Shown here one piece after another: positions 1-64,000 of a stretch of DNA of 64,000 nucleotides. The notes under the pieces were generated by a model. The model was not told the origin of the DNA. It did not search any database and saw only the letters and a program-made list of their open reading frames with translations. Source of the DNA: Vicinamibacteria bacterium (GTDB lineage: Bacteria; Acidobacteriota; Vicinamibacteria; Marinacidobacterales; Marinacidobacteraceae); contig OZ241322.1 of NCBI GenBank assembly GCA_965199715.1, positions 576,001-640,000 on the forward strand, in the 5' to 3' direction. The first letter of the stretch is position 1, and every line of letters begins with the position of its first letter. Both the position numbers and the translations under genes were made by a program.

Positions 1-32
1 GAACCCGGTGAAACGCTCCGCGCCGCCGGGGA

Positions 33-111
33 TGGCGGGGCCGACGGGGCTCGAACCCGCGACCTCCGGCGTGACAGGCCGGCGCTCTGGACCAAACTGA
101 GCTACGACCCC
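33..111 (-). tRNA. tRNA-Asp(GTC)
   Basis: Reverse complement GGGGTCGTAGCTCAGTTTGGTCCAGAGCGCCGGCCTGTCACGCCGGAGGTCGCGGGTTCGAGCCCCGTCGGCCCCGCCA: cloverleaf, GTC anticodon, GTTCGA T-loop, encoded CCA. Confidence 0.97.
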
Positions 112-227
112 GGCTGTTGCCGGCGCGAAGCGAGCGAGGATTCTAGCAGCGCCGGGCCGGCGCGCTAAGCGAAATGCGTGCCAGAGGCGGCAAATCCCGG
201 AGGCGTGGTACTATAGCCGGCCGCCCC

Positions 228-506
228 ATGCGCCTGACCCGGAACCAAATCCATTTTCTTGGATACAAGATCACCGATCAGTTGCACGTGAAGGGGCTGA
301 TCGAGCCGGAGGATCCGGACGCGCTGGTGGAGTCGGTCGTGGAGCTCATCACCGAGAACCTGCGTCAGGAGGACGAGCTGAACGAGGAGGTCCGCAAGCT
401 GCTCGACAAGTACGGGGAGCAGATCCGGACGGGGGGCGCCGAGTACCGCGAGATGTTCAAACTCGTCAAGAAGCGCATGGCGCGGGAGCAGGGAATCATC
501 CTCTGA
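228..506 (+). CDS. DUF507 family protein
   Basis: ATG at 228 (MRLTRNQIHFLGYKI...). C-terminal YREMFKLVKKRMAREQGIIL is typical of DUF507. Confidence 0.8.
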   Translation: MRLTRNQIHFLGYKITDQLHVKGLIEPEDPDALVESVVELITENLRQEDELNEEVRKLLDKYGEQIRTGGAEYREMFKLVKKRMAREQGIIL

Positions 507-513
507 CGGCCCC

Positions 514-816
514 ATGCGACTCACGAACGGCAAGATCAACGACCTCGCGAACCAGATCCTCGACCTGCTGCGGGCCGACGACAGCGTCGAGTTCTACGCC
601 GAGGACCGCGAGATCCGCCGCGAGGTGACGCAGGTGATCAACAAGGAGCTCGAGGACGACGAGCGCATCGACCAGATCGTCCGGCGCAAGATCGACAGCC
701 AGGGCCGGGCCGTCCAGCAGGGCACCGAGAACTGGGAGATCCTCTACCGGCGCTACTACGACGAGGAAATGGTGAAGTCGCGGCGCTACGTCCCCGGCGA
801 GGAGCGCGAGGAGTAG
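514..816 (+). CDS. DUF507 family protein (second paralogue)
   Basis: MRLTNGKINDLA...EDDERIDQIVRRKI...GTENWEILYRRYYDEE; 7 bp downstream of the first DUF507 gene. Confidence 0.8.
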   Translation: MRLTNGKINDLANQILDLLRADDSVEFYAEDREIRREVTQVINKELEDDERIDQIVRRKIDSQGRAVQQGTENWEILYRRYYDEEMVKSRRYVPGEEREE

Positions 817-823
817 CGCCGCC

Positions 824-850
824 GGGACGCCGGCCCGAAGACCGGCGCCC
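824..850. terminator. GC-rich hairpin between convergent DUF507 and hsp20 genes
   Basis: GGG(A)CGCCGG-cccgaaga-CCGGCGCCC stem-loop; no clear U-tract. Confidence 0.35.
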
Positions 851-861
851 TCTTCCCGGGG

Positions 862-1311
862 TCAGTGGACGCTGACCTCGATCCTCCGCGGCTGCGCCTT
901 CTCCAGCTTCGGCAGGGAGACGGTGAGCACGCCGTCCTTCGACTCCGCCCGGATGCGCGACGCGTCCACGGTCTCCGGGATGCGGAACGAACGGCGGAAC
1001 GTGGCCGCGGCCCGCTCGCGCCGGGTCCAGCGCACGGCGGCGGGCGCCGCGCCCGGAGCCCGCTTCGCCTCCACGGTCAGGCGACCGTCGTGGAACTCGA
1101 CCGTGGCGGCGTCCTTCGGCACGCCCGGCAGGTCCACCTCGATCAGGAACTCGCTTCCGGCGTCGCGGACGTCCACGGCCGGAGCGCAGACGCAGTCGCC
1201 GATTTCGGGCGCGTCGTCCTTGCGGATCGCCCGGGGAAGGAGCGGCCAGCCGAACAGCGGCTGCGCGCGGAAGCCCCCGAGGGGGCGGTTGAACAGGGTC
1301 AATTCGGTCAT
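862..1311 (-). CDS. Hsp20/alpha-crystallin small heat shock protein
   Basis: PAVDVRD...IEVDLPGV...FRRSFRIPETVD...AESKDGVLTVSLPK; AGGAGG RBS upstream. Confidence 0.93.
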   Translation of the reverse strand: MTELTLFNRPLGGFRAQPLFGWPLLPRAIRKDDAPEIGDCVCAPAVDVRDAGSEFLIEVDLPGVPKDAATVEFHDGRLTVEAKRAPGAAPAAVRWTRRERAAATFRRSFRIPETVDASRIRAESKDGVLTVSLPKLEKAQPRRIEVSVH

Positions 1312-1379
1312 CGGTAGTGGCCTCCTTTTCGGGCTTGTCCGAAACCTTGGAAATCACCGGCGTTCTCGCCGACACGAGA

Positions 1380-1408
1380 ACTATAGACGCGTAAGCACAT
1401 GATATCAA
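1380..1408 (-). promoter_or_regulatory. sigma70-type promoter for hsp20
   Basis: Minus strand TTGATA-17 nt-TATAGT in an AT-rich intergenic region. Confidence 0.65.
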
Positions 1409-1456
1409 CTCATCGCATATAGATGATCTTATGGCATTCGACGCATATACGGCCGA

Positions 1457-1485
1457 TTGAACGGCCGCGCCTCGGTTTCTATACT
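1457..1485 (+). promoter_or_regulatory. sigma70-type promoter for gap
   Basis: TTGAAC-17 nt-TATACT, upstream of a GGGGAGG RBS and the TTG start at 1523. Confidence 0.65.
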
Positions 1486-1522
1486 CCGCGACCGTGGCGG
1501 GCCGCCCGCCGGGGAGGCTGCC

Positions 1523-2527
1523 TTGCGCATCGGCATCAACGGATTCGGACGGATCGGACGGAACATCTTCCGGGTCGCGCTGGACGATCCCGACATCGAG
1601 ATCGTCGCGGCGAACGACCTCACGAGCCCCGAAACGCTCGCCCACCTGCTGCAGCACGACTCGGTGTCCGGCCCGTTCGACGGGAAAGTCACGGCCGAGG
1701 GCGGCGAGCTGGTCATCCGGCGCGACTCCGGGGAGAGCCGGCTCAAGGTGCTGAGCGAGCGCGATCCGGCGAAGCTCCCGTGGGGCGAACTCGGGGTCGA
1801 GGTCGTGGTCGAATCCACAGGCATCTTCACGGAGCGCGAGGACGCCGGGAAGCACCTCGCGGCGGGCGCGCGCAAGGTGATCGTCTCCGCTCCGGCGAGG
1901 GGCGAGGACCTGACGGTCGTGATGGGGGTGAACGACGACCGCTACGACCCCAACTCCCACCACGTGATCTCGAACGCGTCGTGCACCACGAACTGCCTCG
2001 CGCCGGTCGTGAAGGTGCTGCACGAGCGGTTCGGGCTCAAGAAGGGGGTGATGACCACGGTCCACTCGTACACGAACGACCAGCGGCTTCTCGACCTGCC
2101 CCACTCGGACCTCCGCCGCGCGCGCGCCGCCGGGGTGAACATGATCCCGACCTCCACCGGCGCGGCGAAGGCGGTCACCAAGGTGCTTCCCGAACTCGAG
2201 GGCCGGCTCGACGGGATCGCGGTCCGGGTGCCGACGCCCAACGTGTCCCTGACCGACTTCACCGCGTTCCTCGACCAGCCGGCCTCGGCCGAGGACGTGA
2301 ACCGGGCCCTGGAGGAGGCCGCCGACGGCCCGCTCCGGGGCGTCCTGCAGGTCTCGCACGACCCGCTCGTCTCGGTGGACTTCCTCGGGAACCCGCACTC
2401 GTCCATCGTGGACGCGCCCTTCACGAAGGTCGTGGACGGCGACGCCGTGAAGATCCTCGCCTGGTACGACAACGAGTGGGGCTTCTCCTGCCGGGTCGTG
2501 GACCTGATCCGCAAGATCGCCGCCTGA
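1523..2527 (+). CDS. gap: type I glyceraldehyde-3-phosphate dehydrogenase
   Basis: RIGINGFGRIGR, catalytic ASCTTNCL, WYDNEWG; TTG start after RBS. Confidence 0.98.
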   Translation: MRIGINGFGRIGRNIFRVALDDPDIEIVAANDLTSPETLAHLLQHDSVSGPFDGKVTAEGGELVIRRDSGESRLKVLSERDPAKLPWGELGVEVVVESTGIFTEREDAGKHLAAGARKVIVSAPARGEDLTVVMGVNDDRYDPNSHHVISNASCTTNCLAPVVKVLHERFGLKKGVMTTVHSYTNDQRLLDLPHSDLRRARAAGVNMIPTSTGAAKAVTKVLPELEGRLDGIAVRVPTPNVSLTDFTAFLDQPASAEDVNRALEEAADGPLRGVLQVSHDPLVSVDFLGNPHSSIVDAPFTKVVDGDAVKILAWYDNEWGFSCRVVDLIRKIAA

Positions 2528-2528
2528 C

Positions 2529-4709
2529 GTGCGCCTGCTCGCCGTCCTTCTCGTCGCGGCGGCCGCCAGCGCGCAGACCGAACCGCTGGAGCTGCGCCAC
2601 ATCTACGGCCCGGACGCGCTCGAGTTCTCTCCGGCCCTGCCGAGCGTCGAGTGGCTTCCGGGCGGAACCCATTACCTGACCGCCGACGGCGAGGGCGCCG
2701 AACGCCAGTGGCTCGTCGTCGAGGCGGCGACGGGCGACCGGCGGCCGCTCTACGACGCCGAGGCGCTCGCCGCAGCGATCGCGGAGACCCTCGCGATTCC
2801 CGCCGAGGAGGCGGCGCGCGAAGCCCGGCCGGCGAGCCTCGAAATGGCGCCGGGCGGCGAGTGGATCCTCCTGAATCTCGCGTCCGACGTCTTCGTCTGG
2901 GAGACCGGAGCGAACGAACTCGCGCGCCTCACCCGGGGGCCGGAAGCCGAGGAGCTGCCGCGCTTCTCGCCGGACGGGAAGCGGATCGCCTTCGTCCGCG
3001 GGAACGATCTGCACGTCGTCGATATGGAGGGCGGCGAGCTGCGGCTGACCACCGGCGGCGGCCCCGACCGGCTCCACGGCAAGCTGGACTGGGTGTACCA
3101 GGAGGAGATCTACGGGCGCGGCGACTTCCTTGCGCACTGGTGGAGCCCCGACGGCAGCCGGATCGCCTTCCTCGAGAGCGACGAGAGCGCCGTTCCCCGG
3201 TTCACGGTGGTCGATCACGTCCCGATCCATCAGGAACTGGAGGTCTATCCCTACCCCAAGGCCGGCGACCCGAACCCGACGGTCCGGATCGGCGTCGTGC
3301 CCGCGTCGGGCGGCTCGATTTCGTGGATGGAGCCCCGGGGCTACGGGAACGCCGAGACGCTGGTCGTGAACGTGGCCTTCGCGCCGGACGGACAGCTCTG
3401 GTTCCAGATCCAGGACCGGACCCAGACGGTGCTGGACCTCCACCGGGCCGATCCGCGCACCGGGGAGACGGTGCGCGTCCTGCGCGAGGACGCCGGCCCG
3501 TGGGTGAACGTTCACGGGCCGCCGCGCTTCCTGAGCGACGGGGGCTTCCTCTGGTTCAGCGAGCGGACCGGCTTCAAGCACCTGTACCGCTACGCCGCCG
3601 ACGGCTCCGAGGTCGGGCCGCTCACCGAGGGCCGGTACGAGGCGCGCCGGCTCCACGCCGTCGATGAGGAAGCGGGTGTCGCATACGTTTCCGGGACGTG
3701 GCGCTCGTCGCTCGAGGACGAGGTGCTGCGGATCGCGCTCGACGGCTCGGGAACCGCCCCGCTCGGAGGGGGCGGCGGAACCCACCAGGGGAACTTTCCC
3801 GAGGACGGTCCGGTGACCCACTGGGCCTCGGTGTTCCATGACCTCGAGAGCCCGCCCACGATGACGCTTCGCGACGCCGGCGGAGCGGTAGTGCGCGAGC
3901 TCGGCGGCGGAACGGTCCCGGCGCTCGCGCGGTTCGAGATCGTCCCGCCGGAGCTGCTCACGGTTCCGGCGCGGGACGGAGTCGAACTGGACGCGATGAT
4001 GATCCGGCCGCATGGGTTCGATCCCGACGCGGGCTATCCGGCGTGGGTGCACGTGTACGGAGGACCGCACGCGCCGCAGGTGCGCAACCACTGGCTCGGC
4101 GCCCGCGGGATGTGGTTCCAGCACCTCGCGCAGCAGGGCGTGGTCGTCTTCGTCGTGGACAACCGGATCGCCTCCGGCAAGGGCGTGGAATCGACGTGGC
4201 CGGTGTACGGCAACTTCGGCGAGCAGGAGCTCGCGGACCTGGTGGACGCGGTGGACTGGCTCGCCGGCCTCGACTACGTGGATGCAACGCGCATCGGCGT
4301 GGACGGCTGGAGCTTCGGCGGCTACATGACGCTGACGGCGCTCACCAAGTCGGACCGCTTCCGCGCCGGGATCGCCGGCGGCAGCGTCGTGGACTGGCGG
4401 GACTACGACTCGATCTACACCGAGCGGTACATGAGCACGCCCGACGAGAACCCGAGCGGCTACGCCAAATCTTCGGTCCGGGGGTCCGCCGCCGACCTGA
4501 CCGGCGACCTGCTCCTCATCCACGGCACGATGGACGACAACGTCCACATGCAGAACACGATCCAGTTCGCGTGGGACCTCCAGAAGGCCGGCAAGCCCTT
4601 CGAGCTGATGGTCTATCCGAAGTCGCGCCACGGCGTCCGCGACGAGGATCTCGTGCTGCACCTGCGGGAGACGATGGCGGCGTTCATCCTGAAGACGATC
4701 GCCCCGTAG
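2529..4709 (+). CDS. S9B dipeptidyl peptidase IV family, exported
   Basis: Signal peptide, DWVYQEE and YPKAG motifs, nucleophile GWSFGG, HGTMDDNVH, C-terminal His. Confidence 0.93.
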   Translation: MRLLAVLLVAAAASAQTEPLELRHIYGPDALEFSPALPSVEWLPGGTHYLTADGEGAERQWLVVEAATGDRRPLYDAEALAAAIAETLAIPAEEAAREARPASLEMAPGGEWILLNLASDVFVWETGANELARLTRGPEAEELPRFSPDGKRIAFVRGNDLHVVDMEGGELRLTTGGGPDRLHGKLDWVYQEEIYGRGDFLAHWWSPDGSRIAFLESDESAVPRFTVVDHVPIHQELEVYPYPKAGDPNPTVRIGVVPASGGSISWMEPRGYGNAETLVVNVAFAPDGQLWFQIQDRTQTVLDLHRADPRTGETVRVLREDAGPWVNVHGPPRFLSDGGFLWFSERTGFKHLYRYAADGSEVGPLTEGRYEARRLHAVDEEAGVAYVSGTWRSSLEDEVLRIALDGSGTAPLGGGGGTHQGNFPEDGPVTHWASVFHDLESPPTMTLRDAGGAVVRELGGGTVPALARFEIVPPELLTVPARDGVELDAMMIRPHGFDPDAGYPAWVHVYGGPHAPQVRNHWLGARGMWFQHLAQQGVVVFVVDNRIASGKGVESTWPVYGNFGEQELADLVDAVDWLAGLDYVDATRIGVDGWSFGGYMTLTALTKSDRFRAGIAGGSVVDWRDYDSIYTERYMSTPDENPSGYAKSSVRGSAADLTGDLLLIHGTMDDNVHMQNTIQFAWDLQKAGKPFELMVYPKSRHGVRDEDLVLHLRETMAAFILKTIAP

Positions 4710-4749
4710 CCGGGCGAACCCGGCGCCCGGTCGGGACGTTCTACCGGGT

Positions 4750-5391
4750 ATGCGAGCTTCCCGAAGAGCGATCCTGCTGGCCGTCTCGCTGTCCGTGGTC
4801 GCGACCTCGGGCGCGGCGCTTCCCGACGTGGACGGGTGGCGGGACCATCTCGCCGCGGCGGCGCCCGAAGCGCCGGTCCGGGTGCGGCTCTTCGATCCCT
4901 ACCGGCTTCTTCCCGGCGAGACTCGGGCGTGGGTCGAGCGCGAAGTCAAGGCCGCGTTCGGTCGGAGCGGGGTCGAAGTGCGCTTCGTCCGGAACGCGGG
5001 CGGTCCGGTGGTCCCGGCCACGCTCTTCCCGGAAATCCCCGAGCGGTGGGGCGTGGACCCGGACGCCATCGGGGTCTCGATCGGCTCCCCCGGCGACCGG
5101 CGCTCGGTGTTCCTGTCGCTGCTCGCGGCGAAGCGGGCGATCGGAATCTCGAGCGGATCCGGCGACGGAGGGACGACCGCGCCGCGGGACCGCCGCCGGC
5201 TCGGAGTCGCCCTCGGCCGCGTGCTCGCCCACGAGATCACCCACACGATCGCGCCGGACTGCCCGCACACCGCGACCGGACTCATGGCGAAGCGGCTGAG
5301 CCGCCGCATGCTGACCGCGCCGGGCGTGGGCTTCGACGAGACGGCGACCCGGCACGTCCAGCGCGGCGCGCAGGCGTTCGGCGAATCGTAG
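4750..5391 (+). CDS. exported hypothetical protein with zinc-metalloprotease motif
   Basis: Signal peptide; LAHEITHTIAPDCPHTATGLM (HExxH plus third His and Met-turn-like GLM). Confidence 0.6.
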   Translation: MRASRRAILLAVSLSVVATSGAALPDVDGWRDHLAAAAPEAPVRVRLFDPYRLLPGETRAWVEREVKAAFGRSGVEVRFVRNAGGPVVPATLFPEIPERWGVDPDAIGVSIGSPGDRRSVFLSLLAAKRAIGISSGSGDGGTTAPRDRRRLGVALGRVLAHEITHTIAPDCPHTATGLMAKRLSRRMLTAPGVGFDETATRHVQRGAQAFGES

Positions 5392-5401
5392 TTCGGCTGA
5401 C

Positions 5402-5560
5402 TCAGGCGGCTCGCGGGAGGAACGCGAACCGCGGCTCCTCGACTTGCTCCTCGGTCCACGGGTTCACGACACGCACGCCGGCTTCGATGAGCGCGGACGC
5501 GAAGTTCGTTTCGATTACGTGTGCGGCGAGTCAGCGGGAGTCGGGCGAATCGCCTCCCGA
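5402..5560 (-). pseudogene. remnant of FitB/VapC PIN toxin C-terminus
   Basis: TRN in one frame and AGVRVVNPW in another, matching the VapC/FitB C-terminal signature; directly downstream of a FitA-like gene; catalytic N-terminus absent. Confidence 0.5.
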
Positions 5561-5787
5561 CCGAGGCCGACCACCGCCGAGCATGCGCGCCGAGCCCCCG
5601 CGCCGTCCTCCTCGTCCTCTTCGCTCCAGATCTCGTGCATTCTGCGGATGTTCTCCGACGTGCCCAGCATGGCGTCCTCCACGAGGATGCGCGCCGCTTC
5701 CTCCGGAGTGCGGTCACGCTCCCTGGCGCACATGCGCAAAATCGCCATCGCCTCCCCGTCCATGTCGTCGATCGTGATGCTCGCCAT
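5515..5787 (-). CDS. FitA-like ribbon-helix-helix antitoxin (possibly degraded)
   Basis: MASITIDDMDGEAMAILRMCARERDRTPEEAARILVEDAM resembles the FitA/VapB RHH pattern MASITIRNLD..LR.RA..GRS.EEEAR.IL. Confidence 0.6.
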   Translation of the reverse strand: MASITIDDMDGEAMAILRMCARERDRTPEEAARILVEDAMLGTSENIRRMHEIWSEEDEEDGAGARRACSAVVGLGREAIRPTPADSPHT

Positions 5788-5833
5788 GGCCCTGCCCTTC
5801 TGGGGGCGCCGGCAGTCCAGGACGAAGAACGCG

Positions 5834-8410
5834 CTACTCGCCCATCAGCGCGTTGAAGAACAGCTTGAACGTGCCGTGGGTCTGCGCCCGGTGCTGGGCG
5901 CGGAAGCCGATCATGACGATCGTTCCCTCGCCGTGCTCCACCGAGACCATCGCCGCCTTGCTCGCGATGGCTTCCTCGCCGAGCAGCCAGCCGCTTTCGA
6001 GAAGGTCGCGGTCCGCGTAGGTCACGACCCGCCGCACGCCCGCGCTTCGCGCTCCGGGAACGGTCTCGTACACCTGCCCGCCGGCCAGATAGGCGACCAG
6101 CGCCTCGTCGGGCATGCCCTGGGCGTAGGGGCTTGACGCGTCCACCCTCGCCCGCAGCGTCGAGCCCGGCGCCCAGAAGTCGGCGCCCCACTTCCCGGCG
6201 ACGGCGTCGCGCACCGGAACGTCGAACTCGTCGAGGACGAGCTGGCCCGCCTGCGCGAAGGTCACGAGCGTGCCGCCGTTTCGCACGAACGCGTCGAGCG
6301 CCTCCACGCCGTCCGCGCCGAAGCCGCTGCGGTACTCGGGCGGAATCTCGTCGGGGTTCCACCGCGACTCGCCCGCCTTCGGCCCGAGCATCATCTCCTT
6401 GGAGTCCGCCGGCAGGACGATCACGTCCCAGCGCTCGTGGAGGTCGCCCGCGAGAATTTCCTCGTCGAAGAGGCTCGTGTATGCGAACTCGAAGTCCTCG
6501 AGCAGCCAGCGGGTCCAGCCCTCGTCCATGTTGCCGCCGTAGTAGCGCTGGTACATCCCGATCCGCTGGCGGGACAGCGGCCGGGATGCGGCCGACGGAT
6601 CGGCGTCCAGCGCCGTGAAGCTGACTCCGGTGGCTTCCGCCGCTTCGGCGAGCGTCGCCTCCGGAGTCCCCGCCGCCACGAGCAAGTCCCCCGGTTTCGC
6701 GCCGGCGATCTCCCCGGTCGCCCGGGCCAGCGAGACGCCGGCGGCGAACAGCATGTTGGCCGCGCGGAACGAGTCGTTCAGCGCGCCGTCGAACGCATGC
6801 CCGTGAGGGGCCTCGGAGGCGACCGATCCGGCGGGAACGGCTCGCTCGGCGACGACCTCGAGGTCCGCCTCCACGGGCTCCCGCGCCTCATGCACTCGAA
6901 CTCCCATGAACTCGGCGAGCACGTCCCCGGACATGTCGTAGGGGCGGATCGGCTCCCCGTCCCGGGAGCGCGTGTAGGTGTTGTCCGGATAAAGCGTGCG
7001 ACCGAGAAGCCACCGGATGACGCCGCGCTTGGGCTGCGCCGACGAGATCACCCACGTCCCCGGCCCGTAGACGCGTCCTTCGTGGGTGAACCCGCCGGCG
7101 GATCGCTCCACCGTGATCCCCTGGAGCAGCAGCTTGTCCACCATCTTGCCCATGGTGAGCGGATCGTGCTGATCGGCGGGCACGATGTACGCCTTCACCT
7201 CGTCGGCGGCTCCCCGCTCGATCTGGCGGCTCGACTTGTTCCACGCGTTCCGCAGCACGATCTCGCGGTTGCGGGCGGCGATCTCCAGCGGCGAGAACGT
7301 CGCCACGATCTGCCGGTCCACAATGTCCCGCACGCGCCACCAGCCGCCCGGCCACGGATTGGGGAACGTCGTCTGCGCCTCGTACTCGGGCAACTGTCGC
7401 GAACCCCGGAGCTGGTCCGGATGCACGTACAGCGGAGTCGCGAGCCGGGCGCTCGCCGACTCGGTGAGCATCCCGGCGATGTTGTGGAAGGGGGTGATCC
7501 AGTGGAAGCCGAAATGTCCCCAACCGGAGTAGATCGCCGCGTTCACCGTCCCCTCGAACCCCATCTCCTCCATCCGGTACGCCATGTGCGCACCGTACCA
7601 GGCCATTTCCCGCCACACGATGGGATCTCCGCCGGGGCGGATCGGCTCGGCGTAGGGCGGCAGGTAGATCCGGGCCGTGTACGCGCCCATCTGGTGGTGG
7701 TCGATGAACGCCTGCGGGATCCACTCCCGGAACATGATCCGCGCTCCGTACTGCGACTCCACGGTGTTCTGCATGAAGGCGTCGCGGTTGTTGTCGTGAC
7801 CGATGTAGTGGTGGTAGAGGCCGGGCGGGCCGGCGCCCTCGTACTGGGTGCCGACCCAGCGGTCGTACCACTCGTTCACGAGGTCCACGCCGTCCGGGTT
7901 GAACCCGGGGATCAGGATCGAAATCGTGTTGTCGAGGATTTCGTGGACGCCCGGATCGTCGCGGGTCGCGAAGAGCCACGCGATTTCCGCCGCCGACTGC
8001 GCCGCGGCGACCTCGGTGGAATGCAGCGCATAGGCCTGGACGAAAACGACCTTGCCCTCCGCGATCGCGCGCTCCACCTCGGCCTCGGAGTGACCGCGCG
8101 GGTCCTGCAGCACGGCGTTCATCCGCTGGAGCTCGTCGAGCCGGGCTAGGTTCTCCGGCGACGAGACGTAGAGCGCGAGGAAGGGCCGTCCCAGCGTCGA
8201 AGGCCCCATCTTCACGACTTCGACCCGGTCGCTGGCCTCGCCGATCAGCTCGTACCACTCCACCAGGCGGTCCCAGTGGGCGAGCTTGCGGTCCGCGCCG
8301 AGGCGGTGTCCGAAGAATTCCTCGGGATCGGGGATCTGGGCCGCCGCCGGGCGGAGGAAGCAGGCGGCGAGAAGGACGAGGAGAGTGGTTCGAATGCGCA
8401 CGACGGGCAA
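5834..8410 (-). CDS. M14 family zinc carboxypeptidase with C-terminal class I GATase-like domain
   Basis: Signal peptide, HSTE (HxxE), NPDG, GHDNNRD, DHHQMG; C-terminal MDEGWTRW and FVRNGGTLV. The true start may be GTG at 8401. Confidence 0.88.
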   Translation of the reverse strand: MPVVRIRTTLLVLLAACFLRPAAAQIPDPEEFFGHRLGADRKLAHWDRLVEWYELIGEASDRVEVVKMGPSTLGRPFLALYVSSPENLARLDELQRMNAVLQDPRGHSEAEVERAIAEGKVVFVQAYALHSTEVAAAQSAAEIAWLFATRDDPGVHEILDNTISILIPGFNPDGVDLVNEWYDRWVGTQYEGAGPPGLYHHYIGHDNNRDAFMQNTVESQYGARIMFREWIPQAFIDHHQMGAYTARIYLPPYAEPIRPGGDPIVWREMAWYGAHMAYRMEEMGFEGTVNAAIYSGWGHFGFHWITPFHNIAGMLTESASARLATPLYVHPDQLRGSRQLPEYEAQTTFPNPWPGGWWRVRDIVDRQIVATFSPLEIAARNREIVLRNAWNKSSRQIERGAADEVKAYIVPADQHDPLTMGKMVDKLLLQGITVERSAGGFTHEGRVYGPGTWVISSAQPKRGVIRWLLGRTLYPDNTYTRSRDGEPIRPYDMSGDVLAEFMGVRVHEAREPVEADLEVVAERAVPAGSVASEAPHGHAFDGALNDSFRAANMLFAAGVSLARATGEIAGAKPGDLLVAAGTPEATLAEAAEATGVSFTALDADPSAASRPLSRQRIGMYQRYYGGNMDEGWTRWLLEDFEFAYTSLFDEEILAGDLHERWDVIVLPADSKEMMLGPKAGESRWNPDEIPPEYRSGFGADGVEALDAFVRNGGTLVTFAQAGQLVLDEFDVPVRDAVAGKWGADFWAPGSTLRARVDASSPYAQGMPDEALVAYLAGGQVYETVPGARSAGVRRVVTYADRDLLESGWLLGEEAIASKAAMVSVEHGEGTIVMIGFRAQHRAQTHGTFKLFFNALMGE

Positions 8411-8422
8411 GAATAATCCCGA

Positions 8423-8935
8423 TCAGCGCAGGCCCTCCGCCGTCCCGGCCTCGATCTCCACGATCCGTCCGTAGAGCCAGAGCAGGTCGGAGATCCGGTT
8501 GACCCACGACAGCACCTCGGGGGCCGCCTCCCCGTAGCGGACGAGCTCCCGTTCCGCCCGCCGGCAGACGGTGCGCGCCAGATCGAACGCGGCTCCGCCG
8601 GCGTGCCGGCCCGGCAGCGCCCAGTCGAACGTGATCCGCTTGTCCTTCTCGAGCTCGCGCACCTCGGCGGTGACCGCGTCCAACTGCTCGGCGGTGATCC
8701 CGGACGGCGAGCCGGGCGGACCCCCGATCCCCGCCAGCACCCCGAACAACGCCCGCTGGAGCGACTCGGCGCGGTCGGCGATCGGACCCGGCCCGCTGAG
8801 AGCGCGGGCGAGGGCGATCGCCGAACCGAGCTCGTCGAGCGTCCCGAGAACCTCCACCGCCGGCGATCCCTTGGACTCGCGGCGGCGGCGGACCTGGGTC
8901 GTCCCGCCGTCGCCGCGGGTGGTCGAGATGCTCAT
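8423..8935 (-). CDS. pduO: PduO-type ATP:cob(I)alamin adenosyltransferase
   Basis: TTRGDGGTT, GTLDEL, ARTVCRRAER, NRISDLLW motifs; 4-bp overlap with the upstream btuB. Confidence 0.9.
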   Translation of the reverse strand: MSISTTRGDGGTTQVRRRRESKGSPAVEVLGTLDELGSAIALARALSGPGPIADRAESLQRALFGVLAGIGGPPGSPSGITAEQLDAVTAEVRELEKDKRITFDWALPGRHAGGAAFDLARTVCRRAERELVRYGEAAPEVLSWVNRISDLLWLYGRIVEIEAGTAEGLR

Positions 8936-11256
8936 CGGAAGCGGTATTGAACCCCGACCTCGAGAAGCCGGCCCAGCGGTCGGAAGCCGTTGCTCTCGAA
9001 CGCGCGGTCGTCGAAGAGGTCACGAACCTGCAGCCGCAGCCGGAGATCGTCGAGCGCATCCCAGCCGGCGACGAGATCCACGCGCCGCATCCCGGAGAAC
9101 TGGAACACCCGGCTCGAGAAATCGGTCGGATCGAAGAGCGGCCCGTACTTGTCGGAGCTCAGGTGCGCGTCCACCGCCCAGGCGAACCGCGCCGCCCGTC
9201 CGGAGAGGACGACGCTTCCCTCGTACTCCGGGAGCAACCATGCGCGGGGGAGTTCGTCGGGGGCGTTGTCGGGCGGGTCGGCGTCGGTCCAGGTGAACGA
9301 GCCCCGGACGCGGGTCGCGCCCGGAAGCGCGACGCGCGCGCTGGCCTCGATTCCCCGCGCCGCTCCCGCGCTCTCGTTCTCGTAGCCGGAGAAGCGTCCG
9401 AACGGGTCGGTCGCGGAGTCGATGGGCCCGAAGGCGATGACCTGCGGACGCTCGGAGCGGAACCAGGCCGCCTCGGCGGCGAACCCGCCGTCGAGGGAGG
9501 ACGCGGCGAAGCCCAGGTCCTGAACGGTCGTGAACTCGGGTTCGAGGCGCGGGTCGCCGTACACGGAGTAACCGAAGGACGAGTACCACGTCCCGAACCG
9601 CTCGTAGAGCGAGGGCGCCCGGAAGCCGCGAGCCCACGAACCCCGGAGCCGGAAGGAATCGGTGACCGCGAACGCTGCGGCTGCGTCGCCGCTCCAGCCG
9701 CGGCCGCCTTCGGGAGACGGAACGTCCGACCACGGGCCGCCGGCGGCGGGGCGGAGGTCCGGGGCGTCGGTCGCGAACCCCTGCATCCGAATCGCGCCCC
9801 GGATCCGGGCGCGGTCCGACAGGGCGAATTCTTCCTGGGCGAAGAACCCGATCGACGATTGCCGCGCCTCCACGCCCGCGAGCGGATTGGCCGTTTCCAT
9901 CCGTTCCACGTGCGCCTCGCCGCCGAGCGTGAGGTCATGCGCGCCGGCGGCGGCGATCCGCGCCGTCGCGCCCCGGACGCCGCCGTCCCAGGTCGAGGTC
10001 TGGAGCGAAGCCGGATCCCACGGGCTCGTCCCGAGCGGCCCGTCCTCGTTCTCGCGGACGGTCACGAGCTCCTGAAACCGCACGTCCCACGCCGCCCGGG
10101 CGCCCAGAGCGCCGGAGAGCGACGCCTGGGCGGCGAAGTAGCGGGTCCGCTGGGTGGCGTCCGGATCGACGAGATCCGGCACGAAGGTGGCTCCGCCGAA
10201 GTCAAGGTCGTCGTGCGGCGTTCCCGCCTCCAGCGCCTCGACCTGCGCGGGCGACGCAGCGTTCGCCGGGACGATTCCGGCGGGCGCGCCCGGAAGCGCG
10301 CCCGGGCTCTCGGCCAGGCCCAGACTCGCGGCCGAGCCGAGAATCCGGCCGGTGATCCGGACGCCGCCCGCTTCCAGCGACGCGCGGGCGAGGCCGCCGA
10401 GGTTCGCGTAGCGGTCGTCCCCGGTCGGGCCCTCGCGGAACCCGGTCCGGGTCAGTCCGCCCGAGACGTCGATCCCCTGCCCGTTCGTCGCGAGAAGGGC
10501 GCCGGCGCGGGACTTCCCGAGCCCTCCGAGTCCGGCGTCCAGCGTGACCCGGGGGCCGGTTTCGGCCGATCGGGTGACGATGTGGATCACGCCTCCCATG
10601 CCGTTCGTGCCGTAGAGCGAGGATCCGCCGCCGCGACGCAGCTCGACCCGATCGATCCCCAAGGTCGGGATCGCAGGCAGGATGCTGGCGGCGGAGGCCT
10701 GGGGCGCCGCCGTGTCGCGAAGCGGCGCTCCGTCCACGATCACCGCCGTGCCCGGACCGGGAAGGCCCCGCACCGACGCCGACATGACGCGGCCCGGCCC
10801 CCCGTTCTGCCGGAGGTGGAGCCCGGGAAGGCCGCGAAGCGCTTCGGCGAGCAGCCACTCGCCCCGCTCGTCCAGTTCCTCGGACGAGACGACGGACACG
10901 AGCGCGGCCGCGTCCGCCCTCGGCGCTCCGGCGGCCGAGACCACGACCTCCTCGCGCACGGCGCGGAACCGCAGCGTGAGTTCCTGCGCGGGACCGCCGG
11001 GCGCGACTTCCACCGGCGCGGACGTGAGGTCCCCGAGGCGGGCGCTCGCGAGGTAGCGGGACTCGGATAGCGCGTCGAACGAGACCGCGCCGTCGGGGTC
11101 GGCGGTCCGGCGCAGCGCATGCCCGCCGAGCATCGACTCGAGGCGCACCACGCTGCCGCCGACGGGCGCGCCGTCCTCGTCGAGGACGCGGAAGGTGAGC
11201 GATTCGCCGGCGAGCAGCGGGGGAATCGAGAGGATGAAGGAAAGAAGGAAGGCCAT
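8932..11256 (-). CDS. btuB: TonB-dependent receptor, probable cobalamin transporter (BtuB-like)
   Basis: ATG at 11256, signal peptide, carboxypeptidase-regulatory-like N-domain, plug (IDRVELRRGGGSSLYG), GFRAPSLYE, C-terminal YRFR; lies under a B12 riboswitch and next to pduO. Confidence 0.85.
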   Translation of the reverse strand: MAFLLSFILSIPPLLAGESLTFRVLDEDGAPVGGSVVRLESMLGGHALRRTADPDGAVSFDALSESRYLASARLGDLTSAPVEVAPGGPAQELTLRFRAVREEVVVSAAGAPRADAAALVSVVSSEELDERGEWLLAEALRGLPGLHLRQNGGPGRVMSASVRGLPGPGTAVIVDGAPLRDTAAPQASAASILPAIPTLGIDRVELRRGGGSSLYGTNGMGGVIHIVTRSAETGPRVTLDAGLGGLGKSRAGALLATNGQGIDVSGGLTRTGFREGPTGDDRYANLGGLARASLEAGGVRITGRILGSAASLGLAESPGALPGAPAGIVPANAASPAQVEALEAGTPHDDLDFGGATFVPDLVDPDATQRTRYFAAQASLSGALGARAAWDVRFQELVTVRENEDGPLGTSPWDPASLQTSTWDGGVRGATARIAAAGAHDLTLGGEAHVERMETANPLAGVEARQSSIGFFAQEEFALSDRARIRGAIRMQGFATDAPDLRPAAGGPWSDVPSPEGGRGWSGDAAAAFAVTDSFRLRGSWARGFRAPSLYERFGTWYSSFGYSVYGDPRLEPEFTTVQDLGFAASSLDGGFAAEAAWFRSERPQVIAFGPIDSATDPFGRFSGYENESAGAARGIEASARVALPGATRVRGSFTWTDADPPDNAPDELPRAWLLPEYEGSVVLSGRAARFAWAVDAHLSSDKYGPLFDPTDFSSRVFQFSGMRRVDLVAGWDALDDLRLRLQVRDLFDDRAFESNGFRPLGRLLEVGVQYRFR

Positions 11257-11389
11257 GACGAGTCCTCGCGGCGAAGCCGGGCGGACTCGTCCTTCCACGT
11301 TCGCGCGCACGAACCCCAAGGGAACCAAGGGGCAATGGCGGCGGAGCATGAAGGAGGGTTCTTCCCGACGAAGAAACTCCCGCAATGGG

Positions 11390-11595
11390 CTTCGGGCAGG
11401 TCTCCTGACTTACGGATCGGACGCGGGGCATCCACCCGGCCCTCCCTTCCCGCCGGCCAAGGCCGGCAGTGGGCGCCGGACCGAAGTCCGGCGCGGGCTG
11501 GGCAATCCGATTCACAGTGGCGCGGGCCGTCCGGGATTCGCACCCGGTTCCCTCTTCGTCGGCGACCGCTGGCGGCCGCCGAAACCTGAAGCCGT
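11390..11595 (-). ncRNA. cobalamin (B12) riboswitch
   Basis: Minus strand carries the canonical elements in order: CAGGT...AAGAGGGAA-CCGGGTGCGAATCCCGG-ACGGCCCGCGCCACTGTGA...CCACTG...GGGAAG...AAGTCAGGAGACCTGCC (B12 box). Confidence 0.95.
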
Positions 11596-11627
11596 GTGTG
11601 GAAGGCGGGCCGAGTATAGCGGCGGCT

Positions 11628-12800
11628 ATGGTTCCCGCCGTGCTTCGCGGCCTCGAGGATCTGGATCTCTCCGGACGGAGGCTCCTGCTGCGCGCCGACC
11701 TCAACGTCCCGCTGGATGGGGGGCGCATCGCCGACGACAGCCGCATCCGAGCCGCCGAGCCGGGCCTGCGGGCGGCGCTGGACGCCGGGGCCTCGGTCGT
11801 CCTCGCGTCGCATCTCGGGCGACCGAAGGGCGTGGATCCTGATCTCAGCCTGCTCCCGGTCGCCGAGCGTCTCGGGGCGCGGCTCGCGCCGGACGCGGGC
11901 GGCCCCCGCTCCGCCGAGCTGGCGGCGGCGCTGCGCCCCGGCGAAGTCCTGCTTCTCGAGAACCTGCGCTTCGACCGGGGCGAGACGTCGAACGATCCGC
12001 GCTTCGCCCGGCGGCTGCGCGGGCTCGCCGACGAGTACGCGCTGGACGCCTTCGGGGCCGCGCACCGGGCGCACGCCTCGGTGGACGCCTGCGCCCGACT
12101 CTTCCCGAGGCCGGCGGCCGGCTCGCTGCTGCGGCGCGAACTCGCCGCGCTCGGCCGCCTGCTCGACGATCCGCCGCGCCCGTTCGTCGCGATCCTCGGC
12201 GGCGCCAAGGTCTCGGACAAGCTCCCGGTTCTGGACGCGCTGCTGCGCCGCGCCGACCGAGTGCTGGTGGGAGGCGCGATGCAGTACACGTTCTTCGCCG
12301 CGCGGGGCCTCCCCGTCGGCGACTCGCGCCTGGAGCCGGAATTGATTCCGCGGGCGCGGGATCTGCTCGCCGCGGCCGGAGACGGGCTGATGCTCCCCGA
12401 GGACCACCGCGTCGCCCCGGCGACTTCCGCCGAGCGGGCCGACGAGCTCGCGATCGGCGAGGACGCTCCCCGGCCGTGGATGGGCCTCGACGTCGGGGGC
12501 GCGACCGTGCGGCGGTGGACCGACGTGATCGCCGGGGCGCGGACCGTCGTCTGGAACGGCCCGCTCGGGCTGTTCGAAAATCCGTGCTTCGCCCGGGGGA
12601 CGGTCGCGATCGCGGGCGCAGTCGCTCGCGCGCACGACCGGGGCGCCCTCACCGTCGTCGGCGGGGGGGATTCGCTGGCCGCGATCCGGGCGGCGGGCGC
12701 GGAAGGCCGCATCGGACATCTCTCGACCGGCGGCGGCGCGACGCTCGCGTTTCTCGCCGGCGACCGACTCCCCGGAGTGGAGGCGCTTTCCCGTGGCTGA
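11628..12800 (+). CDS. pgk: phosphoglycerate kinase
   Basis: RADLNVP, SHLGRP, LENLRF, DAFGAAHRAHAS, GGAKVSDK, WNGPLG, GGGDS, STGGGA. Confidence 0.97.
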   Translation: MVPAVLRGLEDLDLSGRRLLLRADLNVPLDGGRIADDSRIRAAEPGLRAALDAGASVVLASHLGRPKGVDPDLSLLPVAERLGARLAPDAGGPRSAELAAALRPGEVLLLENLRFDRGETSNDPRFARRLRGLADEYALDAFGAAHRAHASVDACARLFPRPAAGSLLRRELAALGRLLDDPPRPFVAILGGAKVSDKLPVLDALLRRADRVLVGGAMQYTFFAARGLPVGDSRLEPELIPRARDLLAAAGDGLMLPEDHRVAPATSAERADELAIGEDAPRPWMGLDVGGATVRRWTDVIAGARTVVWNGPLGLFENPCFARGTVAIAGAVARAHDRGALTVVGGGDSLAAIRAAGAEGRIGHLSTGGGATLAFLAGDRLPGVEALSRG

Positions 12801-13551
12801 ATCCCGCCGTCCCCTCGTGATCGGCAACTGGAAAATGCATCGGACTCCCGACGAGGCCGGGGCGCTGGCGCGGGCGATCCGAGCCGGGCTGGACCATCCG
12901 GGCGTGGACCTCGGGGTGGCGCCTACGTTTCTCGCGATCCCCGCGGTCGCGCACGCGCTGCGGGGAAGCCTTGTCGAGGTCGGGGCGCAGGACTTCCACC
13001 ACGAACCCGAGGGGGCGTTCACGGGGGCGGTCTCGGCGCCCATGCTGCGGGCGGCTGGATGTTCGTTCGTGCTGGCGGGGCATTCGGAACGGCGCCAACT
13101 GTTCGGCGAGACCGACGCGGACGTGGCCCGGAAGACGCGGGCGGCGCTCGCGGCCGGGCTGGCGCCCGTGGTCTGCGTGGGCGAGACCGCCAGCGAACGC
13201 GACGGCGGGGTCGCGGAAGCGGTCGTGCGCCGCCAGCTCGGCGCGCTCGAGGGGCTGGGCGACGCGTACGCCCGAATCGCGGTCGCCTACGAACCGGTGT
13301 GGGCCATCGGTACGGGCCGGGCGGCCACCGCCGAGACCGCGCAAGACATGCACGCCGTCATCCGCGCCCGCCTCGGCGAGATCGCCGGCGAGGCCGCCGG
13401 CGGCATGCGCATCCTTTACGGGGGCTCGGTTAAGGGCGATAATGCCCGTTCCATGACCGAAGGCGCCGATGTGGACGGCGTCCTCGTAGGCGGCGCGAGT
13501 CTCCGCGCCAATTCCTTCCTCGCGATCGTTTCCGAGATCAGCCCGACATGA
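12793..13551 (+). CDS. tpiA: triosephosphate isomerase
   Basis: GNWKM, GHSERR, AYEPVWAIGTG, LYGGSVK, VGGASL. Confidence 0.98.
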   Translation: MAESRRPLVIGNWKMHRTPDEAGALARAIRAGLDHPGVDLGVAPTFLAIPAVAHALRGSLVEVGAQDFHHEPEGAFTGAVSAPMLRAAGCSFVLAGHSERRQLFGETDADVARKTRAALAAGLAPVVCVGETASERDGGVAEAVVRRQLGALEGLGDAYARIAVAYEPVWAIGTGRAATAETAQDMHAVIRARLGEIAGEAAGGMRILYGGSVKGDNARSMTEGADVDGVLVGGASLRANSFLAIVSEISPT

Positions 13552-13859
13552 CCATCCTCGTGACCGTCCTGCACGTGTTCGTGTGCATCTTCCTCGTGCT
13601 GGTCGTCCTCACCCAGCAGGGCAAGGGCCAGGATCTCGCGAGCGCGTTCGGCGGAGCCGGCACACAGGCGGCCTTCGGCGCCCGGGGCACCGCGACCCTG
13701 CTGACCAAGATCACGACGGTCGTCGCGGCCATCTTCATGATCACGTCGCTGACGCTCGGATACCTGAGCCCCTCGACCGGCGAGATCACGGTTCTGGACG
13801 ACGCGCCGGCGCAGACCGCGCCCGTGGAAGCGGAAGAACCGGCCGAAGACCCCTCCTGA
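13548..13859 (+). CDS. secG: preprotein translocase subunit SecG
   Basis: Two TM segments around QQGKGQDLASAFGG; conserved tpiA-secG-tRNA-Leu context. Confidence 0.95.
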   Translation: MTILVTVLHVFVCIFLVLVVLTQQGKGQDLASAFGGAGTQAAFGARGTATLLTKITTVVAAIFMITSLTLGYLSPSTGEITVLDDAPAQTAPVEAEEPAEDPS

Positions 13860-13910
13860 CCGTTTGGTCTAGAATTCCCCGCCCGGTCCGGACGGATCGG
13901 GCGCGTCACC

Positions 13911-13998
13911 GCCGAAGTGGTGGAATCTGGTAGACACGTGCGCTTGAGGGGCGTATGGGCTCACGCCCGTGGGGGTTCGAATCCCCCCTTCGGCACCA
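13911..13998 (+). tRNA. tRNA-Leu(GAG)
   Basis: GCCGAAGTGGTGGAA...TTGAGGG anticodon loop, long variable arm, GGTTCGAATCC, CCA end. Confidence 0.96.
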
Positions 13999-14010
13999 GA
14001 CTCAAGGAGG

Positions 14011-14634
14011 TCATGCGCCGCGCCTGGCGTGGCGCACGTGGTGGAAGACTCCCTCGTCGTCCCGCACTCGCTCGAGCCGGATCTCCCGGAATCCGAGCGC
14101 GTTGAGCCAATCCCCGACCTCCGGGGAACCCGCGTGGACCGGCTCCACGGTCGCGGCCTCCCGATGAAACCGCGTGTGCCGATGGCCCTTCGGGAAGTCC
14201 TCGTCCGCGAGCATCACCCTCCCACCGGGCGCGAGCACCCGGCGAACCTCGCCGAGCCCCGCCTTCGGATCCGCCCAGTGGTGGAACGCCTTGATCGAGA
14301 TCGCCACGGTCGCCCAGCCGTCGGGCACGGGGAGGCGCTCCGCCCCTCCCCGTCGGACCCGGACCCGGCCGAGCAGCGGCAGCGAGCGGACGCGCACGGC
14401 GAGGAGGCACGGCCAGGCCGGATCCACGGCCCGCACCTCGACTCGCGAAGCGCTCCGGGCGGCGAGAACCGCCGACTCCCCCGGGCCGCAGCCGATGTCC
14501 ACGACGCGATCCCCCGCCTCGATTCCGGCGCGGGGAACGAGCGCGTGGTTCCACGCGCCGCGGAACCGCCGGACCACGTAGCCGATCGCCGCCGTGGTGC
14601 GGAACTTCTTCCACCACGGGCGGCGGCCGGCCAT
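14011..14634 (-). CDS. class I SAM-dependent methyltransferase
   Basis: VVDIGCGPG, AERLPVPD, FHHWADP, RRVLAPGG. Confidence 0.88.
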   Translation of the reverse strand: MAGRRPWWKKFRTTAAIGYVVRRFRGAWNHALVPRAGIEAGDRVVDIGCGPGESAVLAARSASRVEVRAVDPAWPCLLAVRVRSLPLLGRVRVRRGGAERLPVPDGWATVAISIKAFHHWADPKAGLGEVRRVLAPGGRVMLADEDFPKGHRHTRFHREAATVEPVHAGSPEVGDWLNALGFREIRLERVRDDEGVFHHVRHARRGA

Positions 14635-14681
14635 GAGCGCACCCTACCAGCCGGGCCGCTCGATTCGGTATCTTCGGGCGC

Positions 14682-15590
14682 ATGACCAAGACCGCGAATC
14701 GCACCGGCCTCGTGTACCGCGACGCCTTCCTCCGCCACGAGATCCGACCCGGACATCCCGAGTCGCCGCTCCGCCTGATCCGAATGATGGAGGCGTTCCG
14801 CGCCGCCGGGCTCCTCGAAGCGGTGGTCCCGGTGGAGAACTGGCCCGACGCGTTCGCCTCGATTCGGGGGCGGCACGAGGCCGGACACGTGGACCGGATC
14901 CGCCGCATTCCGCGCTCCGGCGAGATCGCCGAACTGGCGGTCTCGGGGGCGCTGGCCGCCTTGCGCGACGTCTCGCGCGGCGAGCTCCGCAACGCCTTTT
15001 GCGCCGTCCGCCCGCCGGGCCACCACGCGAACGACACCGGAGCCGAGGAAGGGTTCTGCTACTACTCGAACGCCGCCATCGCCGCCGACTACGCCCGGCG
15101 CGAGTGCGGGCATGAGCGGGTCCTGGTCGTGGACTGGGACTACCACCACGGAAACGCCACCCAGAACGCGTTCTACGCGGATCCGACGGTCCTCTTCTTC
15201 TCGACCCACAACCAGTACGACTACCCGGGGACGGGCGATCCGAGGCTCACCGGTCGCGGCGACGGCTCGGGAACCAACTTCAACGTCCATCTGGGGCCCG
15301 GCGCCACCGACCGCGACATGCTGAGCGCGTGGGATCGGCTGCTCCTGCCGGCGGTGGAGCGGTTCCGCCCCGACTTCGTGATCGTCTCGGCCGGCTTCGA
15401 CAGCCGGAAGGACGACCTGCTCGGCTCGTTCGACGTGACCGACGACGCCTTCCGGCGCATGACCCGCACGCTGATGGACGTGGCGGAGCACTACTGCGGC
15501 GGACGGCTGGTCTCGCTGCTCGAGGGCGGCTACAACGTGGACGGTTCGGCGCGGGCCGCCGCGACGCACCTCGCCACGCTCACCGACTGA
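14682..15590 (+). CDS. histone deacetylase family (class II-like) Zn-dependent deacetylase
   Basis: HPESP, RPPGHHA, GFCYY, DWDYHHGN, SAGFD, LEGGY. Confidence 0.94.
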   Translation: MTKTANRTGLVYRDAFLRHEIRPGHPESPLRLIRMMEAFRAAGLLEAVVPVENWPDAFASIRGRHEAGHVDRIRRIPRSGEIAELAVSGALAALRDVSRGELRNAFCAVRPPGHHANDTGAEEGFCYYSNAAIAADYARRECGHERVLVVDWDYHHGNATQNAFYADPTVLFFSTHNQYDYPGTGDPRLTGRGDGSGTNFNVHLGPGATDRDMLSAWDRLLLPAVERFRPDFVIVSAGFDSRKDDLLGSFDVTDDAFRRMTRTLMDVAEHYCGGRLVSLLEGGYNVDGSARAAATHLATLTD

Positions 15591-15603
15591 TCGGAGGACG
15601 ATC

Positions 15604-18600
15604 GTGACCCGACTCCTGCTTCTTCTGGCGCTTCTTCCCGCGACCGCGTTCGCCCAGGAACCCGCCGTCACCGAGGACCTGCTGTCGGGGCTGAAGCTCC
15701 GGGGGATCGGGCCGGCGTCGCGCTCGGGGCGCATCGCCGACGTGGCGATCGACCCGACGAACCGCTCGGTCTGGTACGTCGCGGTGGCCTCGGGGAACGC
15801 CTTCAAGACGGTGAACCGGGGCACGACGTGGGAGCCGATCTTCGAGAACTATCCGGTGTACTCCACCTCCTCGGTGGTCGTGGTTCCCTCGAATCCCAAC
15901 GTGATCTGGCTGGGCACCGGCGAGAACAACGGGCAGCGTTCGGTCCCGTGGGGGAACGGCGTGTACCGCAGCCGGGACGCCGGGCGCACCTTCGAGCACA
16001 TGGGCCTCGACGAATCGGAGCACATCGGGAAGATCGTGCTCCACCCCGAGGACAGCGACACGATCTGGGTCGCGGCGCAGGGGCCGCTGTGGCGGTCGGG
16101 CGGCGATCGCGGCCTGTATCGTTCCACCGACGGGGGCGCGAACTGGGAGCGCGTCCTCCACGTCTCGGACGACACCGGCGTCAGCGACGTGGTCCTCGAT
16201 CCGAGGAATCCCGACGTCCTCTACGCGAGCGCCTGGCAGCGCCGCCGGCACACCGGGCTCCAGATCGCGGGCGGTCCGGAAGGCGGAATCCACAAGTCGG
16301 AGGACGGCGGAACGACGTGGCGGCAGGTCACCCGCGGCCTCCCGACCGCGCCCAGGCAGGACATCGGACGCATCGGCCTCGCCGTCTCTCCGCACGACCC
16401 GGACGTGGTGTACGCCCAGGTCGCGGCCAGCGACGGGGGCAACGGCTTCTACGCCTCGACCGACCGGGGCGAGAGCTGGGAGAAGCGCAGCGACTACTTC
16501 GTCACCGACCCCCAGTACTACATGGAGATCTTCCCGGATCCGCACCATCCGGGCCGGATCTACTCGATGGACACGTGGACGCACGTCTCGGACGACGACG
16601 GCCGGACGTGGCGGCGGCACGAGAGCGAGTGGAAGCACGTGGACAACCACGACCTGGAGTTCGACCCCGACGATCCCGACTACCTGATGATGAGCAACGA
16701 CGGAGGGATCTACGAAAGCTGGGACCAGGGGAAGACCTGGAAATTCCACGCGAACCAGGCCCTCACCCAGTTCTACCGGGTGGGGATCGACAACGAGTTC
16801 CCCTTCTACAACGTCTATGGCGGCACGCAGGACAACGCGACGATGATGGGGCCGTCGCGCACCACCCACGTGCACGGAATCCGCAACAGCGACTGGGTGG
16901 ACGTGCTCGGGGGCGACGGGTTCCAGGCGCGGGTCGATCCCGAGGACCCGAACATCGTGTACGCGCAGTACCAGTACGCCGGGATCGTCCGGTACGACCG
17001 CCGCACCGGCGAGCGGGTGGACATCCAGCCGCAGCCCGAACCCGAAGACGAGCCGCTGAAGTGGAACTGGGACTCGCCGCTCATCATCTCCCCGCACGAC
17101 GCCGCGCGCATCTACTTCGGCGCCAACCGGCTCTACCGGAGCGACGACCGGGCGAACACGTGGACCGCGATCAGCGGCGATCTCACGCGGGGGATCGACC
17201 GCGCGGATCGCCTCGTCATGGGCCGCACCTGGAGCGTGGACGCGGTGTGGCGGAACCTCGCGACCTCGACCTACGGCAACATGGTCGCGCTCGACGAGTC
17301 GCGCTTCGTCGAGGGGCTGATCTACACCGGGATGGACGACGGGCGGATCCAGATCACCGGCGACGGCGGTCTCGAGTGGCGCGCGGTGGACGAGATCCCG
17401 GGCGTGCCGGAGTTCACCTACGTGGCCGACGTCCACACGTCCCGGCACCGCCCGGACCGGGTGTACGCGGTGTTCAACAACCACAAGGCGGGCGACTTCC
17501 GGCCCTACGTCGTGCGCAGCGACGACCGCGGGGTCACGTGGACGAGCATCGTCGGCGACCTTCCCGACGACCAGACCGCGTGGACCATCGTGGAGGATCA
17601 CGAGCGCGAGGGACTGCTGTTCCTCGGGACCGAGTTCGGACTCTTCGTGACGCTCGACGGGGGCGAGCGGTGGATCCGCATGAAGGGCGGCCTTCCGACC
17701 ATCGCGATCCGCGATCTCGAGATCCAGGAGCGCGAGGACGACCTTGTGCTCGCGTCCTTCGGGCGGAGCTTCTTCATCCTCGACGACTACGCGCCGCTGC
17801 GCCGGCTCGCCGAGGACGGTCTCGCCGAAGGCGGAACGGCGTTCCCGGTGAAGGACCCGTGGATGTTCATCGAGACCAATCCGCTCGGCGGCGGCGAGAA
17901 GTCGCAGCGGGGGCACGCCTTCTACACGGCGCCGAACCCTCCGTTCGGCGCGGTCGTGACGTTCGTTCTCTACGAGGGCGTCCAGTCGCTGCGCGAACGA
18001 CGGCGCGAACGCGAGCGGGCGATGGTCTCCGCCGGAGAGCCGCTCCCCTACCCCGGCTGGGAAGAGCTGCGCGCCGAGGATCGGGCCGAGGATCCGGCGG
18101 TGCAGGTCGTGATCCGCAACGAGCGGGGAGAGGTCGTCCGCCGGATTCCGGCGCCGCGGACCAAGGGCCTCCACCGGGTCGCCTGGGACCTGCGCTACCC
18201 CGACGCGGCGGGCGGCGAGCGGGGAGGACCGCTCGCGATGCCCGGAACCTACACGGCGGAAGTCGTGCGGCGGGACCACGAGGGAACGACGCGCGTCGGC
18301 GAGCCGCAGACGTTCACGCCGCGGGTGCTGGTCCGGGAAGGAACGCCGCCGGTCGATGAGGAGGCTCGCCACGCCTTCCAGGTCGAAGTCGCCGCGCTCC
18401 AGCGCCGCGTCTTCGGAGCCGTTTCGGCGCTCGAGGCCGCGATCGAGCGCGCGGAGGCGCTGGCCCGCGCCATCGAGGGGTCGGTCGCTCCCGGCGACCT
18501 GCGCGGCCGGGCGGCGGAGATTCGGGTCGCGCTGCTCGACCTCCGGGTTCGGTTCCTCGGCGACGACACCGTCCGCCGGCGCGCCGAAGCGGCGCTCCCG

Positions 18601-18816
18601 GGGATGCGCCAACGCCTCCAGCGGGTCGTCGGCGCGTTCTGGTCCACCGCCGACCCGACCGCGACCCATCGCCGCCAGCTCGAGATCGTCGAGGAGCAGT
18701 TCGGCGCGGCGGGCGCGGAACTGCGGGAGCTGGTCGAGACCCGGCTGGCGGCGCTGGAGGCGGACGCCGACGCCGCGGGCGTTCCCTGGACTCCGGGCCG
18801 CCCGGTCCCGCGCTGA
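15604..18816 (+). CDS. exported VPS10/sortilin-like BNR (Asp-box) repeat protein
   Basis: Signal peptide, GPASRSGRI, many SxDxGxTW Asp-boxes, GGTQDN, GGDGF, C-terminal coiled coil. Confidence 0.88.
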   Translation: MTRLLLLLALLPATAFAQEPAVTEDLLSGLKLRGIGPASRSGRIADVAIDPTNRSVWYVAVASGNAFKTVNRGTTWEPIFENYPVYSTSSVVVVPSNPNVIWLGTGENNGQRSVPWGNGVYRSRDAGRTFEHMGLDESEHIGKIVLHPEDSDTIWVAAQGPLWRSGGDRGLYRSTDGGANWERVLHVSDDTGVSDVVLDPRNPDVLYASAWQRRRHTGLQIAGGPEGGIHKSEDGGTTWRQVTRGLPTAPRQDIGRIGLAVSPHDPDVVYAQVAASDGGNGFYASTDRGESWEKRSDYFVTDPQYYMEIFPDPHHPGRIYSMDTWTHVSDDDGRTWRRHESEWKHVDNHDLEFDPDDPDYLMMSNDGGIYESWDQGKTWKFHANQALTQFYRVGIDNEFPFYNVYGGTQDNATMMGPSRTTHVHGIRNSDWVDVLGGDGFQARVDPEDPNIVYAQYQYAGIVRYDRRTGERVDIQPQPEPEDEPLKWNWDSPLIISPHDAARIYFGANRLYRSDDRANTWTAISGDLTRGIDRADRLVMGRTWSVDAVWRNLATSTYGNMVALDESRFVEGLIYTGMDDGRIQITGDGGLEWRAVDEIPGVPEFTYVADVHTSRHRPDRVYAVFNNHKAGDFRPYVVRSDDRGVTWTSIVGDLPDDQTAWTIVEDHEREGLLFLGTEFGLFVTLDGGERWIRMKGGLPTIAIRDLEIQEREDDLVLASFGRSFFILDDYAPLRRLAEDGLAEGGTAFPVKDPWMFIETNPLGGGEKSQRGHAFYTAPNPPFGAVVTFVLYEGVQSLRERRRERERAMVSAGEPLPYPGWEELRAEDRAEDPAVQVVIRNERGEVVRRIPAPRTKGLHRVAWDLRYPDAAGGERGGPLAMPGTYTAEVVRRDHEGTTRVGEPQTFTPRVLVREGTPPVDEEARHAFQVEVAALQRRVFGAVSALEAAIERAEALARAIEGSVAPGDLRGRAAEIRVALLDLRVRFLGDDTVRRRAEAALPGMRQRLQRVVGAFWSTADPTATHRRQLEIVEEQFGAAGAELRELVETRLAALEADADAAGVPWTPGRPVPR

Positions 18817-18824
18817 GCGCGCGC

Positions 18825-20233
18825 ATGACTCCGGAGGCGGCGCCGCGTCCCTTCGGGGGCGGCCTGTTCACCGGCGACTTCCTCGTTCGCGAGGCGGCCG
18901 CGGCCCCGGTTCCCGACGCGTTCGAGAGCGGACTGCGGGCCGTCTTTTCGGGTTTTCCGACCGACCGGGAGCCGAACGAGAGCCAGACCGAGGACGACCT
19001 GATCTGGCCGGTCCTGAAACTGCTCGGTTGGGACTCGAGCCTGCGGCAACAGAACCTCGCCCCGAAAGGCGACCGCCAGGTCCCCGACGGCCTCCTCTTC
19101 ACGGACGCGGCCGCCAAGGGGGACGCCAACGCGCTGGCGGAGTGGGAGCGCTGCGCGGTCGGGCTGGCTATCGTGGAGTCGAAGCGGTGGAAGGCGCCCC
19201 TCGACGGGACCGCGACCGCTCGCACCGCCGGGCGCCGCCGGTCGGCGATACATCAACTACAGCGAGCTCAGCGTCCAGCACCTCGGCTCCATCTACGAGC
19301 GGTTGCTGGAGCAAGAGCTGGTCCGGGACGGCGCACGGGTCGCCCTGCGCCTGAATCCTTACGCCCGGAGGGGGTCCGGCAGCTACTTCACGCCCCCCGA
19401 GCTCGTCCGGCTCGCGCTCCGGGAGACGGTCGGCCCGCTGGCGCAGCAGGGTCTCGACCGATTCGCGGACGCCGTCGCCGAGCTTGCGGAGCAGGGCCGG
19501 AGCGGAAGTGAGGCGATCGCCGCCCTGCGCGACGCGGATCCGGCGGAAGGCATGCTGCGTCTGCGAATCTGCGATCCGGCCATGGGATCCGGGCACTTCC
19601 TCGTCGGCCTCGTGGATTGGCTCGCGGACCGGGTGATCGCGGCGATGGCGGAAGCCGAGGCCGCCGTCCCCGGGTACGTGTCCTCGCTGGCCGAACGCAT
19701 CCGCGACGCGCGCTTCACGATCGTGACGAGCGCCAGGAGGCAAGGCTGGGACATCGACCCGGAGGGGCTGAACGACCGGCGCCTGGCGCGGCGCATCGTG
19801 CTCAAGCGCTGCGTGTACGGCGTGGACAGCAATCCGATGGCCGTGGAACTGAGCAAGGTGTCGCTCTGGCTCCACACCTTCACCGCCGGGGGGCCGCGCA
19901 GTTTCCTGGACCAACACGTCAAGTGCGGCGATCTCCCACGACCTCGAGGGATTCGCCCGTGACCTCGGGCACGTGGACGCGGCCGGCGCGGTCCATCCGC
20001 CGTTCGCGTGGGACGACGACTGGCGGCTCCATCTCCGGGCGAAGCTCGACGCGGCGTTCTTCCACCTCTACGGCGTGACCGATCCAGACGACATGAACTA
20101 CGTCTGGTCCACCTTCCCGATCGTGGAGAAGAACGAGGTCGAGGCTTACGGACACTATCTGTCGCGCGACCTCTGCCTCGAGTACATGAACGCGCTGGCC
20201 GCGGGACGGCCGGATGCGGTTCCGCATGGCTGA
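18825..20233 (+). pseudogene. internally deleted type IIG (Eco57I-like) restriction-modification enzyme
   Basis: Three segments in three frames: nuclease (VPDGLLF...IVESKRW); MTase (RYINYSELSVQHLGSIYERLLE, GSYFTPPELV, CDPAMGSGHFL, YGVD..PMAVEL) ending at KCGD before any NPPY; C-terminal LRAKLDAAFFHLYG...STFPIVE. Confidence 0.8.
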
Positions 20234-21212
20234 GCGCCGCCGCATCGTCACCGTCGGCAACGCGCTCGTGGACGCGATCGCGCGGATCCCCGACGAGCGG
20301 CTCGCCGCGGTCGGCTATCCCAAGGGGCACATGAGCCTCGTCAGCGGCGAGGAGCAGGCGACCGCGCTGGCGCGGCTCGAGGGAACCCGCGTCGGGCTCG
20401 CGCCCGGCGGATCCGCGGCCAACACCGCCGTGGGAGCGGCCCGGCTCGGCGCCGAGGCGGCGTTCTTCGGCCGGGTGGCCGACGACGCGACCGGCCGGCT
20501 GTTCCGCGACGAGCTCGTGCGGGCCGGGGTCCGACCGGGGTCGCGGCTGGTCGTGGCCGGGGCCGAGCGGACCGGCGTGAGTCTGGTCATGACGACTCCC
20601 GACGGGCAACGCACGATGCTGACCAACCTCGGCGCAGCCCCCGACATCGGCCCGGGCGCCTTCGACGCCGAGCTGGTGCGGGACGCCCGCTTCCTCTACT
20701 TCGAGGGATACCTGCTGACCAACCCCGTGGCCCGCCAGACGGTTGTCGAGACATCCCGCCGGGCGGCCGCGGACGGGGTGACCGTGGCGCTTTCCGCATC
20801 CGACGGATTCGTGATGGACGTGGCCGGAGATGTCGTGCGGGAGCTGCTGGACGGACCGGTGAGCCTCCTGTTCGCGAATCTGGACGAGGCCCGGCACCTG
20901 ACCGGCCTCGTCGATCCCGCCCGGGTCGCCGCGAGCCTCGCCGAGTGGGACGGCCTCACCGCGCTCACGCTCGGCGGCGACGGCTCGATCCTGATCCGGG
21001 GCGCGGAGCGCATCCGGATTCCGCCGGTCCGCGTCCCGGTCGTCGATACGAGCGGGGCCGGGGATCTCTACGCCGCCGGACTGCTCGCGGGCCTCGCCCG
21101 GGGGTCGTCGCTCGAGGAGGCGGGGCGGCTCGCGTCACGCGCCGCGGCGCAGGTCGTGACCGTGCACGGGCCGAGGCTGCCGGAGGGCTTCAGAGTCGGA
21201 ACAAACGGGTGA
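20226..21212 (+). CDS. PfkB family carbohydrate/adenosine kinase
   Basis: GNALVD, PGGSAANT, FANLDEA, DTSGAGDLYAAG. Confidence 0.92.
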   Translation: MAERRRIVTVGNALVDAIARIPDERLAAVGYPKGHMSLVSGEEQATALARLEGTRVGLAPGGSAANTAVGAARLGAEAAFFGRVADDATGRLFRDELVRAGVRPGSRLVVAGAERTGVSLVMTTPDGQRTMLTNLGAAPDIGPGAFDAELVRDARFLYFEGYLLTNPVARQTVVETSRRAAADGVTVALSASDGFVMDVAGDVVRELLDGPVSLLFANLDEARHLTGLVDPARVAASLAEWDGLTALTLGGDGSILIRGAERIRIPPVRVPVVDTSGAGDLYAAGLLAGLARGSSLEEAGRLASRAAAQVVTVHGPRLPEGFRVGTNG

Positions 21213-23439
21213 ACTTCACGACCAGCGCGCGGTCGGTGAGCCCGCTGAGCCCGTCGTCGCCGTCCCGGTTGCTGCTGAACACGACGAAGAGGTCGCTGCC
21301 CGGCGAGTACTCCCAGCGGAAGCGCACGTTCGCCGAGAAGAGCTCCGCCGCCGAGTTGTACTGGACCAGCGCGCCCACGAAGCTGCGCGGCGACACGGTG
21401 AACGTGCCCCGCAGCCGCGAGACCAGCGCGTCCACGTCTCCCTGGGGAGTCCGAATCCAATTGAAGCTCAGGTTCGGCTCGAGCGAGAAGCGCTCGTTGA
21501 CGTCGGTGCGCCCCCAATAGCTGGCCTCCCTCCGGGTTCCGCCGAAGAAGTCGCCCCACTCGTAGCGGGCGTATCCCGAGACCGGGCGGTGGCTTCCCAT
21601 CCACACGCGAAGACTGGTGCGGTGGAACCGGTAGTCCCCGGCGAGGACCGCCACGTCCTCGGAGAGGTCGAAGCCCTCGAGCAGCCGCTCCTCGGTCAGG
21701 CTGTGCGTGAACACGAGGCGATCGCTCGTCTCGAGCACGGCCCGGGCCTCGAGGTTGTACTCGCGGGTCTCGAGTTCGCCGTCGAGGCGGTCGTAGTTGT
21801 TCGCCTCCACCTTGAACTCGAACTGGCGGATCCGGTCGATCCCCCGAGGCCGCGGCGCCAACTGGAACGAACCCCCCGTCTTCGTGAAGTCCCGGCGCCG
21901 CGCGAACCCCATCTCCGGGTTGAAGTCCTCCCCCAGGTACATCCGCTCCGCCGTCACGTCGATCAGGTCCGTGTCGTAACGGAACTGACCCATGTAGCTC
22001 GCCGCCCGGTGCGACAGCTCGCGCTCCGTGTCCCGCGTCGCCATGTAGAACGCGTTCACGTTCACGTGCTCCGTCGGGTTGAACACCCCGTCCATCCCCA
22101 CCAGCGAGTTCGTCCCCGTCTCCGCCGCGTTCACGTTCCGGTGCGTCGCGATCAGCCCCACGCTCGAGCGCGCGAACACGTCCCGCTTCACCCGCACCGC
22201 GCTGTAGTTCGTCGCCGAGGCGTCCACCCCCGAAGCCTCCCCCGTCTGGATGTTCATCAGCCCCAACTGGTACGCGCCCACCCGACCGTGCACCCGCGCG
22301 CCCCCCGCGATCGGCACCGAGCGCCCGCCCGACAGCCCGATCGTCCGGCTGAAGAACGGGATCGGCGCGTCCGAAGGCCCCTGCCCCCCGAACGCCCGCG
22401 TCTGACGCCCCCCGAAGTCGAACACCCCCTGCCCCTCGAGGAAGAACTCCCGCTTCTCCGGGAAGAACAGGCTGAACCGCGACAGGTTCACCTGCGTCTC
22501 GTCGTCCTCCACCTGCGCGAAGTCCGTGTTCCACGTCAGGTCCGCCGTCAGCCCGTCCGTGATCCCGAACTTGAAGTCCGCCCCGAAGTCCCCCGACCAC
22601 TCGTTGTCCACCTCGTTCAGCGGCGCGTGGCTCTGCGACCCGATCGCGTACGGCTTGAACTCCATCCGGCGCGAACTCGGCGGGGCCTCCAGCCCCACCA
22701 GCGTCGCCGCGTTCGACAGCCGGATCAGCCCGTCGCGGTCGTAGGCTTGCGGCGTGGGGGTGAAGAACACCCGCTCGTTGCGGTGCTTGATGTTGCGCTG
22801 GAAATTGATCCCCCACGTCTGGGGGCCTCCGGCGGCGTAGCGCAGCGAACGGAACGGAATCCGGATCTCCAGCGTCCAGCCCCGCTCCGTGTCCCGGGTC
22901 TCGGACCACCAGACGGTGTTCCAGTCGCTGTTCGTGTTGCGCTCGTCGGTGACCTGCGCGTCGTACAGCGCCCCGAGCGGATTCGTGTGGAAGAGGAACC
23001 CGTTGCGTCCGTCGTGGAAGGTGTCGAGCACGAACTGGAAGCTGTCGTTCCAGCCGATCCGCATGTTGTCCCGGCGCATCTCGTTCGCGATCCGCCGCCC
23101 CCCGCCGGCCTCGTCCAGCTCGGCCGCGACGTAGAGGTTGTCCGCGTCGTAGAACACCCACACGCGGGTCTCCTCCGAAGCCGGCGCGCCCTCGTTCGGC
23201 TCCTGCTGAAGGAATCCCCCGGCGGCCGGGACCTCGTCGTACACCGGGTCGTCCAGCGCCCCGTCCACGTTCAGGGGCGCGGCGAGCCGGAACGCGCGCA
23301 GCGTGACGCTCCCGTCGGCTTCCCGGCTCACGGCCGCTTCCGGAAGCGCCCGGCCCGACGCGGCGGAAACGTCGCCGTCCTGGGCGCCGGCGTCGGTCAG
23401 GCCGGCGACCAGCGCGGCGGCCAGAAAGGCGCGGGACAT
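21190..23439 (-). CDS. DUF5916 / CBM9-like domain putative outer-membrane protein (copy A)
   Basis: Signal peptide, DGALDD CBM9-like N-domain, NTDFAQVEDD..VNLSRFSLFFPEKREFFLEG, C-terminal KFTRLF. Confidence 0.85.
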   Translation of the reverse strand: MSRAFLAAALVAGLTDAGAQDGDVSAASGRALPEAAVSREADGSVTLRAFRLAAPLNVDGALDDPVYDEVPAAGGFLQQEPNEGAPASEETRVWVFYDADNLYVAAELDEAGGGRRIANEMRRDNMRIGWNDSFQFVLDTFHDGRNGFLFHTNPLGALYDAQVTDERNTNSDWNTVWWSETRDTERGWTLEIRIPFRSLRYAAGGPQTWGINFQRNIKHRNERVFFTPTPQAYDRDGLIRLSNAATLVGLEAPPSSRRMEFKPYAIGSQSHAPLNEVDNEWSGDFGADFKFGITDGLTADLTWNTDFAQVEDDETQVNLSRFSLFFPEKREFFLEGQGVFDFGGRQTRAFGGQGPSDAPIPFFSRTIGLSGGRSVPIAGGARVHGRVGAYQLGLMNIQTGEASGVDASATNYSAVRVKRDVFARSSVGLIATHRNVNAAETGTNSLVGMDGVFNPTEHVNVNAFYMATRDTERELSHRAASYMGQFRYDTDLIDVTAERMYLGEDFNPEMGFARRRDFTKTGGSFQLAPRPRGIDRIRQFEFKVEANNYDRLDGELETREYNLEARAVLETSDRLVFTHSLTEERLLEGFDLSEDVAVLAGDYRFHRTSLRVWMGSHRPVSGYARYEWGDFFGGTRREASYWGRTDVNERFSLEPNLSFNWIRTPQGDVDALVSRLRGTFTVSPRSFVGALVQYNSAAELFSANVRFRWEYSPGSDLFVVFSSNRDGDDGLSGLTDRALVVKFTRLFRL

Positions 23440-25012
23440 GGGCGTCCGCAGTCTAGCCCCGCAGCCCGCGTCAGAACCGGAACAGCCGGGTGAACTTGAC
23501 GACGAGCGTGCGGTCGGTCAGGCCGCTGAGCGCGTCGTCCCCGTCCCGGCTGCTGCTGAACACGACGAAGAGGTCGCTGCCGGGCGAGTACTCCCAGCGG
23601 AAGCGCACGTTCGCCGAGAAGAGCTCCGCCGCCGAGTTGTACTGGACCAGCGCGCCCACGAAGCTGCGCGGCGACACGGTGAACGTGGTGCGAAGGTAGG
23701 TCACCGTCGCCCTCACGTCGCCCGCCGGCACGGTGATCCAGTTGAGGCTGACGTTGGGCTCGAGGATGAGGCGGTTCCCGGCCGCGGCGCGCCCCATGTA
23801 GCTGACCTCGCGCCGGGTTCCGCCGAAGAAGTCGCCCCACTCGTAGCGCAGGAACCCCGACACCCGCCGGTGCGATCCCATCCGGAAGCGGACCCCGGTG
23901 CGGGCGAACCGGTAGTTCCCGGCGAGGACCGCCACGTCCTCGGAGAGGTCGAAGCCCTCTTGCAGCCGCTCCTCGGTGATCGTGTGGTCGAGGAAGATGC
24001 GGTCGCTGCTCTCGAAGATCGCGCGGGCGTCGAACTTGTACTCGCGGGTCTCGAGTTCGCCGTCGAGGCGGTCGTAGTTGTTCGCCTCCACCTTGAACTC
24101 GAACTGGCGGATCCGGTCGATCCCCCGAGGCCGCGGCGCCAACTGGAACGAACCCCCCGTCTTCGTGAAGTCCCGGCGCCGCGCGAACCCCATCTCCGGG
24201 TTGAAGTCCTCCCCCAGGTACATCCGCTCCGCCGTCACGTCGATCAGGTCCGTGTCGTAACGGAACTGACCCATGTAGCTCGCCGCCCGGTGCGACAGCT
24301 CGCGCTCCGTGTCCCGCGTCGCCATGTAGAACGCGTTCACGTTCACGTGCTCCGTCGGGTTGAACACCCCGTCCATCCCCACCAGCGAGTTCGTCCCCGT
24401 CTCCGCCGCGTTCACGTTCCGGTGCGTCGCGATCAGCCCCACGCTCGAGCGCGCGAACACGTCCCGCTTCACCCGCACCGCGCTGTAGTTCGTCGCCGAG
24501 GCGTCCACCCCCGAAGCCTCCCCCGTCTGGATGTTCATCAGCCCCAACTGGTACGCGCCCACCCGACCGTGCACCCGCGCGCCCCCCGCGATCGGCACCG
24601 AGCGCCCGCCCGACAGCCCGATCGTCCGGCTGAAGAACGGGATCGGCGCGTCCGAAGGCCCCTGCCCCCCGAACGCCCGCGTCTGACGCCCCCCGAAGTC
24701 GAACACCCCCTGCCCCTCGAGGAAGAACTCCCGCTTCTCCGGGAAGAACAGGCTGAACCGCGACAGGTTCACCTGCGTCTCGTCGTCCTCCACCTGCGCG
24801 AAGTCCGTGTTCCACGTCAGGTCCGCCGTCAGCCCGTCCGTGATCCCGAACTTGAAGTCCGCCCCGAAGTCCCCCGACCACTCGTTGTCCACCTCGTTCA
24901 GCGGCGCGTGGCTCTGCGACCCGATCGCGTAAGGCTTGAACTCCATCCGGCGCGAACTCGGCGGGGCCTCCAGCCCCACCAGCGTCGCCGCGTTCGACAG
25001 CCGGATCAGCCC
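21755..25012. repeat. ~977-bp near-identical direct repeat (21755-22731 and 24036-25012) inside the two DUF5916 genes
   Basis: Constant offset 2281; translations are identical over the block; one synonymous difference seen by eye (22651 C vs 24932 A). Confidence 0.93.
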
Positions 25013-25792
25013 ATTGCGCCCGTAGGCCTGCGGAGTGGGGGTCAGGAAGGACTGCTCGTTGCGGTGCTTCAGCCGGCGGCGGAAATTGATCCCCCAGGTC
25101 TGGGCTCCTCCCGCCGGATAGCGGAGCGAACGGAACGGGATCCGCATCTCGACGGTCCAGCGGTCCTCGAGGCTGGACGCCTTCACCCGCCAGACGGTGT
25201 TCCAGTCGCTGTTCGTGTTGCGCTCGTCGGTGACCTGCGCGTCGTACAGCGCCCCGAGCGCGTTCGTGTGGAAGAGGAACCCGTTGCGTCCGTCGTGGAA
25301 CGTGTCGAGGATGACCGAGAAGCTGTCTCCCCAGTCGATGTTCCGCTGGTCGCGGCGCATCTCGTTGGCCATCCGGCGCTCGGGATAGTGGTCTTCGAGC
25401 TCCGCCGCCACGTACAGGCTGTCCGCGTCGTAGAAGACCCAGACCCGCGTCGCCTCCGAGGACGGCTCGCCCTCGTTCGGCTCCATCTGGGTGAATCCCT
25501 CGGCCGACGGCGCCTCGTCGTACACGGGATCGTCGAGCACGCCATCGACGGCGAGCGGTTCGGCGAGCCGGAACGCGCGCAGCGTGACGCTTCCGTCGGC
25601 CTCCCGGCTCACGGCCGCTTCCGGAAGCGGTCGGCTCGCGACCGAGGATGCGTCGCCGTCCTGCTGGTCGAGGGCGAGCCGACCGCCCTGCCCCGAGGCC
25701 GCCGGCGCGACGAGCGCGACGCCCAATGCGACCGCAGCGCCGCCTATTCGATGCCTGACCAATGAACCGCCCCGTATACCAAGCGCAAGCAT
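23471..25792 (-). CDS. DUF5916 / CBM9-like domain putative outer-membrane protein (copy B)
   Basis: Same motifs as copy A; start uncertain (TTG at 25762 is possible). Confidence 0.85.
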   Translation of the reverse strand: MLALGIRGGSLVRHRIGGAAVALGVALVAPAASGQGGRLALDQQDGDASSVASRPLPEAAVSREADGSVTLRAFRLAEPLAVDGVLDDPVYDEAPSAEGFTQMEPNEGEPSSEATRVWVFYDADSLYVAAELEDHYPERRMANEMRRDQRNIDWGDSFSVILDTFHDGRNGFLFHTNALGALYDAQVTDERNTNSDWNTVWRVKASSLEDRWTVEMRIPFRSLRYPAGGAQTWGINFRRRLKHRNEQSFLTPTPQAYGRNGLIRLSNAATLVGLEAPPSSRRMEFKPYAIGSQSHAPLNEVDNEWSGDFGADFKFGITDGLTADLTWNTDFAQVEDDETQVNLSRFSLFFPEKREFFLEGQGVFDFGGRQTRAFGGQGPSDAPIPFFSRTIGLSGGRSVPIAGGARVHGRVGAYQLGLMNIQTGEASGVDASATNYSAVRVKRDVFARSSVGLIATHRNVNAAETGTNSLVGMDGVFNPTEHVNVNAFYMATRDTERELSHRAASYMGQFRYDTDLIDVTAERMYLGEDFNPEMGFARRRDFTKTGGSFQLAPRPRGIDRIRQFEFKVEANNYDRLDGELETREYKFDARAIFESSDRIFLDHTITEERLQEGFDLSEDVAVLAGNYRFARTGVRFRMGSHRRVSGFLRYEWGDFFGGTRREVSYMGRAAAGNRLILEPNVSLNWITVPAGDVRATVTYLRTTFTVSPRSFVGALVQYNSAAELFSANVRFRWEYSPGSDLFVVFSSSRDGDDALSGLTDRTLVVKFTRLFRF

Positions 25793-25845
25793 ACGCGAAA
25801 CGCCGGGCCGGAACCTCCGCGCCGCCGTTTCCGTTAGGGGTGGAC

Positions 25846-26928
25846 ATGAAGCGCACTCTGGTCATCCTGATCGCGGGCGCGGCCGTCGTCGGCAGCGCCG
25901 CGGTCGCCGCCAGCCTCCTCTCCGACTCCGAACCCACGGTCGCCGAGGCGGCCGCGGAGGAACCCGCCCCCACTCCGGTGAGCGTGGCCGCCGCCGGGGT
26001 CGGTCCGGTCGCCGTGCGCCTCGCGACCACTTCCGCGATCGAGGCGGAGCGCACCGCGCAGGTGCTTTCCGAGACCTCCGGCGTGGTCACCGGGATCCTC
26101 GTCGGCGAAGGCCAGCGGGTCGCCGAGGGGGCCGTCCTCGCCCACGTGGACGCGCGGGACCGCCGCCTCTCCTTCGAGCAGGCCGAGCTGCGGCTCTCGC
26201 GGGCGGAAGCCGAGCTCTCGCGCCAGCGGCGCGCTTTCGAGCAGGATCTGGTCGCCGAGTACGAATACGAGAAGGCCCGCTTCGACCGCGATCTCGCCGC
26301 CTCCGAACGGGAGACCGCCCGGCTGGAGCTCGAGCGGACCGAGATCCGGGCGCCCTTCGCCGGGACGATCACCGAGCTTGCGGTCGTGGCCGGAGCGCGG
26401 CTCGAGCCGGCGCAGCACCTGCTCACGCTCGCCGACTTCGACACCCTGATCGCGCGCCTCTACATCCCCGAGCGCGACGTCGCAGGCCTCGTGCCCGGCC
26501 AGCGCGCCCGGATCCACCCCGAATCCGATCCTCGGGGCGCGGGGCGCGACGGCGCGGTGCGCGAGATCGGCCCGGTCGTGGACCGCTCCACCGGGACCGT
26601 CAAGGTGACCGTGGCCATTCCGCACGGCGGCGGGGGCGCGGTGCGGCCCGGCTCGTTCGCCCGGGTGGTCATCGAGACCGGCGTGCGCGAGAACGCGGTG
26701 CTGACCCCGAAGCGGGCGGTGATGCGCGGCAACGGCCAGAGCCACGTGTTCGTGGTCGAGAACGGCCGCGCGGTCCGGCGCGACGTCACGCTCGGCGCGG
26801 AGATCGAGGGCCCCTCGGGCGCGCTGCTGGAAGTCGCCGGGGGACTCGCCGAGGGCGAGCAGGTCGTCGTCGCCGGACAGGGATCGCTCGCGCCCGGCGC
26901 GGCGGTCGAAGTCCTGAACGGCCTCTGA
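25846..26928 (+). CDS. RND efflux periplasmic adaptor (MFP)
   Basis: N-terminal TM, V.EGQRV..G.VLA lipoyl half-motif, IRAPFAG, VDRSTGT. Confidence 0.92.
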   Translation: MKRTLVILIAGAAVVGSAAVAASLLSDSEPTVAEAAAEEPAPTPVSVAAAGVGPVAVRLATTSAIEAERTAQVLSETSGVVTGILVGEGQRVAEGAVLAHVDARDRRLSFEQAELRLSRAEAELSRQRRAFEQDLVAEYEYEKARFDRDLAASERETARLELERTEIRAPFAGTITELAVVAGARLEPAQHLLTLADFDTLIARLYIPERDVAGLVPGQRARIHPESDPRGAGRDGAVREIGPVVDRSTGTVKVTVAIPHGGGGAVRPGSFARVVIETGVRENAVLTPKRAVMRGNGQSHVFVVENGRAVRRDVTLGAEIEGPSGALLEVAGGLAEGEQVVVAGQGSLAPGAAVEVLNGL

Positions 26929-26953
26929 TCGCGCTCCGCCCGCAGGAGCCGCC

Positions 26954-29900
26954 ATGAAGTCCCTGATCGCCGCCTGCATCCGGCGGCCGGTGAGCGTGAC
27001 CATGTTCACGGTCGCCGCCTGCGTGTTCGGGCTTGTCGCCCTCGGGCGGCTGCCGGTCACCCTGCTTCCGGAGATCTCGTACCCGACGCTCACCGTGGAG
27101 ACCCGGATGCCGGGCGCCGCTCCGATCGAGGTGGAGACGCTCGTGACCCGGCCGATCGAGGAGGCCGCCTCGGTCGTTCCGGGCCTCAGCCGGATCACCT
27201 CGCGCTCCCGCGCCGGAGCCTCGGAGGTGACCCTCGAGTTCGTCTGGGAGACCGAGATGAACTTCGCCGCGCTGGACGTGCGGGAGAAGATCGACGGGGT
27301 CCAGCTTCCCGAGGACGCCGAGCGGCCGCGCCTCTTGCGGTTCGATCCGTCTTCCGACGCGATCTTCCGCCTCGGCGTCTCGGGCGAGACGCCGCTCGCC
27401 CAGCTCCGCGAGTGGACCGAAGAGGACCTGAAGAAGGACCTGGACGCCGTGGCCGGGGTCGCCGCGATCTGGATCGAGGGCGGGCTCACCCGCGAGATCC
27501 AAGTGGACGTGGACGACGGCCGACTCGCCGCCTACGGCGTCACCGTGGCCGAGATCTCGGACGCGATCGGGGCGGCGAACGTGAACCTGGCCGGCGGCAG
27601 CGTCCATGAGGACGAGGCCCGCTACCTCGTGCGCACGCTGAACGAGCTGGACACGCTCGACCGCATCCGCGCGGTGATCGTCAAGGACGCGGCGGACCGG
27701 CGCGTGCGCCTCGAGGACGTCGCGGAGGTTCGATCGGGCTTCCGGGATCAGGAGGTCATCCTCCGGGAGAACGGCGCGGAGGGCGTCGAGGTCCGCATCT
27801 TCCGCGAGGGCGACGCGAACGCCGTCCAGGTCGCCGAGGGGATCCGGGCGCGGCTCGCCGAGATCGGGGACGCGGTTCCCGCCGGCGTGACCCTCACGAC
27901 GCTGTTCGACCAGTCCGAATTCATCGAGGGCGCGATTTCGGAAGTGATCCGCAACGCGCTCGAGGGCGGATTGCTCGCGATCCTCGTGATCGCGCTCTTC
28001 CTGCGCGACCGGGGGGCGACCTCGGTCGTGGCGCTCGCGATTCCGGTTTCGGTCGTGGCCACCTTCTTCGTGATGCAGCAGATGGGACTGTCGCTGAACA
28101 TCATGTCGCTCGGCGGGCTGGCGCTCGGGGTCGGCATGCTGCTCGATGACTCGATCGTGGTGCTCGAGGCGATCCACCGCCGCCGGACCGGAGGCGAGAC
28201 CGCGCCGGTCGCCGCGGCTAGCGGGACCGTGGAGGTCGCCGGCCCGGTCATCGCATCCACGCTCACCACGGTCGCCGTGTTCCTGCCGATCGTGTTCGTC
28301 GAGGGCGTGGCCGGGCAGCTCTTCCGCGACCAGGCGCTCACCGTCTCGATCTCGATCCTCGCCTCGCTCGCGTTCTCGCTGGCGCTCATCCCGGTGCTGG
28401 CGTCGCGCGGCGGCGAACCGGCTTCCGGCGGCGGCGTCCCCGGCCTCGGAGCGCGGACGCTCCGGTCCGGGCGCGCCGGCCTCGGCGCGGCGGGCCGAGC
28501 CTTGATGTGGCCGTTTCGACCGGCGCTCAAGGGATTCACGGCGGCCGAGAACGCGCTCGCCCGCGCCTATCCGGTCGCGCTGCGGGCCTCGCTGCGTCAT
28601 CCGGTCGCGGTGTTCCTGTTCGCGGGCGGTCTCCTTGCTGGCTCGCTCGCCGCCGGTCGGGACGCCATCGGCGTGGAGCTCATCCCCGCGCTCTCGCAGG
28701 GCGAGTTCCATTTCGACCTGCACCTGCCCGAGGGCTCCGCCGTGGACGCGACCGACGCAGTCGCCGAGGAGGCGGCCGCCGCACTACGAGCCGATCCCTC
28801 GGTGCTGCGGGTGACGACCGAGGCCGGGGTCGGCGGATCCGTCGGATTCGCGGGGAGCGCCGGCCGCGCCGAGCACCGGGGCCGCGTGGGAGTCGTCATG
28901 GCCGACCGCGGCGACGAGGACGCCGAGGCCGCGGCCATCGAGGCGCTGCGCGCCGAGCTGGCCAGCCGGCCGGGGCTGCGGTACGAGTTCGGCCGCCCGT
29001 CCTACTTCAGCTTCCGGCAGCCGGTCGAGGTGGAGGTCTATTCGGAGGACCGCGAGCTGCTGGCTCCGAGCGCGCGGCGCATCCGCGACGCCGTGGCGAC
29101 GGTCCCCGGGCTCGCCGACGTGCGCTCCACGACCGACGCGGGCAACCCGGAGATCCGGGTCCGTTTCGAGGCCGACCGGCTGGCGCGGCTCGGCCTTTCG
29201 GTGGACCAAGCCTCGGAGGCCCTGCGCTCCCGGCTGCGCGGGCAAGTGGCCACGCGGCTCGACGAGGGCGACCGGTGGGTGGACGTCGTCGTCCGGGGCG
29301 ACGACTCGGTGCGGACCCGCACCGCCGCCGTCTCCGAGATGATCGTCCACGCGGCGGATTCCCGGACGGTGCCGCTGCGCGCGCTCGGCGCGGCCGAAGT
29401 GAGCGAGGGGCCGGCGGAGCTGCGGCGGGTGGCGCAGCGTCCGGCCGTCGTGATCTCCGGCAGCCTCGACGGCGCCGACCTCGCCGGCGCCACCGCGGCG
29501 ATTTCGGATCGGGTCGCCGGGCTCGGGCTGCCGGCGGGGGTGGAGACCCGGTTCGGCGGCCAGCGCGAGGAGATGGAGCGGTCGTTCCGGAGCCTCGCCC
29601 TAGCCATCGGGCTGGCGATCTTCCTCGTGTACTTCGTGATGGCGAGCCAGTTCGAGTCGCTGCTCCATCCCTTCCTGATCCTCTTCACGATCCCGCTGGG
29701 CGCCATCGGAGTGATCTGGGCGCTCATCCTCTCCGGCTCCACGCTGAGCGTCATCGTGCTCATCGGAGTCGTGATGCTCGCGGGGATCGTGGTGAAGAAC
29801 GCGATCGTGCTGGTGGACTGCGTGAACCGCCTCCGCCGGGCCGGCATGGAACGGACCGAGGCCATCGTCTCCGCCAGCCGGATCCGCCTGCGGCCGATCC

Positions 29901-30085
29901 TGATGACGACGCTCACCACGATCCTCGGGCTTACCCCGATGGCGCTCGGGATCGGCGAGGGCGCCGAGGTCCGGGGCCCGATGGCGATCACCGTGATCGG
30001 AGGGCTTCTGGTCTCGACCGCGCTCACGCTGGTCGTGATCCCGACCGCCTACTCGGTCTTCGACCGAAAGCGATTCGCCGCATGA
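26954..30085 (+). CDS. RND efflux permease, AcrB/AcrD/AcrF family (subunit 1)
   Basis: LNIMSLGGLALGVGMLLDDSIVVLE, MASQFES, VKNAIVLVD, RLRPILMTT. Confidence 0.95.
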   Translation: MKSLIAACIRRPVSVTMFTVAACVFGLVALGRLPVTLLPEISYPTLTVETRMPGAAPIEVETLVTRPIEEAASVVPGLSRITSRSRAGASEVTLEFVWETEMNFAALDVREKIDGVQLPEDAERPRLLRFDPSSDAIFRLGVSGETPLAQLREWTEEDLKKDLDAVAGVAAIWIEGGLTREIQVDVDDGRLAAYGVTVAEISDAIGAANVNLAGGSVHEDEARYLVRTLNELDTLDRIRAVIVKDAADRRVRLEDVAEVRSGFRDQEVILRENGAEGVEVRIFREGDANAVQVAEGIRARLAEIGDAVPAGVTLTTLFDQSEFIEGAISEVIRNALEGGLLAILVIALFLRDRGATSVVALAIPVSVVATFFVMQQMGLSLNIMSLGGLALGVGMLLDDSIVVLEAIHRRRTGGETAPVAAASGTVEVAGPVIASTLTTVAVFLPIVFVEGVAGQLFRDQALTVSISILASLAFSLALIPVLASRGGEPASGGGVPGLGARTLRSGRAGLGAAGRALMWPFRPALKGFTAAENALARAYPVALRASLRHPVAVFLFAGGLLAGSLAAGRDAIGVELIPALSQGEFHFDLHLPEGSAVDATDAVAEEAAAALRADPSVLRVTTEAGVGGSVGFAGSAGRAEHRGRVGVVMADRGDEDAEAAAIEALRAELASRPGLRYEFGRPSYFSFRQPVEVEVYSEDRELLAPSARRIRDAVATVPGLADVRSTTDAGNPEIRVRFEADRLARLGLSVDQASEALRSRLRGQVATRLDEGDRWVDVVVRGDDSVRTRTAAVSEMIVHAADSRTVPLRALGAAEVSEGPAELRRVAQRPAVVISGSLDGADLAGATAAISDRVAGLGLPAGVETRFGGQREEMERSFRSLALAIGLAIFLVYFVMASQFESLLHPFLILFTIPLGAIGVIWALILSGSTLSVIVLIGVVMLAGIVVKNAIVLVDCVNRLRRAGMERTEAIVSASRIRLRPILMTTLTTILGLTPMALGIGEGAEVRGPMAITVIGGLLVSTALTLVVIPTAYSVFDRKRFAA

Positions 30086-33000
30086 GCCTCCCCCGCCTCG
30101 CGGTCGGCCGCCCGATCACCACCGCCATGATCCTGCTCAGCGTGCTGGTGCTCGGCGCGCTCTCGTTCGGACGCATCCCGCTCGCGTTCCTGCCCGACGT
30201 GGACTTCCCCGGCGTCTTCGTGAGCGTCCCCTACCCGAACTCCAACCCGGCGCAGATCGAGCGCGAGATCGTGAAGCCGCTGGAGGAGGCGCTCGCCACA
30301 ATTCCCGGCACGAGGCGCATCAGCGCGACCGCCACGGCCGACAGCGCCGAGCTCCAGTTGGACTTCACCTGGGGCGAGACGGTGGACCTGGCCCGGGCCA
30401 AGGTCTTCGAGGCGGTCGAGGACGCCCGCGACCAGTTGCCGGCGGACGTGCGCGACATCCGCGTCGCCACCTTCTCGACGACGCAGATCCCGATCGTCGA
30501 GGCCCGCATCTCCGCACCGGGCATCGACCTGCCCGCCAACTACCCGCGGCTGGAGCGGCGGATCGTGGACCCGATCCGCCGGGTTCCCGGCGTCGCCCGG
30601 GTCGAACTCAGCGGCGTGGAGCCGCGCGAGATCCGGATCAACCTGCGGCTCGACCAGGTCGCGGCCCACCGGGTCGATCTGGGCGAGGTCGCGGACCGCG
30701 TCCAGAACATGAACCGCAACGTCGCGTTGGGGTGGATCCGCTCGGCGGACGGAGTCACGCCGGTGCGCGGCTTCGGGGCGCTCTCGGCGGTCGAGGAGAT
30801 TGGCGGCCTGCCGCTGAACGAGCGCGGGCTCGTCGTCGAGGACGTCGCCGACGTGACCTATCGGGAGCCGCCGATTCCCTTCGGGCGGCGGCTGAACGAC
30901 GACGCGGCGGTCGGGCTCACCGTGTACAGGTCCGCGGAAGCCAACACCGTCGAGGTGGCGACGCAGGTCTCGGAAGTGATCGAGAACGACATCGCGAACG
31001 ATCCGGCGCTCGCCGGCGTCACCGTGTTCGTCTGGGACGACATGGCCCGCCAGATCACCTCCGGTCTCGCCGGAATCCGCACCGAGGGGCTGCTCGGAGC
31101 CGGGCTCGCGGTCCTCGTGCTGCTGCTCTTCCTGCGTCGGCTGGACACGACCTCGATCGTCAGCCTGACGATCCCGATGTCGATCATCGCGACGGCGATC
31201 GTGCTCCATTTCGGGGGCCGCTCGCTGAACGTGCTGTCGATGATGGGGATGATGATCGGGATCGGGCTCCTCGTGGACGACGCCATCGTGGTGCTCGAGT
31301 CCATCGTGCGCGAGCACGGCCGCGGCCTCGCGGCGAAGGCGGCGGCGATCACCGGCGCCCACGCGGTGTCGGGCGCGGTGATCGCCTCCACGGTCACCAC
31401 CGCGGTGGTGTTCCTGCCGACCGTAGTGGGGGCCAAGAACCAGATGTCGATCTGGCTCGGCGAGATCGGACTCGCGATCTCGCTCACGATTTTCGCCTCG
31501 CTGTTCATCTCGCTGACGCTCATCCCGCTCGTGGGATCGCGCCTGCTCGCCCGCAAGCCGAGCGAGCCGCCGGCGTGGACCGAGCGCCTCGGAGCGCTCT
31601 ACCAGCGCGCGCTCCGCTTCACCCTGCGGCGCCGCTGGATCACCGCCGGGATCGCGGTCGTCTTCCTCGGAACCGCGATCCTGCCGTTCGTCCTCGGGCT
31701 CTCGACGGCGCTGTTCTCGGGAGTGAACCGGAACCGCATCTTCCTCATGTACGAGTTCGCCGACTTCCACTACAAGGAGGACGCACGGCTCGCCGTGCTC
31801 GCAGTGGAGCGCGAGCTCGCCCGCCTGCGGGACGAACTCGGGATCGAGTCGGTGTACAGCTACTACGCCGAGAACGAGGCGCAGACCGTGATCTCGTTCG
31901 GGGCCGAGCACGTCAGCGACGAAGCCGGACGCGCCATCAAGGACCGGGTGCGGGAGACGCTCCCAGCGCTTCCCGGCACGCGGATCGTCTTCGGGGACGA
32001 CGATCAGGAGGCCGGCGGGGACAGCATGTTCTTCCGAGTGCGTCTCTACGACGACGGATCGGAGCGGCTCCCCGGATTCCTCGGGGAGGCGGAGTCGCGG
32101 CTCGCCCGGGTGGAGGGCGTCGTGGACGTCCGCGCCGGCGACGCCCAGCCGGCCCGGGAGGTCGTCGTGCGCCCGCGGCTGGAGGCCGCGGCGCGGCACG
32201 GCATGACTCCGCGCGACCTCTCCGAGATCTTCAGCTTCAGCCTCGGCGGACGCCCGCTGCGGCGCTTCCAGACCGGGGACCACGAGGCCGAGGTCCTCCT
32301 GACGGTCTCCCAGCGGGACGTCTCCCGGGTCGCCGACCTGCGCGAGTTCACTCTGATCGGGGACGGCGGGATTCCGATTCCGCTCGGCGACCTGGCCGAC
32401 TTCGAGATCCGCGATCGAAGCCGCGCCATCCGCCGGGTGGACCGGAAGGCGGTGGCCACGGTGCGGGCCTCCTACGAGGGCGAGGACTGGGAGAGCGCGC
32501 GCAACGAGATCGAGTCGGAGATGGACGCGATGGCGCTGCCGCCCGGCGCGAGCTGGTCGTTCGGGGACCGGATCAGGCGGCAGGACAATGACTTCCAGAA
32601 CATGACGGTGAACTACCTGCTGGCGCTGCTGCTCATCTACATCGTGATGGCGGCCCAGTTCGAGTCGCTCGTCCATCCGCTCGCGATCCTCATCTCGATT
32701 CCGTACGCGGTCTGGGGCGCGGCGTGGATGCTGCTGCTCACCGACAGCCCGTTCAACCTCATGGCCCAGATCGGCCTGCTCGTGCTCATGGGGGTCGTAG
32801 TCAAGAACGGCGTCGTCCTGATCGACCACGTGAACAAGCTCCGCCGGGATGGCATGGATCGCACCGAGGCGCTTCTGGTCGGAGGACGCGACCGGCTGCG
32901 CCCGATCCTGATGACCGCCGCCGCGACCATGCTGGCGCTGGTACCGATGGGGCTCGGGCGCGCCGGGCTCGACGGGATGTACTACTTCCCGCTCGCCCGG

Positions 33001-33156
33001 ACGGTCATCGGCGGGCTCGCCGCCTCCACGGTCCTCACCCTGCTCATCCTGCCGTTCTTCTACACGCTGCTCGACGACCTCTCGGAGCGGGCGCGCCGGC
33101 TCTGGCGCGAGAGCCGGCCAGCTCCGAAGGAGAATCCCGTAGAGTCGCCGGCATGA
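30082..33156 (+). CDS. RND efflux permease, AcrB/AcrD/AcrF family (subunit 2)
   Basis: ATG at 30082 overlaps the previous stop (ATGA); GLLVDDAIVVLE, AQFES, KNGVVLID, RLRPILMT. Confidence 0.95.
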   Translation: MSLPRLAVGRPITTAMILLSVLVLGALSFGRIPLAFLPDVDFPGVFVSVPYPNSNPAQIEREIVKPLEEALATIPGTRRISATATADSAELQLDFTWGETVDLARAKVFEAVEDARDQLPADVRDIRVATFSTTQIPIVEARISAPGIDLPANYPRLERRIVDPIRRVPGVARVELSGVEPREIRINLRLDQVAAHRVDLGEVADRVQNMNRNVALGWIRSADGVTPVRGFGALSAVEEIGGLPLNERGLVVEDVADVTYREPPIPFGRRLNDDAAVGLTVYRSAEANTVEVATQVSEVIENDIANDPALAGVTVFVWDDMARQITSGLAGIRTEGLLGAGLAVLVLLLFLRRLDTTSIVSLTIPMSIIATAIVLHFGGRSLNVLSMMGMMIGIGLLVDDAIVVLESIVREHGRGLAAKAAAITGAHAVSGAVIASTVTTAVVFLPTVVGAKNQMSIWLGEIGLAISLTIFASLFISLTLIPLVGSRLLARKPSEPPAWTERLGALYQRALRFTLRRRWITAGIAVVFLGTAILPFVLGLSTALFSGVNRNRIFLMYEFADFHYKEDARLAVLAVERELARLRDELGIESVYSYYAENEAQTVISFGAEHVSDEAGRAIKDRVRETLPALPGTRIVFGDDDQEAGGDSMFFRVRLYDDGSERLPGFLGEAESRLARVEGVVDVRAGDAQPAREVVVRPRLEAAARHGMTPRDLSEIFSFSLGGRPLRRFQTGDHEAEVLLTVSQRDVSRVADLREFTLIGDGGIPIPLGDLADFEIRDRSRAIRRVDRKAVATVRASYEGEDWESARNEIESEMDAMALPPGASWSFGDRIRRQDNDFQNMTVNYLLALLLIYIVMAAQFESLVHPLAILISIPYAVWGAAWMLLLTDSPFNLMAQIGLLVLMGVVVKNGVVLIDHVNKLRRDGMDRTEALLVGGRDRLRPILMTAAATMLALVPMGLGRAGLDGMYYFPLARTVIGGLAASTVLTLLILPFFYTLLDDLSERARRLWRESRPAPKENPVESPA

Positions 33157-33818
33157 AGTCGCTGGTCCGCCACTACCGGGGCGAGAACGCCTCGGTGACG
33201 TTCGATTCGTTCCGCTGTACGCACGCCGAGGTGTGCGTCAAGGGACTGCCGGCGGTCTTCGATACGTCGCGCCGCCCGTGGGTGCTTCCCGACGCCGCCG
33301 ACCCGAAGCGGCTCGAGCGGGTGGTGCTCGGATGCCCGACGGGCGCGCTGCGGATGGCGCCGCCGGCGGCGGAGCGGATCCCGCCCGGCGAGGCGGCCGC
33401 CGCGACTGTCCTGCCCGAGGAGCCGCAGCCCCGGAATTCCGCCTCGGTCCAGCCCGACGGACCGCTCCACGTGCGCGGCCGGCTCGAGATCGGGGACGAG
33501 GCGGACACCCGCGCCGCGCTCTGCCGGTGCGGCCATTCGGAGAACAAGCCGCTGTGCGACGAATCGCACGCCCGGACCGCCTTCTCCGACCCCGCCCGCG
33601 TCGCGCCCCGGCCCGAAGGCCCGGCCGGCGAATCGGGAACCGTGCGGTTCCGGCCGGTCCCGAACGGGCCGGTGCTCTTCGAGGGACCGCTCGCGATCGC
33701 AGGGCGCGGCGGGGCGCGGCTCGCGATGACCGAGGGAGCGCTTTGCCGCTGCGGGCGCTCGGCGGAGAAGCCGTTTTGCGACGGCTCGCACCGCGCCGCC
33801 GGCTTCTCCGCTCCCTGA
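33153..33818 (+). CDS. CDGSH iron-sulfur domain protein with N-terminal divergent 4Fe-4S (Fer4_19/YjdI-like) domain
   Basis: CTHAEVC...RPWVLPD...CPTGAL, then two CDGSH motifs CRCGHSENKPLCDESH and CRCGRSAEKPFCDGSH; ATGA overlap. Confidence 0.92.
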   Translation: MKSLVRHYRGENASVTFDSFRCTHAEVCVKGLPAVFDTSRRPWVLPDAADPKRLERVVLGCPTGALRMAPPAAERIPPGEAAAATVLPEEPQPRNSASVQPDGPLHVRGRLEIGDEADTRAALCRCGHSENKPLCDESHARTAFSDPARVAPRPEGPAGESGTVRFRPVPNGPVLFEGPLAIAGRGGARLAMTEGALCRCGRSAEKPFCDGSHRAAGFSAP

Positions 33819-33819
33819 T

Positions 33820-36800
33820 CTAACCGCCCGGCCCCCGGATGCGCACCGGATCCGGCGGACGGGGCGGCAGCGGACGCGGGTCCTCCTCGACCGCGCGCAG
33901 GATCTCGGCGATCGCTCGCTCGAGCTGCGGGTCGCCGCCGTCGATCACCGACGCGGGATCGTTCTCGACCTCGATGTCCGGGTCCACGCCGTGGCCCTCG
34001 ATCACCCACTCGCCCTCCGCCGACGCGAATCCGAACTCGGGGACGTTCACCGAGCCGCCGTCGAGCAGCGCGCCGCGGTTCGTGATCCCGATGACCCCGC
34101 CCCAACTGCGTTTCCCGATGAGCGGCCCGAGGCCGGCCTCCCGGAACATGGCCGGGAAGATGTCGCCGTCGGAGGCGGAGTTCTCGTCGAGCAGGCAGAC
34201 GAGGTGCGGCGGCGGCACCACGTTCGGGTAGGTGCTGGCGGCCTCGCCGGTGCGCGAGTAGCCGGGCGAGAGAACCTCGCGCCGCAGCCGCTCGATGAGC
34301 ATCTGCGAGACGTGGCCGCCGCCGTTGCCGCGCACGTCCACGATGAGGCCTTCCCGGCGCGTCTGGCTGTAGTACCACTTGATGAACTCGCGGATGCCGT
34401 TCGCGCCCATGTCGGGGACGTGGAGGTATCCGATCCGTCCGCCGGCGGCCTCCTCCACGCGCCGGCGGTTCGCCTCGATGCGGTTCAGGTAGAGCAGCGG
34501 ATCCTCGTCGCCGACCGGCTGGAAGACCGCCTTCCGCGCCCCCTCGAACGTCGGCTCGGAGCGCACCGTGAACTCCACCGGCCGCCCCGCCTTGTGGAGC
34601 AGGCTCCGATAGGGGCTTTCGTCGCCCCGCAGCTCCACGCCGTCGATGGCGAGCACGAAGTCGCCCTCCTCGACCCGGACGCCGACCTCGCGCAGCGGCG
34701 AGCGGTAGCGGGGCTCCTCGTTGTGTCCCATGAAGATGCGTTCGATGCGGTAACGGCCGGCGTCCTCGTCCCAACGGAAGCGGGCGCCGGGCAGCCCGGC
34801 GCCGGGCCGGTCCGGAATCTCGAAGTCGCCGCCGGCGACGTAGGCGTGCGAGACGTTCACCCCGATCATCTCGCTGATGAGGTAGTCGAGGTCGGAGCGG
34901 TGCTCCACGTGCGGCAGCAGCGCCCGGTAGCGGGCGCGCATGTCGTCCCAGTCGTAGCCGTGGAGGTTCTCCACGTAGAAGAAATCACGGAAACGCCGCC
35001 ACACCTCGTCGAAGATCTGCGCCCACTCGGCCCGGGGGTCGCGGTCGGCCTCGAGGCCCGCGGTCGAAACGGTCTTCTTCGACGAGGCGGGCGCGGTCCC
35101 GACGTCGAAGACCTCGAGCGACGCGCCGCGGCGGACGGCCGCGCGCATTCCGTCATGGCTCAGCGCAACCCCCGAAATCCCGGACGCGAGCACGCCCTCC
35201 TTCCGCGCCTTGAGGTCGAAGACGCGCAGTTCGGGCGGGTTCTCGGGGCTCCGGCCGTAGTAGACGGCCGAGGCGCGTCCGTAGAGCAGGAACCCTTCGA
35301 CCGCGGCGAGCCCCTGGTAGTTGTGGGCGTCCACCGGGACGCGCATCACCCGGTCCTGGAGCCCGTCGAAGTCGATCCCGATTGGCCCTTCGGCCTCGTC
35401 TTTCTCGTCGGCCTGCGCCTCCTCGCTCGTCTCCTCGTCGCTCTCGGGCGGGAACAGGTGCGGCGTGTCAGCGCGGAGCGCGACCGCGAAGATTCCGGTC
35501 TCCCGGGCCAACGCGTAGTTCCACTCGAAGGACGCGATCTGCGGTTGGAACGTCCGGTCGCTCAGGTAGAAGAGGTAGTCGCCCCCTACGCCCCACGCCG
35601 GCGAGAACTCGTTGAACGCCGGGCCGGTGATCCGCCGCGACTGCGCGCCGCCGGCGGACCAGATTCAAATGGACGAGAAGCCGCCCTCGTCATTCAGCGA
35701 GAAGGCCAGGTGGCCGCCCCGGGGCGACCAGCCGTAGTCGTTCGCCTGCCCGTACCGCTCGTTCGCGACCTCCACGACCGAACGGTCGGCGACGGTAACG
35801 ACGAACAGCCCGCCGTCCTTGTCGCTGAACGCGATGCGGCCGCCGTCCGGCGACCACACCGGGTTGTAGCGCCTCGCCCGCCCGCGTTCGGTGAGCTGGA
35901 CCGGCGGGTCGGAGCCGGCCTGTTCGACCGTCCAGATCTCCTCCTCGCCCGTGGCGTCAGAGATGAAGGCGATGGTCTTGCCGTCGGGAGACCACGCGGG
36001 CCACTTCTCGTGCGCCCCCGCAGTGCCGAGCAGCGTGCGGGTCGCCCCCTTCTCCACCGGCACCGAGAACAGCTCGCCCCGCGCCGCGACCGCGAGCCGC
36101 TTGCCGGTGGGGGACAGGTCGAAGCGCTCGATGTTCGAGGCGGCGGAGACCCTCCCGGGCCGGCTGTGGAGCCCGTCGGTGGGAACCGTGATCGGGATCG
36201 GCCGCTGCGCGCCCCCGGCGGCGGACTCCAGCAGATGGAGCGCGCCGGCCGCTCGAAGACGATCCGGCCCTCGGCGTCGCTCGCCGGCCAGCGGACGTCC
36301 CAGACCTCGAAGTCGGTCCACGCGCGGGTCTCGCCGGTCTCGACGTCCCACGAGTAGAGGTTGTTCGTGCCGCTGCGGTCCGAGGTGAAGAAGATGCGCG
36401 AGCCGATCCACATGGGATCCCGGTCCGACCGTGGGTCGTCGGTCACCTGGGTGAGCTCGTGGCTTTCGAGATCGAAGACGTGGAGATCCTGCGCCCAGCC
36501 GCCCTAGTACCGCTTCCAGGCCCGGAAGTCGCGGAAGAGCGGCGAGTAGGCGAGGCGCGTCCCGTCCGGCGACCACGCCCCCGAGCCCGCCTGCGGCATC
36601 GGCAGCGCGGTGGGAAGGCCCCCTTTCCGCGCCACCTCGAAGAGCCGGCCCTCCGCCGGGCCGACCCCGTCCCGGAGCGAACGGAACCGGACGCGGGCGC
36701 CGTCCGGCGACCAGTCGTACACGATGTTGTCGTAGCCCCAGCGCGTGGGAAACGGCCCCGCAGCCGGGTAGAACGTGAGCTGCTTCGGTACGTCGCCGCC

Positions 36801-37070
36801 CGCCGGCATCACTTAGACCTGCTCGTCGCCGTCGTGCTGGCCGGTGAAGGCGATCTCGGAGCCGTCGGGGGAGAAGCGGGCGAAGAGTTCGAGCCCCGGG
36901 TGCGAGGTCAGCCGGGTCGCGGCGCCGCCGGACGTGGAGGCGGTCCACAGGTCGCCGGCGTAGGTGAACACGATCCGATCCCCGTGCACGTCGGGAAAGC
37001 GGAGCAGCCGGGTTTCGGCGGCGGCGGACTTGGCGAGGAGGGCGGACAGGAGGAAGGAGAGGATGCGCAT
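33820..37070 (-). pseudogene. tricorn (S41) protease pseudogene
   Basis: Continuous tricorn homology ([56 protein letters not shown]) broken by TAA 36813-15, TAG 36504-06, a frameshift near 36252 and TGA 35665-67. Confidence 0.9.
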
Positions 37071-37109
37071 GACTGGAACCGTGGGCGGGAAGAACCGAAA
37101 ATCGGAATC

Positions 37110-38102
37110 GTGCCGCAGATACGTCCCGAGGCGACGGCGGGTTCCCGCCCGCTGCGGATCGGCTTCCGGATCCCCTTCCAGCCGGGGGCCCAATCGGGGG
37201 GCAATCTCTACGATCGGCGCCTCGCGGCGGCGCTGACCGAACTCGGCCACGACGCGCTCCTGCTCGAGACGGACGAGACCCCGGACGTGGAGGTCCTGAT
37301 CGTGGACGAGCTGCTGCGGACGGCTCCCCCGTCGCCGCCGCCCCGGATCGCGATGGTCCACCACCTGAGCTGCGACGAGCCGGAGCGCGAGCCCGACGAG
37401 CGCCGGCGGCTGGAGCGAATCGAGCGGCGCTTCCTCCGGGGCGCCCGCGGAATCCTCGCGCCGAGCCGATGGACCCGGGATCGGGCGCTCGCGCTGCGGG
37501 GCCGTCCCGCGCCCGCCGCCGTGATCCCGCCGGGACGGGACGCGCTCGGCGGCGGGCCGCTCCCGGCGCGGCTTCCGGACGAGGACGCGATCGAGCGACG
37601 GGCGCGCGAGCCGGGGCCGCTGCGCGTCCTGTTCCTCGGGCAGCTCTCGCGCCGGAAGCGGATCGTGGAACTGATCGAGGCCGTCCGCGCCGTTCGCGGC
37701 TGCGAGCTCACGATTCGGGGGGATCCCGATCCCGAGACCGACGTCGCCGGACGCCGGGCGGAGCCGGGGGAACTGCCGGACCTGTTGCGGTCCGCGCAAC
37801 TGCTCGCCGTTCCCTCCAGCCACGAGGGGTTCGGGCTGATCTACCTCGAGGGATTCGCGTTCGGCCTGCCGGCGATCGCCGCCCGGTCCGGCGGAGCGGG
37901 CGACGTGGTGGCCCACGGCGAGAACGGCTGGCTCGTCGGGTCGGACACGGACCTCGCAGCACTGCTGCGGCGGGTCGCCGGCGAACGCCATCTCCTCGCC
38001 CGGATGGGGAAGGCGGCGTTGCGGACGCACCGGGGCTGGCCGGTCTGGGCCGAGTCGGCGCGGCGGGCGGAACGCCTGATCCGCGACGTTCTCAACCGAT
38101 GA
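37110..38102 (+). CDS. glycosyltransferase family 4
   Basis: [38 protein letters not shown] (ExxxxxxxE); GTG start at 37110. Confidence 0.88.
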
Positions 38103-38841
38103 GAAGCCAGCCGAGGAGAAACGCCCCGAGCGCCGCCGGGCCGTCGAACGCCGACAGAACGAGGGCGGCCAGCAGCGCGGCCGCGGCGGCCGGGCGCCGG
38201 AACCGGGCGAGCCGCGCCCCCGCGCCGGGAGCGAGCCGCCCGGAGACCACGAGGTAATCACGAGCGAAGCTCAGGAGAAAGGGAACGCCGAGCGCCAACG
38301 CCGCCGGCAGCGACCACCGGGGCGTGATCCCCGGTACGAGGCATACGGCGAGAAGGCCCATCTGGAACCCGGCGAGGCGCCGGCGGAACGGGTTCGGGTC
38401 GAGTGGGCGCCTGGCTCCCTCGAGCCAGAGGCCGAGCGCGTACAGGTAGCGGGCGAAGCCGAGGAGGAGGCCCCACGCCGGGAGCGCGCCGAGCATCGCG
38501 GCGGCTGTCGCGGCGGCCGCGTGGCCGAGCGCGTCGGTCTCCATGTCGAAGAGCGCCCCGAACTCGGACTGGAGCCCGGAGCGGCGGGCGAGGAACCCGT
38601 CGAGCGCGTCGGCCAGCGTCGCCGCCCCGTAGGCGCCCGCCGGAAGCCACCGGGCCTCGGACGCGCCGGCGGCGCACCAGCCGCCGAGCCCCGCGAAGAC
38701 GAGGAGCCGGGCGAGGGTGACCTGGTTGGCCGGGCCGAAGGGCAGCGGCGCCCCGTCGGCCGCGCGGTGAAGGCGCCGTTCGGGAAGGACGCGCCAAAGC
38801 ACCGCTCCGGCGAGGGCGGCGGCGACGGGAATCCCGATCAG
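38092..38841 (-). CDS. CDP-alcohol phosphatidyltransferase family protein
   Basis: ANQVTLARL and [26 protein letters not shown] signature. No nearby ATG/GTG/TTG; a CTG overlaps the upstream stop (CTGA). Confidence 0.85.
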
Positions 38842-41747
38842 AATCGGTAGCCGAGTCCCAGCTTGAACCTGCGTCCCTTGGGGTTGTGGGTGAGTGAGTC
38901 GTACGCCAGCTCGTAGTTCACGAGCGGCGGGACGCTGCCCGCGAAATTCAGCGCCGACGCGGTCAGGTGGAACGCCGTGCCGGGCCACTGATACCGCGCC
39001 GTCAGGTCGAACGTGAGCCACGAGTCGATGTCGGCGTACTCGGGGCTCGTCGAGCGATCCTCGTAGCCGGAGACGAAGCGGGCGGCTCCAGTCAGGGTGA
39101 ACTCCGACTGCAGCCACGAGACGAGCGCGTGGGTCCGCAGTTTCGGCAGCGGCGGCGCGAGCGGGTTGTTGCGGTTCAGAAAACCGGCGGCCTGCTCGCC
39201 CTCGTGGACGACGACTCCCTCGACCTCGAGCGAGTCCACCGTGTAGTCGAGGGTGAGGCTGCCGTCGAGCGAAACCACGAGCGCGCCCGCGCCCATGACC
39301 CGCCGGGCGCCGAGGCGCCAGTCGAATCCCGACGTCCGGAGCCCCGGCCAGTTGATCCGGCGGATGCGGATCCGCTCGATGTCCACCGGATCGCAACTTC
39401 CGTCGGTGCGTCCGCCCGGGCAACTGACGAACTGCTGGACCCGCGCGCGAGTCGCGGGATCGGCGTAGGCTGACGCGATCCCCGAGTGCGGGATCGTCCC
39501 GATCGGGTTCCGCAGGTCGAAGCTCCAAAGATCGAACGCCGCCTCGAACGCCGCGTCGCCGCCGAGCACGAGGCCGAAGTTCCAAGTGAACGCCTCCTCG
39601 GGGACGAGGCCGCTGTCGCCGGAGTCGTCGATCGCCTTCCACGTCCCGCTCGCCGCGACCCAATCCTGGAACGTGGAGAGATCCTCGTTCACGTCGTCCA
39701 GCGAGGGCGTGCGGAACGTGGTCTGCACCGTCCCGCGCAGCGAGACGAGGTCGCCGAGCTTCCAGATCGCCGCCAGCTTGGGGTCGAAGCTATCGGCGAA
39801 GTCGTACCGCTCGTAGTGCGCGGCGACCTGCACGTCGAGCGACTCGCCGAGCTTGAGCGCGAGCTCGGAGAACGCCGCGTAGGTTCGCTGGTCGGCGCGG
39901 TAGGGGTTTTGCGCCGACGTGAACGTGAACGGCCCGGTCTGGACCGGGCAGCCCCGATCGCCGGGGGCCGCGCACGGATGAAGCTGCAGGTTCCCGGCGT
40001 CGTTCGGCTCGGCGCTCGCCGAGACCCGGCGGAACTGGGTTCCGACGGCGACGGTCGCCCGGTCGCTCAATGCCCGGCTCACGGTGGCGTCGGCGGTGAA
40101 GACGTCCGAAACCCCGTGGATCTCCACCCGGTCATGGATCCACTCGAGGAGTTCGGGAGCGTTGCCGAGCCCCGCGGCGTACTGCGGATTCGGGGATTCC
40201 TCGAACGCGGCGCCCGGCTGCGCGGAGTACTGGATTGAGTTGCCGAAGGGGTTGAACCAGTGGCAACTCCCCCGCCCGGCGCCGACTCCGTCGGGGATCG
40301 GTCCGAGGGCCATCCGCGAAGGCGCGTTCGGGTCCGGGACCACGCTCACGCCGCAGTCGGGCCCTCCGAACCCCCGGAACGCGAGGAACTTGCGCCAGCC
40401 GTACTCAGCGGGAATGGGGACGGACGAGGTCGCGCGGGCGTACACCGCGCCGAGCTCCCAGCCGACGCCGCTCACGCCGAGCTCGCCGCCGAGCGAGGCG
40501 GCCAGCCGGCCGGTCGCGTTGCCCCGGTCGAGCTTCCGGCCCGGCCCGGCGTTGCCGACGAGCCGTCCGAAGAAGTACCAGGGATCGGCGTCGCCCGCGA
40601 GGTCCAGCAAGCCGCCGGCGGAATCCCGGATTTGGGGTTGGGCCGCGACGAACGCCTGGCGTCCGGGGTGGTTCGCGGGTACGATCTGGAGCTCGTCCAA
40701 AAGAGAAATGGGCGGGAAGGACGGCGTGGTCACCCAGTCGTTGGAGCGGGCGTCGGCGTACAGCCCCTCGACCTGGAACCACCCGCGCTCCCCGAGATGG
40801 CCATGAACCTCGGCCATGCCGCGCAGGTGGCGAGCGGGGGCGATCAGGTCGTCCCAGGGCTGGTAGCGGAACCGGCAGGTGCGCGAGCCGGGATCGGGAT
40901 GGCCGCCGAGCGCCTCGCACTGAGGATCGAGGAATCGGGGCGCTTCGGCGAGGCCGGCCGCGTCGAGTCCGCCTCGGGCGGGAACGATGAACGCGCCCGG
41001 ATTGCCGGTGCCCGACCAGCCCCAGCCCCAGTTCGGATAGTCGCGCAGGACCCAGTCGCGCTCGGCGGCCTCGAGGCGGCCCCGTCGCTCGTACTCGAAC
41101 GATGCGGTCAGGTTGGTCTCCCCGAAACGCCGGCCCCAGATCCCGCCGAAGGAGGAGTCGCCCGAGCCGGAGAACGCCTCGTGCGAGGCGTGGATCTCGA
41201 GACCCTCGAAGTCGCTGCGGGTCACGAAGTTCACGACCCCAGCGATCGCGTCCGATCCGTAGATCGCCCCGGCCCCCTCCTTCAGCACGTCGAGGCGCTC
41301 GATCGCGATGGACGGGATCGAGTTCACGTCCACGAAACGGCCGCCGGCGAGCTTCACCGGCACGCCGGCGCTGCGCCGCCCGTTGATGAGCACGAGGGTG
41401 CGCGAGGCGCCGAGCCCGCGCAGGTTCACGTTGGCGATCGTCTCCGGGAGGGCCGCGCCGCCGCCTGCGAACCAACTGTTCACCTCGCCCAGCACGCCGC
41501 TGCTCACGGTCAGGTTCTTGAAGAGATCCGAGAGATGCGGCGTTCCCTGCTGCTCGAGGATCGTGCGGCTCACGACATGGACCGAGCCCGGCGAGTCGAT
41601 CGGGGTCTCCCGGATGGCGGTGCCGGTGACCTGGACTTCCTCGGTATGGCGGATCGCGGTGGGGCCGGGCTCCTCGGGCTCTTCCTCCTCCTGCTCCTGC
41701 GCGAACGCCGGTCCGGCGAGGAGCAGCAGGACGAGGAACCGGCGCAC
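38838..41747 (-). CDS. TonB-dependent receptor
   Basis: Signal peptide, EEVQVTG TonB-box region, NLRGLGASRTLVLINGRR, IERLDVLKEGAGAIYGSDAIAGVVN, C-terminal YRF. Confidence 0.93.
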   Translation of the reverse strand: MRRFLVLLLLAGPAFAQEQEEEEPEEPGPTAIRHTEEVQVTGTAIRETPIDSPGSVHVVSRTILEQQGTPHLSDLFKNLTVSSGVLGEVNSWFAGGGAALPETIANVNLRGLGASRTLVLINGRRSAGVPVKLAGGRFVDVNSIPSIAIERLDVLKEGAGAIYGSDAIAGVVNFVTRSDFEGLEIHASHEAFSGSGDSSFGGIWGRRFGETNLTASFEYERRGRLEAAERDWVLRDYPNWGWGWSGTGNPGAFIVPARGGLDAAGLAEAPRFLDPQCEALGGHPDPGSRTCRFRYQPWDDLIAPARHLRGMAEVHGHLGERGWFQVEGLYADARSNDWVTTPSFPPISLLDELQIVPANHPGRQAFVAAQPQIRDSAGGLLDLAGDADPWYFFGRLVGNAGPGRKLDRGNATGRLAASLGGELGVSGVGWELGAVYARATSSVPIPAEYGWRKFLAFRGFGGPDCGVSVVPDPNAPSRMALGPIPDGVGAGRGSCHWFNPFGNSIQYSAQPGAAFEESPNPQYAAGLGNAPELLEWIHDRVEIHGVSDVFTADATVSRALSDRATVAVGTQFRRVSASAEPNDAGNLQLHPCAAPGDRGCPVQTGPFTFTSAQNPYRADQRTYAAFSELALKLGESLDVQVAAHYERYDFADSFDPKLAAIWKLGDLVSLRGTVQTTFRTPSLDDVNEDLSTFQDWVAASGTWKAIDDSGDSGLVPEEAFTWNFGLVLGGDAAFEAAFDLWSFDLRNPIGTIPHSGIASAYADPATRARVQQFVSCPGGRTDGSCDPVDIERIRIRRINWPGLRTSGFDWRLGARRVMGAGALVVSLDGSLTLDYTVDSLEVEGVVVHEGEQAAGFLNRNNPLAPPLPKLRTHALVSWLQSEFTLTGAARFVSGYEDRSTSPEYADIDSWLTFDLTARYQWPGTAFHLTASALNFAGSVPPLVNYELAYDSLTHNPKGRRFKLGLGYRF

Positions 41748-41757
41748 GGCCGGGAGC

Positions 41758-43242
41758 TTACCTCGGAGGAAACAGGCGGGAGAGGTCGCGCGGCAGGTCG
41801 CTCATCCGCCATGCCGACCCGGCGAGCGGCACGAGCGTGCGCTCGAAACCGAGCGCCCGGAACGGCTCGAGAAGCGCCCCGTCCTGCGAGAAGACGTGGA
41901 TGGGAACCGCCCAGGCGTCGCTGTCGTGGAGCGACAGCTTCGGCGGCTGATGGTCGCCGACGACGACCACGAGCGCCCGGCGGGACGCGAGGTCGCGGAG
42001 AAACCCGCCGAGGATGCGCATCTCGTACGAGAGGCTCGCGGCGTAGCGATCCGAAAGCTCCTCGAGGTCGCGCCAGTCGTCGTGGGCCACCGACCGGATC
42101 GGGCCGGCGAAAGCGGTCCCCTCGTCGAACCGGCTCCACGGCGTCACGTAGGGCGGGACCGGCCAGTAGGGGATGTGGCTCATGATGAGCGAGACCTTGG
42201 CGAACACCGGGCGGGCCGCCCGCGCCAGTTCCTGCTGGTGGAGCGCGTAGAGCGTGAACTGGTCGGGGACGCCCCACCAGCCGATGCGCGGACCGTCCCA
42301 GCCGATTCCGGCGCGGTCGCGGGTTTCCTCGAATCCGTACCACGCGCCGTCCGGCCAGAACCCGGAGATGCCGGGCTCGTAGGCGACCGTCCGGTAGCCG
42401 GCCGCGCCGAATCGGCGGACAAGGCTTTCCCGGTCCGAGCGCACGAGCGACCGGTAGCGGGCCTCGGAGTCGATCCAGACCCCCGAAAGGAGCGAGGCGT
42501 GCGCCCGCCACGATCCCCCGCCGAAGGTCGGGCTCTGGATCTGCGCCGAAAGGAATCCGAACCCCCCGGCGGCGGCGTCCTCGGCGAGCCGCGCGAACGC
42601 CGGTCCCAACCCGGGCTCGTCGAGGGCGGCGACCCCGTAGGACTCGACGAAGACGATCACGACGTCGGCGCCGCCCAGATCCGGGGCGGGCGGCAGCGCC
42701 GGCTCGGTCAGCGGCGGCGGGCGGTCCAGAAGCGGCGCGAGCGCGATCCGGGTCGCGGCGGCCGCTCCCGATCCGACCGGAGACAGCAGCGCGAGCGCCG
42801 CGACCGCGCCGGCGATCGCGCGCGTCCGGGCCGAGGCGCTCGCGGCGGCCTCGGCCAGCGCCCGGACCGCCCGCTCGCCGAGGAACGCGAGCGCGCCGCC
42901 GAGGACGATCCCGCCGAGCGCCCAGATCGGCAGGGTCACGCCCAGCATGGAGGCGACCGCGCCTACGTGCGGCAGGTCGCCGACCGGATCCAGCGGACGC
43001 CCGAGGAACCCGAGCGCGATTCCCTCGGCGAGCCGGGCCGAAGCGAGGATCAGCAGGAGACCCGAAGCGCCCAGCCGGACGCCTCGGCTTGCGAATCGGC
43101 CCGGCGCGACGATGAGCACGAGCGCGAGGCCGGCCAGATCGGGGCTCGGCGCCAACGACGGCGCGATCCATGGCGGATCGAAGCGCACGCCCATTCCGAG
43201 CGCGAGGTGCAGCCCGGCGAGCGCGGTCGCGGCGTTCCTCAA
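41758..43242 (-). CDS. membrane-anchored sulfatase / alkaline-phosphatase-superfamily protein
   Basis: N-terminal TMs, VIVFVESYG, SPTFGGGSWRAH, SHIPY, GDHQP; TTG start overlaps the upstream stop. Confidence 0.75.
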   Translation of the reverse strand: MRNAATALAGLHLALGMGVRFDPPWIAPSLAPSPDLAGLALVLIVAPGRFASRGVRLGASGLLLILASARLAEGIALGFLGRPLDPVGDLPHVGAVASMLGVTLPIWALGGIVLGGALAFLGERAVRALAEAAASASARTRAIAGAVAALALLSPVGSGAAAATRIALAPLLDRPPPLTEPALPPAPDLGGADVVIVFVESYGVAALDEPGLGPAFARLAEDAAAGGFGFLSAQIQSPTFGGGSWRAHASLLSGVWIDSEARYRSLVRSDRESLVRRFGAAGYRTVAYEPGISGFWPDGAWYGFEETRDRAGIGWDGPRIGWWGVPDQFTLYALHQQELARAARPVFAKVSLIMSHIPYWPVPPYVTPWSRFDEGTAFAGPIRSVAHDDWRDLEELSDRYAASLSYEMRILGGFLRDLASRRALVVVVGDHQPPKLSLHDSDAWAVPIHVFSQDGALLEPFRALGFERTLVPLAGSAWRMSDLPRDLSRLFPPR

Positions 43243-44300
43243 AGCGCGTCGAGGCCGAGCAGCAGGTGCGCCGCGACGTACAGGAAGGCGTCCTCGGGAA
43301 TCCGCTCCTCGACGGCGTTCGTCGCGAGAAACCCCCGGAAGACGTCCAGCGACCGCCGGTCGCCCGCGCGCGCCGCGAGCTCGACGAGCGTGCCCCAGAT
43401 CTCGACGCCGGGGCGCTTGCTCCGGGCGTCCTCGCCGGTGCGGCCGTAATAGGCGAGGCGTAGGCCCGGCATCCTCCCGGCGCAGAAGTCGAGCACGGAG
43501 GCCGCCACTTCGGGGGCGCCGTGGGCGGCGTGGAGCGCGACCGCCGCCGCGTTCGAGGTCTGGACGATGTCGTTCGGCGAATACAGCAGCGTCCGCTCGT
43601 CGTCGTACAGCGTCGCCATCTCCGGCTGGAACACGTCGTAGAGCAGCCCCGCCGGCGTCGCCGCGGCGCGCACCACCCGGTAGCTCTCCCGCGCGAGGTG
43701 CGCCAGGTCCTCGCGGCGTTCCGCGCGGGCGACGCGGGCGACGTGGTCGGGGGCGTAGTCCACGAGGAACGAGTTCGTCGCGAAGTCCCGGCTGCGGAAG
43801 TTGAAGTAATTCCGCACGAGGAGCAGGTCCGTCCCGCGCGCGGGCCCGGCGTGCCGCAGGTAGCCGTCGAGGATCAGCACGGAGAGCTCCCGGTCGCCCG
43901 GTTCGCCGAACGCCTCGGCCGTCTCCCACAGGCCCTCCGAGATCCGAAGCGCTTCGGTCGTGCCCGAAGCGTCGGGCTCGGCGGCTTCGGGGGGCACCCG
44001 CCAGAGCGCGAATCCCCGGGTGAAAGGATCGTCGGGGTCGTCCACGATGAGCCGGCGCACGGCGAAGTCCCGCAGCGCGTCGGCCATCTCGCGGTCTTGG
44101 TAGCGGGCGGCCACCTTGAGGAGCTCGCCTATGTCCACGGCGTAGATGAACCCGTCGCCACGGACGAGATCGCCCCGCAGCACCCGCGCCCGGACCCCGG
44201 CGTGGAGCGCGTCCCGAACCGCCGTCACTTCGTCCGCGGGCGGCCACCCCGAGCGGCACGCCGTCGCCCCGAGCAGGACGAACAGGACGAGCCTAGTCAG
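43239..44300 (-). CDS. putative lipoprotein with GH8-like (alpha/alpha)6 features
   Basis: In-frame extension upstream of GTG 44228 gives LTRLVLFVLLGATAC (lipobox) from a CTG at 44300; DASGTTEALRISEGLWETAEAFGEP resembles the GH8 A.DGDL.IA.AL..A...W segment. Confidence 0.55.
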   Translation of the reverse strand: MTRLVLFVLLGATACRSGWPPADEVTAVRDALHAGVRARVLRGDLVRGDGFIYAVDIGELLKVAARYQDREMADALRDFAVRRLIVDDPDDPFTRGFALWRVPPEAAEPDASGTTEALRISEGLWETAEAFGEPGDRELSVLILDGYLRHAGPARGTDLLLVRNYFNFRSRDFATNSFLVDYAPDHVARVARAERREDLAHLARESYRVVRAAATPAGLLYDVFQPEMATLYDDERTLLYSPNDIVQTSNAAAVALHAAHGAPEVAASVLDFCAGRMPGLRLAYYGRTGEDARSKRPGVEIWGTLVELAARAGDRRSLDVFRGFLATNAVEERIPEDAFLYVAAHLLLGLDAL

Positions 44301-45612
44301 GCAGGTGCTCCCGGGTGAGGTTGCGGGGACCGATCTCGGTCGCGACCACGTTGTCCTCGATGCGAACCCCGCCGTAGGGAGCGAGTTCCTCGACCACCCC
44401 CCAGTCCACGGCGGCGCCCTCGCGATGGGGACCCAGCAGGCTCTCGATGAAATAAACCCCGGGCTCGACGGTCACGACGGTGCCCCGCTCGAGGACGCGC
44501 GTCGAGCGCAGCGCCGGGTAGGCGCCCGGAGGCGGCGCCACCCTGCCTTCGGGATCGCGCAGATGACCGCCCACGTCGTGCACCTGGAGCCCGAGGAAGT
44601 GGCCGATCCCGTGCGGGAAGAACGCGCGGCTGAGGCCGGTCTCGACGGCTTCCTCGGCCGAGACCCTCAGGACGCCGCATTCGCCGAGCGCCCCGGCGAG
44701 CGCGAAGTGGGCGGCCGTATGCACCTCGGCCCAGGGGCGGCCGGCGCGAACCTCTTCGACGAGGCCGAGCTGCGCTCGCTCCACCGCCGCGACCAGCGCC
44801 CGGAAGCCCTCGCCGGCGCCGTCGCCGGCGCGGGTCCTCGTGATGTCCGAGGCGTAGCCCCGCACTTCGGCGCCGGCGTCGATGAGCAGGCTGCGGCCGG
44901 TATGCCCGCCCGCGCGCTTGCCCTCGTAGTGGAGCACCGCCCCCTTCTCGTCCAGCGCGACGATGGTCGGATAGGGAAGCTCGCCCTCGGTCCCGCCCAC
45001 GCCGACCATGAACGCGCGGTGGATGACTTCCTCGCTCCCGCCCATCCGGAACGCCGCCTCCGCCATCCGGTGGCCGCACGCCGCGACCCGGTTGGCCTCG
45101 GCGATGCAGTCGATCTCGTAGGGCGTCTTGACCGCGCGCCGCCACTCGATCCGGCTGAGGAGCGCGGGAGGGTTGCGATCGAGCCCCAGCGCGCCGGCCA
45201 GGTGGGGCGTCTCGCCGATCAGCGCGGCGCGGCGCTCCTCGAGCTCGGCGAGCAGCGCCGCGATCTGCTCCCGGCGGGAGCGACAGCGGACGATGCGGAA
45301 TCCCCCGGCCCAGAACGGGTCCTCGAGGACCGGCGGCTCGTGCCAGAAGTCGTCCGCGAGAAGCGCCATGAGCACGGGCTCGTCGCCCGGCGCCGCCAGC
45401 AGGATCTGGTCGGGAACCGCCCACGGGCAGAGATGCAGGAAGTGCGGGTTGGCGCGGAACGGGGGGGCCTGGTCGTCCCGGAAAAAGAGCCGCGGGCGGC
45501 CGGATTCCACGACGAGCGCGTCGTGGCCGACAGCCCGCAGATCGTCCGCGAGGCCGGCGAGAGCGCGCTCGAGATGCTCGCCGAAGCGGGCGGCGAGTGA
45601 GGATTCGGGCAT
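44293..45612 (-). CDS. pepQ: Xaa-Pro dipeptidase (prolidase, M24B)
   Basis: FRDDQAPPFRANPHF, LIDAGA, YASDITRT, HGIGHFLGLQVHDVGG, TVEPGVYF, GGVRIEDN. Confidence 0.93.
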   Translation of the reverse strand: MPESSLAARFGEHLERALAGLADDLRAVGHDALVVESGRPRLFFRDDQAPPFRANPHFLHLCPWAVPDQILLAAPGDEPVLMALLADDFWHEPPVLEDPFWAGGFRIVRCRSRREQIAALLAELEERRAALIGETPHLAGALGLDRNPPALLSRIEWRRAVKTPYEIDCIAEANRVAACGHRMAEAAFRMGGSEEVIHRAFMVGVGGTEGELPYPTIVALDEKGAVLHYEGKRAGGHTGRSLLIDAGAEVRGYASDITRTRAGDGAGEGFRALVAAVERAQLGLVEEVRAGRPWAEVHTAAHFALAGALGECGVLRVSAEEAVETGLSRAFFPHGIGHFLGLQVHDVGGHLRDPEGRVAPPPGAYPALRSTRVLERGTVVTVEPGVYFIESLLGPHREGAAVDWGVVEELAPYGGVRIEDNVVATEIGPRNLTREHLPD

Positions 45613-45649
45613 GGGAAGAAGGATACGGGAGCGTGCGATGATTCCTTCC

Positions 45650-46447
45650 ATGAAGGCGCGCCGGTGGCTCTTTCTCGTCCTCGCGGCGGCCTGCGGGGCC
45701 TCCGGCGGGGCGCCGCCCCCCTCCCCCTCGCCTCCGCCGCCGGAGCCGCAGACCCCGGTGGACGGCTATCGGATCGTCCGCGAGTACCCCCACGACCGGG
45801 GCGCGTTCACCCAGGGCCTGTTCTTCCACGAGGGCGCGCTCTACGAGAGCACCGGCCTGCACGGCGAGTCCACGCTGCGGCGGGTCGAGCTCGAGACCGG
45901 AGACGTGCTCGCCCAGCACCGCCTGCTCCCGAATTTCTTCGGCGAGGGTTCGGCGATCGCCGACGGCCGCATCCACATGCTGACGTGGAGGGCCGGCGTC
46001 GGGTTCATCCACGACCCCGACTCGTTCCGACTGCTCGGCGAGTTCCGCTACGCCGGAGAAGGCTGGGGGCTGACGTACGACGGGCGGCTCCTCGTGATGA
46101 GCGACGGAACCCACGTGCTTCGTTTCCGCGATCCGGCGACCCACCGCGAGGTGCGCGAGCTTCCCGTGTACGACCGGGGGCGGCCGGTCGCCGGCCTCAA
46201 CGAGCTGGAGTGGATCGACGGGGAGATCTGGGCGAACCTGTGGACCGAGGATCGGCTCGCCCGCATCGACCCGGAGTCCGGCCAGGTGCTCCGGTTCGTG
46301 GACCTGACCGGATTGCTTCCGGCGTCCGCGCGGCGGGCCGACACCGACGTGCTGAACGGCATCGCGTGGGACGCGGAGTCGCGGCGGCTCTTCGTCACCG
46401 GCAAGAAATGGCCCACCCTGTTCGAGATCAAGATCGCGCCGCAGTGA
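45650..46447 (+). CDS. glutaminyl-peptide cyclotransferase (type I QC), lipoprotein
   Basis: LAAAC lipobox, Pro linker, PHDRGAFTQGL, ESTG, FGEG, GEGWGLT, LNELE, DVLNGIA, TGKKWP. Confidence 0.93.
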   Translation: MKARRWLFLVLAAACGASGGAPPPSPSPPPPEPQTPVDGYRIVREYPHDRGAFTQGLFFHEGALYESTGLHGESTLRRVELETGDVLAQHRLLPNFFGEGSAIADGRIHMLTWRAGVGFIHDPDSFRLLGEFRYAGEGWGLTYDGRLLVMSDGTHVLRFRDPATHREVRELPVYDRGRPVAGLNELEWIDGEIWANLWTEDRLARIDPESGQVLRFVDLTGLLPASARRADTDVLNGIAWDAESRRLFVTGKKWPTLFEIKIAPQ

Positions 46448-46671
46448 AGCGCCGACACCGGGCCGGGTTCTGGATCGGCCTCGCCATCATGCTGCTGAGC
46501 GTCTGGCCGCTCTACCCGCTGCTCGCGGGAATCGAGCCCCGGGTCCTCGGCATGCCGATGTCGATGTTCTGGCTGGTCCTCATGGTGGCCGCGGTGTTCT
46601 TCACCTTCCTCGCCGTCTTCCGCGCGGACCGGGAGGACGACGCCGCGCTCGACGAGGAGTACCGGCGGTAG
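46444..46671 (+). CDS. small two-TM symporter accessory protein (DUF3311/DUF485-like)
   Basis: GTG overlaps the QC stop; WPLY...IEPRVLGMP..MFW; immediately precedes a sodium:solute symporter. Confidence 0.75.
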   Translation: MKRRHRAGFWIGLAIMLLSVWPLYPLLAGIEPRVLGMPMSMFWLVLMVAAVFFTFLAVFRADREDDAALDEEYRR

Positions 46672-46674
46672 CCC

Positions 46675-48150
46675 ATGGACGCCTGGCTCGTCGTCTTCCT
46701 GACGACGCTCGCCTACCTCGGGGCGACCCTCGCCGTGGGCCTGTTCTCCGGGCGGCAGGCGACGAACACCCCGGAGGGATACGTCGCGGGCGACCGGAAC
46801 CTCGGGTTCGTGGTGCTGTATTTCGTGATGGGCGCCTCGATCTACAGCGCCTTCGCGTTCCTCGGCGCGCCGGGGTGGGCGTACTCGCGCGGCGCCGCCG
46901 CGTTCTACATCGTCTCCTACGGGACGGTGGGTCTGCTCCCGTGGTACTTCCTCGGCCCGCGGATCGCGCTGCTCGGGAAGCGCTTCGGCTTCGTCACCCA
47001 GGCCGAGTTCTTCGCGCATCGCTTCGAGAGCCCGCGAGCGCTGCCCGGCATCATGGCCGTCGTCAGCGCGGTCTCGCTCGTGCCGTACCTCGTGATCCAG
47101 ATGAAGGGGGCGGGATACGTCTTCTCGGTGGTGACCGAGGGGCGAATGCCCGAGTGGGCGGGGGCGGCGCTCGCCTACGGGGTCGTCCTGATCTACGTCG
47201 TCCGCAGCGGAGTCGTGGGGGTCGGCTGGACGAACACCTTTCAGGGCGTGCTGATGCTCGGACTCGCGTGGTGCCTCGGCCTGTACCTCCCGTACAAGCT
47301 GCACGACGGGATCGGCCCGATGTTCGACAGGCTCGTCGCCTCGGCCCCCGAGATGCTGGTCGCGCCCGGACTCGACGCCGGCGGCGCCGTCTGGAGCCAT
47401 GGGGCCTACTCCAGCGCGATCCTCGTCTCGATCCTCGGGTTCTCGGTCTGGCCCCACTACTTCATGAAGATCTACGCGACCCGCAGCATCCGCTCGCTGA
47501 AGCGGATGGTGGTCTTCTTCCCCACGTTCCAGGTCTTCCTGATCCCGGTGCTGCTCATCGGGTTCGCGGCCGTGACCGCGTATCCCGGCGTCTGGCCCTC
47601 CGACACGATCCTGCCGACCATGCTCATGGACCTGGATCTTCCGGCGCTCGTGATCGGGCTGTTCTGCGCCGGGGCGCTCGCCGCCTCGATGAGTTCGGGC
47701 GACGCCATCCTCCACGCCGGGGCGTCCGTCCTCGTCCGGGACCTCGAGCGCCCGCTACGCCGCCGGAAGCGGAGCGAGGCCGCCGAGACCCGGCTCATCC
47801 GCTGGGCCGCGTTCGGGATGGGAGCGCTGGCCTATTACCTGGCGATCGGCTCGGAGGCCTCCCTCGTGGGCCTCCTGCTCATGTCCTACGGCGCGATCGC
47901 CCAGTTCTTCCCGCTACTCATCGCGGCGATGTTCTGGAGGCGGGCCACCCGCGCGGGCGCGATCTCGGGCCTCGTCGCCGGCTGCGCCGTCGCGCTCCTG
48001 CTCAACATCTGGCCGCAGTTCGCGTTCTTCGGCGTCCACCCGGGAATCTGGGGGGCGCTCGTCAACGTGCTCGTCCTCGCGGGGGTCTCGCGCGCCACAA
48101 GGCCCCCTGACGAGGACCGCATCGCTCCGTATCTGATGCGGCAGGCCTGA
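46675..48150 (+). CDS. sodium:solute symporter family protein
   Basis: YVAGDRNLG, SAFAFLGAPG, WTNTFQG, AASMSSGD; about 13 TMs. Confidence 0.93.
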   Translation: MDAWLVVFLTTLAYLGATLAVGLFSGRQATNTPEGYVAGDRNLGFVVLYFVMGASIYSAFAFLGAPGWAYSRGAAAFYIVSYGTVGLLPWYFLGPRIALLGKRFGFVTQAEFFAHRFESPRALPGIMAVVSAVSLVPYLVIQMKGAGYVFSVVTEGRMPEWAGAALAYGVVLIYVVRSGVVGVGWTNTFQGVLMLGLAWCLGLYLPYKLHDGIGPMFDRLVASAPEMLVAPGLDAGGAVWSHGAYSSAILVSILGFSVWPHYFMKIYATRSIRSLKRMVVFFPTFQVFLIPVLLIGFAAVTAYPGVWPSDTILPTMLMDLDLPALVIGLFCAGALAASMSSGDAILHAGASVLVRDLERPLRRRKRSEAAETRLIRWAAFGMGALAYYLAIGSEASLVGLLLMSYGAIAQFFPLLIAAMFWRRATRAGAISGLVAGCAVALLLNIWPQFAFFGVHPGIWGALVNVLVLAGVSRATRPPDEDRIAPYLMRQA

Positions 48151-48154
48151 CTCC

Positions 48155-50791
48155 GTGCGCCCCCTGCTTCTCCTGTTGTCTCTTGGCCTTTCGGCGCTCG
48201 CCACCGCGCAGCCCCACGAGCACGAGGAGGAAGAGCACGAGCACGAGGAGCTCGTCGACGGCCTGAGCCGGGCGCTCGGGATGACCCGGGCCGAGGTCGA
48301 GGCGATGGGGCTCTCGCCCGACGAGGAGCGGCTGCTGCTGGAGGGGTTCGCCACGGAGACCATCGTCGTGGGCTCCCGGGCCGAGCCGCGCTCGGTGACG
48401 GCTTCGGCCGTCCCCGTGGACGTCCTCTCGGCCACGGATCTGGCGAGTCAGGGGGCGCTCGACCTGAAGGACCAATTGCGGAACGTCGTGCCCTCGCTGA
48501 ACGTGAACGACCAGCCGATCGCGGGCATGGCCTCGATCGTCCGCCCGGCGCTGCTGCGCAACCTCGCGCCGGACCACACGCTGGTCCTGCTGAACGGCAA
48601 GCGGCGCCACCGCTCCTCGGTGGTGGATTGGCACGGCGGGAACGGCGTCGCGTTCGGGTCGCAGGGGGCGGACATCTCGACGCTCCCGTCGATCGCGATC
48701 CGCCAGGTCGAGGTGCTGCGGGACGGCGCCGCGGCGCAGTACGGCTCGGACGCCATCGCCGGCGTGCTCAACTTCCAGTTGAAGGACGCCTCGTCGGGCG
48801 GCTCCGTGTCGTTCACCGCGGGCGCCCACGGCGAGGGCGACGGCGAATCGGGCCGGTTCGCGGCGAACTTCGGGCTCCCGCTGGGCGCGAGCGGCTTCGC
48901 GAACCTGAGCCTCGAGTACGGCGCCTCGGCCGCGACCAGCCGGACGGCGGCGCGCACCGACGCGCTGGCGCTCATCGCCGCCGGAAACACCCACGTCGCG
49001 TCCGAGGCGCCACAACGCTGGGGACGCCCGAGCGTGGAAGACGACCTGAAGCTCTTCGGGAACTTCGGATACACGGCCGCGGGCGGCGTCCAGACGTACG
49101 CCCACGCCAACTACGCCAGCCGCAAAGTGACGCAGGGGTTCTTCTTCCGGAATCCGAACACGCGACTCGGGGTGTACAGCAACGACGGCGGGGCCACGCT
49201 CCTGATCGCCGACGCGCTGCAGGCGGCGGGAACCGGCTCCGCTGGTTGCCCCGTGGTGCGGATCACCGACCACGTTCCCGATCCGGTCGCGCTCCGACAG
49301 GTGTTCGCGGATCCCGACTGCTTCACGTTTCAGGAGCTTCTCCCCGGAGGCTTCACGCCGCAGATGGGCGCCGTGGCGCGGGACGCGGCGGTGACCGCCG
49401 GCATGCGGGGGTTCCACGCCAACGGCTTCCAGTGGGACGTGAGCGGCGCGATCGGCGCCCACGAGACAGACACGTTCATCCGGGACACGGTGAACGCCTC
49501 GCTCGGCCCGGCCTCGCCCACGACGTTCGATCCGGGCTCGGCGGTGCAGCGGGAGATCAACCTCAACGTGGATCTCTCGTACCACCTGAGCGAACGGGTG
49601 CACCTCTCGGGCGGCGCGGAGTGGCGGAACGAGGCCTACGAGGTCCTTCAGGGCGACGAGGCGTCGTGGGCCGTGGGTCCCTACGGTCGTCAGGGATTCA
49701 CTTCGGGTTCCAACGGCTTCTTCGGGTACAGCCCCCTCCATGCCGGTCGGTGGGATCGCTCCAGTACGGCCGGCTACCTTGATCTGGAGCTCCACGAGGA
49801 AGAGGACTGGACCGCCGGGGCCGCAGTCCGGCTGGAGGACTTCGAGGACTTCGGCACGACCCTGAACGGCAAACTCACCGGGCGCTTTCGATTCCTGCGC
49901 GCCGGCGTCAGCACCGGATTCCGCGCCCCGACTCCGGGCCAGCAGAACGCTTTCAACATCGCGAGCTGGTTCGACCCGTCGGTCGGCGACCTGATCAACC
50001 TCGGCGCGATTCCGCCGACTTCCCCGCTCGCTGCGCTGCGCGGCGGAAAGCCGCTCGGGCCGGAACGCTCGGTGAACTACACCTTCGGGGCCGTGCTGGA
50101 AGCGGGGACCGTTTCGGTCACAGCCGACTACTTCCGGATCGAGCTGTCGGATCGCATCGGCATCACCAGCAACTTCACCCTGACCGAGCCGGAAATCGTG
50201 GAGTTGGAGACGGCTGGCATCGCGGCGGCCAGAGACCTGCGCCGCTTCCGCTTCTTCACGAACGCGTTCTCGACCCGTTCCCACGGGATCGACGTGGTCG
50301 GGACGTGGACTCCGCTGGCGCTCCGGGGAAACACGACGGTGAGCGCCGCCTGGAACCACACCCGGTCACAAGTCACCGAGAACGAGGGCGGCCTGCTGGA
50401 TGACCGGCGGATCACCGAATACGCCTACGCCCTCCCCCGGAACCGAGGCAACGTCACGGTCGTCCACCACGCCGGACCGGCCCGGATGCTCGGAAGGCTC
50501 AGCTACTACGGCGGGTGGTACGACTTCGACAGCGGCTACGCACAGATCTTCGATCCGTCGGCGGGACTGGAGCAGGGGTTCTTCAACGGGCGTCCGATCG
50601 TCGATCTCGAAGTCACGCTGGACGTACGCAACAACGTGACGCTGACCGTCGGCGGCCAGAACGCGCTGAACACGTACTCGCAAGTCACGGCCCGCGCCGG
50701 CGACGTGGGGGAGAAATACAGTGAGTACACGCCCTGGGGGATGAGCGGCGGCTACTACTACGTCCGCCTCGGCTACGACTGGGGCCAGTAG
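48155..50791 (+). CDS. TonB-dependent receptor with His/Glu-rich N-terminus
   Basis: ETIVVGSR, HTLVLLNGKRRH, EVLRDGAAAQYGSDAIAGVLN, STGFRAPTPGQ, C-terminal YVRLGYDW. Confidence 0.92.
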   Translation: MRPLLLLLSLGLSALATAQPHEHEEEEHEHEELVDGLSRALGMTRAEVEAMGLSPDEERLLLEGFATETIVVGSRAEPRSVTASAVPVDVLSATDLASQGALDLKDQLRNVVPSLNVNDQPIAGMASIVRPALLRNLAPDHTLVLLNGKRRHRSSVVDWHGGNGVAFGSQGADISTLPSIAIRQVEVLRDGAAAQYGSDAIAGVLNFQLKDASSGGSVSFTAGAHGEGDGESGRFAANFGLPLGASGFANLSLEYGASAATSRTAARTDALALIAAGNTHVASEAPQRWGRPSVEDDLKLFGNFGYTAAGGVQTYAHANYASRKVTQGFFFRNPNTRLGVYSNDGGATLLIADALQAAGTGSAGCPVVRITDHVPDPVALRQVFADPDCFTFQELLPGGFTPQMGAVARDAAVTAGMRGFHANGFQWDVSGAIGAHETDTFIRDTVNASLGPASPTTFDPGSAVQREINLNVDLSYHLSERVHLSGGAEWRNEAYEVLQGDEASWAVGPYGRQGFTSGSNGFFGYSPLHAGRWDRSSTAGYLDLELHEEEDWTAGAAVRLEDFEDFGTTLNGKLTGRFRFLRAGVSTGFRAPTPGQQNAFNIASWFDPSVGDLINLGAIPPTSPLAALRGGKPLGPERSVNYTFGAVLEAGTVSVTADYFRIELSDRIGITSNFTLTEPEIVELETAGIAAARDLRRFRFFTNAFSTRSHGIDVVGTWTPLALRGNTTVSAAWNHTRSQVTENEGGLLDDRRITEYAYALPRNRGNVTVVHHAGPARMLGRLSYYGGWYDFDSGYAQIFDPSAGLEQGFFNGRPIVDLEVTLDVRNNVTLTVGGQNALNTYSQVTARAGDVGEKYSEYTPWGMSGGYYYVRLGYDWGQ

Positions 50792-50837
50792 GGGCTGGAG
50801 CCGCGCTCGATCACTTTGGGACCCCTCACGCACATGT

Positions 50838-51698
50838 TCACTGAGCCTTGGCGGCTAACCTATCCAGCGCCGCCAGCATCGCCTGCCGAGAAAGCGTCGC
50901 CGTGTGTACGTCCGGCGTGAAGCCGGTCTCCAACTGCTTGCTAGCGTGTACGTAATTCCGAAACTCCCGAAGCGCGTGGCTATATTTCAGAATATCGTCG
51001 CCCAAGAGTCCTCTTTCGTGCGCCGTGTCAATCATCGGCCCCAGACTCACGCCTCCCTTCTTGCCCTTGCGTCCGATGAGCACACCCTGCCGCCCAGCTA
51101 AAGCAGCCGTCGCAGTCGTGCCGCCCGCTGTAGGTAGGCGCAGGGCAGCCATCAAGACCGCTTCCAGTACGCTGCCGCACAGGATGATCGTGGCAAGATG
51201 CGCCCCCGCTGCGAAGCAGGCCTCGATTTCCGTCAGGCGTAGGGCCACGATCGGTCGCAGCACTCCGTCGATCGGGAGCCGCGAGATGTCTGGGCGCGGA
51301 AACTCCGCTTGGAGGAACGTTCCGACATCAGAAACGCGAGTCTCCCCCACTCCACCGACCAGTCGTATTGCCAAGGCGTGTGTTCGCTCCAATAGGCGAT
51401 CGTCCCCATTCTCACGACCGGGTGCATAGTGCACCGTGTAGTGTTCGCACAAGCCAAGCAGAACACGCCCTACAAGATCATTCGACTCCAAGCTCCAGAA
51501 CGCACGAAGCCGATTGGCTTTGGACTGACCTTGCTGACTGTATTTCTCCGAATAGATGTCGATTCCGTAGTCCTCGAAGAACTCGGCGAAGGTCCGATTG
51601 GAGAAATCAAGGACGTAGCCGCTCTCCATACCGAGAAGGCGCTCGAGAGACAATTTGCCCGAGCTCTTCAAGGAACTCATCGCGAGTAGTCGCGGCAT
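50838..51698 (-). CDS. putative defence protein: Abi-associated N-terminal domain + HEPN-like C-terminal domain
   Basis: GYVLDFSNRTFAEFF...IDIY...SKANRLRAFW N-terminus; C-terminal ILCGSVLEAVL...LREFRNYVH; visibly lower GC than neighbours. Confidence 0.6.
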   Translation of the reverse strand: MPRLLAMSSLKSSGKLSLERLLGMESGYVLDFSNRTFAEFFEDYGIDIYSEKYSQQGQSKANRLRAFWSLESNDLVGRVLLGLCEHYTVHYAPGRENGDDRLLERTHALAIRLVGGVGETRVSDVGTFLQAEFPRPDISRLPIDGVLRPIVALRLTEIEACFAAGAHLATIILCGSVLEAVLMAALRLPTAGGTTATAALAGRQGVLIGRKGKKGGVSLGPMIDTAHERGLLGDDILKYSHALREFRNYVHASKQLETGFTPDVHTATLSRQAMLAALDRLAAKAQ

Positions 51699-51823
51699 GC
51701 TCGGACTAGGCTGGCGCCCTTCTGTGGATGGGAAGGGCGTAACGCACGACGCTTCGGATCCGGGCCATCAGGAGGGCTCGGCAGCAAGGGACACGGGGCG
51801 GCGGAAGCAGCGGACACTCGGCG

Positions 51824-52144
51824 CTACTCCGCGTCGGCCACGACGGAAGCCGTGGGGTCCACTCCGGCATCGGACACAAAGTCCAGGCGGAGACGCGTAC
51901 CGGTCGCCTTGGCGTACCGCTGCAGCGTCGCCACTGAGGGAGAGACCTTCCCCCCCTCAAGGCGTGCGATCGCGGACTGCGTGGTGCCGAGACGGCGAGC
52001 GACATCCTCCTGGGTGAGGTTGGCGGCCGTCCGGGCACGGAGCAGCGCCTCAAGAAGGCCAAACTCCTCTTCAGCACGTGCGTACTCGGCCGGGAACTCC
52101 GGGTCCTTCATGAACCGCTTCTCAAGGTCCTCAAGCTTGGTCAT
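51824..52144 (-). CDS. XRE-family HTH antitoxin (HigA-like)
   Basis: ARTAANLTQEDVARRLGTTQSAIARLEGGKVSPSVATLQRYAKATG; overlaps the toxin stop. Confidence 0.9.
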   Translation of the reverse strand: MTKLEDLEKRFMKDPEFPAEYARAEEEFGLLEALLRARTAANLTQEDVARRLGTTQSAIARLEGGKVSPSVATLQRYAKATGTRLRLDFVSDAGVDPTASVVADAE

Positions 52145-52463
52145 GGAATCACCTGCTTCATCCGTTCACGAGCCGTCGCGAGCGCCCGCAGGGGCGTGCG
52201 ACGCGATTTCTTGGGGAACGCGTGCAGCGCCACGACACGCCGACCGGTGACTGTCACGTAGATCGCCCGTGCCCTCGTGCCGTGTGCGCTGACCTTGAAC
52301 TCCCAGGGTCTTCCCCCAAGGTGCCTGGCGTGCCTAGCCGGAAGGTTGATGGGCCCGAACTCCCGAACAGTTCGAAGCAGCCGCAACAAACGCGCACGGG
52401 GGGCTGAGGGGAGCGCCGCAATTTCCGAGTCCGCCGCCGGACAGCTTCCACGACCCAACCCAC
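52141..52463 (-). pseudogene. RelE/HigB (Gp49-like) toxin, frameshifted near the N-terminus
   Basis: GTG 52463 reads VGWVVEAV; the body (AADSEIAALP...RHLGGRPWEFK...RAIYV...LHAFPKKSRRTP) is in another frame, with the shift near 52439. Confidence 0.7.
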
Positions 52464-52469
52464 ACGAGC

Positions 52470-52489
52470 ATTATAGCGTTCTTGCTATA
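52470..52489 (-). promoter_or_regulatory. -10 box and palindromic operator of the higBA-like operon
   Basis: TATAAT (52475-52470) 6 nt before the GTG start, overlapped by the inverted repeat TATAGC-N6-GCTATA (52472-52489). Confidence 0.7.
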
Positions 52490-52499
52490 TACGCGATAC

Positions 52500-54089
52500 T
52501 CAGGGGCGGTCGGCGAGGCGGCGGGCGCGGAACTCGCTGGTCTCGCTCCACTCCGGCCAGTCCTCGGAGTCCGCGAGGCTGCGGCCCATCCGGTAGAGGA
52601 ACTCCAGATCCTCGACCATTCCGGAGAGGTCCCATGCGTCCTCCACCTCGTCGGCGGGCTTGTGGTAAAGCTCGGCGACGTAGCGCTCGCGCATCTCCAT
52701 TCCATAGCCCTCGGGCTTGCCGATGAACTCCGAGCCCCCGTCCCCGTAGAACGCCGGAACGCCGACCTTCGCGAACTCGAAATGGTCGGACCGGTAGTAG
52801 TAGCCGTTCTGCGGCTCGGGATCCGGTCGCAGTTCCCTGCCGAGCGCCGCGGCGACTCCACCAGCCACATCGTCCAGCTCGGACTGGCCGAGGCCGACGA
52901 CGGTGATGTCCGAAGTCCGCCCCCAGACGTTCATGCCGTCAAGGTTGAGCGCCGCCACGGTCTCCCGAGTCGGGTAGAGCTGGTTCTCGGCGTAGAAGCG
53001 GGACCCAAGCAACCCCTGCTCCTCGGCGGTCACCGCGAGGAACAGCACGCTGCGGCGTGGGGCGGGTTCCCGGCCGAACGCCTCGGCGAGCGCCACCAGT
53101 CCCATGGTTCCGGTCGCGTTGTCGATGGCCCCGTTGTAGATGCGGTCGCCGTCGCCGCCGGGAGCGGTCCCGAGATGATCCCAGTGCGCCGTGTAGATGA
53201 TGGTCTCGCCGGGCGCTTCCGCACCGGGCAGTCGCGCGAGGACGTTCCGGGACCGGAGCGTGCGGCGGGTGAGTTCCAGCTCGAACGAGGCGCCCACGCC
53301 GAGCTCCACCGGCTCGAAGTCCGGCTCCGCCGCTGCGGCGCGAGCGGCGTCGAAGTCGTGTCCTGCGCTCTCGAACAACCGAATGGCGTTCTCCCTCGAA
53401 ATCCATCCCTCCAGTTCCAACAGGTTCCCGTCGTCGGGTACGTCGAGGTCAAACTGTTCGCCGGTCCACGAACCGCTGACGACCTCCCACGGATATCCGG
53501 CAGGGCCGGTCTCGTGAACCACGAGCGCCCCGAGCGCACCCATCTCCGCCGCCTTCTCGAACTTGTAGGTCCAGCGCCCGTAGTACGTCATCGCGCTTCC
53601 ACCGAAGTGGTGGTCTCCCGGCGGATCGTTCACGAGCACCACCAGAATCTTCCCGGCGAGGTCGGCCTCGCCGAAGTCGTCCCAGCCGTACTCCGGGGCT
53701 TGAACGCCGTATCCGACGAAGAGCAGGTCACCGGCGGTGGCGGCGGACTCCACCGGGCGACGGGTCCATGCCACGAAGTCGGTGGCCGCCTCCCACGCAC
53801 CGCCGGGGTCCGAGGCGCCGGCCATGGTGGTCACGGTGTATCCGACGAGGGGCACTTCCTGAACCCACGTCCGGTCGGGGTTCCCGGGCTCCATTCCGGC
53901 CTCCGTGAATCCGCGCACGAGGGCGTCCACGACGAGTTCCTCGCCGGGCGAACCCGGGGCCCGGCCACCGAACTCGTCGGAAGAGAACGTGGAAATCTGG
54001 TTCAACAGACGCGCCTCGTCGAAGCGCGGAGCCTCGCCGCCGCACGCGAGCGACAGGAGCAGAAAGACGGCGACGGCGAACCGGAACAT
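52500..54089 (-). CDS. M28 family aminopeptidase with PA domain, lipoprotein
   Basis: SLAC lipobox, SSDEFGGR, TAHWDHLG, GAIDNATG, TAEEQGLLGS, RSDHF, YHKPAD. Confidence 0.93.
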   Translation of the reverse strand: MFRFAVAVFLLLSLACGGEAPRFDEARLLNQISTFSSDEFGGRAPGSPGEELVVDALVRGFTEAGMEPGNPDRTWVQEVPLVGYTVTTMAGASDPGGAWEAATDFVAWTRRPVESAATAGDLLFVGYGVQAPEYGWDDFGEADLAGKILVVLVNDPPGDHHFGGSAMTYYGRWTYKFEKAAEMGALGALVVHETGPAGYPWEVVSGSWTGEQFDLDVPDDGNLLELEGWISRENAIRLFESAGHDFDAARAAAAEPDFEPVELGVGASFELELTRRTLRSRNVLARLPGAEAPGETIIYTAHWDHLGTAPGGDGDRIYNGAIDNATGTMGLVALAEAFGREPAPRRSVLFLAVTAEEQGLLGSRFYAENQLYPTRETVAALNLDGMNVWGRTSDITVVGLGQSELDDVAGGVAAALGRELRPDPEPQNGYYYRSDHFEFAKVGVPAFYGDGGSEFIGKPEGYGMEMRERYVAELYHKPADEVEDAWDLSGMVEDLEFLYRMGRSLADSEDWPEWSETSEFRARRLADRP

Positions 54090-54151
54090 GCGAGGAACCT
54101 CCACGGAAGGACCAATTCTGGCAAAATCGCCCGCCCTCAGGAGGTGATCCG

Positions 54152-54652
54152 ATGAACTACTGGATTCCGTTCGGAAACCGGCTTGACGCCGCTGGCGTGG
54201 GTCGGGCGGTCCGCATCGCCATCGTCATCTCGCTCGTGGTGACGCTCGTGCGGCTCCTCGGGGCGCTCGGGGGGCTTCCCGACGCCCTCGTGAACCGTGA
54301 GGCCGGCGGGGCCGGGGCGATCATCGGCATCGTCTGGCTCATCCCGCTGTTCGCGATCTGGTTCGGCGTCCTCCGGGGCCGCTCCGGCGAGCGCGGCCTC
54401 GGGGGCGCACTGCTCGCAAACTTCTCGTATTCGGTGGGAGCGCGGGTTCCCGTGATGGTCATCATGCTGTTCGCAACGCTCGGCGCGTGGGGCACGCACT
54501 ACGACGCCTACCCCGACATGGAGGGGATGGCCCCGCTGGCGCGGTGGTTCATTGGCGGCGTGCTCCCGCAGATCGGTTTCTGGATGCTGGCCGTCACCAC
54601 GCTGATCGGAGGGCTGATCACGTGGGCGACGAGTCGGCTCGTCCGCTCGTGA
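54152..54652 (+). CDS. hypothetical membrane protein
   Basis: AGGAGG RBS; about four hydrophobic segments; WGTHYD motif. Confidence 0.65.
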   Translation: MNYWIPFGNRLDAAGVGRAVRIAIVISLVVTLVRLLGALGGLPDALVNREAGGAGAIIGIVWLIPLFAIWFGVLRGRSGERGLGGALLANFSYSVGARVPVMVIMLFATLGAWGTHYDAYPDMEGMAPLARWFIGGVLPQIGFWMLAVTTLIGGLITWATSRLVRS

Positions 54653-55158
54653 GCGATCCCCGCTTCCCGATCGGGCGGTTCGCCGCCCCCGATCCGATCA
54701 CGGAGGAGCACATCGCCGAGTGGACGGCCGATCTGGGCCGCCTCCCTCTTGACCTGCGGCGCGCCGTGACGCCGCTGTCGGAGAGCCAGCGCGACACGCC
54801 CTACCGGCCGGGCGGCTGGACCGTCCGGCAAATCGTCCACCATCTCTCGGACACGCACCTCAACAGCTTCCTCCGGTTCCGCTGGGCGCTGACCGAGGAC
54901 GCCCCGGTCGTGAAGCCGTTCGATGTGGGGAAGGTCGCGGAGCTCCCCGATTACCAAGCGCCGGTCGAACACTCGCTTGACCTGCTGGAGGCGCTCCACG
55001 CCCGCTGGGTGGGAGTTCTCGCCGGCGTGCGTTTCGCCGAGCTCCAGCGCTCCTTTCGAAGCCCCGAGGGGAACGTCACAACGCTGGCGAAGAACCTCGG
55101 GATCTACACGTGGCACGGCCGCCACCACCTCGCCCACATCCAGAACGCCCCCATCTGA
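54649..55158 (+). CDS. YfiT/BstA-like DinB-superfamily thiol transferase
   Basis: DPRFPIGRF, DTPYRPGGWTVRQIVHHLSDTH, YTWHGRHHLAHI; GTG overlaps the upstream stop. Confidence 0.9.
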   Translation: MSDPRFPIGRFAAPDPITEEHIAEWTADLGRLPLDLRRAVTPLSESQRDTPYRPGGWTVRQIVHHLSDTHLNSFLRFRWALTEDAPVVKPFDVGKVAELPDYQAPVEHSLDLLEALHARWVGVLAGVRFAELQRSFRSPEGNVTTLAKNLGIYTWHGRHHLAHIQNAPI

Positions 55159-55211
55159 ACTTCTGGAGCTCGCGCTCGTTCCGAGCGGGCGGCGGTGGTA
55201 GCCGCTCCGGC

Positions 55212-55616
55212 TCAGTAGGCGACTGAGAACCGGAAGCGCGCCCGCGCCTCGGTGGCTGCGGCGAGCATTTCCTCAAGCTGCGCCAGCTCCGAGCGGAGCG
55301 CGGCGGGGGCCGGGAATGCCTCCGGGTCGGCATCCAGCCCCGCACGGAGCGCCCGGATCAGGTCCAGACCGTCCTGCGCCCGGAACCAGCCCGCCGGCGT
55401 CACCGCATCGGCGTCCGCGTCGAAGTTGAGGTCGGCGGCGAGAATCTCGGTTTCCTCCGGGCTGAGACTCACGAACTCGTCCAGCGGCGACAGGCCCGCC
55501 GCCTCAGCGACCTCGGAGAGTTCCCATCGCGCCTGATTCAGGGCGTGCCCGGCGAACTCATCCGGGGCGAACCCGGCGACCGGACGGTCCAGCGCGATCG
55601 AGATGCCGACGCCCAC
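55212..55616 (-). CDS. hypothetical protein
   Basis: GC-rich coding pattern, GTG start near 55616, co-oriented behind DUF1684. Confidence 0.55.
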   Translation of the reverse strand: MGVGISIALDRPVAGFAPDEFAGHALNQARWELSEVAEAAGLSPLDEFVSLSPEETEILAADLNFDADADAVTPAGWFRAQDGLDLIRALRAGLDADPEAFPAPAALRSELAQLEEMLAAATEARARFRFSVAY

Positions 55617-55626
55617 CGGGAAGCGA

Positions 55627-56529
55627 TCAGCCGGTGGGTGCGGCCGGGCGGTGGTAGCGCTGCTCGCCGGCCTCGACCCGGATCTCAAGCCGGTTCTGCG
55701 GCGGCGGCGTCGGGCAGGTCGTGAACTCGCTGAACCCGCAGGGCGGATTCTCGGCGCGGTTGAAGTCGAGGATCACCCTGCCGTCCGCCGGCGGCGGGAC
55801 CGTGAGGAACCGCGCCGACGGGTAGGTCTCCACTCCGCTCGTGCCGTCGGTCATGACGAAGAACAGGTTGCCGTTGCTGCGGGTGAACGCCTGCATCCGC
55901 TGGCTCTCGCCGCCGAGATCGAACACCACTTCGCCGTGCGACACGTAGTCCTCAAGATCGCCCCGGATGTTGACCGCCTTGACGTGGCGTTCCTCGGCGT
56001 AGGGATCGAACACCGCTTCGACCCGATACTCGGGCGACGGCGGATACCAGACGCGGCCGGTGAAGGTGGTCCGCAGCCAATGATCGAGGTCCCGCAGCCG
56101 GAGCGCCCGGCGCTCGCCGCTCGTGTGGAGCCAGAACCACACCCGATCGTCGAGCGCCAGCGCGGCGGCCTCGCCGATCTCGAGTTCGCCGGAGGTGAAG
56201 GGCTCGCCCTTGAGCGTCGCCTCCACGCCGTCCGCCACGGTCGCGAAGGCGCGCCCATCCGCGTCGAAGGTCACGTGCACCGCGGATTCCGGAAAGCGCT
56301 CCGGAAGGCGCAGGTCATCGGCCTCGGCGCTGCCGACCGTATGCTCCCCGGCGGTCAGGAAGTGGAGATCGGCGACGGTGAGCCAGCTTCGGTCGGAGGT
56401 GAGGTCCGCCTCCTCCCGCTGGCGCCAGTCGGCCACGGACCGCTCCCACGCGGCCGGATCGAACGGCTCGTTTCCGGTCCCGCAGGCCAGAAGGGTCGGA
56501 ACGAGGAGGATGGAGAGGAGGGCACGCAT
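55627..56529 (-). CDS. DUF1684 domain lipoprotein
   Basis: LLAC lipobox; DGTSGVETYPSARFL, LDFNRAENPPCGFSEFTTCPTPPPQNRL...AGE. Confidence 0.9.
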   Translation of the reverse strand: MRALLSILLVPTLLACGTGNEPFDPAAWERSVADWRQREEADLTSDRSWLTVADLHFLTAGEHTVGSAEADDLRLPERFPESAVHVTFDADGRAFATVADGVEATLKGEPFTSGELEIGEAAALALDDRVWFWLHTSGERRALRLRDLDHWLRTTFTGRVWYPPSPEYRVEAVFDPYAEERHVKAVNIRGDLEDYVSHGEVVFDLGGESQRMQAFTRSNGNLFFVMTDGTSGVETYPSARFLTVPPPADGRVILDFNRAENPPCGFSEFTTCPTPPPQNRLEIRVEAGEQRYHRPAAPTG

Positions 56530-56539
56530 GCCCCGCATT

Positions 56540-57644
56540 CTACGAAGGCGGGCGGGCGAAGAACTTCAGCCCGGCCTTGATGAAGGCGTCGAGGTCGCCG
56601 CCCATGACCCGGTCCACGTCTCCCGCCTGATGGCCGGTCCGGTGGTCCTTGACCATGCGATACGGCTGGAACACGTACGACCGGATCTGGTTGCCCCACG
56701 TGTTCTCGCCGAGGCTCTCCCTTTGCGCCTCCTCGGATTCCTTCTGCTCGCGCACCGCCTTGTCGTACAGGCGCGCCCGCAGCACCTTCATCGCGCTGTC
56801 GCGGTTGCGGTGCTGGGAGCGCTCGTTCTGGCAGGAGACCACGATCCCGGTCGGCAGGTGGGTGATCCGGACCGCCGAATCGGTCACGTTCACGTGCTGG
56901 CCGCCCTTGCCGCTGGCGCGGAAGGTGTCGATGCGCAGGTCGCCCTCCTCGATCTCGATCTCGATGCGGTCGTCGAGATCGGGGAACGCCGCCACCGACG
57001 CGAACGACGTGTGCCGCCGGTGCTGGGCGTCGAACGGGGACATGCGGACCAGCCGGTGGATGCCCGACTCGACCCGCAGCAGCCCGTAGGCGTGTTCGCC
57101 CCGCACCTCGACGGTCGCGCTCTTGATCCCCGCCTCGTCGCCCGCCTGCCGGTCGAGAATCTCCACGGTCAGGCCCCGGCCGCTCGCCCAGCGCAGGTAC
57201 ATCCCGAGGAGCATCCCGGCCCAGTCCTGCGCGTCGGTGCCCCCGGCGCCGGGGTTGATCGACAGGATGGCGTCCTCGCCGTCGTGCTCGCCGTGGAAGA
57301 GCCGCCGCAGCTCCAGCTCCCCGACGCGGGCCGTGAGCCGGTCGAGGTGCTCCTTCAAGTCGGCTTCGACGTCTTCCTCCCCCTCTTCGGCCCACTCGAC
57401 GAGCGTCGCGACCTCGTCGGCCAGACCGTCGAGGTCGCGGCCCCCGTCGAGATCGGACGCGAGCGAGGCGCGGCGGCGCGAGAGCTCCCGCCCGCTCCCC
57501 GACGCCGACCAGACCTCCGGGTCGCTCAGCTTCCGGTCGAGTTCGGCGATCTCCCGCGCCGCGGCGTCCAGGTCAAAGGAACCCCCTGACGGCGCCGATC
57601 CGGTCCTTGAGCCCTCGCCAGCGTTCGAGCAGTTCCTGCTGCAT
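56540..57644 (-). CDS. prfB: peptide chain release factor 2 (programmed +1 frameshift)
   Basis: ATG 57644 reads MQQELLERWRGLKDRIGAVRGFL, then CTT TGA C at 57578-57572 with internal SD AGGGGG; downstream SPF and GGQ motifs. Confidence 0.96.
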
Positions 57645-57652
57645 GGCCCCAG

Positions 57653-58234
57653 CTAACGGGGGACGACGATCGCCTGATGCCCGGCCGCGTCGAGGCTGGT
57701 CACGGTCGCCCGCGCGTCCTCACGGGTCACGAAACGGCCGACGCGCACGCGGATCAGGCCCCGGGGCATGGCCTCGAGATACGCCTCGAGGCCCAGCGCG
57801 GAGAGGTCCTGCTGGAGTTGCTCGGCGGCGGCCCGATCGCGCAACGCGGCGATCTGGATCGTGAAATCGCCCGTCGCGGCGGGCGCGGCCGGCGCGGGCT
57901 GCGGTTCCGGTGCGGGTTCGGGGGCCGGAGGCGGCTCGGGAACGAGTTCCGGCGCCTGGGCCGTCGTCCCGCTGGGGATGAGCGGCTCGTCCGGACGGCG
58001 CTCCTCGACGAGCTCTTCCGCGGGCTGCTCCATGGGCTCGGCCGCCGGCTGGGCGACGGGCTGCTCTACGGGCGGCGGCGCGCTCCCTGCGATGGTCGGC
58101 GGGGCGAGGTTTCGCCCGATCAGGACGCCCCCGACGAACACGCCCCCCACGACGAGAACCAGAAGTCCGAGCAGGATCGCCAGTTGGCGCGTCGTGAACT
58201 GGACGTCGTAATGGTCGTCCTGCGCTGTGGTCAT
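57653..58234 (-). CDS. SPOR domain cell-division protein
   Basis: Single TM, Pro/Glu-rich linker, FTIQIAAL...RVRVGRF SPOR domain. Confidence 0.88.
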   Translation of the reverse strand: MTTAQDDHYDVQFTTRQLAILLGLLVLVVGGVFVGGVLIGRNLAPPTIAGSAPPPVEQPVAQPAAEPMEQPAEELVEERRPDEPLIPSGTTAQAPELVPEPPPAPEPAPEPQPAPAAPAATGDFTIQIAALRDRAAAEQLQQDLSALGLEAYLEAMPRGLIRVRVGRFVTREDARATVTSLDAAGHQAIVVPR

Positions 58235-58279
58235 GGGCCCTCCGGTCGGCTTGGCGCGGGGAATGTTACGGGATGGGCG

Positions 58280-59053
58280 TCAGTCCTTCTCGTCGGGCTT
58301 GGCGATCTCGAGGAACGGCTTCACCAGATCCAGCGGCAGCGGGAACACGATGGTCGAGTTCTTCTCCGAGGCGATCTCGGTGAGCGTCTGCAGGTAGCGG
58401 AGCTGCGCGCCCAGCGGGTGGCGACCGACGACCTGCGCGGCATTGGCGAGCTGGGTGGAGGCCTGGAGCTCGCCTTCCGCGTGGATGACCTTGGCCCGCT
58501 TCTCGCGCTCGGCCTCGGCCTGCCGGGCGAGCGCCCGCGTCATGTCCGCGGGAAGGTCCACGTGCTTGACCTCGACGGACGCGACCTTGATCCCCCACGG
58601 ATCCGTCTGCTCGTCGAGAATCCGCTGGAGTTGGGTGTTCAGTTGCTCCCGCTGCGAGAGCAGGTCGTCCAGCTCGACCTGTCCGAGGACGCTGCGAAGC
58701 GTGGTCTGGGCGAGCTGCGAGGTCGTGTAGAGGAAGTCCTCGACCTCGATGACCGCCTTGATCGGGTCGATCACGCGGAAGAACACGACCGCGTTCACCT
58801 TCACCGAGACGTTGTCGCGGGTGATGATGTCCTGCGGCGGCACGTCGAAGGCCACGAGGCGCAGGCTCACCCGCACCATGCGGTCGATGGGGGCCAGGAC
58901 GAAGACGAGGCCCGGCCCCTTGGTCCCCCGGAGAAGCTTCCCGAAGCGGAAGACGACCCCCCGCTCGTACTCGTTGAGCACCTTGATCCAGTTGACGATG
59001 AATATGGCGACCAGGGCGATCGCGACAAGCGTTCCGAGCGGAAGGCCGAACAT
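58280..59053 (-). CDS. slipin / SPFH (band 7) family protein
   Basis: [40 protein letters not shown]. Confidence 0.94.
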
Positions 59054-59081
59054 GGGATGACTCCTTTCGAGCCGGACGAAA

Positions 59082-60398
59082 TCAGATGGAGCGCGCGTCG
59101 GAGGAGACGGGGCCGACGCGCAGGGTGAGCCCCTCGACCGCCTCGATGCGCACCCGCTCGCCGACCGCGACCGCGTCCCGGGCCGTGGCCTGCCAGTACT
59201 CGCCGTGCACGAAGACCGTCCCGGCGCCGCCGCTCGGGATGGGCGCCCGCGCCGTTGCGACGAGCCCGACCATCCCCTCCTTCCCGGTCACGGCGGGCGC
59301 TTGGTGGGCGCGCAGGACCATCTGGCCGAGGAAGAAGACGAGGCCCGCGAAGACGACCACGGTGGGGATCACGAGACCGTAGGACACGTGCAGCTCCGGA
59401 ACGGGAAGGGACTGCTCCTCGAAGAAGAACAGCAGTCCGGCGGCGAGGCCGACGGCGCCGGCGAGGCCCATGATCCCGAACGACGGGGTCAGGGTCTCGG
59501 CGATCAGGAGGCCTAGGCCGGCGAGCAACAGGAGGATCCCGAGCGCGCTCACCGGCAGCAGGTTCAGGCCGAAACCGGCGAGGACGAGCGCGACCAGCCC
59601 GAGCGCGCCGGGAAACAGCATGCCGGGGTTGGAGAACTCCAGATAAAGGCCGAGCAGCCCGATCATCCCGAGAATCACCGCGAGGCTCGGGTTCGCGATG
59701 AACGACAGCACCCGGTCCCGGGTGCTGAGTTCGGTCACGACCACCGGGAGGCCGCCGACCTCGAGCGTTTCCTCCTCGCCGTCGATGCGGCGGACCGTCC
59801 TTCCGTCGAGCTGCGCCAGGAAGTCGGCCGGATCGCGGGCCACGAGATCGATGAGTCCGGCCTCGAGCGCCTCCGACGCGGTCCAGCTTCGCGCCTCGGT
59901 GACCCCCTCCTCGGCCAGCTCGACGTCGCGGCCGCGGCGCTCGGCGATGGAGCGCAGGTAGGCGGCGGCGTCCGACTCCACCTTGCGGCTGAGCGTCTCC
60001 GGCATCTCGCCGCCCGTCCCCGCGATCGGCGTCGCGGCGCCCATGTTGGTGCCGGGGGCCATGCCCGAGACGTCGGCGGCGAGCGTGATGAGGTATCCGG
60101 CCGACGCGGCGCGCGCGCCCGAGGGGCCGATGAAGACCGCGACCGGAACCTCGCTGTTCAGGATCGCCTCGATGATGTCCCGCATCGAGGTGTCGAGGCC
60201 GCCGGGAGTGTCGAGGCGGATCAGCACGAGCCCGGCGTCGCGCTCCCCGGCCAGCCGAATGGTCTCGACCACGCGGGCGGCGGAGACCGAGTGGATGATG
60301 TCCACCACGTCCACCTGCCGGATCTCGACGGCGGGAGCGGGCGCCGCGAACAGCGATCCGAGCGCGAGCGCTCCGGCGGCGCACAGCCGCGCCGTCAC
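59082..60398 (-). CDS. nfeD: long-form NfeD (ClpP-like S49 domain + TM + OB fold)
   Basis: [36 protein letters not shown]; paired with slipin; GTG start at 60398. Confidence 0.92.
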
Positions 60399-60871
60399 AG
60401 GATGCCCCGCTCGTGGATCGTCTTGAGTTCGAGAACCTCGAGTTCGCGCTCGCCCGCGGGCGCTCTGAAGTACACGAAGTCCGAGACGCAGGCGCCGATG
60501 AGCGCCCGCCCGATCGGGGAGGCCGTGGAAATGCGGCCCAAGCTCGCGTCGGCCTCCTCGCTCACCACGAGCTCGTAGCGGCATTCGCGACCGCTGGTGT
60601 GATCCATCACCCGCACCTCGCTCCCCAGCGAGACCCGGTCGTTCGGGATGCTGTCGAGGTGGAGCATGGACAGGTCGGCGAGGCGTTTCTTCAACTGGGC
60701 GAGGCGGGCGCTGACGAACGCCTGCCGCTCCTTCGCCGCGTCGTACTCGGCGTTCTCCGAGAGATCCCCGTGCTCCCGCGCCTCCCGGATCTGCTTGGGA
60801 AGCTGCAGGTGAAGCTCCTCCTCCAGCGCGCGCACCTCCGCCTCGAGCTTGGAGCGAAACGTCAGTGCCAC
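60395..60871 (-). CDS. greA: transcription elongation factor GreA
   Basis: AREHGDLSENAEYDAAKERQ, ISTASPIGRALIG. Confidence 0.94.
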   Translation of the reverse strand: MALTFRSKLEAEVRALEEELHLQLPKQIREAREHGDLSENAEYDAAKERQAFVSARLAQLKKRLADLSMLHLDSIPNDRVSLGSEVRVMDHTSGRECRYELVVSEEADASLGRISTASPIGRALIGACVSDFVYFRAPAGERELEVLELKTIHERGIL

Positions 60872-61036
60872 CGTAGGAATCCGTGCGGGTTGAGAACGAG
60901 CCTATGTTACTTCGGAGGACGGCCCGATCGCCCCGGTCCGGGGGCGCGTACGGCGCGACGCGATCGGCTCGTCCGGCAGGTTGCGGGAAGGCGCCGCCGG
61001 GCGGCATGATTCCGCGTTCCCGAAGGGGGTTCTCCC

Positions 61037-61645
61037 ATGAAGACTCGACTCCTGCGAGAGTCGGCGCTCGCCGCCGGCGTCGCCCTGAGCCTGCCGCTCG
61101 CGGCCGGAGCCCAGACCATGAATCTCAAGGTGGGCGACCGCGCCCCGATGTTCCCGAACCCCCTGCCGTCCACGGCCGGGGAGTCCGCCGGAGCGACCAA
61201 GCTCGGGCTCGACGCCGCGCTCGGCGAGAAGAACATCGTCCTCGCGTTCTACGTGGCCGACTGGACCGGTGGTTGAACGCTCCAGTTTTCGTCCTACAAG
61301 GACGACATCCAGAAGTTTCTGGATGCGGACACGCAAGTTTTCGGGATCAGCGTGGACACGCCCTACTCCCAGTGGAACTGGCTCGGGAGCGTCGGCGACG
61401 AGTCCGGCATGATGGTCGAGCCCGCCGCCGACGGCGACCTGCCGGGCCTCGTGCTCCTGTCGGACCGCCACGCCGAGGTGATCGACGCCTACGGGGTGGA
61501 GCCGCTCGAGATCAACGGCGCCCGGTACGCGTCGCGGGCGACGTTCGTCATCGATCGGGAGGGCGTGCTCCAGTACGTCAACTACGACTACCAGATCCGC
61601 GACGACTACGAGCCGCTGCTCGAGGTCCTCGCCGGACTCGAATAG
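61037..61645 (+). CDS. AhpC/TSA peroxiredoxin-like protein, probable selenoprotein (UGA at 61274-61276)
   Basis: VLAFYVADWTGG-TGA-TLQFSSYKDDIQKFLDADTQVFGISVDT...LLSD...AYGV...RATFVIDREG is continuous in frame; the TGA sits at the peroxidatic Cys of the PxxxTxxC motif. Confidence 0.85.
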
Positions 61646-61655
61646 CCGACGCCGC

Positions 61656-62381
61656 GTGACCTGCCGGGAGGCCCTCGTGGTCTCGATGCGGCGCGGTCCC
61701 GCCAACGCGATCGATCCCGAGCTCGTCGCGCAGCTCGGGGCGAGCCTCGACGAGGCCGAGGCGACGGGGCGGCCGCTCGTCCTGACCGGCGCCGGGCGCT
61801 TCTTCAGCGCGGGGCTGAACCTCGAGACGCTCCCCGACGACCGGGAGGCGATGGGGACCTTCCTCGACACCCTCGACGAACTCCTCCTCCGCCTGTTCCG
61901 GCTCCCCTGCCCCACCGTCGCCGCGGTGAACGGCCACGCGGTCGCGGGAGGCGCGATCCTCGCCGCCGCCTGCGACGTGCGCTTCGGCGCCGAGGGGAAC
62001 TATCGGGTCGGACTCTCGGAAGTGAGCCTCGGGGTCGTCTTCCCGGCGGCGGCTCTCGAGATCATCCGGGCCACCGTGCCGCGGTCGCGCCTTCCCGAAG
62101 TCCTCTTGGCGAGCCATCTGAGCCGGCCGGTGGGGGCCGTGGGCGCGGGGTTCCTCCACGAACTCGCGCCGTCGAGGGAGCTGCTCGCGCGCGCCGTCGA
62201 GCACGCCGAGATGCTCGGGGCGCAGCCGCGCACCGCCTACACCCACACGAAGCGGGCGCTGCGCGACGAGCACGTGGACCGCGCGCGGCGACGCCGCGCG
62301 GTGTGCCGGGAGGGATTCCTCGACACGTGGTTCTCCGAGGACGCGGCGCGCCGTCGCGCCGCGGTCCTCGGCCGGGCCTGA
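61656..62381 (+). CDS. enoyl-CoA hydratase/isomerase family
   Basis: ANAID, FFSAGLNL, AAVNGHAVAGG, GLSEVSLG. Confidence 0.9.
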   Translation: MTCREALVVSMRRGPANAIDPELVAQLGASLDEAEATGRPLVLTGAGRFFSAGLNLETLPDDREAMGTFLDTLDELLLRLFRLPCPTVAAVNGHAVAGGAILAAACDVRFGAEGNYRVGLSEVSLGVVFPAAALEIIRATVPRSRLPEVLLASHLSRPVGAVGAGFLHELAPSRELLARAVEHAEMLGAQPRTAYTHTKRALRDEHVDRARRRRAVCREGFLDTWFSEDAARRRAAVLGRA

Positions 62382-62384
62382 CCG

Positions 62385-63227
62385 CTACTCCTCGGTCCCG
62401 CCGGAGTGCGAGGCGATCGCCGCCCGGATCGCCGGGACGGTCACTGAACTCCGATACCGGAAAAGGCGCAGCCCCCAGGCGACGGTCTCGTCCAGCGGGT
62501 CCAGATCCACGCCGTTGATCCGGAAGAGCCCGGCCTTCCGGCGCTCGGCGGTGCGGATCGAATTCGGATCCACGGCGGCCATCATCGAGGACATGGCGAA
62601 CTCGTCGTGGACGCCCTCCGGCTCCTCCTCGATCCCGTTCTCGTTCAGCCACGTCCGCAGCCCCATCACGTCGTAGAACTCGGGGATGAAATGGACCCCC
62701 GGAGCGCCGCCGAACTCGGCGTGCATCTCCTCGGCCACCGCAGCCATTCCGGCCTGGTTGCCGCCGCTGTCCCCAAGGAAGATGACGTGCTGGAAGCCGC
62801 TCGCCCGCAGGCTGCGAGCCACGTCGCGGAGCACGGCCCGGAAGGTCTCCTCGCTGAGGCCGACCGTACCGGGATAGCGCATGTGTCCGGTCGGGGGATC
62901 GAAGTCGCCCTCGGGCACCAGCTTCAGGATGGGCGCCACGAGCGCGTCCCCTAGGTCGCGGGCGATCGCCTCGGTGGCGCCGCGCAGGAGGACGTTGTGC
63001 TTTCCGGTAGCCAGGTACGGGCCGTTCTGCTCCACGCCGCCGCTCGCGACGAGCGCGGTCGTCTTGCCGGCGGCGATGAGGTCCCTCACCTCCATCCAGG
63101 TCAGGTCCTCGATGAACACCGAGTCGCGGATCGGGATCGGGCGGGGCTTGTCCGGCTCCGGCGACTGGGCGGCGGCGACGGACCCCGCGAGCCCGAAGAG
63201 CGTCAGGACGAGGGCGAGCTTGCGCAT
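62385..63227 (-). CDS. creatininase family protein, exported
   Basis: Signal peptide; EDLTWMEV, GGVEQNGPY, PGTVGL, DSGGNQ. Confidence 0.87.
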   Translation of the reverse strand: MRKLALVLTLFGLAGSVAAAQSPEPDKPRPIPIRDSVFIEDLTWMEVRDLIAAGKTTALVASGGVEQNGPYLATGKHNVLLRGATEAIARDLGDALVAPILKLVPEGDFDPPTGHMRYPGTVGLSEETFRAVLRDVARSLRASGFQHVIFLGDSGGNQAGMAAVAEEMHAEFGGAPGVHFIPEFYDVMGLRTWLNENGIEEEPEGVHDEFAMSSMMAAVDPNSIRTAERRKAGLFRINGVDLDPLDETVAWGLRLFRYRSSVTVPAIRAAIASHSGGTEE

Positions 63228-63258
63228 GTTGAAGACTCCTTCCGGTACGGGGGACGGA

Positions 63259-63990
63259 TCAGAGCCCGACCCCGTGGCGGATCACAGTATCGCGATAGTC
63301 CTCTCCCCGCACGTCCACGAACTGGCACGCCTCGCGCAGCCGCGAGACGCCGCGCTCGGTGATCTTGTCGGCGAGGCGGACGCCCTCCCGCGTGCCCTCC
63401 GCGTCGAAGACGCTGGTGCACACGAGCGTTCCGCGGTCGTTGTTGTAGCAGCGGGTGAGGATGTAGAGCATCTTCTCGACGACCCACTCCTGCATCATGT
63501 TTTCGCCGAGGTTGTCGAGGACGAGGATCTCGGCCTCGAACAGCGGCTCGAGGAGCGCGTCCTCGGAGGCCTCGCGGTCGCGCAGCGTCCAGCGGAGCCG
63601 TTCGACCAGTTCGGGCACGTACACGAAGCGCACCCACGCGTCGAGCTTTCGCTCCACGACGACGCGCCGGATCGCCGCCACCGCGAGGTGGGTCTTCCCC
63701 ACGCCCGACGAGCCGGTCAGGAAGAGCCCCTCGTGAACGTCGGGCCATGCCTCGGCCCATCGCTCGATCTTGCGCCGGGCGGCGCCCAGCTCCCTTGTCA
63801 GCTCCTCGAACGACTCGAAGGACGCGCTCCGGGAGAGCCGGCGCGGCACCCCGAGGCTCTCGAGCCGCCCGGAGTCGGAGACTCCGACTCCCTCGCAGCC
63901 GCAGGGCGCGACCGGGGATCCCCGATCCTCGGGATCGCGGCGCACCCAGCCCGTGCCCCCGCACTTCGGACAGGGAGCCTTCGTTCTCAC
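63259..63990 (-). CDS. DnaC/IstB-like AAA+ ATPase with N-terminal Zn ribbon
   Basis: CPKCGGTGW...PCGC, Walker A GSSGVGKTHL, LVLDNLG, RGVSRLREAC, GEDYR. The start is at the window edge and uncertain. Confidence 0.85.
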   Translation of the reverse strand: MRTKAPCPKCGGTGWVRRDPEDRGSPVAPCGCEGVGVSDSGRLESLGVPRRLSRSASFESFEELTRELGAARRKIERWAEAWPDVHEGLFLTGSSGVGKTHLAVAAIRRVVVERKLDAWVRFVYVPELVERLRWTLRDREASEDALLEPLFEAEILVLDNLGENMMQEWVVEKMLYILTRCYNNDRGTLVCTSVFDAEGTREGVRLADKITERGVSRLREACQFVDVRGEDYRDTVIRHGVGL

Positions 63991-64000
63991 CCTCGCGCCC

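Follow-up and report, generated by a model that had tools for sequence, protein, structure and literature searches.

The open-reading-frame track of the window (the whole 64,000-nucleotide stretch of Vicinamibacteria DNA analysed here) cuts the region 61037-61645 on the forward strand into two short products, of 79 aa (61037-61276) and 97 aa (61352-61645). The question raised by this locus is whether these are pieces of a damaged gene, two separate genes, or a single gene in which the intervening stop codon is read as an amino acid. An earlier note had proposed the last, namely an exported peroxiredoxin with selenocysteine (Sec) in place of the catalytic cysteine. The region comprises a single 202-codon frame that contains one internal TGA at 61274-61276, with FYVADWTGG*TLQ as its context in the read-through translation, and ends with TAG. 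That the two pieces form one frame is borne out by the translation and by the match of the read-through product to the Pfam family AhpC-TSA (76 bits, with a cut-off of 26), which spans residues 32-181 and crosses the TGA. The claim that this product is free of cysteine holds as well, there being no Cys codon between 61037 and 61645. The GC3 value is 0.93 both before and after the TGA. Because TGA is the commonest stop of the long coding frames in the window, a reassigned code, in which TGA would stand for Trp or Gly, is ruled out. The features of the locus are as follows.

61022..61029, forward strand: purine run of Shine-Dalgarno type ahead of the ATG; all 23 related loci likewise have a GGAG(G)-type run in front of the leader ATG
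61037..61645, forward strand: full gene of 202 codons, BCP/PrxQ-like fold, inferred Sec at codon 80, no Cys
61037..61111, forward strand: signal-peptide-like leader (heuristic) with a basic n-region, a hydrophobic core and A-G-A followed by Q
61253..61276, forward strand: active-site loop V73-A-D-W-T77-G-G-U80, with Val at the canonical Pro position
61274..61276, forward strand: in-frame UGA, inferred Sec codon; TGA in 24/24 genes, 0 changes on the tree
61289..61305, forward strand: hairpin 1, 7 bp, ACA loop, -8.4 kcal/mol; Ser85 is encoded by the first codon of this stem
61306..61325, forward strand: hairpin 2, SECIS candidate, 8 bp, AGUU loop, -10.4 kcal/mol
61388..61432 (approximate limits), forward strand: insertion of about 15 residues between helix 3 and the next strand, a low-confidence loop in the model
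61535..61537, forward strand: Arg167, the conserved peroxiredoxin catalytic Arg, R in 24/24 genes
61656..62381, forward strand: enoyl-CoA hydratase-family gene (Pfam ECH_1), 10 nt downstream

A genome scan returned 71 pattern matches that resolved into 23 related loci, making 24 genes with the one in the window. All 23 are titled Acidobacteriota (Ca. Marinacidobacterales, Vicinamibacteria or unclassified), with 60-85% identity; OZ241856.1, OZ220713.1 and OZ250169.1 are among the sequences in which the gene occurs. The TGA occupies the same alignment column in every one of them (23/23, or 24/24 with the window) and is followed in all 23 by 121-122 open codons, and Cys is missing from the mature domain in 24/24 genes and in 46/46 close fragments. 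One of the scan patterns fell within a conserved stretch, so that amino acid invariance there is partly ascertainment; the patterns were degenerate, however, and synonymous invariance is therefore not due to this cause. For the window gene against the 23 loci, dN/dS was 0.128 before the RNA element described below and 0.160 after it, rough values at a pS of about 0.5. Furthermore, codons +2 to +25, which extend from the UGA to the first internal start, change synonymously while the protein is kept; this stretch is thus translated in frame, and the two-gene reading fails. The earlier note had named close relatives with Cys and relaxed selection downstream, along with a genome free of Sec machinery, as the signature of a simple nonsense mutation, and what we observed is TGA in all 23 loci and a downstream dN/dS well below unity. 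Judged from the sequences, the shared TGA column is not a product of chance, and both a pseudogene and an error of sequencing can be discounted.

The protein databases present a corresponding picture. Searching a set of 5.8 billion proteins with the full-length product gave 7 matches, of which one is an N-terminal fragment ending at the TGA and the other six are full-length Cys proteins with 31-36% identity to the read-through query. The C-terminal part gave 50 matches, the 47 closest of which (56-99% identity, the window's own included) are all fragments of 68-106 aa. Cys and UGA were expected to alternate at the catalytic column if the gene encodes a selenoprotein, and at long distance they do, with Cys in 110/112 distant homologues, but no close Cys-bearing version was seen in the 5.8-billion-protein set. 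In phylogenetic analysis the UGA genes form one clade with support of 100/100 and a long stem branch (0.79). An apparent sister relationship with exported CxxxxC peroxiredoxins, with an SH-aLRT value of 90 in a quick 130-row tree, was lost in a careful tree of 40 of the 130 rows, where the sister group of the clade was not resolved. Separately from this clade, four distant peroxiredoxins (P0142, P0162, P0148 and P0166) carry another residue than Cys at the catalytic column (W, W, R or S) and possibly are mis-called UGA genes of other clades; the leader of P0142 is lipoprotein-like, and the Pro discussed below is missing from P0148 and P0162 as well. In another peroxiredoxin group, P0056 and P0057 are C-terminal fragments that start just past the catalytic column, which suggests a second UGA-split clade.

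Downstream of the UGA, bases +13 to +49 (37 nt) fold as two abutting hairpins. Segments of 51-70 nt give folding z-scores of -3.7 to -4.7 and a 100-nt segment gives -2.75, and the pair probabilities of the hairpins are 0.81-1.0 in a 183-nt context. Across the 24 genes, the only variable base of the two hairpins is in the middle of the hairpin 1 loop. With the element left out of tree building, the tree placed 2 synonymous changes in the whole element compared to 33.6 expected, with none in the stem codons of hairpin 1 (14.5 expected) and none in hairpin 2 (14.8 expected). Codon-invariant columns account for 11/12 in the element as opposed to 7/68 elsewhere (Fisher p 3e-8), and hairpin 2 keeps TTT and GAT fixed although both are disfavoured in this GC-rich gene. 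As no hairpin pair varies, covariation across the 24 genes lends no support. In its accessible text, the bacterial SECIS (bSECIS) model specifies a loop of 3-9 nt with G within its first two positions, a stem of 4-16 bp, a spacing of 16-37 nt and a minimum free energy of -7.5 or lower (PMC13188914). Hairpin 2 falls within all four limits (AGUU loop, 8 bp, -10.4, and 37 nt from the UGA, the model's upper limit on spacing), whereas the hairpin 1 loop lacks G. Shape alone is of low specificity: 150/1056 TGA triplets in the window pass our coding of the model, and 21/1056 pass a stricter one (stem of at least 8 bp, G[GU] loop). No second copy of the hairpins was found in the window or the related loci, and an Rfam scan of 8 of the 23 loci gave no match. 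Hairpin 1 may shorten the distance from the UGA to the loop that would bind SelB. The codon immediately after the UGA (61277-61279) is ACG in 24/24 genes, while Thr codons elsewhere vary; this invariance possibly reflects an effect of context on read-through.

Sec decoding is strongly supported because the UGA is conserved, both halves of the gene are under purifying selection and a SECIS-like RNA is frozen. The proposal that the UGA at the catalytic position specifies Sec thus gains strong support, and we consider insertion of Sec at codon 80 almost certain. Neither selA, selB, selD nor the gene for tRNA-Sec was detected in the window or the flanks (up to 10 kb), and ARAGORN found no tRNA over the 23 loci. 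The Pfam scan of the neighbourhood, at E 1e-6, covered 231 frames: 229 that represent the clusters made from 912 filtered frames of at least 80 aa, together with 2 more. Small genes, or genes that clustering had merged with others, may escape this filter. The idea that a suppressor tRNA or one with a UCA anticodon reads the UGA as Cys or Trp, so that the product is either a normal 1-Cys enzyme or inactive, would accommodate the lack of Sec machinery in the window and flanks, as well as tandem hairpins that differ from the textbook single stem. It is nevertheless highly improbable given the strong selection on a hairpin with a SECIS-type G-U loop, the use of UGA as the main stop in the window, and the reported use of Sec in this phylum, where three known selenoprotein genes are described in the accessible text on Occallatibacter (PMC12013277). 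An even smaller chance attaches to a nonsense mutation, a sequencing error or two genes. The databases do carry the halves as separate proteins, but the same TGA recurs in 24 independent assemblies, and this explanation is refuted by conservation, given the synonymous variation just past the UGA and the downstream dN/dS of 0.16.

A further recoding-type site lies 3.7 kb from the UGA gene. The prfB gene (56540-57644) has at 57572-57587 on the reverse strand a purine run followed by CTT TGA C, which we take to be the classic programmed +1 frameshift site of release factor 2; the same site is also seen in 11 loci. Release factor 2 competes with Sec insertion. The closeness of prfB to the UGA gene is probably a matter of synteny.

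The protein itself appears to be a variant on a familiar fold. An AlphaFold model of the mature chain, produced from a 124-row alignment with Cys in place of Sec, has a pLDDT of 91.9. Its best Foldseek match is Bcp4 (3hjp; E 1e-14, TM 0.74), with BCP, AhpC2 and AhpE structures also among the matches, and the best PDB sequence matches are likewise BCP-like. Residue 80 is in the first turn of helix 53-64 (numbering of the mature model), within T77-G-G-U80; Thr77 is invariant, and Arg167 is conserved in 24/24 genes and 109/112 homologues. Thus, of the motif F.P..[FW]T..C invoked in the earlier note, the Thr and the catalytic column are kept, but the Pro is absent: position 73 is Val in 24/24 UGA genes, compared to Pro in 96/112 and Val in 7/112 Cys homologues, among the latter P0066, which reads V...T..CTLQLC. 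The Pro of PxxxT/SxxC is called absolutely conserved in peroxiredoxins in the accessible text of PMC4749874. The resolving position in helix 2 is Ser85 across the UGA clade, as opposed to Cys in 70/112 homologues, and as hairpin 1 opens with the Ser85 codon, this position is now held by the RNA structure. In addition, the segment after helix 3 is 31-32 aa long in the UGA genes as against 17 aa in 74/80 measurable homologues, and the 15-residue insertion has a pLDDT of 61-72 in the model.

Under the definition of Poole and Nelson, the fold, T/SxxC(Sec) and the Arg are present and the Pro is missing. All NCBIfam peroxiredoxin models score far under their cut-offs, the best giving 46 of 211 bits; the PrxU model NF040737 gives 37 bits with a cut-off of 270, and the BCP model NF006960 gives 44 of 140 bits. 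The top structure match is of BCP type, as are the majority of the close Cys homologues, which carry CxxxxC. We filed the product as a TxxU selenoprotein variant of the peroxiredoxin fold, 1-Cys-BCP-like with Sec, that departs from the strict Pro criterion. With the Pro lost, both strict membership and peroxidase activity become less certain, but, on our analysis, peroxide reduction by the product of the UGA gene is still likely.

The signal-peptide-like start that had been proposed recurs across the clade: by a hydropathy heuristic, 24/24 genes have a basic and then hydrophobic leader with an A-x-A-like end, preceded by a Shine-Dalgarno run, and although the leader sequences diverge, they retain the A-x-A-type site with Q or E after it. 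The leader anatomy makes export of the product very probable and points to a general secretory leader. Tat export is not favoured, the twin-Arg being missing from the window gene and several loci. The best 12 full-length Cys relatives all have a hydrophobic leader and CxxxxC, and 46/112 homologues pass the same heuristic, so that exported BCP proteins are not rare. One locus, L014, has an in-frame insertion of about 70 aa in its leader, where a MITE-like element (9740-9962) with 30-nt inverted arms sits in frame; a second MITE-like copy lies about 350 nt upstream, and P0002 has a shorter in-frame version.

Taking these lines of evidence into account, we lean towards an exported 1-Sec peroxidase of the BCP/PrxQ type that is recycled by an outside thiol. 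SelB and Sec-tRNA would bind the hairpin element past the UGA and deliver Sec at codon 80, a step that the frozen RNA argues for strongly; the chain would then be exported by the general secretory route and, as the leader anatomy suggests, cleaved after residue 25. By analogy with the family, the Sec80 selenolate, with Thr77 and Arg167, would attack peroxide in the cell envelope and become a selenenic acid. Selenoenzyme chemistry also allows selenenyl-amide or diselenide intermediates. Since the chain itself offers no Cys, resolution of the oxidised Sec would have to come from an outside thiol; this would most likely be the CxxC of a periplasmic thioredoxin of the TlpA/DsbE type, encoded elsewhere and supplied with electrons through DsbD, CcdA or ScsB in a relay like that of PprX. 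Conceivably, the 15-residue loop serves as the docking site of the reductant. In the accessible literature, an outside thiol does the resolving job in 1-Cys peroxiredoxins without a resolving Cys (PMC4749874), and the relay from ScsB through TlpA to PprX offers a precedent for the reduction (PMC3322552).

Two other readings accept the selenoprotein and depart from the favoured one on its function or location. The rebuilt active site might serve a redox task other than classical peroxide scavenging in an exported selenoprotein, for instance relaying or sensing redox signals, or reducing peroxynitrite, hypohalous acid or sulfane sulfur. The change from Pro to Val in 24/24 genes, the 15-aa insertion, the long stem branch and scores below every curated NCBIfam peroxiredoxin cut-off would all fit such a shift, as would the precedent of Caulobacter PrxL, a peroxiredoxin-like, exported protein described in the accessible text as having no detectable peroxidase activity (PMC3322552). 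However, Thr77 and Arg167 are invariant, the fold is BCP-like, and Val at the Pro position also occurs in Cys homologues including P0066, so we regard this shift as unlikely. The chance is slimmer still that a Sec peroxiredoxin is made but not released to the periplasm, because its leader remains as an uncleaved anchor or because translation starts at Met28 and the product stays in the cytoplasm. The h-region in the window is modest (best 11-residue hydropathy 2.0), there is an internal ATG at codon 28, and the L014 leader carries its large insertion; against this, the Shine-Dalgarno run sits before the upstream ATG, and the A-x-A-type site with its Q or E persists across divergent leaders. 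An internal start at Met28 was rejected, this Met not being conserved and the codon being Val (GTC) in 15/24 genes.

A bolder version of the favoured peroxidase reading, which we consider doubtful, is that these genes represent a hitherto undescribed clade of selenoenzymes of the cell envelope, where the presence of Sec removes the need for a resolving Cys as well as for the 'invariant' Pro, with decoding by a two-hairpin SECIS. In this scheme, hairpin 1 would loop out 17 nt and bring the distant SelB-binding loop to the usual working distance, and the same looping-out would fix Ser at the former resolving position. If true, recoding at the RNA level would have locked in a novel catalytic cycle, one dependent on a dedicated reductant outside the cytoplasm.

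The 1-Cys BCP/PrxQ and AhpE enzymes are known as cytoplasmic proteins. They have the same fold (PDB 1xxu; Bcp4 3hjp), but Cys at the active site, and their identity to the window protein is 23-29%; about a third of PrxQ proteins lack a resolving Cys, according to the accessible text of PMC4749874. The portions of the sources available to us list bacterial TxxU peroxiredoxins as a family with experimental verification (PF00578/COG1225 Bcp; representative WP_011365628.1) and with 253 sequences in GOS. They resemble the UGA genes in having Sec for the peroxidatic Cys, the AhpC-TSA domain and an in-frame hairpin after the UGA. By description, however, they have PxxxTxxU rather than the VxxxTxxU found here, and the available accounts of the family mention no export signal, as opposed to the leader in these genes. 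The periplasmic PprX of Caulobacter crescentus is likewise of BCP/PrxQ type; it has a signal sequence and depends on a membrane transporter for electrons, which reach it through a TlpA-like protein. It is, however, described as having two Cys that form a disulfide and a full PxxxTxxC, whereas the UGA clade has an inferred Sec and an extra loop and lacks both Cys and the Pro (PMC3322552, accessible text). A signal peptide and UGA-encoded Sec are combined in one gene in MccSep/ExtKL (bioRxiv 10.1101/2025.11.18.688581), where MccSep has been shown to be periplasmic, and in SaoX and SaoC (bioRxiv 10.1101/2022.07.06.499078); as far as the available text of these reports goes, the proteins have unrelated folds and functions and come from anaerobes. 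The comparison also drew on the accessible parts of PMC1794560, PMC2398784 and PMC9312934.

Thus, TxxU peroxiredoxins, periplasmic peroxiredoxins, 1-Cys PrxQ proteins and exported selenoproteins are each known, and the 'unusual combination' of the earlier note is unusual as a combination only, its ingredients being singly in print. Neither an exported Sec peroxiredoxin nor the UGA clade was found in the literature searched, which included few subscription papers and in which supplements may list members; nor was anything found there on selenocysteine in sponge Acidobacteriota or under the lineage name. Within these limits, a Cys-free exported Sec peroxiredoxin without the Pro is a combination not found in print.

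The enoyl-CoA hydratase gene lies downstream in 24/24 cases (a glyoxalase gene intervenes in L020), and greA and NfeD/SPFH genes are upstream neighbours. The peroxiredoxin and enoyl-CoA hydratase genes are probably co-transcribed; a promoter and terminator scan of 60700-62500 found nothing, including no terminator-like site. The Pfam scan detected no DsbD/CcdA/ScsB or thioredoxin gene in the window or flanks. Elsewhere in the window, a cobalamin riboswitch (11378-11604, reverse strand) precedes a TonB-dependent receptor and a cobalamin adenosyltransferase gene. At 21190-25861 (reverse strand) lie two neighbouring genes of about 780-800 aa that look like paralogues, the member at 23474-25861 (reverse strand) matching DUF5916/CBM9. 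An HTH_3 protein with a small upstream ORF (51824-52458, reverse strand) is toxin-antitoxin-like by eye, and beside this pair lies an unannotated ORF of lower GC content (50838-51698).

Taken together, these results correct the annotation of a gene whose retrieved relatives sit in protein databases as two useless fragments. The frozen tandem hairpin provides a clean substrate for testing a non-textbook geometry of the bacterial SECIS. The gene is a small, single-domain natural test case of how a Cys-free Sec peroxidase would be recycled outside the cytoplasm, and it also allows one to test whether the peroxiredoxin Pro is less needed once Sec is present.
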